A stretch of DNA of 62,611 bases, counting the filler, from Rhabdomonas costata (Eukaryota), in NCBI GenBank assembly GCA_019059605.1. It is 22 parts of 22 records of this genome, joined end to end, with 100 filler letters (N's around TTAATTAATTAA, not from the genome) between each part and the next. Parts side by side here need not be neighbours in the genome. Positions count along the whole stretch, not along the records: positions 28,529 to 31,280 come from JAHMHO010002157.1; 21 more parts are not named here. The stretch is one strand, 5' to 3'. The first letter of the stretch is position 1. Each line of letters starts with the position of its first letter. Below are positions 1-62,611 of the stretch, in pieces. A model generated the notes under the pieces. That model had not been told where the DNA came from. It did no database searches and saw nothing but the letters and a program-made list of their open reading frames with translations. A program made the translations under genes and the position numbers.

Positions 1-458
1 GGGTGTGTGGCAGTGGGAGGGTGCCGGGAATTCAAGGCCTGCTCCGTCCCCGCTCTGCTTCGCTGCGGGGTGTGTGAGAGCGCACTTGTGTGATTGTGTA
101 TGTGTGATTGATTGTGTGCGAGATTGTCACGAAAACCGTGACTTATGCACGAAGTGTGCGATTCCTGCGCCCTCGTCAAGGACGGACAAAATTAGGGTTG
201 CCGTCTACGCAGGGTGCGTGCATGATGAGTGCGTCGGTTGTTGTTGCCCATGTTTTGTTTTCGGGAACCGAAATTCCCAGAAACCGGCCCATCGTAACCG
301 GAAATCAGCCAATGTCTTCGGCACTTCAGCACTGAATTCTTGGCCTTTATAGAGCCTTTTACTAGTTTTGGTTTTTGTTTTAACCTCCAGCTCTGCTCCC
401 AGCTGACATGCGTGCAAAATAGCAGGAAAGATGGCCTCTCATTTGTTTTCCTGCACAG

Positions 459-2066
459 GGCCACGTGCGAGGGCTGGTGGGGCTGCGCAACCTGGGCAAC
501 ACCTGCTTCATGAACGCCAGCCTACAGTGCCTGCTGCACACAGAGCCCTTGGCCCACTACTGCCTCTCGGGAGCCCACCGGGCCCACATCCGGATGGATG
601 CCAAGCTGAAGGGCAGGCTCATCGAGGGTGCGCAACCCCCCCCCCCCCATTCTCCTCTCCAGAGAAGCAGTTCCTACCTCCTTTCCTACTGGTCGCCCGA
701 AGTCGTAGTAGACGGCAGGCTTGATGGGTTCTGATGCGGCGTCCACAGCCTGCACATTTAGCGCCATGGAAAGGTCATTTGCAGAAGCACGGAGGGACGC
801 CCCCCCCCCTTCATGATCTCTCACTCCTTTGCAGCGTTTGCTGACCTGGTGTGCGCGGCGTACGGCACCAACAGCAGCAGCGGCGGAGGGAAGTCCGCCG
901 AGCCCTCCTCCTCTTCGAACACTGCGTCATCCACGTCGGCCACAGTGATATCCCCTCACCAAGTCAAGGCCTTGGTCGGGTGCTGGGCGTCCGCTTTTGC
1001 AGGGTACCGGTATGTCTGTTTGACTCCGGGGGAGGGGGGAGTGAGCTTTGCATTAGTATTATTCTTGAACACATCAATGTTATTCCCGTTCAGCACTGTT
1101 CTCTTGGGACTTGCTGGTGGCGCGTGAGCGGGCCTGGTGGTGTCGAAAAAACAGTGTTAAGGGCAGGCTGCCCTGCCGCTGTGAGGGTCATGCAGGCTCG
1201 GCTGGAGCGTCGCTCGTGCCTTGTGTGTTTGTATAATCCACCGCCGCGGGTTGGAACCCCTTATGCTTATGCCCTATGTTCTCTCTCTCTTTATCGTGCA
1301 CGCGGGGGGGGGGTCCTTCGGCCATTGCTATCTGCCCCGCTTCATACTGACGTGTTGCATTGCGCGCTTTTCTTATGTTCACCTGCCTCCCACGACTCTC
1401 CTTCAAGTGTGGTGCTCTCCCATATTCTCCCGTTGCTTTCTCCTCTTTCTGTGGTGCTGTTGGCTGCGTCCGATCTTGATCACAGTGAACGATTGGTTTG
1501 GATTTGGTGCGGTTTCTGCCACCTTGCTTCGGTGTGTTGCTAGGGTTGTCGTTTAACGGGTGTTCTCTTCCGACCTGATGTAGCTGTTTGTTTTGATCCA
1601 AAGTTTGCTGCGTCAAACCCAACATGTTAGCACGCGCGCATCCCATCCAATTCACCTCCTTTTTTTTCTGCCTGCGTCATCTTTCTTTTGTGCGGCGGTT
1701 CGACGTGGAGGACCTTTGACGCTGGACATTTATTGGCCTTGTGTCGGGTGTGCCGTTGCTTCCTTAAGATTAAAAACCCAAGATGGGTTCCATGGGTTGC
1801 AGTTCGAGTGCCGGACAGAACTGGCACAACGTTGGTAAAGTTGAAGGGACAATTTTATCCGAGCGGGGGTCTGGGGGTTTCTCACAGGCAGCAGGATGCG
1901 CAGGAGTTCCTGCGGTACTTCCTGGACGGCCTGCACGAGGACAGCAACACCATCCGCAAGCCCCCGCCGTACCAGGAGCTGCGCGACGTCCCCGGAGAGG
2001 GCGACACGCAGACTGCGGAGCGGTGGTGGCAGTACTACCGGAGTCGTCACGACAGCTTCATCACTG
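459..2066 (+). CDS. Ubiquitin-specific protease (peptidase C19, USP2/USP8-like catalytic domain), partial, 3 exons
   Basis: Exons 459-627, 835-1009 and 1888-2066 join in frame across GT-AG introns. They give the Cys box [18 protein letters not shown] and the motif [23 protein letters not shown]. Confidence 0.93.
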
Positions 2067-2755
2067 GTGTGTGTTCCCACGGACACAGAAAATGAGAGAG
2101 AAGAATCGATTAACTCGGTGATCAAACGACGAGCGGGTCGAGCAGCTGCATGTTCTCACCAGAGGCTGCATGCAGCCTGCGCTGGCTGCTATACAGTGCC
2201 TACGAGCCGCAGAGGGCACCGTCTCTCCTCCTGGCCTCGGACTTCCATTCCTGGCGCCCCAGTCTTCAGCATTCCCACACCCAGGGAGAGAGAGAGTAGC
2301 TATCGTGCGATGTGGCCGTGTCGCCGCACCACCACCACGCACCCCTACAACTTCCTCTACTATGCCTTGTGGTTTTGTGCGATTTCCTTGATGACCGATT
2401 TTTCTTGCCATTCTGTGATTGCACTTCTTACTCCAAACACTGGGCATCTTCCCCGACTTGCAAACTGTAGTTTTGATCCCTTTGTGACACAGACAAAGAG
2501 CATTCAGAATGCAAAGATATTCTTATTCTTCTTTCTCGCATTGATCGGAGAAAGCTGCGAACTCCAGGGGTCTCCATTATAGTTTCTCTACCAGTTTGAG
2601 AAGAGTTAAGAAGGTGCGCGCATGCACATACATATTTTAGTTGACGTTTCTATGCTCTTTCTTCCGCTCTGTCCTTCCTTCCTGGAATTCCTCTTTGGTT
2701 CCTGCGAGAGAGGGGTGTACCCTCCTCCCCTTTTTGCCCGGTGCACCACAACACA

Positions 2756-2855
2756 NNNNNNNNNNNNNNNNNNNNNNNNNNNNNNNNNNNNNNNNNNNNT
2801 TAATTAATTAANNNNNNNNNNNNNNNNNNNNNNNNNNNNNNNNNNNNNNNNNNNN
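2756..2855. other. Artificial contig-joining spacer (first of 21)
   Basis: N-run + TTAATTAATTAA (stops in all six frames) + N-run. It recurs every ~2.85 kb, starting near 5605, 8460, 11315, 14169, 17022, 19877, 22730, 25582, 28429, 31281, 34131, 36981, 39830, 42678, 45526, 48373, 51223, 54070, 56920 and 59767. The window is a concatenation of 22 unlinked contigs. Confidence 0.98.
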
Positions 2856-2875
2856 GGTGTGTGTTTGGTGTGTTG

Positions 2876-3084
2876 GGGACCATGACGTGGAGGTAGATGA
2901 AGCGGTCGGGAAACTTGTTGGGGTAGCGGGGCTCGGTGACAGCCTTGCTGTGAGGCCCGGTCAGGTTCACGACGTGGGAGATGCCCAAACGAGCCAAGGT
3001 GGCAGAGTCTTCTGCGGGAGTGATACTCGAGAGAAATAACTGGCCCGGGAGAATCTGTGCCGGATCCGAACAGAAACCCTCCAT
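2876..3084 (-). CDS. Dual-specificity protein phosphatase, N-terminal part (runs off contig)
   Basis: MEGFCSDPAQILPGQLFLSS...LARLGISHVVNLT...PNKFPDRFIYLHV is the typical start of a DSP domain. An AG lies 6 nt upstream of the ATG. Confidence 0.82.
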
Positions 3085-3949
3085 GGCACGCTGGAGAAGT
3101 TTCACCCAATAAAAAACTGCTAAGAAATGAATACAGAATTAGAAGCAGTCACCCGTCACCCGTTCCTATTTTTCATGGCACACCAGACCACTTCGTTTCG
3201 ACGTGGTCAAAAGCATCTCCGTCTGTCTCTTGGGAAGACGGGTTTCCATTGCACAACACGACTTTTGGAATGGAAACAACTATTGCACACTAAGCCTGTC
3301 ACTGACTCATGGATTTGCATATTACATATATTACCTTACCGGCTCATCCCAAGAACCAGGTTACGAGGTAGGTACAAAGCGTCTTTGAAATTGTGCTGAG
3401 ATACGTCGAGGGTGTTAAACAGCATGTTCGAGAAACGTGCTCCTATTCCTCCTGTTCCGCGTTACGCCCAAACGGGCCCAAGCGGCATCGAAAAGCAGAG
3501 TGTTCACGACGTGTAGCACAGGCAAGTGGGCAGCACAGCACGACAACCGAAGATACAAAGCAGGGCGCACCAAAACGAGCGTATTAGGGTCGGGAGAGGG
3601 CACTGGTGAAAGGAGATGCAAGCACGACATCATGAAAAGAGAGGGTTCAACAGGGTGCGATAATGGGCAAAGCGAGATGGGCGGGTGAGGCGGGTGAAGC
3701 AGCGCAGCACTAATTTTCGGTGCGGTCACAACTAATGTAAGAAAGTCTCTAGGCTCAGGCCCCCGGAAAAATCACCACTCAGTGGATGAGCACGGGAATC
3801 CACGTAGCGCATTCGCGGGCAAGCGAGTGTGTGTGGGTGCACGTTTGAAAGAACGTGAGAAACCATCGGGGGGTTCGCTAAGGTGAGCTCTGATGAAAGG
3901 ATCCTCACGTGTGCGTTCTGAGCGTGAGCGAGGGTAAATTGTTGGCGCG

Positions 3950-5502
3950 TCACTCCTCAGAGTACTCCACGATCTCCACCACGGACTGCACCACAACTTC
4001 CACCTCCACGATCAGCTTGTTATCCTTCACGAACCCCGACGCCGGGTCAAGCACCTCTTCCACCTTTTGACAGACGTGTGGGCGTGTGGGTGAGTGCGAA
4101 AATGGGCGGACAGACTTCCACGGTCTCACTACTCACTTCTTCGTAATGTCGTCTAAAAGCCAACGAGCCCCGATCCCAGCCACCCCTATCACCCAGGGTC
4201 ACTTATTTAGGTTCCTCATTTTCAACCTTTCAATTTTCTCGAAGACAATTGCAAGCCTCAAGAGGTGGTAAGTGCATGAAGATAGACATAGATCAAATTT
4301 CTTATGAAAAACAGAACTACTTTGCTTCCTTTTTATCTCTTCCAATCTCGGCCATATACCTTGGCAAAGGCCGGGAAGCCCCAACCCCGCACAGAGTCCG
4401 CCCACTCGCGGGAGATCGCCTCGGTGATCTTCACGATGCTTTTTTCTTGCGAGAACTGGTTGAGGATGCGCAGCGTGTAGGGCCCTGAGAAAAGCACTCA
4501 AAAGTCCAGCTAAGTTTATGAACAAGAAAATCCGGGAGGTTCGCTAAAAACACACAAATAAGATTAGGGACAAGTCTTTCGTTACGCTTTGCGCTACGCT
4601 TCGACCTGGGGATAGGATCCGCCTTCAGCAGAAGGGAACAAGGCAAAACATCATAACTGCAATCACTTGCATCTCTAATTCTTTGGTTTCGTTTTGCTTC
4701 AGTAAATAAAGAACAGCTGCGGCAGATTTGCTGAAGGGCATAATGGTGAAACTGCGATAGGTCGCGCGAGTCCCATGGGCACACAAGAGAAGGAAAGGAG
4801 CTTTTCGAACCCTCCACTTTGAAGGTCGCGGAGGCCTCGCGTGAGAACAGCCGGATACTGACGTATCCCTTGTGACGCTTGTCCTCGCCGTTGGGCCATA
4901 TCTTCAGCTTCCTGCGCGCCAGAACCAAGGCAGACTGATGGTAAGCAGCGGGGTCAACGGAAAAATACGGGGCAATACGCATAGTTAAGCAAATACCTGA
5001 GGCTCTGTGATGCGGCCTTATGTGGTGAAAGATCGGTTCCTTATTCACCCCAAACACTCCTTTGAACATAATTCTAACAGGAGAGGAATACGGGGAAGGG
5101 GTTTTTAAACGAAGACACGGTCACATAACGCTGATGCTTTTCTTCCATTTCATTTTCACAATTTTCTTTGCACGCTCTTTGAAGTTTCACAAAACATTCT
5201 TTGCGGTTGGTTCGAACACGGTGACCAATGTGATAAGAAAGACGACGGGCAAAAACAAAAATCCACATCACACATCCCAGGCTTGAGACTGACCATGTTT
5301 TGTCCGAGTTTTTTTTCCTGTGGGCTTCTTGCCACCACCGTTGCGAGAAGCGGAACGAGGCCGTGATAAATAGCTCACAGGAGCAAGCCAGGAGTTCAAT
5401 TCAGAGGGTGCTAGTGCGCGAACCATGAGGAGTCCAGGTCGACGTCAATGACCTGCTTCTTGGCTAGCTGCTCGAAGTTGTTGATGATGCACTTGAACTT
5501 CC
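3950..5502 (-). CDS. MATH/TRAF-domain protein, last 4 exons
   Basis: Exons 5502-5424, 4911-4811, 4484-4360 and 4063-3950 are all GT-AG and phase-consistent. Translation: GKFKCIINNFEQL...SWKLKIWPNGEDKRHKGYVSIRL...YTLRILNQ...GWGFPAFAKVEEVLDPASGFVKDNKLIVEVEV..*, the hallmarks of a MATH domain. Confidence 0.88.
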
Positions 5503-6654
5503 CTGGTCACGAACAGCCACAGTAACAGCGCAACCATGCAAGCATGCAAGAAGTATGAGAACCAAACCAAGGAACTATGCCCTGTGACGTTTTTTCTCCC
5601 ACCCCNNNNNNNNNNNNNNNNNNNNNNNNNNNNNNNNNNNNNNNNNNNNTTAATTAATTAANNNNNNNNNNNNNNNNNNNNNNNNNNNNNNNNNNNNNNN
5701 NNNNNGTTGTGGGGTAGAAGCCAGCAACACCTCGCAGGGTGGTGGTGCGGTCCCAGGGGGGGACCAGCGGCAGAAGCCGAGGTTTCTGAGAAGGAAAGAG
5801 CGAATGAGAGAGAGGAAGCAAGAGGGAGCCATGTGCGGACGCAAGGGTGGGGACCACAGATTATTACAACGGAAGCCCCGCGAGCTAACCAGGGTATCAG
5901 GTTTATGAGCCTATTTGTGGGTGCCCTGCCGTCGGACTTGTGTGTGTTTGTGCTGACTTTCGAGAACGCGTTTTTGTCGAGGAACTTTGTGAATTCTATG
6001 TTTCCTCCACCGGGGTGACGAAGGGCGGCGGCTTTGACGTGTGCACTGGCAAGGCCTCAGTTTGCACTTTCGTTGCATCGCGAGTCTTCTGGAAACTGAG
6101 CAGAAGCGACAAGTTGCCGACAGTTTGCCGCAGCTCGTTTTATGAAAGCAAACTCTCATTTTGCATCCGGTGCGATGCATCTTAGCGGAAAGGGTTGTCA
6201 ATCGGTTTGACAACGTTATACAAGTTAACGTTGTTAAACACTGAGGAACAAATCTCGGGACTGTTGGGTTGGTGTTTGTGGGTGGACTTTTGTGCCCTTG
6301 CCCGGGATAAACGGTTCCCAGGGGAGTACAGTTTAATGGGTCGGGACTGTATAAGCCAGCGCCGCGGCCGCGGGAGCGGTCCCCCGCGTTGCAGCGCTGG
6401 GGGTTCTTGGGCTAAGTTTCGCACCTGACCGGTTATCGGATCCCTCTCAATGTGCTGAACGGTCTTTTAAGAGGTCCTAAATGCATCCATCCTGAAGGAC
6501 CCTCCACCGAAACACTCTGCCGAATTCTTTCCTCCGCAGGGCTTTTTGTTTTTCCTTTGCCCCTTTCCTGTACTTTGCCCGGAAGGGTTTTTTTTCGCCT
6601 CGGGTGCCCGTCCCGTCACCCTGGCTTCCCTCCCGCCCGGCGTGGCCTAGACCA

Positions 6655-8181
6655 ATGCCCCCACAGATCCGGTTGGTCTTCTTCGAGTCCTACAAAGGCA
6701 ACCGGGTCAGTGAGCACGTGGAGTCGATCCGTTTCCGCTTCCCTGTTAGGTCAGTGCGAATTTCTTTCTTTTCCTCTCAATTGGTGGTTGCTCACGAGTT
6801 CCACTCGAAAAACACACCTAAGTGAGATACAAGGGAGCAAAGGGGGTGCGGTGCGTCTTCAGTTAAACAAAATTGCACATGGCCACATGAAAACAGCAGC
6901 AAAGTGCGTCATGAGCAGTCGGTTTGTGTCCGCGGTCCACATTCTTGAACCGTACAGCGATAAGCAACCCCTTCCTGCGCAACCTTCTCACGTCCTCGCA
7001 TCCCTCTCACGTCCACCGCCTCACATCGTGTGCTCTTGTCCGGGTTTCCTGGTCTTTCAGGAGCAGTGCTCATGCATTGGTTGTATTTTCTTTGCTTTAT
7101 ACTCTCTTTATACTCTCTCGCTTTTTTGTGTGCTTGTTAGGTTGCACCGCCTCCGTGTGCTACCTTTGCAATATGAACCCCAGGTGAGCGTCTATGTGTG
7201 TATGCATGCGCGCGTGTATGTGAACTGAATTTCTTTCGTCTGTTTGGGCCCTTTTGGAACTTTAAATAGGTTTAAATGTTTGTCTGCACCTTACTTGGGT
7301 AAGTTCCCTTTACCCCGACCAGTTTTTGTCCCTTGAGAGCTCTTCTGCTAGCATCTTTTGGGGCTAATGAACGGCATACCTAGAATTCCAAGACATCGCA
7401 GATGGTTTGGCACATGACACCCTTTTCCCTTCTTCATAAGCAACTTCATAACTTCATCAGTTTGGCAACTCGTCTTCATTCTTTTGCACTTTTAAGAATC
7501 TCGATGTCTGTTGGCAGCGTCCCCGACGTGTGTGGGCGCTAGGGTTGTGGGCTTATCTGGGTGGATGTGTGCCGATGTGTGTATGTTCACACCTTGCGCG
7601 CATCGTCGTGCGCGATTCGAGACGGTCGCCTCGCCTTTTGACATGTTTTTTGTTTTGTGGGGAACGCGACTGGTGGTGGGCTCAGGTTCCCGTGCGTCAC
7701 AAGAAAGGGGTTACCAACCCCTCGGCAATGGAGATAGAGATTTTCGGCCGCCCCTATGTGTGCCGCTCCGCGGTGTTCCAGAAGCTGGCACCCACCTTCG
7801 AGTACTGCGAGGCAAAATCCCGCTTGGAGTGCTCGCTGGACAGCTCGGTATTCAACTTTTTGGAGAGTGTGGAAACCTAGAAACATCACTTCTTGATTCT
7901 CTGCACTTTCTCGAAGAAAGGACAGCTTTGCTTGGAGCAAAAGTCATCGCGTACAACGGAATTTAGAAGAGTTGATGCAGTCATGTGGTTCCGATTGGCG
8001 TGTACCTAGTTGTAGATTTGCCAGTTGTTTTACAATGAGGATTTCAATTCTCGGTTTTGCCCCTGCTCGTGTCTTACACCACATTGTTTTCACCCACAGG
8101 TTCTGACCGATCATGTCTGCTTTCGCGCCCGCTACCAAGGCCTCACTCTGCTGCTCTACGGGGAAATCTTCAACCGGCAGG
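6655..8181 (+). CDS. Virilizer N-terminal (VIR_N) domain protein, VIRMA/KIAA1429-like; first 4 exons
   Basis: Exons 6655-6749, 7141-7183, 7686-7847 and 8100-8181 are GT-AG and in phase. Translation: MPPQIRLVFFESYKG..SEHVESIRFRFPVRLHRLRVLP...GVTNPSAMEIEIF...SAVFQKLAPTFEY...VLTDHVCFRARYQGLTLLLYGEI. This is colinear with the recalled VIR_N pattern (LLF.DTFKH..HID.VRF..RVIP..GETSP..F.RL..EY..TD.LV.RGWY..LTLAIYG). Confidence 0.78.
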
Positions 8182-8835
8182 GTTGCCCTGTTGCTGTGCT
8201 CTTGTTAATCTGATCTTTCGGGAGTTTCTCAAAGCGCTTTTTTGAGAGAGTTCTTGCGGCTTCGCTTTTTCCTCTGAACTGCACAGAGCACGCGCGTGCA
8301 TTTCTGAACGCACACCCGCCGTTGGAATGGAAACAATTCCCTCCAGTAGTTCAGTGTTACACTTGTGTCACCCCCTTGAACTTGCGTCTACCACCCGATT
8401 TCACCGCGTCATGTATTGGTCCCTTCCAAGCTTTCGCACTGTGGGGGCGTGAGCCACACNNNNNNNNNNNNNNNNNNNNNNNNNNNNNNNNNNNNNNNNN
8501 NNNTTAATTAATTAANNNNNNNNNNNNNNNNNNNNNNNNNNNNNNNNNNNNNNNNNNNNGGGTTCGGGTACATCACACGGCATACTGTATGTTGGGGGGG
8601 CAAGCTCTCCCGCCCTCCCGTTCTCCTGGTCTTCTCTTTGTGGACATCTCTGAAAACGTGCAACGGACTTCAGTATTTCTCCCAGACCGCCCCGGGGCTG
8701 GCTTTTGCAGCCTTGGCGTGAATTGGGCCGCTGTTCAAACTCGTGCAGTAATCGGCGGGGGCGAAGTTACTTGTGGTCCACGTAAGCACTGCATGTGCGG
8801 TGGGAAATTGAAGAAAGGAAGGAATAGATCGCATC

Positions 8836-9150
8836 CTCACATCCACACCTCACATCCATCCAACCTGCCATCCTCCCAACCATCCAACCTCCCAACCTTG
8901 ACCACCACACCCAACTCACCCTCCAACCCAACCCGACCTCCGAACCCTCAGACCTCCGAATCCAAACCCCACTCCGAACCTCAACCCAACGTCAATCCCA
9001 CGTGACCCTTCCACTCCAACCCAGACTCCTCCTCCAACTCAACTCACCATCCGACTCAGAACCTCAACTCCAACTCCTCCATCCACTCCAACTCCGACTC
9101 CACTCCACTCCACTCCACTCCAGGAACCCTCCATCTCACTCGAATACCCC
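8836..9150. repeat. C/A-rich low-complexity tract with CTCCA pentamer runs
   Basis: Contains ccactccaactccgactccactccactccactccactcc. Similar composition in the opposite orientation (G/T-rich) occurs at 21130-21590 and 22200-22700. Confidence 0.7.
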
Positions 9151-9354
9151 AAAACAAGAAAGCCTCAAGCAAAGACCCGATCCCCGAAGGAAGAATGCAG
9201 AAATCGGAACCCAAAACCCAAAAAGACGAAAACCAAAAACCATACACCGAAGCGAAAAAAATAAAAACAGGAGGGCCATCTTTCCTGCTTCTCGTGAAAA
9301 AATCCACACCCAGGGTCAAAAAATACCCCCTGGGTCAAAAACTTCCACCGAAAT

Positions 9355-9394
9355 TCCGTAAATCCACCACTTTGATAAGTGGTGGATTTACGGA
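9355..9394. repeat. Perfect 18-bp hairpin with a 4-nt loop
   Basis: tccgtaaatccaccactt-tgat-aagtggtggatttacgga, internal to the contig. Confidence 0.85.
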
Positions 9395-12300
9395 GGAGGG
9401 GTGCAGAGGGTGCATTACTGACGTCTGTGGACATACGGCTCGGCTCTGAGCACGTCACAGCGAGAGTGGTTCGCAAGCTGTTCTGCGGGTCGGGCTGCCA
9501 GCCCGGTTAAACTCCGCCGTCAAAGCGTCGCGCAACAGCTTGCAAGCAAGCGCTTGCCACTGCGCTGAAGGTGGGGCACTGGAAGCGACGCAGGCGACCA
9601 GTTAGCACCGGAAAACCCAACTCCAAGAATCGTTCTCCAGGATGCAACCAGAAAGTCCTGGTCAAAGGCAGCACATTCGTTGTACAATGCCGTGCGTAGC
9701 AGGTGTATAAAGCAAAAGCGTCACACCAAAATGCATAAATGCAACGCAAGCGGGCAAATGGCGGTGGGGGGGCGTGTCGGGTCCAGCTGCCGTCCTTTAC
9801 TAGCAAAACCATCCTTACTGAGATCCCAAAAGACGATAGCGCAGAAATATATCTGGGATCCCCAACCATCGCGATTTCCGCGTCTTCAACACGCCTGCTG
9901 GGCATGGTTTTTCTTGAAAGGCCTCAATAATGGGTCGGATAAACCCTACCCTGGTGTTTCTTTGTGCTGTCACTGCACAAAGAAAATTTACTTTGTTTTC
10001 TTCTAACCGTGTCGTGGTGATCTTTGGTGCTTCTTTTGGCGAAGCTTTGCGGAGGTGGAAGTTGACCCACGTTAAATCACAGCTAAATCAAGTTACATCA
10101 AGTCAATAAAAAAGTTAAAGCATATGTTTGCGTATTTTACCCCCGGAACCCCGCGGAAATTTCGAAATATTGTATAGTGTTGATCAAAGTATTGATCGAA
10201 ATTTGTTATTGTGTTCTTCCATGCGCTGCAGGGGGGTGCAAGGTTTGCAGGGGTATTTTTCACAGGATGGCTGGCCCTGATGTTCCATGCCCTTGTGACG
10301 ATCAGGTGCAAGCACTTGCCGGACCAGGTGCTCAGAAATATTCGTGCTGGTTAGGGTAAGTGGATTTTTTGTTGTGGATTTTTTGGACTGTGCGAGATCG
10401 CTGAAAAAAGAAAAGAACTGCCGCCTGCTGCAATCCTACGCTATGTGGCGAGAAGCCAATTTAACCCAATTTAGCAACTTGTGAAAATTGTCAATCGTAA
10501 AGAGACAACCCCAATTCACATCAAATAAAAGTAATTTAGAAACTACTCATGAAGACTTTCCTACTTTCTATATTTGTGTTTTCATCAGCAATTTTCCGAC
10601 GATCCCGCACCACCGAAAATTACTTCCGTTACATGATGAGTCCTATAGCTAATTGCAGTTGGCGCGGGCGCGACAGGTGGCGTGAAGTACCACAGCTGTG
10701 CAGAGTGGTGGCTTAGACCGGCGTAAATGAAGCACACAAACGAGCTCCAGCTGTCGTGGTTCTTATCCTGGTTGATCCCGACTGAGTGAGTTTGGTGGGC
10801 ACCAGGCTGTGTGGCGCTGGGGAAAGAAGCGGCACAAGATTTAAATAATTAAGGAAAGAGAGGGGCACGGGTGGGTACCGGCCTGAGGGTGCAAGGACCG
10901 GCCTACGCAGCGTTTTGGAAGGCCCACTGTACAAAAGACCTCGGGCCTACATCGACTTCGCCCTCAGAAAGCTTGTACCCTCATAGGTAACACCAAACAT
11001 TAGTGGTTTAATTTGTGTTCTAGGTTCCTGAAAATGAATACTTCATGCTTAAATTTTCACGAACAAACATTAACGAACAGAGATTAACCCACTGGCTGAA
11101 TAAAATTCCGTCCAAGTAACTCTCATCTTACCCTTGTGTGCACCTTACCCTATTAATTGCTTTTTTATATGGTTTTGAAAGTGTCCTTGCTATTGTTTGT
11201 CCGCAGCTTCAGCACCATCAGCTCGGAGCCAAACTCACGCTCCATATGCACCGCTGTTGGACTTGTCTTCGATTGGTGCTTGTTTGCTTCTTTCCTCCCC
11301 CCCTCCCCACCACCNNNNNNNNNNNNNNNNNNNNNNNNNNNNNNNNNNNNNNNNNNNNTTAATTAATTAANNNNNNNNNNNNNNNNNNNNNNNNNNNNNN
11401 NNNNNNNNNNNNNNTGTGGGGGTGGTTTTCTGCCTGTAGTTGAGAGTGGAGTGATGATGGCTTTGGTATGGTTGTGGTCTGAGTGATTCTGAAAGAGTGT
11501 TGATATGAGTTCTTGGATGGGGTGGGGGAAAAGCTCTTCCAAGAACACGGACACAGGACACGTGGATCTGACAGGTAGTGGAATGAGAGGAGGAAGTGAG
11601 GAATAAGAGACCCGTCTTGTGGGTAATGCCCAATGCAAGATGCTGAATGACTGAGTGGATAAGTTTGTGGGGGAGAGAAGGGCAGTCATTCGTCAGGAAA
11701 CTGGTGAGGGGATTTATTGTGGTCACCTACAGGGAGTTTTGGGTTGGGAGCACTGTAGAGAATGTCCGTGTCCAGGTGTGCTCTGCCTCGCTCGTGGCGT
11801 GCACTCGTTCACGCGACTTGCGCACACATACAAACACACACACATAGACACAGACCAGAAAAAACACGTTTTCCTTCGTTCCGCGGTGCTGTTGATAAGG
11901 TGACGGAATGGGGGCCACAGTTTGATTTTTGGCATTGTGTGTGTGAGCCTTCCTCTGTGGGTTTGTGCGTGTACTGTGGCTGCCGTCTCCATCTTTGCGC
12001 CGTGGCTCATTTGCTTTTCTTTCTTGTCATCCTTTCTGATCTTTTCTGCTTCTCTCTTACTCTCTCACCCTCTCTTTTCAAACGGAATGCGTTTGCAAGG
12101 TCGTGCGGATCGATGGGGTAGCCTAGAAAGCCTAGCCTACCCCATATCCCCACCTGCAACTTTTCTTGTTAGCCGCCCTTCCTTCTCTTCCCCCTTCCAT
12201 CCCTTCACTCTATCCCCCACCCAAGACCTCTCGCGTGCCCTAACCCCTTGATGACGTGTTTGCCGACTTGTGCTCCTTAAAACCGTTTCACAGTCTGAAT

Positions 12301-12789
12301 AGGGCATGTTCTTCAGTATCAGTTCCTGGCTGCGTCTGAGAAGCCTTTCGCGAAGTCATGCGCGGCACCCATTACCTGCTGCATGTGCGTTCATGTGTAC
12401 CATGCGTGGTGCTTTTCTCGTTTGGGCGCTGGAAGAGGGAATGGGAATCCCCCTCCCCCTCCCATTTGCTCGGTGTTTGGTGTCATGAAGCCCGCGGTTC
12501 CATTAGGGATGGCCAAAGCGTATATCCGGCGACCCGGGCGTCAGCCAGTAGGTGAGGATACTCGGAAGTGCAGAGAAATGAGTGGAGGGCTGATTGCCTT
12601 CTTCTAGAGGGAGAGGAGGATCACGAGGCACGCCGAGAGCCACCTTCGCAGCCTGGAGGCGTTCGAGTCGAGTGCGTCGGGAATCCCTCCGAATTGTTTT
12701 CGAAAAGTTTTCCTCCATGTTAGTGTCACACGGAAAGTTCTCCTTGGAAAAATAACTGGCATGTTTTTGTTGGTTGTTGTGGTAGCGAA

Positions 12790-13130
12790 CACCGATCAGC
12801 CCTGTTGAGTCAGTACTTCTCACCAGCCAAAAACCCACAGAATGGAGTTGCCTTGCTAACGGGCTGTTGGCACGTCAAGGCCAGGTTGGTTTCCTGCGCC
12901 CTTCCTTCTGAACGTTGAACAATCACCAGAATAATTCTCTTTCATGGGGTCAATAACCAGCAATGACGCACTGCACCTTGGGTAGAAGAGTCAGAGAATT
13001 GTCTGGTTGTTCGGCTTTTGTGGGCTAGCGACTCCTTTCCCTTTAATGATCACCTCTCTGTGGGCTTCCGCTCAGCTGCTTTGGCTCGTCAGCAGCATAT
13101 TGAAAAAAGGTGAACATTTCATCCAGCTTT
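12790..13130 (-). pseudogene. Possible decayed non-LTR (LINE-like) reverse transcriptase remnant
   Basis: Frameshifted fragments FFNMLL..IKGKGVASPQKPNN.TI..LTLLPKV and VGFWLVRSTDST loosely recall LINE RT motifs (IPKG..NYRPISL; Q.GFR.GRST). Weak. Confidence 0.28.
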
Positions 13131-14275
13131 TTGTGACCTCTTTCAGGGCTTTGCCCTTTGTCTCGTCTTAGTACTCTACGATCATTTGTGAAGTGGCACC
13201 GAGGAAGTGTTGTTGCTCTCATCCTCGGCAGTTTTGAATGAGCTCATTGCCATCATTGTGGGTTGCACTGCTGGCACTGGGGGCGGTGCAGGTGGTACTT
13301 CTTCTTCTGCTGCTGCTGCAATGGAAAGGATCCGCTGCTGCGGCTGCGAACCTGCGCAGGCCCCCGTGCACCTCTCTCGGGTGATATCTGCACGTCTTGC
13401 AACCCAACCCCATTCACACATTCTTACCCCTCTCCCAGGGTTCAGGTCATTCACTGTTGGAGTTGGAAGGTTTTGGTGTTGAAACGTCTAGCAACGGTGA
13501 CATACATCTACCGGGACGTCGCAAGATCGCTCCTCGCTCCCACGTTGTGGCATCGGTTAAATGAGGTTTAGGTGAAGCTTTTGGTGCCCAACGCAGTTTC
13601 TTTTTGCGTCCCATAATGCAAGGTTCTTTTTTTTACTCCCCGTGCCAGTCGCGAGTTTTGGATCACAGATTGATCATATTGAAACTCTGAAAAATTAAAA
13701 AGACGAGCTACTGATGAGCACGTGCGGGGCATTGGTGTGGTCTATCTGGAAGGCAAGTTGCTTGCTGTGTTTTCTTTGTGGAGAGCGTTTATCGGTCATT
13801 CAGTCAGTTCGCGCTCAGATATCTCCTGGGGATTCTGGGAGATTGCGGCCATTTCCAAATTCGATAAAACGCATGCTCGTTTAAAAAAAGGACCGAATGT
13901 TCAGCTGATCTCTCAAGGACACTGCAGGTGCTGCGATCGCAGCAGGCGGCCCACGGCCGCATTTTGGGACAGCTTGAAGGTTTTTTGAGCTCGCTCGTCT
14001 CCTCCTCCTCCTCCTCCTCCTCCTTTGGGTGTGTGTGATGTGCACAAACCAGTTTTGCTAAAAAAAAATGTGCCATGGATCGGCCCATTCGATTAGATTG
14101 CGCCCTGGGTTTTCATTGGCAGCTTCGTCCGCAAAAACAATGTCTGCTTTTGCAACCACCACCCCACCNNNNNNNNNNNNNNNNNNNNNNNNNNNNNNNN
14201 NNNNNNNNNNNNTTAATTAATTAANNNNNNNNNNNNNNNNNNNNNNNNNNNNNNNNNNNNNNNNNNNNTTTGTTG

Positions 14276-14435
14276 TGTTTCGAATTGACTGACATGAAAT
14301 TTCAGTGGTGCGTGCTTGTGGGTGAAACATCAGAGTTCATCTATCCTGACAGATCGGATTGCCAGGATAGATGAACTCTGATGTTTCACCCACAAGCACG
14401 CACCACTGAAATTTCATGTCAGTCAATTCGAAACA
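14276..14435. repeat. Contig-end fold-back inverted repeat (probable amplification artefact)
   Basis: Arms 14276-14348 and 14363-14435 are exact reverse complements and begin at the contig edge. Confidence 0.85.
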
Positions 14436-14616
14436 TTACAAATTCAGACAGTGTCCAGCGTTCAGTGCTGGTGCTGATAAGCAGTGTTCGCCACTCAACG
14501 CACATCACCGCAACTCAGGCTTGAATGATGTGCTTGTAGGATACCAAACAAACGCAGCTCTGGTCTGCGCTCAAGTGTTGGGTTTCGATCGGGAACCTTG
14601 TAGAGAGACCACGCAC

Positions 14617-14940
14617 CTTAGAGACGATGAAGTTGAGCTTGCGAAACACTTTGCGCTCCATGGTGTTCCAGTTGTACACTTTCTGGGTCACACTCTGGGT
14701 GCCACTGTAATTGTGCAGCTCAACAATTTTGGGAAAGAAGTGGTGAGCCAGCTCAGCCATGAGAACACCTGTGGATCAAAAGCAACTTCCCTCCCAGCTT
14801 CAAAGTTGACAACAAAAACTTCGGTCGCAAGAAAAAATAACCAAACCATCTGAAAAGTCTCGAGCAATGTTTCGCTTCGGACGAGAGAAGGGAACCTCGT
14901 CGACCCACTGATACAAGGACTGCAGCTCAAGTTCATCCAT
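14617..14940 (-). CDS. SPEF1: SPEF1/CLAMP-like flagellar calponin-homology protein, first 2 exons
   Basis: Exons 14940-14847 and 14768-14617 (GT-AG) give MDELELQSLYQWVDEVPFSRPKRNIARDFSDGVLMAELAHHFFPKIVELHNYS..SVTQKVYNWNTMERKVFRKL, the canonical SPEF1 CH signature. Confidence 0.93.
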
Positions 14941-16923
14941 TTCTCCAGAACAAGACGTCAAAAAACAATGGAATGAGAAAGCACCAACTGTGCCAAATGA
15001 TTCAATTGAGTTGACACAGTTGAAATCAACCACAAATATTTGACAGTCCGCACGCTTCCGAGTGACAAAGTCACCCCATCTCTTGTTGCAACATCCACTC
15101 TGGGAGTCTATTGCACCAATTACCGGGGTATCACAAACTCGCATAAAGGAGGTCATTCGATTTTAACACATCACAAAAGAAGAAAACGCTATGGAGGGAG
15201 AAGGGGAGGCGTGCACTTTCATCAAACACGGATATCGCTGCGCGGGCCCAGGATGTTTTGTGGAAAAAACAGCCCCTCCGAAAACGTGACCGGTCCTTGA
15301 TCTCAAAATTTTCTGACCTTTTGCACCTTTTATGTTAGTCGGTGAACCGGTTAACGCGAACAAGGTCTTTGACGAAAGAGATAAACATCGTCGCGGAGTC
15401 TATTTGGGAAGGTCCACCCTCTTAAAACTGTCGGGCAAGCGGGAGACCGACAAGAAGTCCACGACTCCATGATGACAGGAACATAGGCAATCTTGAACTA
15501 GCCACCACTGACTGGTGGAATCAGGGCCACTTCATCGTTGTCCCTCAGAACAACCGTTTGCTCCTTCCCCCTGTGCACATACTCCTGAAACGACAAATAC
15601 CACAAGAGGCCAAAGTGAGCAGCATACTATGTAATGAAAATGCACGCCACAGGATGGTATGTGTTCCAAGAGACAGCATCGGGTCCACGACGCTCAGTGG
15701 TCGCCAGCAAGGGGTTCCCAGCCCACTCTATCAAATTTTGGATTCAGTCTGTCTGCATTGCGCGTGACGGACCACCGCTGGAGTCGAAAATCGAGGCAGC
15801 CTTCTGTCTGGTGGGGGTGGTCGAGGGGGGTTTGTGAAGTTATCTGCAACCATAGAATGGCAAAGGGTCGTTCAATTTTTCCAAGAGATGGCCGAGGTTA
15901 AATCTAAAAATCACTAACGCCCCTAATCGTGGATAATCGCTCCAACCGGGAGGGAACGCTATTTTCGCCGCGCCCATCAGCAACATCTACGCACCTGGGG
16001 GGGGAGGGAGTCCAGATCGAATCTGCAGTTTATTGGGGTAAAAAATTTTCCTAGGAACACAGACCGTCCAGGTCTTGCCACGCAAATCGCCTCCAAAACG
16101 CCTGCACTGCAAACTCCTAACCGCCCCTAAATGTAATATAGGAGTCCCACGGGGAAAGTGAATGGATTCTCAACCAATGGTGTCTTGCTGAAAGGACTCG
16201 GCCCTCTACAAATCAATAGAATAGTTCCACGCCGCGCTCCGCAGATATGCCACTTAAGAGGGGGGGGGGAACCATATGGGGCCCCATAAGCTTGTCATCA
16301 AGTGTGTAAACAAGTTTGCGTTGCCGCACAAACAGGGTGCCAACCAAACCGTGACAAAGACAAGGACGAATTTAAACTACCGTTGGACACTTGCAAAAAG
16401 GCGCAATCAGCGCCAAACTGTAACGGCTCAAAACAGGATTGGGCATCTCCGTGCAATAAGCCAGACAGCGCGCGGTTTTTGCCAGGGACATCTTTTTCTT
16501 TTCATCCATCTTTCGGGGCCCTGCTTTTTCTTTCCGCCCTCTCTGTCGCTCCTAAAATCCAAATCAGCGCCAAATTAGGTCTGAAACCTGATTCACAGCC
16601 ACCATCGCGGTTTTCATCACAGCCTCCAAAGCAGGATGCAGGCGGACAAGAGCTGCGGTCAACTCCGAAACACTATTTCCTGCATGCAAATGAGAATGCG
16701 GTTCCCGACGAGTGTCCTACATTTAAATAAAAAACTGCTGTTTGCTCCCCAATCATTCCACCCACCAGATTATTTCGTTCTTTGATGCCCTTTCCCTCCC
16801 CATGGGTAAAAACTTGGCCTTATCCCCTCGTGCCGAACCCTAGAAAGCCCTTTTTGTGTGATGATTCCACTTCACTTAAGAGCAAACTTATCTTCCAGTT
16901 GGCTCGTTTAGTCTGCGAGCAAT

Positions 16924-17019
16924 TTTTGGTCAATAAACAGAAACGGGGTGACCGCACTGACGTCGGTTGATACCGGAAGGGGAGGGGGGTCACCCCGTTT
17001 CTGTTTATTGACCCAAAAA
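16924..17019. repeat. Contig-end fold-back inverted repeat
   Basis: ggtcaataaacagaaacggggtgacc ... ggtcaccccgtttctgtttattgacc, ending at the contig edge. Confidence 0.8.
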
Positions 17020-18372
17020 CCNNNNNNNNNNNNNNNNNNNNNNNNNNNNNNNNNNNNNNNNNNNNTTAATTAATTAANNNNNNNNNNNNNNNNNNNNNNN
17101 NNNNNNNNNNNNNNNNNNNNNTTGGTTTTGGGTTTATTAAAAATGCAAGTGTACCGCTGAAATTTGTCGGAAATTTCCTACCGTGTTTTCCAAATTAATC
17201 ATCAGGCATTAGAATCAATCTCCATCAAAGCTTTTACTTTTCTGAGAGTTTTCCAATGCTTTACTTGTAAATTCCCTCTTGGCTTTCTTTTACCTCTTTC
17301 TGAGCGTCCAAATCCCAACCGCCAACCGACGTCTCGGAATCAGGCGGCGTTTTCTTTTCCTGTTAGTCACTTCTCCTTCTTTCGATCTTCCTGTGTTGAA
17401 CTTACCGTGTGAACTGTGATTTCCTACCGGTGGAATCTTCCACCGATGATTCTTCACTTCAGTGGAAGAGAGAAAGCAAACTGAGATCATACCCAGAAGA
17501 AGTTCTCGAGGTGGGTTTGTTAACTAAAATCAAAAGGGTAAAAATCCAGAGTAGATCCGGGAGACCGGACTCTAACACCGCCCTACCCCGTGCGTAGATC
17601 TAGATGTACAGTGTTCCCCCGACGCCAACGCTTTTCCTTCCGTCAAGTCTCTCGCTCCTTTCCCCTCTCTGTCATCACGTCGCTCTCTGTCCTCTTCTTC
17701 TCTTCATCCCCTCGTTGAACCCTTTTCTTTCCAATCGTTCGATTATTGTCCATCCTTCTTCCGTGTGAGTATGCTTCTCGTGACTCCACTTTCTTCCTCT
17801 TTGTGTGTCCCCTCCACCGTCGCGTTGTTTCGTTTTCCTCCTCTCTTTCTCTTCCCTTTCTCTTCTCCATTCTCCAGCTCCAGTTCCGTTCCACTTTTCT
17901 GATTTCTGTGTCTTTGCAACTGAACTGTTGTGACGCAGTTGAATTATTGTTCAAAAAAATCCCGATACAATCAGAGAAATTTTCGACGTTCTTTACTCAT
18001 TTGGTTTCCCAACAAACTACTACAATTGCACTCTTCACTTTCTCACCCATTTGTCTGTTGTTTTTAATTCACACAGATCCTTTGTTTCCTTTCTTTTTTT
18101 GCAAACTGTCTGATTTCTGCCGAACACCGCCGTTGCAAAACTCCTGTGGCTTTGCGATAAATTCGACCTGGCTTGTCATCATCGTTTTCCTTTTTAACAT
18201 GACAATCAACTTTTGCTTTTACAGTCACATGATACGTTCTTTTTTTGAAACAAACTTTATAGTACTCCTTTGGATTTGTCTCTTGACGATGCTGCTTTTC
18301 TTTGACCCAGGGCCGCAGATCTAGGTATTGACGGGAGAGAAGATTTGCGGACATTTTTTGTTCTGCATGTAT

Positions 18373-18494
18373 ATGGGGTATTATAGCCATTATACTACAA
18401 TATCATTATACTATATTATCATTATTCTATAATATCATTTTTTTAATGATATTATAGAAAAAATACCATTACAAGGCCGGCTATAATACCCCAT
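18373..18494. mobile_element. Short AT-rich MITE-like fold-back element
   Basis: 16-bp terminal inverted repeats atggggtattatagcc / ggctataataccccat enclose a second 15-bp hairpin (18425-18439 / 18445-18459). Internal to the contig. Confidence 0.5.
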
Positions 18495-19452
18495 TATACG
18501 GCCCCCGAGTATAATTTCCCCCAAGTGATGGATAGACCTGTCCATGCGAGAATCACGATAGCATTTTCTGTTGACTTTGGCATAAAGCCGCAGAAACTGC
18601 GCGCGAACCACCCAAGTTGTCAAATTTCACTCGCAATTTGATGGCGAGACCAGCGCATATGGGGAAGGACATGTGCATCATCATTTACAAACCTGCACTG
18701 TCTCAGGAAGGGGCGAATTTAGCAGCATTTGCACAAGAATTTAGCGGATGACCAGAAGACGATGAGGCGACTGGCACAAACCGTTCCACAGACGTGCACC
18801 AACACCGGGGAGGGTTGTAATTTTGCCATAATACAAGTAATAAGTGTTATCCGAGTAATACGATAACACACACATCTACGCATGAAAAATAAATGTATTA
18901 CACATACTACTTGTGAAACGAGAACAATACCATACGTTTCCCTATTTTATTTTTCCAAATTCGCAGCTTCCTGTGTTGTCATGGGGATCAAGAGAAAGTT
19001 CTCCAATTCCCGGATTTTTTTACATCCCCAAAATGCGAACCATAAAAATTTTTTAAAAATTTTTTTAATATTACGATGGTTATGAAAATGCTTTTGGTTC
19101 ATTTCTCGGGGGATGTTTCCCGTCATTTCGATAAAATTAACCCTAATATTTGTAAACATTGAGATCCAAAGGTTGGTTCTTTTTTTGGTTCACCTCTCTC
19201 TTCCTTTTTCTGTCAGCAACCGTACCTTTGCAGCATTGCAGTTTTGTTTCATCCCTTGGTCTTCTTCTCGATGGCTTACCTCCTTCCTTGGGCTATCGCA
19301 AGAGAATTCCGAGAGAATTCACGGAATTCACGAAAAGACACACACCCGTTGGTGTGAAAGTAATTTCAATCGTTCACAAGGACTCGCGGGCAAGTCTTTG
19401 CACAGAAGAGGTTAAAAACAGCGCAATAATATATATAAATGGCGGTGCAGGA

Positions 19453-19827
19453 CTAGCTCTTGAACTTCTTTGCGTGAAGGGACATATGCCCCCTTTGAAT
19501 GCCCTCCGTGGCCAGTGCCCGGATCGCAGCCAGGTTCTGTGCCAGTCCCACGGCCGCCATAATCTCCCCAAGCTCCCGAGCGTTCCGAATTCCCATGAGT
19601 TTCAGACAGGCCTGAGCTGTAGGATGGTGCTTTGTGGAGCCCCCTACAATTCCAATGGCCATCGGAAGCTCAATAGATCCCACCAGATTCCCAGCCTTAT
19701 CCTTGCCCCAGGTGGTCAACGAGGTGTAAAGCCCAGAGCGCGCTGCATAGGCGTGAGCGCCTGCCTCAATGGCGCGCCAGTCATTGCCCGTGGCAATCAC
19801 CACGGAGTCGATGCCGTTCATGATACC
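19453..19827 (-). CDS. Class II (prokaryote-type, MvaA-like) HMG-CoA reductase, last exon
   Basis: Acceptor ttcccttccacag at 19828-19829, then [37 protein letters not shown]...[19 protein letters not shown]...[37 protein letters not shown]. These are class II HMGR signatures, including the catalytic His of GHM.LH. Confidence 0.93.
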
Positions 19828-21698
19828 CTGTGGAAGGGAATTAGACCAGCTCTCTGATTTCTACAGCCCCAACAAANNNNNNNNNNNNNNNNNNNNNNNN
19901 NNNNNNNNNNNNNNNNNNNNTTAATTAATTAANNNNNNNNNNNNNNNNNNNNNNNNNNNNNNNNNNNNNNNNNNNNGTGTTTTGTTTCCAATTGTCAATT
20001 CCATGTTACAATTCCGATATTTTGATAGAAGGCGAAAGTGAAAATGATACATAACATTTTCATGTTCTATAATATGTTGGTTACCAGAGTGTGGATTTTT
20101 CAACTTAGAGGATAAACCATCATTTAGACGTGTACAACACTGAAATAGAAGCTTTGGGCTACAGTGATGTTGAATTTGTTTTGACCCAAGAGGTGTGTTC
20201 ATATGCAAATACACCGTGTGGTGTGATATCCAACGTTCTGGTAAATGATGGTACCGATAAAGCAAGGCTGATGCTGGTGAAGCTTTTCTGTACGGAGGTG
20301 ATCCGCACGTTTGCTTTGCGTCAGTGTATGATTCATTTGATACTTTCGGTTTTGTGCTTTTTCTTCAGTCCTGCAATAAAATGGAAGATTAGGCTATGAA
20401 GCAAAGACGTCATGACGTAAGGACAATAAACCCGAAGAACGCCGTCATTTTGAGCACTTGGTAGACGGCAAGTTCACATGCTACAGCGGCCGCTGTGCTT
20501 TATTACAGTTGGTGGTGAATGCCTGCGAGCCGCCACGGTGGCGTTTTTTTGCTGTCCTCTTTTCGTGATTGATTTGTTTTTTGCCAGGTTTTGAATCCTA
20601 GTTAAATTGAAGCAGTATTCATTTGATTAGGAAAATTCCAAGTTTCCTTTGGTAAAGCGGTTTCCACACGCAAGCATCGAGCCAACCACGTGTTTTTCTA
20701 GAGGCCCCTTGCCACGAAGTGATGGGCGGATGAAGCAAAAGCCAAAAATCCCGATGTAAGCGCTGTGGGCCATACCAATTTCTTGTACGCCAGCGTACTA
20801 GGACGTACCAAAGCGTCAAATTTCAGGCCGCATTGCTCATTGTTTTTTGGCGTGCGCCCCATCGTAAAATCTAGTGTTATCTCTTGATGTGCCTGTTTTT
20901 CTGCGGCTGCTCGTCCCGGATTCTGTGCGTGTTTTCCCCGTTTGTTGCTGTGGTAATATCTGGTCTCTGCAAGCGTATTTGCGCAAGACTTGCGGCTCCC
21001 ACGTTTTTTTTGTCTCCTCCACACACCACGTTTTTATGCCATTACCTGCGCCTACGTCCGCCTGTTTCGTGTGGGTGTGTCGGGGTTTGCGTGCAGAATG
21101 GGTTCGGTCTTTGGTGTCATGGTCGACATGATTAGATGTAAGGTTCTGAATCTGAGTGTATGTGTAGAGGTAATGGTTAGGGTTTTGGAGTTTGTGGTGA
21201 GTTCGGAGGTTGGGGTGTGGAATCAGATGGTGATGGTCAGAGGTTGGGGTCAGAGGTGTGAGTAATGAATCGGCTTCATGGCTGAGGGTGATGGTGGATG
21301 GTGAGGGTGACGGTGGAGTGGTATTTGAGTTGGATTCGGATGGTCTGGTGGATTGATGATCTGCGTGAGTGCCGAGGGTCAAGGTCATGGTCTGAGTGAA
21401 GTTCGTGCGTTTCGTGTGTCAGGGTCAGTGTCAGGGTCTTGGGTTCGGTGCGAAGGTCAGTGTCAGGGTCAGTGATGCGAGGGTTTGGATCGTGAGTTGG
21501 AGGGAGGGTCTGGTGTTAGCAATGACGGTGACGGTTGGTGCGTGTATTTTGTGGAGGATGGATTGTGCGTGGGTTTAGAGGATGATCGTGACGTAGGAGC
21601 GACCGTGAGTAAGCAACGGGAAGGATACAATTATGCTTCACGTCGTCGTGTTATCTCGCTACGCTCAATGACACCCCTCCAATCACCACCATATTTTA

Positions 21699-22201
21699 CT
21701 CCCCGACTGACGTCGGTACGTTCACAGGGTCACATTTGTCACATTTACTCGCTACTCTCCTTCATGTTCATCATATTCTGTATATGTTGGTTCGTCACAC
21801 TTGCTCCTTGCTACGCAATGTAGCTCCTGTTCCTGTTTGCGTATGCTGATTGGGGGTGTTGGGATGATGCGTATGTGTGATGCGGTGATGATGGATGCGT
21901 GTTGACCCCGAGAGTATACCAGGTCGTCGTGATATTCACTGCGTTCACATCACTCCTCCTATGAGTTGATGGTTCTCTGTTCCACATCTAAGCGGTTCCA
22001 CTCATCGCTCAAGAAGAAGAAGATGTCTGGATGTTGCTACGCTCCATTCTCTTCTCTCTCTATCGATCACGTGTCGTTCATCGTCTTTCATTCCTTCATT
22101 CTTCTGTTTGTAGTCGCTGCGCTCCTCATCGCGTTGTCATGGTTCGCTCCCCGACTGACGTCGGTACGTTTACAGGGTCACATTCGTCACATTCACTCGC
22201 T
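21699..22201. repeat. Dispersed ~55-bp direct repeat (copies 21699-21753 and 22147-22201)
   Basis: ctccccgactgacgtcggtacgtt(c/t)acagggtcacatt(t/c)gtcacatt(t/c)actcgct, with three C/T differences. Confidence 0.8.
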
Positions 22202-23742
22202 GCGCAGATGTCAGGGGCTGGGTTTAGTGTTGGGTGTAGGCCTTCATTGTTGTGGAGTTCAGTGTTCATTTGACACTTCGTGGTGGTTTTGAGTGGCGTC
22301 TTTTGGTGTGAGTGTGAAAGGGTAGGTCTCTGGGTGTCAAGGTGATTGTGGTTACTGCGTCTGTATTTGGATTTTTGCGTGCTGAGGGTAATAATCAGGG
22401 TGTCATGGTGTTAATGGAGAGTGTCATGCGTGGGCCTCTAGTGGTACGTTTTGTGCGTAGGGTTGATTTCTTGCATCGGTCTTTGTGTTTCTGGGTTCGG
22501 AGGTTGTGATCGTAGGGTGATTTCGATGGTGTTGGTGGGATCTTTGCGTAGGTGTTTTGAGTCGTGGTTGGAGTCACGTTTATGGGTTCAGGGTGTAAGT
22601 TTCTATGCGCAGAGTTACGGTGCGTCTGGTGGGTTGGAGGTATAAGGTTATGATGTAGTGGTTACGGTGGGTTTTGAGGGTGTTTGTGTTTTGAGTTGGT
22701 ATACAACAAAACCCAAACACACCCACCACNNNNNNNNNNNNNNNNNNNNNNNNNNNNNNNNNNNNNNNNNNNNTTAATTAATTAANNNNNNNNNNNNNNN
22801 NNNNNNNNNNNNNNNNNNNNNNNNNNNNNTGTTTTGGGGTGAATACGGAATTGCGATGATGCGCGATTCCCTTGATCTATTGATGAGAGCGCAGGATGGG
22901 TGTTACCGCTCAAGTGGCGTGCTGACGCTTTACTCCCTGTGGCGCTTCTGCCGCACGCTGCCCCCTGCACCTGCAGGCCACTGCAAAGCGCGCCTCGGTG
23001 GACTCGTCGGACACGGACGAGAGCATGGGCCACTCCATGGTGGGAGGATCGCATCCCGATGACTTGGAGGACTTGGTGTGGGAGATCCTGCAGGGCACTC
23101 CCGGCATGGCACCCACCAAGCCTGCACCGGTGTGCACACATCTACACACAAATGAGACTGGAGTCTGTGTTGTGAAGAGGCACAAAGCCGGGGCGAGTGT
23201 GCATCTGCGGTACAGTTGATTATCATGCGCGGTGCGTGTGAGTGCCTCGAAAAACCCGAGGCATGTGAAAAAGCTCCAGAAGAATTTCACGCCGACGGTG
23301 TGTTGATCTGTTGCAGACCTGGAACCCACCCATCCACGCACACACACAGACACAGATTGGTTGGGATGGATTGTCATAACTTTGATGGTCCACCGTGTTC
23401 TGCACCCTGTGCACCCCCGGCTTGCAAACTCACCCTTTCCGGACTCACGCAGCTTCTGGTTGGGGTCGCTGACTCCGGAGCTCAGACACATACATAGCAA
23501 ACCACATAACCACAACACGTAAACCAACATGTGCGCAACTCTGCATCCGTGCAGAATATGTCTTACAACTGAACCAAAGTTCACCAGTTTCTATCGGCGA
23601 AATAAAATATATGACGAACCTGGCCAAAAAATGGTGATCAACTACACCACCTGCGAAACAAAACACAACGTGGTGGGAGTGGTGGGGGTGTTTGTGGCGG
23701 CAAGTGGCGAGCTGTGTGATCAGAATTTGTGTGAACAGTGAC

Positions 23743-24439
23743 CTGCAGTGATGTCTTCTGGTGAAAAATCCGAACGAGGCCCGGCAGCCCGGACCTGAAA
23801 GGAGAGAGAAAAGACCTCACTCCGAGCAACCGCCACACACATCTTCCCGCATACATCTCACCCCAGCAGCTCACCGCAGTTGCACCATCCCCGAAACTCT
23901 AATGCAACACCCGCAACACCCGTTCCCTGGATGAGCACGCCAGCACCATTCAAAGGATGCACACTCAAATCCCCACCTGTTTTGGTGCCCTGACATACGG
24001 CAATGTCTTCCAAAAGCCCCCCCCCCTATGCTAGATTACTGTGTTAACAAACTAAAGAACGCTGCAGCAAACACAGGGTCCAGGGTCCAACATCAGGCGC
24101 ACAGCACAGCAGCACAGCTTTTAATCTAATACAATGTACATCGCCCCAAAAAACAGTACAAATTGCACCAAAAGCATTCCCATTTGAGAAAGAGTTGCAG
24201 GAGCGCATTCATCCTACATACCAGCCTCCTAAGACCCTGGGACTCAAACAAAATATGACACAAATGGTGCCCCCCACAAGCCCGCATCACGGAAGCATAC
24301 ATTCGTTGATGTCAGCGTCGGACTGCCACGGGGGGCGGGGGGCCCCTACTCCTACCGAGCTGCCCGAGGGGACGGAGGCATCCGAGGCCTGTGCGCCTGG
24401 GGCCAAAGTGGAGGAGGACCGGGCCAGGTCATTTCCCAT
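23743..24439 (-). CDS. FYVE zinc-finger protein, N-terminal exons
   Basis: Exons 24439-24301 and 23794-23743 (GT-AG) give MGNDLARS...RPPWQSDADINECPGCRASFGFFTRRHHCR, i.e. the WxxD and RRHHCR motifs. Downstream exons are unresolved. Confidence 0.85.
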
Positions 24440-25064
24440 GCGCAGTGGGGCAGGGGGCGCACCCACTCGCACACACGGATAGAGAGAAGGCTCAGAGTGG
24501 GCTGGGGATGGGGAAGAGAGGGAGAGGAAGAAAGGAGGAGGCTGCACCCTGAAAGACATGCAAAGGAGCTTCCATTGTCGCCATCTTCCTACAAAAGCTG
24601 TACTCAACCTTCCAAACTGGTTTGCGATCCTGGTTGACAAACCCGAACCAAGGCCGCGGCCTTTCCCTGCTTCTGACACCAGATTTTGATCGTTGGTGTC
24701 ATTTCTCATCTGTGTCGCCTCGAAAAGTCACAACTTACAAAGTGCCCAAATCAGGCGTTTTTGGACAAAGCAGCCAGGACTGGTGGTGAAAACCCTGGGT
24801 TCTCGCTGCATATTGGGTGCGCTTGTTTTCTTTTCATTCTTCCTCGGTGTTCTCATCTTTCTTCAAACCGTTGAAATGGCACGGGTCATAAAATTGTGCA
24901 TTGTACTCATAACGGTGTGGAGGGGCAACAAATTATGGACCTTAGTTAATCACTCAGCAAAAAAACGTCCCAAAAACCTGTTGGTAGCTGTTTCGACCGA
25001 AACGAACCCGAAAAAAAATTGGAATGAACAAGAACAATGCCTTTTACGAAATTATCACGGTTTA

Positions 25065-25581
25065 TCACAGCTTTGTCCAGATGTAAAAGTAGTACGCCAA
25101 GATTCCCCCGTCTCCCAGTACGTGCAGCTGGAGGTCCCATTGCGGGTGCTCCGGGCAGCGGTCCTGGAAGCGAAGAGGCTCAAAGTACCTTTTCCGCATG
25201 TGAGGCTGTCCAAACGAGATCTGAATGTATTTCCCGTTGGGCTTCAACACCCGGCGTATCTGTCCGCAGCGAGAGAAAATATATCAGGGAAGGATGTAAG
25301 AACCCAAATCAGCAGAAAAACTACGGTGATTATTTATATCAAAAAATTACGAAATAACTAAGCCACATTCTCCCCCATACAGCACATTTCATTTTTATCA
25401 ATTCTTTCACACACCTGACCAGAAATCAAATATTTTCCTTGTTTCTTAACAGAGCTATTCTGAATCAGGAGCGAAAATGTTAGAGGTGCTCTGAAGAGAG
25501 ACACAAACGCACTCCGCGCCAGCGCAGCTCTACCTCAGCAATCATTTGGGTGACCTTGGGCTCTGGAGGATCTCCGTACAC
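25065..25581 (-). CDS. Class I SAM-dependent methyltransferase (EEF1AKMT4/METTL13-like), last 2 exons
   Basis: Exons 25581-25534 and 25259-25065 give ..VTQMIAEIRRVLKPNGKYIQISFGQPHMRKRYF...YYFYIWTKL*. The RVLKP.G...ISFGQPH.R and terminal YFY motifs are typical of this family. Confidence 0.82.
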
Positions 25582-25697
25582 NNNNNNNNNNNNNNNNNNN
25601 NNNNNNNNNNNNNNNNNNNNNNNNNTTAATTAATTAANNNNNNNNNNNNNNNNNNNNNNNNNNNNNNNNNNNNNNNNNNNNGGTGTTTTCGAGTACC

Positions 25698-25975
25698 ATG
25701 AGTTACCTCTAAGTGTGGTCTCCGAAATGTGTCAGACTGCATGCAGAGACATGGACATCAAAATACTAACTTTAACCACGTAACATCCACACACTAGTGG
25801 ACAAGTTGAACTGAATAATTAGACGTAAAAGAATACTTCAGATCCAAATACCTAGAGTTACATGGGTTCATAATACACAGTTGTAATAAATGATCATTAA
25901 CAGCGCTACAATCGCAAATAATGAGATTATTCCATACTACATTAACTACAAATTACACAATGTTCTCTTTGGTGA
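25698..25975 (+). pseudogene. Decayed LTR-retrotransposon (Ty3/Gypsy-like) integrase core remnant
   Basis: ELPLSVVSE..QTACRDMDIKILTLTT*HPHTSGQVELNN*T*K resembles the rve motif P..I.SD..F..C...GI....T.YHPQ.NGQVER.N.T.K. Several in-frame stops. Confidence 0.6.
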
Positions 25976-28528
25976 TGTGCATGATGCTTAAACATGGAAC
26001 TGCATGATACCGTGTTCTTCGTTGTCAAAAATATCAATATTACCGTTTCCGATTGAAACATCTACCTCAAAATTATTGTACACGAGACCCCTGTCTTTCG
26101 CACCAGCCTACTAATTCAATACCATGAACGAATCATGTACTCTCTTGGTTTTTTCAAGAAAACGACGGCAAATATGACGCCTAAAGCAGTCCACATAAAC
26201 CTGTACCGCCTCCGCAGCCATGAAAATGACGAATAAAACACTTGGAATTATTTGTATTACACGTCAATGCCATGCACCACAAAAGACAATGGCGCTCGTT
26301 TGACTCTAATAGATCAAACCGTGACATTTGAAGAGGCCAAAGACAATGCTTTGCCTCCGCAATCATCAATTGACCTCAATGGATCTCAATTGTGTCAGTA
26401 ACAAGTCTGGTTTCATTAAACAGTTACTACCGATACACGAAGTGGAATGCTACCGCCAACACCCACTCATCGTTTTAACCAACAGACGTGCAATTTTGCT
26501 TTCCCACTCATCTTATGACAAATGAAAAAGCACTTTGCCACATCAGTTAACATTCCGGATTGTTTTGCCATATTTTTAGCCAGAAGGGAATTTCATGTTA
26601 TCCACCACAATTTTCCATGCAATCTGTAGAAATTTCTCCATTGTTACAGAATTTGACATTTTAGCGTCTGCGGAACACAATCAGCTTCCATCCTATTTTA
26701 AAGAGATAAACCGGCATGTGGGAAGTATTTTAATAGCCACTGGTTTTGATAAAGTCTGTCAAGTCCACGCCAGATTGCTTCTATTGACGTAGTATTGGCG
26801 GAAAACACTGGACGCAATCACAGTCAAGCGTCAAGCCTGAAATAAACACATGTAAGTAGCCACGCCATGCTGCCTTAGACAACCACACAGTTGGAACACT
26901 CTTTTATCTCTTGTAGACGGTGCGTTGCCTTAGAGATTTTGATTTTTTTCATTTTTTATTTTTTAATGCAAGCATAGCAACCTACCAACCCAACGACTTC
27001 ACCGGCAAGCAGCTGCGTAACTCATGTTACACATCCTTTTCTTCTCATGCTCAACTAACTGTTTTCTTTTTCCATCTGTTTTACAACGCTAGCCAGTTTG
27101 ACAATCAACGACCTCCTTTGTCTTTATTCATTCCTTAAAACTCTATCGCACCACGGACATATCTGTTGTGTTTAAGGTGCTTACAAGTTTTGATGCAGAC
27201 CATTGCCACCACCACCTACGTTTACTACAAAACGAAAGCACAATATTTCCAAGTATACAACGCACTAAATAAAGTTTTCTTCTTGCTACCAAGAAGATTC
27301 TCTGCCATTTTGTGCTGGAGTATTACCACATGTAGTGATTCGTGCACAGCAGACACAGAGCATGGCAATTCAGCCGATCAATTGATATAGTTCATAAAAG
27401 CATACCCAGGTATGCACAGAGGCTAGTACTGATAAATTTTTGTATTTCCAGTATCGTAAAAGCTGGTGAAATCTCCGTTTGACGGCTTCAAAAAAGGAAA
27501 CGCCACCCCGTGTACCTTTACATGCCACACCCAAACAACATGCAGACCTGCACTTGGTGATATGCACCGGTACCGATCAGAAGACTAGTATAAATGTTTA
27601 CCTTTGAATAGTGTCATTCGTTTAGAAATGCCACATACACCTTCCAACCAGTGACGCCACACACACTCAGTGTGCTTCCTTGTTCATGAACATTGTGAAT
27701 TTTTCAGGCACACCACACAACTGCTGCAACACCAATCAGCGCATGTACTTTTATTTGCTTGTATTTTTGTTTGTCTGTTTGCTTTTTGTACCATCCAGAG
27801 TGCGGAAAATAACCTAATATGCCGCCAAGAATCGGCTTCTGCGCGCAGAGGCCGGAAGTACCCCCGCCATACAGTAAACCATTGGCGCCTGGACAGCCCT
27901 CCTAATGCCAATGGTGCACAAAAAGACCAGACCACTTACATGCACACAAGTTCACACGGCAGTTAACAACTTACGTTAGTCGCACTTACCTTTTTCCGAT
28001 TCTCATTCACCACCAGTGGATGCTGTTTTAACGGTCCTTCTAATGTCAGATGCCGATTCACCCCACATCGCCAATCTTTACCGCTTATCGAAAGCACATA
28101 CTTTAACTACATTTCCACCTAACAAATTGCATTTTTGAACAAATGGCATTTCTGGACATTCCACCTTGACCATTGCTACGGCCTTTTCTCTGCACAATAC
28201 AACTTGTATTTTGTGCTTTTACCATGCTTTGGTTTCCTTTGGTACCTCTTTGCACCCGCGGACCTTTTTGTCACTTGACCCCACCTGCTCGTGTTGGAAT
28301 TTGCTATCTCTCTAGACCAAAACCACGGGAATATAATTTGAAACCATTTTGACAGACCAAACCCCCATTCCGGGCATTCCGGCAAAAACATTTCCCAGTT
28401 TTTTGAGAGACGTTCGCCTTCTCCAAACNNNNNNNNNNNNNNNNNNNNNNNNNNNNNNNNNNNNNNNNNNNNTTAATTAATTAANNNNNNNNNNNNNNNN
28501 NNNNNNNNNNNNNNNNNNNNNNNNNNNN

Positions 28529-28648
28529 TCAGCGTTTTTCATAATGGAATTTAACAACCACCATACCACACATGTTTTAACGTTTGCTAGCAAACGTTAA
28601 AACATGTGTGGTATGGTGGTTGTTAAATTCCATTATGAAAAACGCTGA
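28529..28648. repeat. Perfect 120-bp palindrome at contig start (probable artefact)
   Basis: Arms 28529-28588 and 28589-28648 are exact reverse complements, centred on GCTAGC. Confidence 0.88.
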
Positions 28649-29115
28649 CAAATACGGCTTTGACTTATGCCCTGCGATGGAAAATGAGGTTTCCATATGT
28701 GAGTGGTCTGTATTTTTGTTCAACGCGTGGAGTTTTGCACCAATTTTGGTCTATCCTCTGATGCTTGGGAGCGTTGTGCAAATGGTGGCAAGGCAATATT
28801 CCTCTTTATCCCGCTCGAGTGACCGGCGGGGTGACTGCGATGAGGTGGGCGGAGTGGTACCGGGCCCACTCCCGTTAAAGATCTTTCTCAGAATGAATTG
28901 AAATGGTTAACTCCAGTGCATCCACGAGCATGGTGGGGTGGACGGTGAGGGGCTAGGGAATGTCGGAACCTTGGAAGTGCGGTTTTGTATAGGAAGACGG
29001 ATGTATCCGATTTTCATGACTGAAGGAATCGGAACAATGAGAAAAAAGAAAAAAGAGGGCGACACTCCAATTTCCCCAAGGTATCAGTAACCACGGGTCA
29101 ATGCGTTTTGCTCAG

Positions 29116-30423
29116 GGATGTGGAGAAAAAGCACCTGTATGATGGGCGTGCCACCTATCGGGCATCTTCGGCACAACCGGCCCATTCCTGTTTGTTGCGT
29201 CGCCCTCTCAGTCTCCCATCGCTGGTGTGCAAGTACAAGTACGAACTGCTGGTGATCATCCTGTTTGTTGCCCTGGCCACCACCAACCATCGGGCTTCGA
29301 TTGTCTTTCTGGTCATGGAGGTGCTCTTCGACCTCAGCCTCGTGCTCGCACTGCTGTTCAAGACCCCCCGCTTCCGGCACTTCGGGCTTGCCTTCAGCTG
29401 CTTCCTCCTCAACCGATTCATCTCGCTCGCGATGCCCACGGCGGTTCTGGTGTACGCGATAGTTTGGAAGGAGTTTGGCACGGAGCCCTGGGTGACGTAC
29501 ACTGTGGTGGTCGTGGACTATGTCGTCACCGTGTTCGGGTTCTTCGTGTTTTTCGAGTACTTCATGCCTGTGCGGGTGAGGGCTGCGACGGAGCAGGACC
29601 TGGAGGGGCTGCGGGAGATCGAGCGGGTGGCCTTCCCAGAGGAGGACCAGCAGGCCTCCGAGGAGAGCATCTTGAAGCGGATCCGCACCGCGCCGGGCAC
29701 GGTGCTGATCGCGGAGCTGTTCTCTGGGGAGGCCGTGGGGTCGCTGTACCTGCGGCCCGTGAACCTGGCGGAGACGGAGGCCCATCCGCCCTCGTGGGAG
29801 GCCGTGGCCAACGGCTCGGACTTCACGTACCAGCCCGGGCACCACGACGCGCTGTACGCTGTGGGGCTGCAGGGCAAGCCCGCGTCGTGCAAGGGGGTGT
29901 CGACGTTCCTGCTGAGCGAGGCGATGGCGTGTCTGCTGCGGATGAAGCTGAAGGCCATGCTTGGTGGGCTGCGAGTGCCGCAGTACCACTCACACCCCGA
30001 GATGCCTTTGCAGGAATGAAACAGCCTCCCTCCCCCCATTTTTCGGCTCCTGGTTTTGTTCTTTTCACCGTCGTTTTATGTCTTCTTTGTTTGTTTCCTT
30101 ATGCTTATTGAAGTTTTGGTTGTATGAGGACGTAGGTGTCTGTGGGCAGAGATGATTTGCTTGGAATGCTCATTCAGGAGTACGTGCACTCTGGCCAGGA
30201 GCGGCTTCTGGGTGCGGTTTTGCAATCCCTGCCGCAGTGCACCCGGCCCACTGTGGTGTGCGGGGTGGAGGGATACTGGCCCACCGACAAGGACAGCCTG
30301 GGGTGCGCCGCGCTGGTGGCCTTCCACAACCCGATCCATGGGTGGCCCCAGGTGCTGCAGCACATGGTGGCCAGCTCCGTGGTTCGCGTGGCGCAATGCG
30401 CCAAGTACCTAAGCAAAGCCTAA
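29116..30423 (+). CDS. Membrane protein with TLC-like transmembrane region fused to a GNAT acetyltransferase domain; 5' partial
   Basis: Four hydrophobic segments (..VFLVMEVLFDLSL..FSCFLLNRFISLAMP..) precede GNAT motifs VRVRAATEQDLEGLREIERVAFPEE..ASEESILKRI. After an intron (30014-30177) it reads EYV..LL....VEGYWPTDKDSLGCAALVAFHNP. A possible in-frame GC-AG intron lies at 29146-29211. The 3' end (stop at 30423 or a further GT donor) is uncertain. Confidence 0.75.
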
Positions 30424-33049
30424 AATCGGGGCCCCTCGCACTGCGAGTCCGCATGCCATTTTCCGTGTTCTGCTTCGCGGTCTGTTTGGTGGGACTTACA
30501 TTTTGTGAGTGCTCAGCATGGATGACGCTCATGCCCCTCCGGAAATGGGTGTGTCAAGTGCTCTCTCCGCTCTTCATTGCTTCCAGCGGGGTCGGTATCC
30601 CCAAAGAGCTCTTGCAATTTGTGAGCGCTCCGGGGGGAAGACCACACCCGCCGTACTTCTTTCTGGTTTTTTGTGTGGGCGCTGTGTTTGCCCTTGTACC
30701 ATACTGAACAACCGCCGAGCACGTTTCCAACACAAGAGTGTAGGCATTTTTTGACGGACGTTTTTGTTCATGGCTTGGGTTGCAATTGTACTATTGCATC
30801 CTTCCAGAACTTGAATGGTCACCTGCTGCTGTGAGATGCGCGTTGCCCAATATCCTGCCCCATCCCTGCTGGATAATACCCAATAATACCCACATTTACA
30901 TACTCATACCCTCCACACTCTTCACAGGCTTTAATTTTCTGCGTACTTGCCTTCTGGTGAGTGCTGCAAGCGTTGGCGTGTGCCCCATCCGTGTTCTGCT
31001 ATCCCGAGGGGCTTGTACATTTCCTTATCGCGTACCTTTTCCACTCAGTACGCGAAAACACCCGCGAACATTCGCATGCTTGAAAAGAGGGCTTCGGGTC
31101 TTGTGTCGCAGGCCTGGTTGTATTTTAGCAACTTTTCTTTTGAAGAATGGTATTCGGCGCTGTTGTAATACACGTTGGCATATGACCTGCTATCACGCCA
31201 CTCAGTCAGAAATATCCCATTACTCCGCAAATCTGGATGAAGTATCCCTTCTTTGTGTACGCTTGAGATGCCGCGCACTTNNNNNNNNNNNNNNNNNNNN
31301 NNNNNNNNNNNNNNNNNNNNNNNNTTAATTAATTAANNNNNNNNNNNNNNNNNNNNNNNNNNNNNNNNNNNNNNNNNNNNTTTGTTGGCTTAGTCACTTC
31401 AATGTTCCATTGTATGGAGGAAGTTCTGTGTAAAACATTTTATGGTAATCAAAAATGATGTATTAGAGCAAAAAGTACGTTTCTGCAAGATGGGAAGTGT
31501 TCCCCACTTCCATTTTTAAAGCATTTGCTTGATTGTTGCGTTTATCCGCTGGAAGAAGTCGTCAATGTGTTTCCGAAAGTTCTGACATTGATATATTAAG
31601 AGTCGCAATCATAAATAATTGACATTATGAGTAAGTGGTACCTCAGCACATTCTCGAGAAAATGTTCTGCAATATCAACAGCTGAAGATCAACTCCGATT
31701 GTGATGGAATCTTTGCTGCTCAAAAAGTAACTGTAAGTGATCGACATGTCGAATTTATGTAGTAGGTGCAACAGTCGAATCTTACTATCGTCTTTGCAAT
31801 CGTGTGCAGATAACTTATCAATTGCATTTAATAGCTTTAAAGATTTTTTAATGCTTGCTTGTTTAGCTCTAGACTTTAGACGACCAAATATCATTCGTTT
31901 GAAAGATTATTGCTCACTTCAAGAGTACCGAGCAACTGTGTACAAGATAAACGGGTTGTTGGTACTTGGAAAGACAAGGACAACTTATAAAATGTGATGC
32001 GTCTTCAGATTGTGATGTGATTAAGATGTGTATTCGAATCATCAAAGGCTCCATTTTTCGAGAGAATAATGGTCCGTGTGGTTGCTATTGTTGCAAATTT
32101 AGTAATTGGTATGTGGTAAAAACAATACATTACGATAAACCTCAAACTTTATTGACATTTTAAGATAGTCTAAGATCAAGCGCATTTTATATGTTTGTTG
32201 TGTACCACGCTTCACGTTTAGGTGTTTATTTGAGATGCTTTCGCTTTATGACATTCTGGATATAGTTGGAAGTGATAAGAAACGAGAACATCCGAGACGT
32301 CCACTTCAGTAATTCTCGTGAGTGATATTTTGTTATTCTTCTTAGATGGTGTTAGGGAGATACACAAAGAAAGAAATGCAATGTGCAACTCGATTTTCGA
32401 TTAAGAATGGAACAAGTTTTGTAAACTACATTCTGTAGTCGTCACATGACTTGGAGGATGAGTTCCTGGTGTTATTTGAGTGTGTACTATAAAAACTGAC
32501 TTCCGCGTATAATTTTGGTGAAGTAGGTCACTTTGAAAAACGCAAAATACATCTTTTTTGTTGGGACGTTTACAGTGCATTTGCCATACAAAATGACATC
32601 ACTTTCTACTCAAAGTAACCAAATTATGTTTGCAAAGACGTTTTTTGATAATCTGATAAAACCATCACTATAGGTGCAAATTCAAAACGTACCTTGTCTT
32701 CGACAGTATCAGGAGTGTCAAAGACAGTGTAGTATATCAACACATGTCACTATTTTTTGTAAAGCAAGAGTACACTTGCTCCAAATTATCTTGGTGAAAA
32801 TCGGATTCTTAAAGCTTCCAAAAACTCATCAGGCTGTTTCCAAACTTCGTAACTTGGTAGATTTTTGACATCTGGTAGATTCGGTTATCTTGATGCTTTG
32901 ATGCAGGTTACGTTTCAGTTTTATAGTTTGTAGACCTGGAGTGAAGCCCACGTGTGAGTTTCTCATGAAACACATAGTGAAACTCCTTTATCAGTCTAGT
33001 TACACTTTCTAGTACCGGTACCGTTGCTACCGGATTTACACAGCAAGTG

Positions 33050-33960
33050 TGGTCAGTTGAGTCCTCTGGGATTCGTTTCCACCACTACTGAACGCCTTGC
33101 GTTCCTCCAGGTTACATAACATATCATCATTTTTATACTCGGTAATCTTGACATCACAAACTCTTCTGTATCCGAGAAATTAACAGAAAAAAGTGTGGTG
33201 AAAAGATGGTGGCCGCTGCACCACTTGTACTCGTACCATACGTGCAAAATCAGTGACGCTGTCTACGCCACAAAACGCTTTAATCAACTCCTACTACTTG
33301 CGGATTATATCATTCTACATCAGAGTGTCATTAAAGTGCTGGAGGATCAGCACTGTGCCTCGTTAAAACGTTGTGGTGGATTTGAGACTGATCTTGTGAC
33401 GTCGATGAACAGGAACTTGCACTATTTGAAATTCCAGATGTTTAATTTTATACAAATCCGTTTCTGGTGTTGAAATCAAGTCTTAAAAACTCTTTAGCCT
33501 TATTCACAACGTCCTACAAGGTCACAGGATCAAAGACGTTGTTATCGGCGAAATTTTTTGCCATCTCCTCTGGTACCGCCAATCAATCTTCTATCACCAA
33601 TTCATCATGAAGTGTTCGTATATAGCATACGCCCATTTTTTAATGGCGTAGTAGCGGTTGGCGTTGCCTTTCCAGAACCACATGCAGTACTCCTAAATAG
33701 CCTTGTGCAGGCTCATGAAGACGTCTTTCATGTAGGCGTCCAGCCTGAACTTTAGGCCATGCTGAACCATGGTCATTAGATCAGTCCAAAGCAGAATTCT
33801 TGTGTAAACATTGCACACGTGGCCTCCTGGTTCGAGTGCTCTTGGTCTTTGCTCCATCCTTTCGTGTAGTGCGTCGTCTACTTTCTGCTATTTATCCTCC
33901 TTAACATAGTTACACATCAGCGACTGAATATGAGACTGAAACGTGTGTACGATCATAATT
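33050..33960 (-). pseudogene. Decayed intronless ORF, possibly an SF3 primase-helicase of a Polinton/PLV-like or other DNA virus
   Basis: A frame of ~120 codons (33960-33600) is broken only by two TAG. Frameshifted pieces follow: VFDP, KLNIWNF, LILQHFNDTLM*ND, ELIKAF, YGTSTSG (Walker A-like relic) and MLCNLEE (Walker B-like), in the order expected for D5/DUF5906-type helicases. Confidence 0.4.
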
Positions 33961-34123
33961 GCTGCTGCAGCCTCAGACTCAGTGTGCATTCTGTACACGT
34001 GCGGGTCTCAAAGCGCGTGAGTGGTCAGCGTGTAAACGGATTGGTTGCTCAGGAATTTTAATCGTACACACGTTTCAGTCTCATATTCAGTCGCTGATGT
34101 GTAACTATGTTAAGGAGGATAAA
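33891..34123. repeat. Contig-end fold-back inverted repeat
   Basis: Arms 33891-33953 and 34061-34123 are exact reverse complements at the contig edge. Confidence 0.85.
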
Positions 34124-34606
34124 CACCACANNNNNNNNNNNNNNNNNNNNNNNNNNNNNNNNNNNNNNNNNNNNTTAATTAATTAANNNNNNNNNNNNNN
34201 NNNNNNNNNNNNNNNNNNNNNNNNNNNNNNGTTTGTGAGGAAGTTGGGCAGCAAAGGGGTGACCTTAATTTGAAGAGACAGGTCTTGTGTGTTGACCGGG
34301 GACAAACCGAATGCGAATGACACTCTTTGCTGTTGCTCTTATGTGCAGGTTTGTTTTGCTAAAGAAGTCCCACTCCCTTTGTTGCTTCTTGCCGTGTGTG
34401 TTTGAAGAAATATGAAAATAATCACACACTTCAAAAGGTGGCACCCCATTTGTGCGAACGTGGGCATACGGAAAATACTGTAAAATGCAGAAAAGCAGAA
34501 TCACATGCAACTCTACCGACAGTTCTTGCAGCTTCTACCCACTCGGGTGGCAAGAAAGACATCTAAACATGGGATAGAACGGGAAGGGGGGAAGTCATGA
34601 ACGTAC

Positions 34607-36635
34607 CGTAAACCGGGCCTCCCTCTCCCTCAGCTGCGGCGTGGCCACGGCAGCCATGACAGCCCGCACCACGTTGCCTAGCTTGTCGTGGAAACCAAAG
34701 GCATACACCTCCAGACCCCGACGCATGGGCCGAAGGCTGTAGTGGTACCCCGCCACCACCGCGGGATAAAGCTCGGGCTCCAGAAGATCCCGCACAATCT
34801 CCACGAAGAGCTTGGAACGCGTCCACACACATACACACACACACTGCTTTGTGTGGGTGGATTGACATCCTTTCGCGGAGTTGACCTGGAGGATGTTTTG
34901 TTTTTATCTGATGGTTCAGCGTGTTCTACCGCACACACCACACACTCACACAGGGTGAGTATGTGGCGATGAGGCATTTTCCTTGGGAAAGCGTTCAATT
35001 ACTGCCGTTTTTTTGTGGTGGTCGCTCTTTCGTCTCACCCGAAACAAAATACAAAAGGGGACATCTTTAGTGGAACGGTTTCAGTCCTCGGTCCACACAC
35101 AAGAATTGTACAAGACACCCCCTCCCCCCTGCCAGCTAGTCCCGCATCTAGGCCCCTCGACCTTCTCGATCTTCTTCAGGGTTCCACTTTCAATGACAGT
35201 AAACCTGATAACACACCAAAAGCGAGAAATTTGTCGATAACGTTCCGAACTGGGCTTTTTCGGCCTGCATTTATGCCGCTGGACTTCGGTAGCGTACACA
35301 ATCACTTCATGAATGCGCGAGACTGTAAATTCTACATTGGGAGCGAGTAAATAGGTGGTGCATGGCCTTAATCCTCCACCTTGGCGCGCGGAGAGTGGCC
35401 TTTTGTTGCTTTCTGGGAACCCTCCGCGCTGGTACTTCTGATGTCCGTCTTCGGCCCCCCACCCGAGTGGAAATGGTCACAGGCAACAGGCTCACCATCA
35501 TAAACACGCACGAATGGAAGCTCAACGCTTACTCACAGATCCAGTTTCGCATTTCAGTGCAAAGCGAACTTTACCCAGAATCACGCCAATGTGTTTGCGG
35601 AGGAACCCGCCCCCACCCCATCCCCAAGGGAGCAACCTGAGCCTGGGCATAGTTGGTGACGGAGGCGTATGTCAGCGGTGAAAAGAGGTAGCACTGCACG
35701 CACAGCTTGGGCACCAGGAAGGCCGTGTCCTGTGCGCGTCCATCACAAAGTGACCACCAAAGGAAGGAATATTATACGCGGTACCCCCCAAAAGAGCGAG
35801 AACCACGAAGACCCTGATTTTGTTCCGCCAAACAAAGAGAGCGCACAGAAAAAATAACGTCATGCCTGCTTCACCCAAAGACGATGTCCTTGAAGGCTTT
35901 CGTGAAGGACTTCAGAGGGATCCGTAAAAGCCTGCAAAGCGGGTGAAAAGACCAAAACCATTCCACACCGCTTTCAAATAGGACCAAAAAAGCTCTGTAC
36001 CAAAACATCCTTATTATTATTAAGCAAAAGCGCACGAGAAGTGGTGGCGGTAAACCTGTGTCGGGGCGGGGACTAGTTCCGTGGTTGACGGCAGGAAGGG
36101 GTTCCGAGGGTGCAGGAACAGCTCGGGATATGTCCTTGGCTGTCGCCACCTAAGCCGCAAGGACCACAGATGGGCTACTTCTGTGCTCCTGCCCTCCTTG
36201 TTTCCTTTTCTTTCATTTCTGTGGTGGAACCGAACAAGATGCAGCAAAGAAGACGCTGCAGGGGGGAAGCAAGGACATCCATTTCGAAGAGAATCGAGTG
36301 CGGCGTCACCAAAGAAGAGGGTCATGGGGTAACAGGAAGGATTGTATCTAGAGCAAACGGTGCCTGACCAAGACCAAGAACACTCAACCATTGAGTAGGT
36401 CACCCCGGGCTCGCTTGCGTTTGAGCTCACGAGGAACAAACCTCTGCAGCCACTCTTCCGGGATAGGCTGCTCCGCGTACGAGGTGCCGTACCAGGGCTC
36501 GGTGTGGGGAAGCTCCTCGGGCTGAAAGTCCCGGCAAACTAGGTACGCCCTGAGGTTGTCAGGGTTGAGGCTTTTGCCAACCTGGACGAGTTTGTCAGGG
36601 TCGCTGTCGAAGGTCAAGACAGGCGCGGACAGGAC
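34607..36635 (-). CDS. Insulinase-family (M16A) metallopeptidase, IDE/nardilysin-like; 5 internal exons
   Basis: Exons 36635-36442, 36149-36056, 35931-35866, 35729-35637 and 34810-34607 are phase-consistent. Translation: LNPDNLR..TEPWYGTSY..IPEEWL..LFLHPRNPFLP..RLWVKQDTAFLVPK..FSPLTY..LFVEIVRDLLEPELYPAVVAGYHYSL..GLEV..FGFHDKL. Intron 35865-35730 is GC-AG. Confidence 0.9.
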
Positions 36636-37415
36636 CTGTCCGAAGAGGGAGTCAGAAGACGCACAGACGCACAGAGAAAAGAGCGAAACATCGATACCAA
36701 GGACGGGGCTTCTTGCCCTGCGATGTGCCCCTGACAAACAATGCTGAAGCTACCTGTCACCGGAAGCCTGCGGTCCGGCAAAAATAACAGCAAAGCAAAT
36801 CATCGAATATAGCGAAGAAATATGTCAAATTATAGAAATCACTCAAGGACAAGACGAAGCACGCCCGGGGTTTTCTTATATCAATGGAACTTCCCAAGCA
36901 TGCGTGGCGGTAATGATGATGCCCACCAAAATCAAACGGTTCCCACGAAATCACAGGAAGAGATACGTGAAAACAAAACCNNNNNNNNNNNNNNNNNNNN
37001 NNNNNNNNNNNNNNNNNNNNNNNNTTAATTAATTAANNNNNNNNNNNNNNNNNNNNNNNNNNNNNNNNNNNNNNNNNNNNGTTGGGGGGTTGATGAGGCA
37101 AACCTCAGGTATATCTCATTCCTCTCCACCCCAAAACCACATACTAAACCACTTCATAAGCATTACCCTATTTTACCTCGTTTTCCGACAGCAGGTGCCC
37201 TTGAGTTCGCTCAGGGCATGCATGAAAACATCATCAGAAAGCTGATAAGCCCCCTCCCCCGACTACAACGTCGGAGGAAAGCGGCAGAAGCCTACACTGG
37301 AAAACTTAGACTACACATCGAGATAGACATGCAACTGTAAATAACCAAGCACGCACGAAAAAAATCCACGTACACACCCATCAAGCACACGATGACCAAC
37401 AACACAGGGGCATAC

Positions 37416-39164
37416 CAGTGTGGTAGATGTAATGGGAGCAGTACGCGACAATCCCGAAAAGCACCAGCTTACGGCAGATCAACCACACCACGGACATCAC
37501 CACAATGCCGAAGGTCAGGAACCTCTGCGCGAACAGGTGCCGGGGCTTCCCAGTTACGGGGTCCACCGCATATTTCTGGATCATCCGACCGATGTACAGC
37601 GCAAAGTCGGAGAAATCCTGAGAAAGAAAAACGTTCCAAAGAGATGTCCTCACTGCTCACAAAGTCAGAAAGCAGAACATTACATCATTACATCCCAAGG
37701 GGGAGCCGTGGGTCCCCACGCTGCGGGGGGTCTAATTAATTACTCAACTCCAAAACAGTCTCAGGTCAGGATTTGAGATGACAACTACTGACGGTGCGGT
37801 GCATGGGCAATGGACCAAAAACAGTTCGCAATCCTAAATTTCGCAAAGGAAGCAGCGCAGACGGAGAGGTAAGAAGAGACTCGAGCTGAGGAAGGTGGAA
37901 CGCGGGAGGCTCGCCAGAGTAAGGACAAAAATGGATGAGCAGGCCCACCAAACCCCAATACGCAAGCTGCACTTCAGCGTTGAGAGAAGCTGGTTAAAAG
38001 ATGAAAATGCTCATATAAAAATGCTCACGTGGTTTAGGAGGGGGGCATCACTGGTAACCCCCCCCCCTCAACTTTTGATTGGGCCAGAGAGAAGAGTCAG
38101 TGGAGCTAATCTCGACCTGCTCGAGCATCACCATCAGCCCAATGCGGTGCAGGTGGGCTACCAAGGCACCGTAAATCAGGATCATTGAGAGGAAGTGGTG
38201 GGCGATCATCAGCAGCACGTCCTTCCGGTTAGCATCATACAGGAGGATTTCAGCGAGGCCGTGGATGTACCACGCCAGTTGAGCAAAGAAGAAGAAGTGG
38301 ACCGGGCCCAGGTTGGGGTCCTGACAGCTGAAATTTAGCAGGAGGTTGAGGAACATCACCAAAGGTTGTGGGGAGCACATCGAAAGGAAAGACGGAATTA
38401 AAACTTTTCAGCGTTTCCTACTAGTGCCCCCGCCCCCGCCAACAGTCAAAATGTCTAAATTCCCGCGGCTCCATATCAATCTTTAAACAGGAGCGATCTA
38501 CCGCCATCTAGTTCTGGGCACCAAGTACAGTGGTTCAGCGCCCCGGTCATTTTCTTAGCAGCGACGAGAAGAGGGCAAGAGGGTCACAAAAAACACTTCA
38601 GCAACGCCACAGTGGTTGAGCTGGAATTATGCTTTACGCTGCAGGAGGGCTAAGGAAGCGTGGTCCACAAAGAAGTCCCGATGATGCAACGGACCGCAGG
38701 TGCGTCGGGATACGTGGAATACGTCCGATTCAGTCCGTTTATCATGTCCTCCCGCCTTTTCCACCACTTCCGGGGGGTTGGGCAGTGGGTCATAATTTCC
38801 AGGATGCCGACAATGCTTCCCTCAACAGCTTTTCCGTCTGCAAGGAAGTGCACACAACCGCATACCCATCCCGGACTAAGAGGCTCAGGCTGAACCCCGC
38901 GGGGGAGTAATACATGATGACCGCACCCCACACGGAGGTGAGCAGGTAGTAGAGGCCGTGCCAGATGTACTTCGAAACTTTTTCCACCGCCTCCTCCTGA
39001 CGGGGGTCGGGCAGGATCGCCCGGGCTCGTTGCTGGAAGGAGCTCCACAGAGCGCTGCGGATGACCCAGATCACCACGGTCAGCAGGCTCACTGTCGTCC
39101 AATTGATGGTGGGCACGGGAACCCCCGCACACTCAACGTAGTGGTCGGGATAAATTGCGCCCAT
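37416..39164 (-). CDS. Ceramide synthase (LAG1/CerS, TLC domain), first 4 exons
   Basis: Exons 39164-38866, 38755-38695, 38320-38117 and 37617-37416 (alternative donor at 37473), all GT-AG. The Lag1p motif is present: RKDVLLMIAHHFLSMILI...GLMVMLEQDFSD. Confidence 0.88.
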
Positions 39165-41160
39165 CCTGCCTAGCCCGGGGCAGCGATTTGGAGGGGTGGT
39201 CTCTGTTTGTGGATAAAGCCCTCCGACTCAGCACCCAATCAAAAAACAGGGGGCAACACACAAAGGTACACAAAGAAGAAGAAAAACTTGTGCATTTGGC
39301 CCCCCAAAAGCAAACACAATGGATCCTAGCAGATTTTTCGACGATCAAACACGTAAATAGGCGGACCGTGGTCAAGAATGCAGTCGTTGCAGGCTTGATG
39401 TTACTATTGTTCACTTTTCGGCGAAGTCACAGATATTAGAAAGTCAAAGATCAATGTCGACACTACAGGTGAAAACGAGAAACATAATCGAATGATTGGC
39501 CGACATCTGGGGTCTGACCGCTGGGCACTTGCATTTCCAGTTACCGCACAAAAGCAAGGACCAAATAACACAAAATAACACCATTGGTTTGCCATGCAAT
39601 ATTAAAATCTCCCAACTGCCTTATATTATCTGAACTGCAAGAACATTTGTTGCGGGCAGATGTTTAGACCAGAGGGATCACGGTCGAAAGCAGAAAGCAC
39701 ACAAGAAAGTGACAGGTCCCTTCCCAGTGCGGCAGATAAGCCGCAACGAACACAGCCAAGCTGCAGCTGTAAGCTGACGTACTAAAAACACGGGGGGCCC
39801 ACCGAACAGAACAGCGCACCACCCCCCCCNNNNNNNNNNNNNNNNNNNNNNNNNNNNNNNNNNNNNNNNNNNNTTAATTAATTAANNNNNNNNNNNNNNN
39901 NNNNNNNNNNNNNNNNNNNNNNNNNNNNNCTGCATGCATAAAGATGGGAAATGTGCCAATGATGGGGTGGGATGGTACGTTCGGTATATTCGGGGATATC
40001 GACCATCATACAACCTGACCATACTAGCCGTTTCGCTGATAGGCACGGCTGCGAAAAATTTGGCCTTTGCTTGTGAAATACCACAGTTGCCACGCTTCCT
40101 CGCTCCTCAAAGTCTGCGACCCACCTTGCTTGGAGGAGGGGGGGGGGCAAGAAACACCCTTCGGACCAATATCCAGTTTGCAAATTCTCCCACCTCCGAT
40201 GCCACTGCTGTTTCAGTGAAAGCAACACTGGCAACGGTGTGGAGAACGTCACGAAAACAAAAGTTCCATTCAGGGGGCTTAGGGACAGAAAAAGAGTCTT
40301 TTAAAAGGGTGGCCGAAAGGGTGCTTCTTGTGCATCGAAAGCTACTAAGTTCGAAATACTAGTGCCTAAGTTCAAACTACATAAACAGGGAAAGACGGTG
40401 GTTTCCATATGTGTGTGGCATCCACATGTGGCTTTTCGCCTCCACACATCCCATGGTATGTGCCTTTTCAAAAGCACGGGATGTGCGGAGGCGAAAAGCT
40501 GTCGCAGAATTTATAGCCGCAGCAAATGGGTAACAGATTGGTCTGGGGTTTGGGGGCAACTTTCTTTGCCGTGATCATTCCCTTTTGCATCCGGGATAAA
40601 AAAATACTGCGGTGGTAGCGCAGTGGACCACACTATTCACGGCATTCACGGCTGTCAAGAGAGCGTGATTTTCAACTTTATGATATTTTCACCCTGCCGT
40701 TGGTGGTGCAGCGCTCAAACAAAACAAAAGGAACTCAAGACATAACAGAGGTGACCGGATATGAAGCGCGCACATCGTGCACAAGGCATGGTTTCAATGA
40801 AAGAGCTTCTCTCTCGGGCGGGCTTTCAAATTCTCTCCCGCTGCCTGGCTGCTTCTCGGGGTACGGGTCACGCCTCTGCTGCTGGGCGGAGGTTCTTGGG
40901 TGACCTCAATGGTGCATTAAACCGCGGTTCCAGGGAGCTCCCCATCTGCGCTCGCCCAGTCTGCTTAACACTCGGCGGCGACTCTTCGACTCTTCTTTTG
41001 ACTGGGATCGTCAGGTCATCTTCTTCATACGGAGAGCCCCAATGGCGGCGCCACGCTCCTCGCCAGGGCACCTTTCTGGATCCTTATCCCTTATCCGGTG
41101 CTCCCTTTCGCGCGCGCGCGCACACACACACACACCGCTAAGGGAGCAGCACTCTTCCAG

Positions 41161-42401
41161 AGTGCAAAGTGCAGCGGCGCAGTGCCCGGTGACGTTCTCG
41201 GTGGCATCCATAAAGGTGGGGCACTCCACGCTCTCCGCGCAGGTCGGAGCTTCGCGCGAAAAACCACACCGATGTAAACCGAACACACACCTGCTGTGAC
41301 TAATGAAAAACTTTGGAAATCAATATCGGCCTTCGTGGTGTGGTCTTGGACATGCTACTGGGGCAGCAGCAGAGTTTGCACAAATTCGCATTCCTTCACG
41401 GATCGGTTGCCCCCTTGAAACCTCCGTCCTGGATGGTAACTTTGAATTGAGAGCAAGGCCAAAGCAGACCCCGGGTCTTTTCCATGTACAGTGGCCCTCC
41501 GGAAACGCTGCGTGGCCGGTCCTTACACCATCACGCTCTTCCTTTTTTTATCACTTTTATTTATCATGTTTGGCGCCTTTCCCCAGCGCAGCGGAGGGTA
41601 TATTCGACGGCACCCACAACGTATGCACAAAAAACCTGCCTGCCACCAAACCCGCAAAAGGGCCCAGGCAAATGGCTCTCCGCCCCCTGTTCCCCACCAA
41701 GATCACAAAATCTCAGTCACGCTAGTGCCTGGGTGACCGCGGTCACCAATGTGATTCCATTTGCAGGAAAATTACGGAGGTTCCCCTCACAAGTACCGCT
41801 TTTTTTTTGGTTATGCAAACCCTGTCCGACCTATGCCCATGCATGCCCGCTCACCGCGATTGGTAGGGTAGAGAAGCCGAAAACAGGCGCCACATTTCCG
41901 TTCGAAAAGGGAAAGGACGGGCGTATGGGGCGGGGGAATCAGGTGTACCCTGCACACAGCAGTCTTCGGCAGTGCAGATCAATCCGGAGCACGCCCACCT
42001 CTCTGGGTTCAGTTGAGGAACCATTCCCGGGGGGCACCGCAGGCTATTCTTCATGCTCGAACACATGGGAGCTGAACCCGAGACGGACAGAGCGTAAGTG
42101 AGGTCATATCATGTGTGCAAATGGGCTAAGCCGAAGCAGGCATTTTGTGTGTCAAAGAAATGGCTTACCGCATGCACTAGCTCTGCACCAGAGGGAGGGA
42201 GGGAGCGGGGCTGGTGGAGAGCAGAGAAGTCAGGAGACTGACTGGAAGGAGACCACCTTCTACGCAGCACTCCTCCAGAGCACAGGTCGGGCCAGCGCAC
42301 CTCCTGCGCTCTGGGTTCGGTGCAAGCAACCGGGGCCAACACCCATCTATAGCCACGCTGCTGCAGTTCCCCGATGGCAAGCTGACCGAGAGGTTCACAC
42401 G
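41161..42401 (+). CDS. Probable multi-exon gene of unknown function
   Basis: Several short AG..GT-bounded, coding-like blocks (about 41161-41215, 41587-41620, 42043-42093, 42234-42285, 42368-42401). Frame and family could not be fixed. Confidence 0.3.
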
Positions 42402-45400
42402 GTGAACCTCTAAAAGAAGAAAACAGATCGAGGGATATGCAATTTGGAAAACCTTTCCGCATTGGAGCTGCGACTAGACGCAAGGGTAGCACCACCTGGT
42501 TCAGAAAGGCAACGATGCGGCGATATGAGGGAGAAAGAGGGTTCAATTACCGCGGGTGATCAACTAGTGTCCAAACAATAAGTTCCACTGTAAAAAGTGC
42601 AGTACCGTGCCCACAAAAAACCAAAACAAGCGTCATATGGATAGTAGTATGGATTTGGCATAGGTGCATCACCAACCNNNNNNNNNNNNNNNNNNNNNNN
42701 NNNNNNNNNNNNNNNNNNNNNTTAATTAATTAANNNNNNNNNNNNNNNNNNNNNNNNNNNNNNNNNNNNNNNNNNNNGTTGGGGGGTATGCTGTGACTGT
42801 ACGCATTTGGTTGGGTCGCAGAAAGCTGGTTCTTTTTCACTTTTTTTTTGCTTCGCAGTGTGTGTGAAATTGACTTTCAGACTTTGGTTCTCTGTTGTGA
42901 TGTCAGAACATTGCATTGAGTGGAGTACCGATTCGTCGCTCACTCGCGGGACACCCATCCCTGCTCGGCCACGACATTTGAAGTGGACAACGTGCAGGCG
43001 GCACTCTAAAAAAATTGCCATGTTTCAGCATCGTTTGGGTTGTCCTTATCGCTTTAACTTGGGTTGTAAATGCTGCTTGGTTTTCTTTCCCAGGCTGGGG
43101 ATCCACGCCCTCTTGGCAATCGCCCTGCAGCTGCCCCCTCTGACGGTATTCCTCACTCACCTCCTATTCCACCCACCCACTCCCTTTCGTATGTTCCACG
43201 GCCGTGCTTCATTATGATCTTTATCACTTTTTAACAGCCGGTCATTTTACCACCCCGCTCCTGAGCTGCAACCGTATGGTCTGTTTGGTAACAGTTCACA
43301 GTGACCAGTATGTTGTTTTTTTAATTATGTGGGTCCTGCTCCACTCCTTATGTGGTGCGTCATGTTGCTCTTCAGATACCAAGAGTATCCCACCACTCCT
43401 ATCTGATGTGGTCCGCAGCCTGTCCGAAGAGGTTCTGCGCGCAGTGCAGTGCCGCGCACTCCCGTGGTGGTGGAATGCAACAACGTTTGAGTGTGTGGGT
43501 CGTTTTCTTTCCGGGTAATGTTTTGCCGGAAGCAGGAAAAGCATTGTTCTGTTGTGCTCTTTGCTGTGCTCTCATTTGAAGTATCCATTCCTCACTGGAA
43601 CTCTCACCCGAAATGACACGTTCGTGCACACTTCACAAGTGCAAGCGCAGAGCGCCGATTTACTCGAGGCATGCCTTTCTTGGCATAACATGTATTTTTC
43701 CAAAGGAGGTTGGTGGCAGGGTCTCCTTGGTGGCCTTGGAATGTCAAGGCTGGGCTGACCTTCTGCACACTGCCCTGAGCATCATCCATGGTGCCCACTG
43801 GCAGCTGCGGAATGTTGAGGTGCTCTTTTTTTTTTATTTTGGAGAATTTGGCGTGCGCATCCATTGGCTTATACAAGGACTTTTGGATCTGGAGTTATAG
43901 ATTTAGATGTGGAGCCGAGTGGGTCAGAGGTGCCCTTCCGTATATTTTGCCCTTGGTTTCAGCGGTTTAGTATCCTGTTCCGGTCCACTTCGGTTCCATG
44001 CTGTAATGAGCAGCCAGTCAAGGCAAAGGCAGTGAGGCAGAGGAAGCCTTTTCTCCCGCCGTCTTATGCAGTCACATATGCTGTGGTGTGCCAGGGTGGA
44101 TTCCGGCGCCTCTCCGTCAGCTGGGGCCTCGTGCCTGTGCTTCTCTCTCCTCCCTCAAAGCTTCGCGCCCTGCTGGGCTCCCGCTCCCCCAGCTCCTGCT
44201 CCGTCAGTCCTCCTCCGGGCAGCAGCTGCGCCAGCGACCGTCTACGCCGCCGCCCTTCTGCAGGGGAGGACTCGCCAGCTCATGGCAGTCCTGACTCCCT
44301 CTTGGAGCTTCCCCGAGTGGGTTCTGTCTCTGGAGACCCGCCCGAGGTCTCCCCGATGGGCTCCCCTCTGGTGGGTCTGCTGCATCTCCACGTGCCTCAG
44401 GGCCGGTCTATGGGAACAGGAACAGAGGTCCGCCTGCCCACCCACTAGCCCGCCTGTGTGTGTGTTGGGAATGGATAATGTGATCAGGTGATCCCAAGGG
44501 GATTCTGAAGTACTGCCAATGCCATGCATTATCTGATCGAACCTGGGTGCAAGCAGTGCGTGATCACTGAAGGAAGGATTTCTCTGGAAACCCTTCTCCT
44601 GACACACGTGCACCCAACCCACGCAGTCGTACCATCAGCGTGGTGCGTCGACTCTGCTGCCAGACATTTTAAAACACGATTTGGTTTCGGGTGGTTTGAT
44701 TTGGGTGGAAGGTTTGTCAATGATCTGGTCCTCTCCAGAGCCACTCCAGGGCCAATCGAAGACCGTGCAAATGCGAAGAAATTACTTCCGGTCTTATGGT
44801 ACGGGTTCGCAGGCCTCGTTACACTGCCGACTGAATGGCACTTGGCCTCTTTTTGAATCCCAATTTATTCTTGCCTGTTTGAAGCAACTTTAAAATCGCT
44901 TTGCGCCGCAGTAGAGCATTAAACCGCGGCACCCTCAAGGCTACGGAGTGCGGTCGCGGTTCAAGTGCTGAGTACTGGATTTCTCAATTTCTCATCGATG
45001 GTGGAAGGCTTATGCTGGTTTTTATTGTCCCCCACCCCACCCGCATTTCTCCCTCCACAGGAGCCTTCCATCCTAGCAGGAACGGGGTGCCCTTGCTTAG
45101 GGTGCGCGATGCTCACAAGCGGCCTCCACTCACACCAAAATCCTTTAAACTAACAACTAACAACTAACAACTAGCAAATCCCACCCCATGTCCCACACTA
45201 ATGCCCCCCTCACCCATTTGTCTCGTGAACCCCTTCTTGCGTTCGAACTTTTCCCAACGAAAGCATCCAAGTGTTCGCCGGTTTCGCCCCAACAGTTCCG
45301 AGGGACTGCGTTCAGTAATGCACACAAACACACACACACACACCACACACACCACACAAAAAGACTCGAAATCAGATGTCCGGGCCGTATGGGATCTGCA

Positions 45401-45447
45401 GCACAACTTTACATGTGGAAATCTTTCTGGGGATCGAGGAAAGGGAC

Positions 45448-45525
45448 CTCTGTAGTCCACCCCGGAGTTCAGCTTCACCACCACGGGCCTACCGATTACG
45501 GAATTGAGAAAGTCCGTGGGGGTCC
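45448..45525 (-). CDS. LSM6: U6 snRNA-associated Sm-like protein LSm6, one exon
   Basis: TPTDFLNSVIGRPVVVKLNSGVDYRG followed by a GT donor. Nearly identical to the conserved LSm6 N-terminus (TPSDFL..IIGRPVVVKLNSGVDYRG). Confidence 0.9.
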
Positions 45526-46089
45526 NNNNNNNNNNNNNNNNNNNNNNNNNNNNNNNNNNNNNNNNNNNNTTAATTAATTAANNNNNNNNNNNNNNNNNNN
45601 NNNNNNNNNNNNNNNNNNNNNNNNNGTGTTGGGGGAGGGGGTATCACTCTTCGGCTGCTGGGTGGTGTTCCTTGAGAAACGTCCAAAATGACGTGAAAAG
45701 AAACGTGTTTGGCGGCGCTCCAACTCTCTGCACTTTGCCCATTTGGAATTGAGGGCTGGAGGTATTGAGTATTTAGCCTGCGATTCTACACGAATACGCG
45801 CACCCATTCGCTCCAGACTTTCTAGAGGGCTGAAAAGGAGGGAAAGGGCAAGACAGGCACACCCGAGAAACGCAACGTGATTGTCAAGCAACTGAGCTCC
45901 CACAACCCCGCATACACATTCCAGAAACACGGAAAAAGTTCCTGCGTTTCCCAATCCTCACATTGGTCGGTGAGAATTGAGGATTGGGATATTAGGAAAT
46001 GTGGGGAATACCCGTTCATACCGTCCATGCACGCTTGCGAATCTGAGAGAAGCATGGACAAAGCGATTCCCATGTCATCTTGCTTGCAG

Positions 46090-47177
46090 TGCTTCAGCTG
46101 TGCCAAGTGCAAGGGAAGCATTAGTGAGACCTTCTTCTCGCTGAGGGACAAGGTTTACTGTGGACAGCCTTGTCTCCAGGTGTGCCATCGTCCTTTTCCG
46201 TGGGGAGTGGGGAGCTAGAGCGGCACCCCTTTGCTGAAAGTGATGTGAAACAGACTCTGGAAACCAGTCCATGCGTTCCCGCTCGGTTTTGGGGGGCCTA
46301 TATTGTTCCAGCTGTTATCCAAGTGGAAGAACATGACAATGTAAGGCAATCCGCACAAGAATTCGGCTTGTTTTTATTGATATTGATATTATTGCTTTTT
46401 TTATTTTACATTATTTTAATGATTTTGTTTAAGCTCTGTTTTAAGCCCTGTTTAAGCTCAAGCCAATGTCACGCCCAATTGGGCTTCCGCTTTCATGCCT
46501 ACCGAACACCGAACTTTGTTCCAACAATGTCACTGGCGAGCTATTTGTATGCCTATCAAGAATGACGAAAGGTTAAAAGGATTAGAACGAAAAGGTTATG
46601 AAAACCATGTCGCACCTTCACGTCTTCTCAAATTCTGTGACCAATGGAAAAACACACTCCAGGCATGGGTGGCCGTCTTGTTCGTCAAAAAGCGTGCTTC
46701 ATCTTGCCGCGAAGCCCAGAAGGATAGAGGCAATGATATTGAGGGGCCAGGTTACTACAGCTGCAAATTATATGGCGCAGGCCAAGCCCCGAAGACAGTG
46801 GCCAACCCCAGCTTGCACCGGTAACACCCAACACAGAATGTGACATGCAGCTTCACGGCACTAACTTCATGTCGCATTCAGTGCGAACTGCGTTTGCTAA
46901 ACGACCAGATGGATTGTTCTGCATCCGTCACGCAGGTGCGCTTCTTTGTTACCTATTGAAGTGAATAAACTTCATACCATTATTGCTCCAAATGGTTTTC
47001 ATGAAACCATGAACGCCATGTCTTATGTGATGCCGCCGTGTGATACTTGAGTGCACTGCGTTGCATCCCTTGTCCTTGAAATTATTGGCGATTCAACAGG
47101 ACGCTCGAGCCAAGCTTTTGTCCGAGGCCCACGAGAAGGCCAGACAAGAAGAGCAGGCCATTCCCGTGCCCCTGTAA
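46090..47177 (+). CDS. LIM zinc-finger protein, last 2 exons
   Basis: Exon 46090-46179 reads CFSCAKCKGSISETFFSLRDKVYCGQPCLQ (second half of a LIM domain). Exon 47100-47177 reads DARAKLL...IPVPL*. The intron is GT-AG. Confidence 0.72.
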
Positions 47178-47821
47178 TCAGTGGAAAGTCGACTCATATT
47201 CGTTTCCTTTGATCCGTTTACCATTGCACCAGCTGCTGGCTGCGCAATTCCTGGTGCCAAGTTTGTATGATGGTCAGCGAAACAACTCTGTGTGCATACC
47301 CTTTCATGTTGTCATGCTGTCCTCTCTGTGCGCGCGTTGTGTGGAGGCCCTAACTGAGACGTTGGTCCTTCACACTCATTGGTTGTTGGGTTGGAACAAC
47401 TCTTCCTAAAATTGCGAAAGAAGAAAAAGACGGAAGAAAGATAAAAAGGTCACTTTGTCGCTTCCTTCAGATGCTTCAGGGCTTCCAACAGCGCAGCACC
47501 TTCGATAGCGAGATCCGACATTGTTAATGGTAATCCCTTGCTGAAAAATATTCGACAAAGGTGTAGGAAATGTCTCCTCCGGTATTCGGTATTCAGTATT
47601 CGGTATTCTGGATACACTTTGGTACCAGCTGCACCTCTTCATCACTCGTCAGAGGTGGATTAGGAAATTCGCCCATAATTTTTTGATGCGCGATGCTGAG
47701 TCCGGATGTAGCTTCGTTTAGCCGTGTCAAGTGGCTTGGACAACCAAATGTTGGATGCGTTGCGTTTGTTTAGGTTCCTTTGTTTGCCTTTTTTTTTTGC
47801 CCCGGCAACCATCGAAAGCGA

Positions 47822-48317
47822 ATGGCTTCCAACGGTTCCACTGATAAAGCGCAGCTGCGGCTGCCGTACCGAGCGATGTCTCCTCCCCGTCAGAGAACTT
47901 GCGGCACGTTAGAGACCTTTGAAGGCAACCGCGCTGTCATCGTTTCTGACATGAGCGGATTCACCAGAACAGTTCAGCAGTACGGTGTCGTTCACTTTGC
48001 TTGTATTATATTGAGGATGCGCGAGATCCTGTACCACGCCATGAAACTGCACAACGTTCAGCTGCTTGAGACGGAGGCCGACGACGTAATTGGCGTCTTT
48101 TCGACCGTAAAAGATGCTCTTTATGCCTGTGCAGACTCTCTGTATGCTGTGCGTCAGTACAACGAGTCCCTGACGGACAAGTCTCACCAGATCAACATCA
48201 GTGGCTTCGGCATTGGCTGGGGGAACGGCCTGCTGGTCGACTCCACCATTCACAAGGTTTTTGGTCCGCCGTTCAGCGGAGGCTTTGAGATCGGCGAGAA
48301 CCACGCGGAGAACGGCG
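47822..48317 (+). CDS. Class III adenylate/guanylate cyclase catalytic domain, bacterial-like; 3' end truncated by fold-back
   Basis: AVIVSDMSGFTR..YGVVHF..I..M....ETEADDVIGVF....A....FGIGWG..L....FG....FEIGENHAENG, with both metal-binding Asp positions present. A probable in-frame GT-AG intron lies at 47835-47912. The terminal PKTL* comes from an inverted copy (48218-48274 / 48310-48366). Confidence 0.8.
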
Positions 48318-48472
48318 GACCAAAAACCTTGTGAATGGTGGAGTCGACCAGCAGGCCGTTCCCCCACCCACANNNNNNNNNNNNNNNNNNNNNNNNNNNN
48401 NNNNNNNNNNNNNNNNTTAATTAATTAANNNNNNNNNNNNNNNNNNNNNNNNNNNNNNNNNNNNNNNNNNNN

Positions 48473-48828
48473 CTATTATAAATTTCTCTCATAACAATAA
48501 AAACATCAATATTTTGTTCCTGTTTTAGAAATGTTAATAGTTTTATAATGTCATTGTATAATTCTTTCTTGATGTTGAGAAAAAAGAAATTTTCAAAAAT
48601 AATACATCTTCTCCTACATCTTGAATTCTCATGAAATGAGTTGTCTAAATACATAAAATGTGGTAATTTTAATAATATACTATCACAGCAATTTATATAT
48701 TCAGTGTACCTATTCTCAATATCTGCTAAATAAACTACATAAATAAAGTCATACACATGTGTGAAAAGATGCATTTTAATGAATCTTGTTTTTCCTGAAT
48801 TTTTCTTACCTACTAACATATAGAACAT
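48473..48828 (-). CDS. A32/FtsK-HerA-like packaging ATPase homologue, degenerate; 3' partial
   Basis: N-terminal Walker A MLVGKKNSGKT, then YDFIYVV, a Walker B position CIIFEN and a ..NIDVFIV strand, the layout of A32-type ATPases. Confidence 0.65.
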
Positions 48829-48885
48829 TACTATATATTAGTATAATAATAAGCAAATGTAATATACCAAAACATATTAAAACTC

Positions 48886-48919
48886 AGAAGCATGTTCAGT
48901 TCTTGGAAAACATGGTTCT
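48886..48919 (-). terminator. Hairpin downstream of the protease stop
   Basis: agaa-g-catgtt / aacatg-g-ttct, 10 of 11 pairs, about 20 nt past the stop codon. Confidence 0.35.
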
Positions 48920-48938
48920 AAACGACATCAACACATCG

Positions 48939-49367
48939 CTAGCCGAACTTTCTCATCAGGATTAAGAAGCTCATAGATCTTGCGCCACAGCTTGATTCGT
49001 TCATTGACTGATCTCTATCAGTCTTATTTGCGTTTATCATTCGTTTATTCTTCCAGTATTTTGATAATTCATTTTTATTTCTTTTGAATGAATCATAATA
49101 ATATAATTTTCCATTTAATTTATAGAAACCAACCCAATGACCATATTTATTAGCTGATCTAGATGAATCAGTGTTTAGAATGAAGCACTGATTATTTCTT
49201 ATATATTTCGGGAATTCATTGCTACTACCAGTTTTTATATAATCAGCACCGAAAAGTTCATAACCTAATTTGTCTAATTGTATGTTGGTTGTACTCGCAC
49301 TACCTATTATATCTTCAACCATCATTAATGCTTGTTCGTAATACTTTAAAATGTTATACTTACTCAT
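48939..49367 (-). CDS. Adenain-like (clan CE) maturation cysteine protease, 142 aa
   Basis: Starts at ATG 49367. CFILNTD......GHWVGF....LYYYDSF....DQ....SCG gives His-Asp-Gln-Cys in the order of adenovirus/Polinton proteases. Confidence 0.9.
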   Translation of the reverse strand: MSKYNILKYYEQALMMVEDIIGSASTTNIQLDKLGYELFGADYIKTGSSNEFPKYIRNNQCFILNTDSSRSANKYGHWVGFYKLNGKLYYYDSFKRNKNELSKYWKNKRMINANKTDRDQSMNESSCGARSMSFLILMRKFG

Positions 49368-49371
49368 TTGT

Positions 49372-49379
49372 ATACTATT
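49372..49379 (-). promoter_or_regulatory. Candidate viral promoter motif AATAGTATA upstream of the protease (second copy at 49743-49751)
   Basis: On the minus strand: tAATAGTATAcaaATG (protease) and cAATAGTATAaaacaaaaATG (core-like protein). A related tatATAGTAATG precedes the ATPase. Confidence 0.5.
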
Positions 49380-49383
49380 AAAT

Positions 49384-49418
49384 AAGATTTTAGAATAACA
49401 AGATTGTTCTAAAATCTT
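49384..49418 (-). terminator. Perfect 12-bp hairpin right after the core-protein stop
   Basis: aagattttagaa (49384-49395) / ttctaaaatctt (49407-49418). The stop codon is at 49423-49425. Confidence 0.55.
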
Positions 49419-49422
49419 GTGT

Positions 49423-49734
49423 TTAAAACATAACACGCATCCCTCCTAATGTACTACGAGGGCGTCTGTGTGTAGTTGTCGTGCGTCGTCTGTATGTCCT
49501 GCGGGTTGATAAAGTTGAACGAGGGCGTCTACCCTGTCCACTGAGTTTGTAGCTAGAACCACGTAAAGTACGTCTGCGACGGGCTCCAGTTCCTAATAAA
49601 GCACTAGCAATGCGTTTAACAAGTGTAGTTTTAGATGGTCCACGACCAGTCCTACGAACTGGTCGCCGTCTAACCCCAAACCCAATCACACGATGCCCAA
49701 CCTTTGCTAATTGATAGCTAATACTATTCACCAT
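49423..49734 (-). CDS. Arginine-rich putative virion core / DNA-condensing protein (adenovirus pVII/pX-like character), 103 aa
   Basis: 25 Arg + 4 Lys and no Asp or Glu. Carries LLGT|G and LSGQ|G, plus near-sites VIGF|G and TLGG|M. Sits between the capsid and protease genes. Confidence 0.75.
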   Translation of the reverse strand: MVNSISYQLAKVGHRVIGFGVRRRPVRRTGRGPSKTTLVKRIASALLGTGARRRRTLRGSSYKLSGQGRRPRSTLSTRRTYRRRTTTTHRRPRSTLGGMRVMF

Positions 49735-49782
49735 TTTTGTTTTATACTATTGCAAAAGAAAATAATTTTATACACATCTTAC

Positions 49783-51222
49783 TTATTCAATAAGAGGAGG
49801 TGCACTAGATGGTATCATATTTATAACCTCTGCATATTCATTGTATTCAAATGTTAGATAAGAATCATAGAGACCAAGAATGATGATATTAGTTGGTATT
49901 CCTAGTTGACCATTTAGATCCACACGAACACTGAAAAGATTACTTATATCATTCAGAGAAGCTTTATTCTTAAACACAAACACTGGGTTGCACTGCCACT
50001 CACTATATGAAAGAAGAGCCCCACAAGGCGTTCTGAGAGCGTCGCACATGATGCAATAATCTTGATAGCAGCGATATAAATCATTTGTGTTGGTTGATCC
50101 AGTAGTTCCGTCAGTTTGTAGACTATATGATTCTTGAGGATAAATACACGTTCCATGTTTAACTTGAATTTGCTTAATAAGCGTAACTGCATCGGTTGTA
50201 TTTTTTGCTTCACAAACTGCAGGATTTCCAGACGCATCAACATAACCACAGCTGAAATCAGTGGGGCTGTAATGAGGATATAGGGAAGGATTCACATTAA
50301 AAGCAACGATAATATGAGAAACACGCCCGCCAGTATCAAACGTTCCAGTAACAGTTGTAGTAGATGAGTTATTGCTGAGATTAGCGATAACTGGTGAAAA
50401 CTGTTTCATATGATAGGTTGCTTTGATACTACGTGGCACGTAGGACTTACCGATATAGCACCTATTTAAGTATAGCTTCATGTCCAACATTGAGACGTTA
50501 ATAGTATTATTAGAAAATCCACTGTTTTTATTTGTGACTGTGTATGTTCCTAATACTGATCCAACTGAACCAACTACTTGTATAAGGTTTCTGTACCACG
50601 ATTGTGAAACGGAAAAAATCAAATCTACTTTCTTGCCAACTCCAAAGTGAAGTAATTCATCACAGTAAAATAGAGGAATCGGAATTTGAATGTTGAGACG
50701 ATTTATATTTTTCTTATCAAAGTTGTACATATGATTTTTTAGTGCCCATATCATTCGTTTACTAAAAAGACCAGAAAATGCCGCCATATTTTCCGCTGCA
50801 ACTCCAAGACTAGTACCAAGTTTGTAATAATTATCATAAAGCACATTTACACTATCATCTTGATCCTCTTGACTCATTACTTTGATTTTTGAAGTTGAGT
50901 TAACTGTGTCTTGTTCCAATTTAGATTCGAAAAGCATTCTATATAAAGTTGACGTTGTACCTGCAAACTGATAATTGTTAACATCAGTAGAACTAATCAC
51001 ACACTTGATTGTATCGAAGATTGCACCTAACGGGTTTTGTGTTAGGTGAGGGATTGATATACCTTGAGGAGCAGCACGTGTACCATTATTAATAATTGGT
51101 TCAAGTGTCGTCTGAGTTCCATTTTCTCGAACTTGTGTGATTTGAAGTTGAACTGTCAGATAACTGTTTTTTCCATTATATACTATATCTTCGGGTTGGT
51201 CTATTGTGAACTTAATATTGTT
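49783..51222 (-). CDS. Double jelly-roll major capsid protein, Polinton/PLV-type; 5' partial (at least 479 aa)
   Basis: The frame stays open upstream of the ORF-track start to the contig edge. IKFTIDQPEDIVYNGKNSYLTVQLQI and LTQNPLGAIFDTIKCVIS match the Polinton MCP N-terminal pattern. Further motifs: DMKLYL..C, SHIIVAF, IQVKHG..IYP..Y, Y..YQDY, W..NPVFVF and a terminal IIILGLYD..L. Confidence 0.82.
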   Translation of the reverse strand, partial: NNIKFTIDQPEDIVYNGKNSYLTVQLQITQVRENGTQTTLEPIINNGTRAAPQGISIPHLTQNPLGAIFDTIKCVISSTDVNNYQFAGTTSTLYRMLFESKLEQDTVNSTSKIKVMSQEDQDDSVNVLYDNYYKLGTSLGVAAENMAAFSGLFSKRMIWALKNHMYNFDKKNINRLNIQIPIPLFYCDELLHFGVGKKVDLIFSVSQSWYRNLIQVVGSVGSVLGTYTVTNKNSGFSNNTINVSMLDMKLYLNRCYIGKSYVPRSIKATYHMKQFSPVIANLSNNSSTTTVTGTFDTGGRVSHIIVAFNVNPSLYPHYSPTDFSCGYVDASGNPAVCEAKNTTDAVTLIKQIQVKHGTCIYPQESYSLQTDGTTGSTNTNDLYRCYQDYCIMCDALRTPCGALLSYSEWQCNPVFVFKNKASLNDISNLFSVRVDLNGQLGIPTNIIILGLYDSYLTFEYNEYAEVINMIPSSAPPLIE

Positions 51223-52258
51223 NNNNNNNNNNNNNNNNNNNNNNNNNNNNNNNNNNNNNNNNNNNNTTAATTAATTAANNNNNNNNNNNNNNNNNNNNNN
51301 NNNNNNNNNNNNNNNNNNNNNNAGCGACCCTTAGGCTTTCGGGGCCCTTTGACCACAGAACCGTACAAGGTATGCCTCCTCTTGGCCTTCGCGTGCTATC
51401 TCCCGCCCGCGCTTTCTTTCTGAGGGTCGCCGCGGCCACAACCGCCAAGCGACCACGGCAGGAAGGGTAGGAGACGCCAACGCCATTCGGATTAACAACG
51501 CTGCCATTGGCATTCGCGTTCTTCGCGGCTTGGGCGGTAGGCGGTGGTGTTGCGTCAACTCGCGGTAAGAATTCTCCGGATGCAAGCTAGGTTCTCGGTT
51601 CTTGTTTCAAAAAACGCTTATGGGCTGCTTTTTCCGGTTCCCGTGATGCGCGGTAAATCCGGAAATGAATTGGCGCAGGTTTAACCACAAAAGGCTCACA
51701 AAAACCCATATGCAGGTATGCACGCCGGAGCCCCATAATCCGTGAGTTCGAGGTTGAATGCCAGGTGGAACACAAAGGAGATAGTCAAAATCGTGCAGCG
51801 GTGCATGCACATGAAGAGAACAATCAATCCCCTGCGTCGTTCTGGTTCTTCTGCTATTCCTCATACCTCACAATATAACAATTAACAATGACAAGAAAGC
51901 TTAAGAGTCGGGAATTCATCGCTGGGATTGTGCCCTTGCCTGCAAAGTAGTTGTTTATCTGCTATGCGCCGACTACCAAGTTTTCGAAGTTTTTTTTGAA
52001 CAACAAGGCCAATCCACACAACGTTGTGGACTGTGCATCAAAGAGCTGTTCAAATGTCGCCTGAATGTCATCCAGAGTGGAAGCCGAAGTGAGAAAGAGC
52101 CGATGACGCTGTGGGACCACTCACCAGCGATGCTCGCGGCTATCCCACCTCACGCGAAAAACAAGATTTACACTCGAGGGGTTTGTGGTTACTGGAAAAG
52201 GCGAAGAAGCATCTCGCTCAGCCAGCGTTCGAAGCCCTTGGCAGGCCATATGAGACTC

Positions 52259-53904
52259 TTACATCGCTTGAGACGAAGTTCGCAGCACCCCGGCAGCAAT
52301 AAGCTTCTGGATCTTCTCCATGATCTCAGGGCTCTTCAGATGCCTGCAAGCATGGAAGTCATCAACCCTCACTGACCACATGCTTACACGATGCCAGAAG
52401 AAAGCCTCGTTGTATCAGGCTGTGAGCTTTCATAGTCGATTGCGATAGAACTTTTACCATGCTCTCACCTTGTTGGCGGGCTTCCACCGCATCGACCTTC
52501 TTCTAAACGCAAAGCATACTGTTGCGCCGCCTTGGGATTCTCCTTAAAGTCTCGCAGAACCGACTGCAGGATCGGGTCATGCAAGATGCTCTGAGGGCAC
52601 CCCCCCCACACACACACCCTCCCACTCCGCGGATATAAATGCAAAAGCCTGGCTTGACCCCATGCGACCCACCGACTCCCTGTGGAAGGGCACCACTACG
52701 TCCGTGGAGGTAGATGAAGGTGAACAACTTTGGCCAATGGGTCACCCGGCCTCAGAAGGGACAGAAGCCCCAGGTCCGCCCATCAGTGCGGCGCCAGCTT
52801 TGTGCTGGGCTCCAGATGTCCCGCGTGGGGATGGGGTTCGGGGTGGTACCTGGGCCGTAGCCACGGATTTTTGCGGGGCGATGCTGCCCAGTGTGCGTGT
52901 ACCAGTCTCCCCACATAGAGCATACAGCATCTTGCAATTCTCCTTCCTAGGGCCACTGCGGGGCACTGCGGGGCACTGCGAAACCCCCCCCCCAAGCGTG
53001 TAGCATTCGGTATGGAAACTGCGCTCTTGAAATGCACGCGCCTTCACATCACGCTGCACCTCAGACAACGTCCAGCCCTCCGCTGATGTGGTGCCACACC
53101 CTTCTAGCGACAGGCTCGAAGGCGCCCCGCGACCCTGGCCTTCCTTGATACACACACATTGGAGACGCGCATGCCCGAACGCGTTGACAGACCTGGATCT
53201 CAGGGTCAGCCATGGCCTTCCTGAGTCGATCTTCGTCAACATCTGAGGCAGATAAAAAGCAGCCTAGGCTAAGTCCCTGGACACGGCTTCACAGAGAGGC
53301 TAAGTATTAATCGGACCTGAAGACTGCTGGGCACTGTTGACCTGCTGCAGGGTGCACTCCAGGCCCTTGCGGAGCTCTGCAACAAGAGCATAAAGACGCA
53401 TGTCGTACAGATGCTACAGACGATTCAGAAACATATGACGTAACGGGCGTTTGTGCAAAGAGATGCAATCAATGTCCCTGGTTCCTGAGAGCTGCATTTA
53501 TAGAAATAGAACTATTGAACTATGAACTATTGAAAGTTTGACGCCTTCCGGCAGTTGGCATCTCGACCCCTTCGCACACACGCACACGAACCATTCATCA
53601 GTTACGTATTGAATTTCGGGGACGGACCAAACTACATCAGTTTTGTCCATTGATGATTCAGGCAACGACTTCATTGCAACAGCAACAAGCGGCGCACAAA
53701 AAAAAGCAACGACCTTCGTTGGAGGGATCCTCGGCCAAGCCCTTCTCATACCACCTGCAATGACGAGAAAAAGAACAATGCAGTCAACAGTAAATGGAGA
53801 AGCACAGTGCTCCAAAAATAAATCCGGAGCGCCTCCATACTCCAGAGCCTTGTGATACTCCTTCCTCCAGAAGTAGATTCCTGCCTTCCGGGAAATAGCC
53901 TTCA
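52259..53904 (-). CDS. STI1: Hsp70/Hsp90 organising protein STI1/Hop, last 6 exons
   Basis: Exons 53904-53841, 53754-53714, 53376-53317, 53242-53193, 52590-52520 and 52343-52259 are all GT-AG and in phase. Translation: KAISRKA..RKEYHKALEWYEKGLAEDPSNEELRKGL..RKAMADPEIQSILHDPILQSVL..ENPKAAQQHLKSPEIMEKIQKLIAAGVL (TPR2B + DP2). Confidence 0.94.
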
Positions 53905-55274
53905 CTGCGACAAGGACGAACAAGTTTGACAGGAAACAGTGCGTCGGCAAGAGCGAAGCATAATGCATCACGGCCAGCAGATGTCCTGGACATGAAAAAA
54001 CTCCCGAACGCAGCCATTGAGAAAAACAGCGAAACAGAAGCTCTGGGTCATCGGCTTCCAACAAAAAAANNNNNNNNNNNNNNNNNNNNNNNNNNNNNNN
54101 NNNNNNNNNNNNNTTAATTAATTAANNNNNNNNNNNNNNNNNNNNNNNNNNNNNNNNNNNNNNNNNNNNATGAGCGGACAAGGCAATCCACAAGGCAACA
54201 AAAGTCCAACCACCGCGGCAGCGTACAAGAACACAGAGAGTGCTTGTGTGTCCTACGATGATGAGCGTAAGCGCAGATACGGCGGGTGGGCCAACAGCAA
54301 AGCATGAAAAGAATGAAAAAGGAAATCAAAGGAACTGAGCTTCCACGAGTTATTACCGCAGTGCCAAAAATGGGATGCAGAGAATAAGCGCAAAAGGCAA
54401 ATTCCCGCTGAACACCCGCGGCACACGGCAGAGGGTGTGCACTGCATCAGAAAGGTCATACCGCATGACAAATTACCAAAACCCGAACGCAAAAAGGGAA
54501 GGGCCTTGAATTGATGTGCAGATGTACAGGGAAAAAACTGAAAGGTATCCAGCACGGGCAGTATCCCCGCTGGTACAACTCTCGCACGCAGGCACGAGAC
54601 CAACCCCGAAGGCGAAACCGACCATGCGGACAGCCTTCGGACAGAACTCCCGCCTGAGAAGATCTTGACGTTGTGGAAAGAAACCAGAGAGTTAGCCGAG
54701 CAAGTTGCCGTCATCTTTTTCTGCATATAGGAGGAAATGCACTCAGGTTCGGATGAAGGGAGTGCGGCGACAACTTAGCAAGAATTGAGCATGGAACGCC
54801 CAAACACAAACGTTGAGAGTGAAGCTTAGAAATGTTGGCATTGCACTGTATTTTTTCGTTGCCTCAAATGTTTGATTAAGGCAGCGCAGGATGACGTGAA
54901 GCCGCATACACCCAACACTAAGCAGAGCACTTTCTGGAACCGAAAACCAGGGGGTGCGCAGAGCAAACAAATCCCGGCGTTGGGAATCACAATGAGCGGG
55001 GCGGGCATAAAAAAAAAGCGCAGCAAGAAGCGCCCAGCTGTAGGTCAAGACAGGTTTGCAAGAAAGCTGCCAGCAGCCACAATAGCTCAGCTTCGGCTTG
55101 GGGTCCATCCGCTGCAATGTGAAGCATTGCGTCTTCTTAGGTTGATCAGGCTGGAGCCCATGCCGCCTGAGAGTGGCTGACAGACTGAACAAAGAGAATG
55201 CATCCCCACCGGGACAAGGAAGCGGACCACATGGGAAAAATAATGCTACAGCAATTTACAGGGCACGGACAAGC

Positions 55275-55521
55275 TCGCCAGGCTTCGCCGAAGCTCAGGC
55301 GAGAAGAAAAAAAGCAAAGAAAATCGTTTCACACCGTGAAAAAGACCTGCGGAGCGCAGCAAGAGAAGTGAGATTGGAAAGCACTGTATTTTATGGNTCT
55401 TCTCGCCTGAGCTTCGGCGAAGCCTGGCGAGAAGAAAAAAAGCAAAGAAAATCGTTTCACACCGTGAAAAAGACCTGCGGAGCGCAGCAAGAGAAGTGAG
55501 ATTGGAAAGCACTGTATTTTA
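55275..55521. repeat. Local direct duplication (~95 bp) with an inverted segment around a single N
   Basis: ggcgagaagaaaaaaagc...gcactgtatttta occurs twice, separated by an N and an inverted copy of the preceding ~35 bp. Likely a scaffolding or fold-back artefact. Confidence 0.75.
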
Positions 55522-57600
55522 CGGGAGAATGTTCTGCGCAGTACACGCACGAGAAGGAAACGGACCACAGAGCTCATATAGCTGCATCGAGGTAAGGAAA
55601 CTGAAAAGCAAAAAAAAAAGGCACCGGTGCAGCGTTGTCATGGATATAAGGATCCGAGTTGCCTGACCCATTTCTGTGGGTACCAAAATCCTACCGAAAA
55701 AAGCCGAGGTGCCTTAATGCACCGCAGTAGGGTTTCAGTGGTTGCTCTGGTGGATCCAGTGAACTTGATGCGCGGGAGCGGGTGAAGGAGAACAAAGAGG
55801 ACCAGGAAGTGAGAGCGAGACACGTACGGGCAGAGCGAGCGCGGCGTGCAGTAGGCCGCACAAAGACGGAGGATCCGCAAGCCAGGACACGGGTTCGCCA
55901 GCGCAGCTCAAAAACAAAGAAAAAGCCATGGAAAGTGATCAGGCCAGCTTTGGACGGCGAAGGGAAGAAAGCGGCGGCAGGCCCGTGGGAGAGCCTGCTC
56001 GAACCTTGGCCTGCCCGCCCACAGGGCTAACAGCGGTGGCATGTGCCGGGCTGCCCACGGAGCCCTTTGTAGGGTGTGGCCGCCCGCGGTGTGGTGTGCG
56101 CAAGGCAGCGGAGGGGCTTGCCGGTGCCCTTTCGGAGCAGTGGGGGTAGTTCAGGTCGTGGATAGGCCTGGGCACCAGCTGAAGGCTTCGCACGGAGAGA
56201 ATGGGAGCGCCCGCCTCAATGGGAAGCGACTGGGCACTCGTCAGTAGGGCGGGAATGAGATGGGACCTGAGGCCGCAGCGGGGGGAACAGCGGGTGGGCG
56301 ACTCTGGGCCTGGTGTGAGACCCCGGAGCCTTGGCAGCCGCCGTGGCGCTGCACAGAAAGAGAGAGGGAACCCCCAGAACTGGAGCTGAACTCCAAACAC
56401 TTGGAAACCACCCATTCACCCTCCACCCACCATAATGGATAATGTTTCTTTAAATAAAGCAATTTCACCAAAGAAGCCGAGGGCATGCCCACAAAGACGT
56501 GTGCCTGTTCGGAAGCAGAAAAAGCAACGAAATATGCAAACGTCCCTTGCAGCTAAAGGGCGAATCCGATGCAAGGCTGGACTTATATTCAGCAGGCCTC
56601 CCAAGTGCTGCGTGGCAAGGCTCATTTAAAATTTCTGGACAAGGGAGCAGCAGAGCAGACACAGTGAAACTCCTTCAGTGCTTCATGCGTGGATATCAAA
56701 CCCACGACCTGACGGGCCACAGTGTGCCAAAACTTGGTTGCGAAATTTGATGCCGTAGACATATAAAAAATGGCGCTCCTAAACTTGCCCCGGCACACTT
56801 TGGAAATATTGATCCTGCAGGGGGTTAGGGCAACATGTATCTGGAGGGGGGACTTTCGCGTTTTCTAGCTAGATCTAGCTAGAGCTTCCACTTCCGATAC
56901 ATGTTGCCACAACCCCCCCNNNNNNNNNNNNNNNNNNNNNNNNNNNNNNNNNNNNNNNNNNNNTTAATTAATTAANNNNNNNNNNNNNNNNNNNNNNNNN
57001 NNNNNNNNNNNNNNNNNNNAGGACGCTAGGGCTGGCTAGGGTCGAATAGCATCTAACCTATCTTAGCTGCTTGGATGAAGACGAGAAGAATAAAATAGGG
57101 ACTACATAACATAGGCAGCAGGTCTGCGAAGTCACACGCACTCTGCTAAGTACACACTTCACAATACCCCACTGTGAACGAAGAGGCGTCCTGAGGCGTT
57201 AAGGCCAGGGCGCTCACATGCGTAATCGTGGAACAAGGGCGAGCAGTGCTGGCGCTGGAAATATGTATCTTTTCTCAGCATTGGTGGTGAACGGCTGGCG
57301 GTGAAACACTTGAAACACTCTTGAGAGACCCGCTCCGGCTGTCCCGCACATTGGCACCGGCAACCCACCAGCCTGTTCCAAGCCCGCATGTGCAAAAATA
57401 CGATTAACGCTACAAACCAATTATGAATGTTGAAGGACGAACGCGCACTCTCTGTATGCCACCCCCCTCCCTCCACGAATTTAAGGGAGTGCCAGAAAAG
57501 AGCTATCACCATAGAAACCAAAGTATACTAACGGTAAAGTGAACAAAATCTGGTCTTGCGCGGACCTTCAGTCCACACCTCGCTAACTTTCACTACTCTG

Positions 57601-59766
57601 TCACATCTGTGAGGGCAACACAGGGTGGTGGTGGTGCAGCGCAGCGCAGCGGTGTGGAGCAGCATGTTCAGGGACCCTAAGACGGCTCCACACCGCTGCG
57701 CTGGCACCTGGCGGGGGCTGGCAGCGGCTCGTGGAGACGGGCACGGGCCGCCCGCAGGTCACCAGGTTGGTCGGGGCCACCGCCCGAGTTTTCGCGGGGG
57801 GCTCCGCGGAAGAGGTCCCGCAGACGCTGGCCCGGTCCCCGCCCGTAGGGCGCTGCAAAGGATGAAGGGAACAGTCGGCTCAATTCACGCCAATACCTCA
57901 TACTTCATTTGATTTCACCTTGGCGAGCCATTTTCAGCCAAATGGTGAATATGACTCCGTAAACTCCAATGAGATCAATTCCAATCTATTTAGATCTGTT
58001 TCCAATCCAATTTAGCTGATGTGCTGGAGGGGGGGTACTCTGCAGTCTCCTTATGTCAAAAAAGCCAACCGGGCTTCTTGATGGAGTTTCACCCGACCCT
58101 CGCAAAATCTATGCGATCACTACGCCATCAAAGCTGTGGGCCGCACCCAGCACCTGGTTATGTACCGGTTTAGGTGGGTGGGTTCTTCTTTGATTCATCA
58201 CCAGACAAGTCTGACGGGCAGCGGCTCTCTCACCCTCCGAGCGCAGCACTGTGCGGACCTTGGCGGCGGCCTTCGCAGAGGAGGATTTGGCTTGCTTCCG
58301 CATGGCCTTGCGACGCGTGGCGAACTCCCTCAGACGCTCCACCTCCTCCTCAGTCTAAAGGTAACAGAAATATGAAAACTCAAAGAAAAATATAAAAGAA
58401 CGTTTCAGGTTCACGGCGACCTGGAGTTCCATAAGTTCCTACAGACGGGCACGCGCATAGAGAAAACACCGACAAAACTGAGCAACGGGATGTCACAGTG
58501 CACAGTGCGGGGAGGGAGTTAGAGATGATTTCAAGTTCAACAAAAGTGGGAGGAGCTCCCTGGGTGGATTCATTTCTTCTCAGCTGTTGCGAGGGGAAGC
58601 AGATGTCAATATATTGCCACTATTATCGTGGGTGGGGGAGAAGGGATGGGAGGTCATTGAGGGAACCTGTGGGACCAGCGGGAGCACCACGTTGTCGCAA
58701 CTGCCATCATACTCCTCCATCCGAACCACGGGCTTGCCACAAACGGCGCAGGTGCCCTTCTGAATCTCGACTGCGGCCTTCTCGCTGATCACATGCCCGC
58801 ACTCCCTGCGTCGCCACCGAAACACACTGGTGGGAAGAAGGCTCCCCCGCACGCAAAAACTCCCTTACAAAGGAGAAAAGTTGTGTTAAAGGGAGGGACG
58901 AAAATGAATGAATGGGAGGAGGGTGATCGAATTCTGGGAAAGGATGGGCGGCCACCTGGGCTTCTCTCCAGTGAGACAACCTCAATTTTCAGATGTTCTG
59001 CTCACCTCAATAGCAAACATCCCCCCTCCCGCTCCACTGACCTGCACCATGTTCACGGAAGATGGAAGGGTGGAAGGAAGGCGTAGGTTCCATTTCCATC
59101 TCAGAAAATAATCGATAACAGGGGAGGGGAGAGGAGGAGACGCACCTCATGTAGACGAAGCGGGCTACCGCGTCGGTGGTGATGTCGGGAAGAATGGGGC
59201 ATACCCACTGGTCCAGAAGATCATCCATCGGCATGCCCTCGCTGACCTCGCCCTAGGAAGGGGCAACAGGCAAAGTGGCCACCAAGTGGGCATCACACAA
59301 ACGTCCTGCCCATACTCCCACTGTAAATCATTGGAGAAGAGTGCATTGTGAGCTTGTGAGCTGAGCGAGCATGGAAGGTTTTTCGATACCGTCGACCATT
59401 GCGTATAAGGAAACTTTGATGACTGAGATGAAAGTTCTCATTCGCATTGTGTGTTTATTCGGTTAATTCTTCGTAATTTGTGTACATCAAACAATTCCTG
59501 TTTTTTTCTCGTTTGATATGTGAAAATCCCTGATCCGATGCTGATAATTAAGTCAAGCAATTCAGGCAAGAGAAAGAGGCCAGGATCAGGCAAGGCATTT
59601 CCTTCCCATGTCCCGCGCAAACCTTGGCAGGGTTGACCTTGAGCCGGAGCTCAGTAACATCAGAGATGCGCTGGATGTGCCGCACCTCCGCGGTGCACTC
59701 CTCTGGGTCTCCCTTATGCAGTAGAGCCACCAGCACGGCGTCCTTGTTGTACAGGTAACCCAAACC
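57601..59766 (-). CDS. RTF2: Replication termination factor 2 (Rtf2 RING-like), 5' partial, 5 exons
   Basis: Exons 59766-59623, 59252-59146, 58805-58667, 58354-58259 and 57852-57601 (last one less certain). Translation: LGYLYNKDAVLVALL..HIQRISDVTELRLKVNP..WVCPI..RFVYMRECGHVISEKA..CAVCG..VLPL, then a basic helix. Confidence 0.88.
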
Positions 59767-60105
59767 NNNNNNNNNNNNNNNNNNNNNNNNNNNNNNNNNN
59801 NNNNNNNNNNTTAATTAATTAANNNNNNNNNNNNNNNNNNNNNNNNNNNNNNNNNNNNNNNNNNNNTTTTTGTGTTTCCCGCCAGTCAGCACATTCGAAC
59901 TCCGTAGGACATGCTCTGCCTTCAGTGAGTTGCTCCGCAAAAGCTTGTGCGGAATACGCTCGTGCTATATTTTCGTCGTGAACCCGAATCCTAGCGTAGC
60001 TGGAAACCCACCCAGAGGTGGGTTTTTGCATATTGGTTGGTTTTCGGCGAATAGTCTATCCGCTCTCCATCAGTGTGCCTTCACGATCACACCTGTCTGC
60101 AATAG

Positions 60106-62463
60106 GGAGGTCCCTGTGCCCTATGATGTGGTGCGGGAGGTGGACGTCCCGGTGCCCGTGGAGCACACTGTGGAGCAGTGCGTGCCCGTGCCCGTCCCTG
60201 TGGAGCGCAGGGTGCGCGAGGAGGTCGCCGTGCCGTACCCCGTCACGAAGTGCGTGGACGTGCCCCAGCCTTACCCCGTGGAACGGGTTGTCGAGTGCCC
60301 GGTATGGGTGTCTATGTCTGATGTTTGCGTGCGGGGCTACGCACGCCGCTAGAACACGCACCATCAGATAGAAACATCCCCTGGTCAACTCCGCGAAAGG
60401 GTGCCAATCCATCTACACAAATCAGATTGCCTGACGTTCGTGCCTTTGGAGCCAAGTTATTCGCGTTGGACAGGAATGAAAAAATTAAGGGGAAAGTAAG
60501 GACATTCCAAATAATCGTGAATACTCTGGGAGAGGGGGTACTCTTCTCTGCTATTTTGATGGTTGTTGGGCAGAAACAGACGAAACTCTGGGGGAGACAT
60601 GACCCCAGGAGTGGTTGTCAGTGGAAGTGGACTATTTTCGGGTCTTTTTAGGACAGCCTATCATAATATCGGGGGACAGGACGAGACGAGACTTTCCATG
60701 TGCGAGATCTTGAGGTATTGTCCTTTTTTTTGCAGCGATGACCCCTTTTTTATCGATTTTATTCCTGGTTACCAACCCCCTTCTCTATTTGTCCGGCGAG
60801 GGGACCCGCGCGCGCCGCCCCCCACCCCAAAGGTGCCGTACCCCGTGGAGAAGGTGGTGACCCGGACCTGCCCCGTGCCCGTGCCCAAAGTGGTGGAGCG
60901 CACCGTGGACTGCCCTGTGGCCGTGCCCTGCCCACAGACCGTGGAGTGCCCGTACCCCGTCACGAAGTGCGTCGAGGTGCCCGAGCCCTGCGTGGTGGAC
61001 CGGGTGCGTGTACCCATATGTGTGTGTCCCGTCTATTGCTGTGAGCGTGTGGTGTGCTCGTGTCCTTGTGTGTCTGTGCTTGTGTGCGGCCTTTTCGGAG
61101 CCGTGAGCCACGTGTTGCTGAAGAACTGTGGAGAACCGGGGGGTGAGGACTCTCTCACCGCACAGCGAGGCCTGCCCGTCAGGCGAGGTGGCCTGGGGAA
61201 GTTCTCAAGCTCTTTGACCCACCCACCCCTACCCAATCTCCTCACGGAAGCTGCAACTCTTTCAATCCACGGCGCACGGGCCGGGACGCTACTTGTTGAG
61301 CGGTGGTGCATGCAAGGGAATCAGGACGGAGGCTCCTATTCCTAAACTTCCGGTTGAACGCAGTGTAGGGTGTGTCTGTAAACAAAGGACGCTCCGTTTG
61401 TAAACGAAGGGCCTGTGTTCACATATAGCCGAATAAGGTTGGAGGGTGCCCGCTTTCCGCCGCCCCCGCGCTCCAAGGTGGTCGAGTGCCCTGTCCCATA
61501 CACCGTGTGCAAGACCGTTGAGCGCACCGTGGACTGCCCCGTGGCCTGCCCCGTGCCCTGCACCGTGGCCGTGACGTGCCCCGTGGAGAAGGTGGTCACC
61601 CGTAAAGTCCCGTACACCATCCCAAAGGTTGCAGGCCAGTCAATCCGCGACCCCCCCCCCCCTTCCCAACGAACTCGCATTTTCGTTGTTTGTGCCTGTC
61701 TGGAAAGAAAGAGCCCCTGCAGTAAATTCGGAGGAATCCCTGTAACTCGACACTGCAAGCATGAAGCTGGCATCCGGTAAATATCCTTCCATCCGGCCGC
61801 ATCTGGACGGACTCTCGCATCCGTGTGGACACCGGGATTTCACCCACTTTTTGATACATGGGTTTTGTGACAAAACGCGAACACGTTTTGTCACACTTTT
61901 GACAGATTTTTGGGAGAAAAAAGTCCTCCCGGTAGTAATGACAGATTTTTGGGAGAAAAAAGTCCTCCCGGTAGTAATCACCCATCTGGATAGTTACATA
62001 CCCAGTTGGACTTTCAAGAAGAGAGATGGAGATGCTTTTCTGAGCCCAAGGATCATGTGCGGATAGGATGAATGCTCGAAAATCAGCGAAACCCAGCAAA
62101 AGATAAAATGAGGCTGGGTTTTTATGTTTTGGAGTTCTTCCCTGTGAAGCCACGGCTGTTGGAAACATTTGGCAAGCGACGAGTATTGACTATTTCCTGA
62201 GTGAGTGAAATACGTGTCTATGGCGGTGTGCTCTTCCCATTGCTCGATTGTTTGCATGTTGCGTGGGGTGGGCATTGGCTTAGGTTGTGGAGAAGACCGT
62301 GACCCGAGTGGTGCCCTGCCCGGTGAAGGTGGTGGTGCAGAAGACCTGCCCCGTGCCCGTGCCCGTGGACTGTGTGCGGTACCGCGACGTGCCTTACCCC
62401 ATTGAGAAGATCGTCGAGAAGATTGTCCACGTGCCCGTCCCGCGCTACGTTCCTGTGAAGCAG
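60106..62463 (+). CDS. Articulin/epiplastin-like pellicle protein, cysteine-rich; 4 internal exons
   Basis: Exons 60106-60301, 60833-61003, 61478-61627 and 62284-62463 are GT-AG and in phase. They carry tandem VPV repeats with acid-base dyads (VPYPVEKVV, VPVPVERRV, VERTVDCPV). Confidence 0.9.
61900..61978. repeat. Exact 39-bp tandem duplication in an articulin intron
   Basis: tgacagatttttgggagaaaaaagtcctcccggtagtaa occurs twice. Confidence 0.85.
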
Positions 62464-62611
62464 GTTGCAGAAGCACAGAAAACGTGCAGGAAACTCAAAA
62501 AAAAAAAGGTGGATTGGTTGCATTGGTTACCTAAGTAGCAGAAGTCGGTGCGTTTGGATTCGGCTAATTTCGGTCCTTCCGGAAAATGCGAGAGCTGGAA
62601 GCACTGGACAG

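Follow-up and report, generated by a model that had tools for sequence, protein, structure and literature searches.

The nonconventional introns of euglenids have variable borders, and they are described by what lies just inside them: positions +4, +5 and +6 pair with -6, -7 and -8, with CAG and CTG as the paired letters in 33 of 55 introns (PMC4770533). The pairs at +5,+6/-8,-7 are always present, and +4/-6 is unpaired in only one of the 55. In the same set, a purine is found at +1 in 51/55 and at the start of the downstream exon in 55/55, and a pyrimidine ends the upstream exon in 49/55 and the intron itself in 49/55 (PMC4770533). The Milanowski model further describes a stable fold that joins the ends, no polypyrimidine tract, and late excision that bypasses the ordinary spliceosome and releases the intron as a full-length circle. 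An AG at the 3′ end has been described as improbable for introns of this kind (PMC3935182). For Euglena, knock-in genetics has led to a splicing code, 5'-N3CDG-/-CH'GN5-6|R, in which single letter changes abolish splicing and pairing inside the motif is essential (Nomura 2025; PMC12501133). The signature of this code is carried by 61.2% of the nonconventional introns of Euglena agilis, and short junction repeats are found in 84.4% of the introns of that species (PMC12501133).

Some euglenid introns combine features of both kinds. Intermediate introns have been defined with the criterion that their 5′ end is in part complementary to U1 snRNA (Canaday, 2001; Russell, 2005; as I/N introns, Milanowski, 2014), and most I/N introns retain a 5′ GT/C (Milanowski, 2014). 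The fibrillarin intron of Euglena gracilis, with the junctions AG|gatc...ggag|GA, fits the nonconventional fold “very well” and has been rated a better intermediate (I/N) example than the tubulin cases (PMC3935182). The same authors later considered most so-called intermediate introns to be ordinary members of either type (PMC4770533; PMC6221363), and it is disputed whether intermediate introns are transitional forms or accidents (PMC4770533, PMC6221363). In E. agilis, hybrid introns carrying both motif sets make up 0.8% of introns, and Nomura et al. favour their removal by the noncanonical route (PMC12501133). Intron 9 of hsp90 in strain ACOI 323, with GC-AG borders, folds in the nonconventional way and could change from one type to the other (PMC4770533). 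Both have been discussed by their authors as possible type switches (PMC12501133; PMC4770533).

The introns of Rhabdomonas costata, a colourless euglenid and primary osmotroph, are overwhelmingly conventional: all of the 29 complete introns in six genes have GT donors, only seven introns have been listed as putatively nonconventional, and RNA-supported non-GT/GC-AG junctions occur on 105 contigs (PMC8219788). Here, we describe a GA-AG intron of this organism or of a very close relative, in which splice-site letters resembling those of conventional introns are found together with a terminal helix in the nonconventional register.

The gene and its intron

The window, that is, the whole stretch of DNA analysed, has 62,611 bases and is not one locus. 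It consists of 22 pieces of 2745-2755 nt each, which are separate short contigs joined by a linker of the form N44-TTAATTAATTAA-N44, a pattern found in 21/21 cases. Proteins encoded in the window are 94-100% identical to R. costata proteins, and the idea of a dinoflagellate-type GA donor or an Introner was dropped for this reason. The features of the gene and the intron are as follows.

28529-31280, no strand assigned: piece holding the gene (2752 nt), a separate short contig
29210-30013, plus strand: upstream coding exon (exon 1), ending in CCT TTG CAG (PLQ); matches residues 124-394 of protein P0001 by tblastn at 94% identity
30011-30015, plus strand: CAGGA at the 5′ junction, first copy of the direct repeat
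30014-30177, plus strand: 164-nt intron, placed as GA...AG, the sole placement of six that ends in AG, with the helix in the nonconventional register
30014-30019, plus strand: 5′ arm of the terminal helix, GAAUGA, +1 to +6
30017-30019, plus strand: in-frame TGA at +4 to +6
30170-30175, plus strand: 3′ arm of the terminal helix, UCAUUC, -8 to -3, followed by AG at 30176-30177
30175-30179, plus strand: CAGGA at the 3′ junction, second copy of the direct repeat
30178-30423, plus strand: downstream exon (exon 2), EYVHSG...KYLSKA and a TAA stop; 81/81 residues identical to P0001

P0001, an R. costata protein of 474 residues in EukProt, is the top match for exon 1 in a search of 1.84 billion representatives. 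The coordinate 29210 is provisional as the 5′ end of the exon. The proteins of R. costata are transcriptome-based predictions, the genome being too fragmented (PMC8219788), and P0001 therefore represents an mRNA. The gene product is a membrane-anchored, weakly GNAT-like protein: the Pfam family Acetyltransf_9 reaches only E=0.074 against it and matches two of the 12 family members, with a best E of 0.0036. The distribution of the family is patchy, covering Patescibacteria, metagenomes, Paulinella and a chytrid. A protein word search with exon 1 at near lengths gave no matches.

Verified introns for comparison come from a ceramide-synthase-like (TLC) gene at 37414-39164 on the minus strand, three exons of which are 100% identical to P0057, another R. 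costata protein. A search for its last exon in the adjoining piece gave nothing, since each piece is a contig of its own. A protein word search with an M16-peptidase-like exon, which was aimed at further verified introns, gave no matches. A ubiquitin-hydrolase-like gene and a Val/Pro-repeat gene, which we take to resemble those of euglenid articulins, lie on further pieces of the window.

The reading frame of exon 1 runs through ATG CCT TTG CAG GAA TGA at 30002-30019 and thus ends as MPLQE, and GAG TAC GTG CAC TCT GGC (EYVHSG) is read from 30178. If the intron were retained, the protein would stop at MPLQE and lose 81 residues. P0001 is continuous over the junction (...PEMPLQEYVHSG...), the junction stretch reading PEMPLQEYVHSGQERLL, also given as ...HPEMPLQEYVHSGQERLL..., and in an alignment of 12 rows (A1) exon 1 has its last column at 435 and exon 2 its first column at 436. 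The junction is passed without a gap in 9/9 other homologues, which are metagenomic, bacterial, or from Paulinella and a chytrid, and the stretch PEM.L.E(Y/F) at this point is conserved in nine homologues.

Because CAGGA is present at both junctions, the intron has six equivalent placements. They begin with CAGGAA, AGGAAT, GGAATG, GAATGA, AATGAA and ATGAAA, none of which is a GT or GC start, and 30014-30177 is the only placement of the six with an AG end. Enumeration of the in-frame GT/GC-AG alternatives, with the donor in 29900-30017 and the acceptor in 30060-30259, gave 41 combinations, none of which reproduces the join of P0001. The nearest of them, GC30010-AG30149 (140 nt, in frame), was rejected as the main form, as it adds nine residues found neither in P0001 nor in any homologue. 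At the gathering threshold, Rfam gave no family anywhere in the window and thus no known RNA in the intron. Read from the join in P0001, 30014-30177 is a real 164-nt intron in a nuclear gene, cut as CAG|GA...AG|GA. An earlier note, made from the sequence alone, had seen the stop of the frame at MPLQE and its restart 164 nt later as EYVHSG, and had claimed that no GT or GC donor gives this join. The restart is borne out by P0001 and the homologues, and the claim agrees with the placements (0/6) and the alternatives (0/41); a canonical upstream donor, one of the alternatives that the note had named, does not give the join in any of the 41.

P0001 and the window copy differ from one another to a degree that varies along the protein. 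Over residues 161-393 there is a single V/A difference (232/233 identical), residues 124-160 are only ~60% identical, and residues 1-123 are missing from the piece 28529-31280. These differences imply at least two gene copies. P0001 comes from a slightly different gene copy, and it would reflect the splicing of the window copy only indirectly. Could the expressed copy then have a GT donor, with base 30015 an error of assembly or amplification, or with the piece a silent allele or paralogue? A single T at 30015 would give a textbook GTATGA donor, and at the start of the piece stands a perfect palindrome of 60+60 nt that has the look of an assembly or amplification artefact; the presence of at least two copies points the same way. 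Against this, both exons are intact, exon 2 matching P0001 at 81/81 residues and exon 1 at 232/233 over residues 161-393. An error of a single base that falls exactly on donor position +2 would be expected a priori much less often than a genuine noncanonical intron in a euglenid, and the RNA-supported non-GT/GC-AG junctions on 105 R. costata contigs (PMC8219788) argue in the same direction. We regard this explanation, in either form, as improbable.

Splice-site letters and the terminal helix

Other donors in the window are GT in 13/13 cases, three of them verified through P0057 and ten inferred from conserved motifs or open-frame ends, and the commonest donor pentamer is GTATG (4/13). GAATG, the donor of the GA-AG intron, differs from GTATG at +2 only, its ATG at +3 to +5 being as in 4/13 donors, and the acceptor, CAG|G, is conventional-like. 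The pyrimidine content from -25 to -4 is 0.59; two verified GT-AG introns reach 0.73 and 0.77, and five inferred acceptors range over 0.45-0.77. Compared with a conventional U2-type intron, the GA-AG intron has the AG 3′ end and a consensus-like donor but not the GT/GC 5′ end.

The earlier note had proposed that CAGGA might be a target duplication. Four of its five bases belong to the consensus CAG|G, and the verified GT-AG intron at 38116-37618 (minus strand) has a CAGG repeat at both junctions from splice-site consensus alone; a target duplication is therefore unsupported, and the repeat is weak evidence for anything. The layout CAGG-AATGA...TCATT-CAGG, a direct repeat with inverted ends, could also be read as a MITE-like insertion, in which CAGG(A) would be the target-site duplication and AATGA...TCATT the terminal inverted repeats, the intron having been nonconventional from the start. 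For the nonconventional introns of euglenids, descent from MITEs has been suggested before (PMC3935182; PMC11282704), and the patchiness of the gene family means that its introns may be gains. Apart from the CAGG repeat of the verified GT-AG intron, four observations speak against this origin. The inverted repeat is only 5-6 bp long. Both GAATG and CAG|G look like the splice sites of conventional introns, a resemblance not expected of an inserted element. The search for other copies, a check put forward in the earlier note, found no second copy in the 62.6-kb window, the best other match being 19 nt (E=0.01). Finally, an extended junction repeat, ATGC-N5-CAGGA, in which MLIQ mimics MPLQ, was rejected, since the similarity by hand count is 11/17 but only 6/12 outside CAGGA, which is not beyond chance. 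We consider an origin by insertion improbable.

In the placement 30014-30177, six Watson-Crick pairs can be formed between +1 to +6 and -3 to -8. The G+1:C-3 pair comes free with any intron of the form G...CAG. Among 56754 random 164-nt segments of the window, six pairs in this exact register were found in 14, the five pairs other than G+1/C-3 in 62, and a helix of 6 bp anywhere in the terminal 12 nt in 681. The core pairs are U:A, G:C and A:U at +4..+6/-6..-8, with a chance frequency of 968/56754 segments. The three core pairs are formed as Watson-Crick pairs in none of four complete GT-AG introns of the window used as controls, two of which were verified by P0057 and two inferred from conserved motifs.

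The helix depends on what is folded. In the intron folded alone, it belongs to the minimum-energy fold with P ~0.73. When at least 10 nt of exon is added per side, P falls to ~0 and forcing the helix costs 6-10 kcal/mol, because 30046-30053 pairs with the 3′ junction at 30174-30181, and this competing helix wins once the exon flanks are included. The fold of 30004-30187 (184 nt) has no end pairing and is less stable than shuffled sequences (z = +1.53). In a terminal test of 10 nt + U7 + 10 nt, as used for E. gracilis (PMC11170887), the intron gave -5.5 kcal/mol, a value equalled or bettered by 131/5000 composition-preserving shuffles and by 384/5000 random genomic segments; the four GT-AG controls gave 0.0, -2.7, -1.3 and 0.0 kcal/mol. 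Folding had been put forward in the earlier note as a check on the paired ends, and its outcome is divided: the helix is recovered in the intron alone and is gone with exon flanks.

How well do these ends fit the euglenid models? The layout is GAA-TGA ... TCA-TTCAG|G. In agreement with the Milanowski model, no placement has GT/GC-AG borders. The pairs +4..+6/-6..-8 are present with spacers of 3 nt and 5 nt, and a purine, G in both cases, occupies +1 and opens the downstream exon. Among the six placements, the register, the spacers and both purines fit jointly in 30014-30177 only. Departures are found at three points. The core letters are TGA/TCA, not CAG/CTG, so that under the Nomura code T..A stands for C..G in both trinucleotides. 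At the two positions that mostly hold a pyrimidine, where the upstream exon ends and where the intron ends, the base is G. The further pairing just inside both motifs that the Nomura code demands is missing: inward of the motif the opposed bases are A/C at +7/-9 and A/G at +8/-10, and the helix extends outward into the spacers.

With a GA 5′ border, an AG 3′ border and the in-register helix, the intron has one canonical border together with a nonconventional fold, and it falls in the descriptive class of euglenid “intermediate” introns. This is the class to which the earlier note had assigned it, in a host that the 94-100% protein matches place in R. costata or a near-identical organism, and the complementary ends GAATGA/TCATTC and the CAGGA at both junctions that the note had described are present. 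Its picture of a genome otherwise dominated by GT-AG introns likewise agrees with the 13/13 donors of the window and with the 29/29 introns in six genes (PMC8219788).

Ancestry and route of excision

The protein derived from the mRNA lacks the intron, none of the placements has a GT or GC donor, and the helix and its register are present. The best explanation, which we put forward tentatively and at somewhat less than even confidence, is that this was formerly a conventional intron, that it lost its donor by a T-to-A change at +2, and that it is now excised by a helix-guided nonconventional route. A conventional ancestry is favoured since GTATG is the commonest donor pentamer (4/13) and the 3′ end is CAG|G. 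A GT-AG ancestor would thus have undergone the change at +2. Judged from the sequence, a T at +2 would stand opposite the T at -4 as a mismatch. The A at this position thus does two things, abolishing the canonical donor and making the helix continuous: a T-to-A change would have destroyed the donor and closed the only gap in the helix at once. The helix would hold both cut sites together, excision would now depend on it, and the machinery would most likely be a structure-guided nonconventional pathway rather than ordinary donor reading by U1/U6. We propose that the letters are conventional because the ancestry is conventional, and that the register is exact because only introns already pairing in this way would survive a change at +2. 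The nonconventional route gains from the fibrillarin intron, which is also a GA-AG intron with a nonconventional fold, and it loses from the fact that R. costata introns are nearly all conventional. The weak points of the conversion are the letters, which are not CAG/CTG, and the helix, which is context-dependent.

GA-AG introns are rare spliceosomal (U2-type) variants in other eukaryotes. The intron could be a standard spliceosomal intron of the U2 type that happens to have a rare GA donor, and the helix either coincidental or at most a generic aid in joining the ends; A at +2 would be tolerated given the other good positions (CAG|G.ATG and the CAG|G acceptor). All conventional features are present bar +2, GAATG being one base from GTATG, and the CAG/CTG letters and the pyrimidine|purine borders of nonconventional introns are missing. 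The same reading draws on the helix that vanishes in folds with exon flanks, and on the setting, in which conventional introns are 29/29 in six genes (PMC8219788) and GT donors 13/13 in the window. It would have to ascribe the exact-register pairing to chance, at 62/56754 for the five pairs, a figure that becomes 681/56754 when any register is allowed. The pyrimidine content of 0.59 is also low for it when set against the 0.73 and 0.77 of the verified introns, the inferred acceptors spanning 0.45-0.77, and the sole euglenid GA-AG intron described in the sources cited also has a nonconventional fold (PMC3935182). We hold an ordinary spliceosomal intron to be rather unlikely.

Conversion of a conventional intron, as preferred above, can be taken one step further: the intron may have been caught in the act of switching from spliceosomal to nonconventional excision, and be removed in spite of its TGA/TCA core pairs. 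We think this doubtful. If it were true, the machinery, at least in an early-branching osmotroph, would measure geometry rather than the letters that are essential in Euglena, geometry here meaning the 3-nt and 5-nt spacers around the helix and the purine at the start of the exon. The GA-AG intron offers a compact natural test case: its letters are conventional, its donor is dead, and its helix is in exact register but made of “wrong” letters. It bears both on whether geometry alone is sufficient and on whether a second pathway can take charge of a conventional intron. It is a single example of a described class, and the general picture is unchanged by it alone.

Comparison with described introns

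The rare GA-AG U2-type introns of other eukaryotes resemble the Rhabdomonas intron in the GA donor, the AG acceptor and an otherwise good splice-site context. For those introns we know of no second excision pathway, and of no need for end pairing in a fixed register. With the euglenid nonconventional introns (Milanowski, 2014, 2016; Nomura, 2025), the Rhabdomonas intron shares the missing GT/GC donor, the register of the pairs, the spacers, the purines and a short junction repeat. It differs from them in the TGA/TCA letters, in the absence of inner pairing, in G for pyrimidine at two borders, in the AG 3′ end and in a donor that is conventional-like at +3 to +5.

Like the seven putative nonconventional introns of R. 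costata, it comes from the same or a near-identical organism and has a transcript-supported non-GT/GC-AG junction, and it may be one of the seven, as far as they are described (PMC8219788). The hybrid introns of E. agilis and intron 9 of hsp90 are similar in that the features of both kinds of intron are found at the same cut sites; they keep a GT/GC donor and CAG/CTG, whereas the Rhabdomonas intron has neither.

The closest described counterpart is the fibrillarin intron of E. gracilis. Both introns have a GA 5′ end and an AG 3′ end within AG|ga...ag|GA, both have the nonconventional register, and both are found in a euglenid host. They differ in gene and in species, the present host being a primary osmotroph, a comparison that relies on the published description of the fibrillarin intron. 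The letters at +4..+6/-8..-6 of the Rhabdomonas intron are TGA/TCA. Among the euglenid introns described in the sources cited, the fibrillarin intron is the sole other one of this type, and the Rhabdomonas intron is thus a second GA-AG case.

The intron-bearing gene, its transcript and its family

The copy of the gene interrupted by the GA-AG intron is nearly identical, from residue 161 onward, to P0001, the transcriptome-derived R. costata protein that matches it. Immediately upstream of that, 29210-29314 shares only about 60% identity with residues 124-160 of P0001, with a two-residue gap, and residues 1-123 have no counterpart in the intron-bearing piece. Either there are at least two copies of this gene, or the transcript behind P0001 is chimaeric. 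An alternative canonical intron can also be drawn at the junction, and splicing at it would insert nine residues (LDDLLGMLIQ replacing LQ).

Alternative intron and palindrome in the intron-bearing piece
30010-30149 (+), alternative canonical GC-AG intron, 140 nt, in frame; entered together with 30163-30179
28529-28648, start of the piece, perfect palindrome with arms of 60 nt that are 100% complementary and abut without a spacer

The palindrome looks like an artefact of assembly or amplification rather than biology.

The family to which the encoded protein belongs, combining a four-helix membrane anchor with a GNAT-like part (relatives P0002-P0016), has a patchy distribution: its members come mostly from unnamed metagenome sequences, one Patescibacteria cluster, Paulinella, the chytrid Paraphysoderma and R. 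costata. Acetyltransf_9 of Pfam is matched by only 2 of the 12 aligned members, at E=0.0036 in the better case, so the name "GNAT" fits the family only weakly.

Composition of the window

The window is composed of 22 separate pieces of 2745-2755 nt, the ends of which cut through genes; adjoining pieces are not genomic neighbours. Between them lie 21 identical linkers, N44-TTAATTAATTAA-N44 (2756-2855, 5606-5705 and so on to 59767-59866, with the same pattern throughout).

A possible viral open frame

Piece 48473-51222, with a GC content of only 34%, carries an open frame of 479 residues that reaches the piece edge.

Open frame
49783-51222 (-), 479 residues

No match to this frame was found in Pfam or PHROG. 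Its nearest clusters by language-model features are viral (Preplasmiviricota), and some of these include double-jelly-roll or virophage capsid domains. As a lead only, the frame may encode the major capsid protein of a virophage or of a polinton-like virus, or it may be a contaminant.

Other genes in the window

The TLC/ceramide-synthase-like gene lacks its last exon because the piece ends.

Other genes
456-2066 (+), ubiquitin carboxyl-terminal hydrolase-like gene with GNTCFMN as its Cys box and with a QQDAQEF box
628-834 and 1010-1887 (+), its inferred GT-AG introns
2067 (+), its GTGTGT donor
37414-39164 (-), TLC/ceramide-synthase-like gene, three exons 100% identical to P0057, a second R. 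costata protein
38865-38328 and 38116-37618 (-), its complete GT-AG introns
37415 (-), its third donor, GTATGC
60106-62463 (+), gene of repeated Val/Pro-rich units, VPYPVEK..CPVPVP

The Val/Pro-repeat gene resembles those of the articulins of the euglenid pellicle and is a putative articulin gene.
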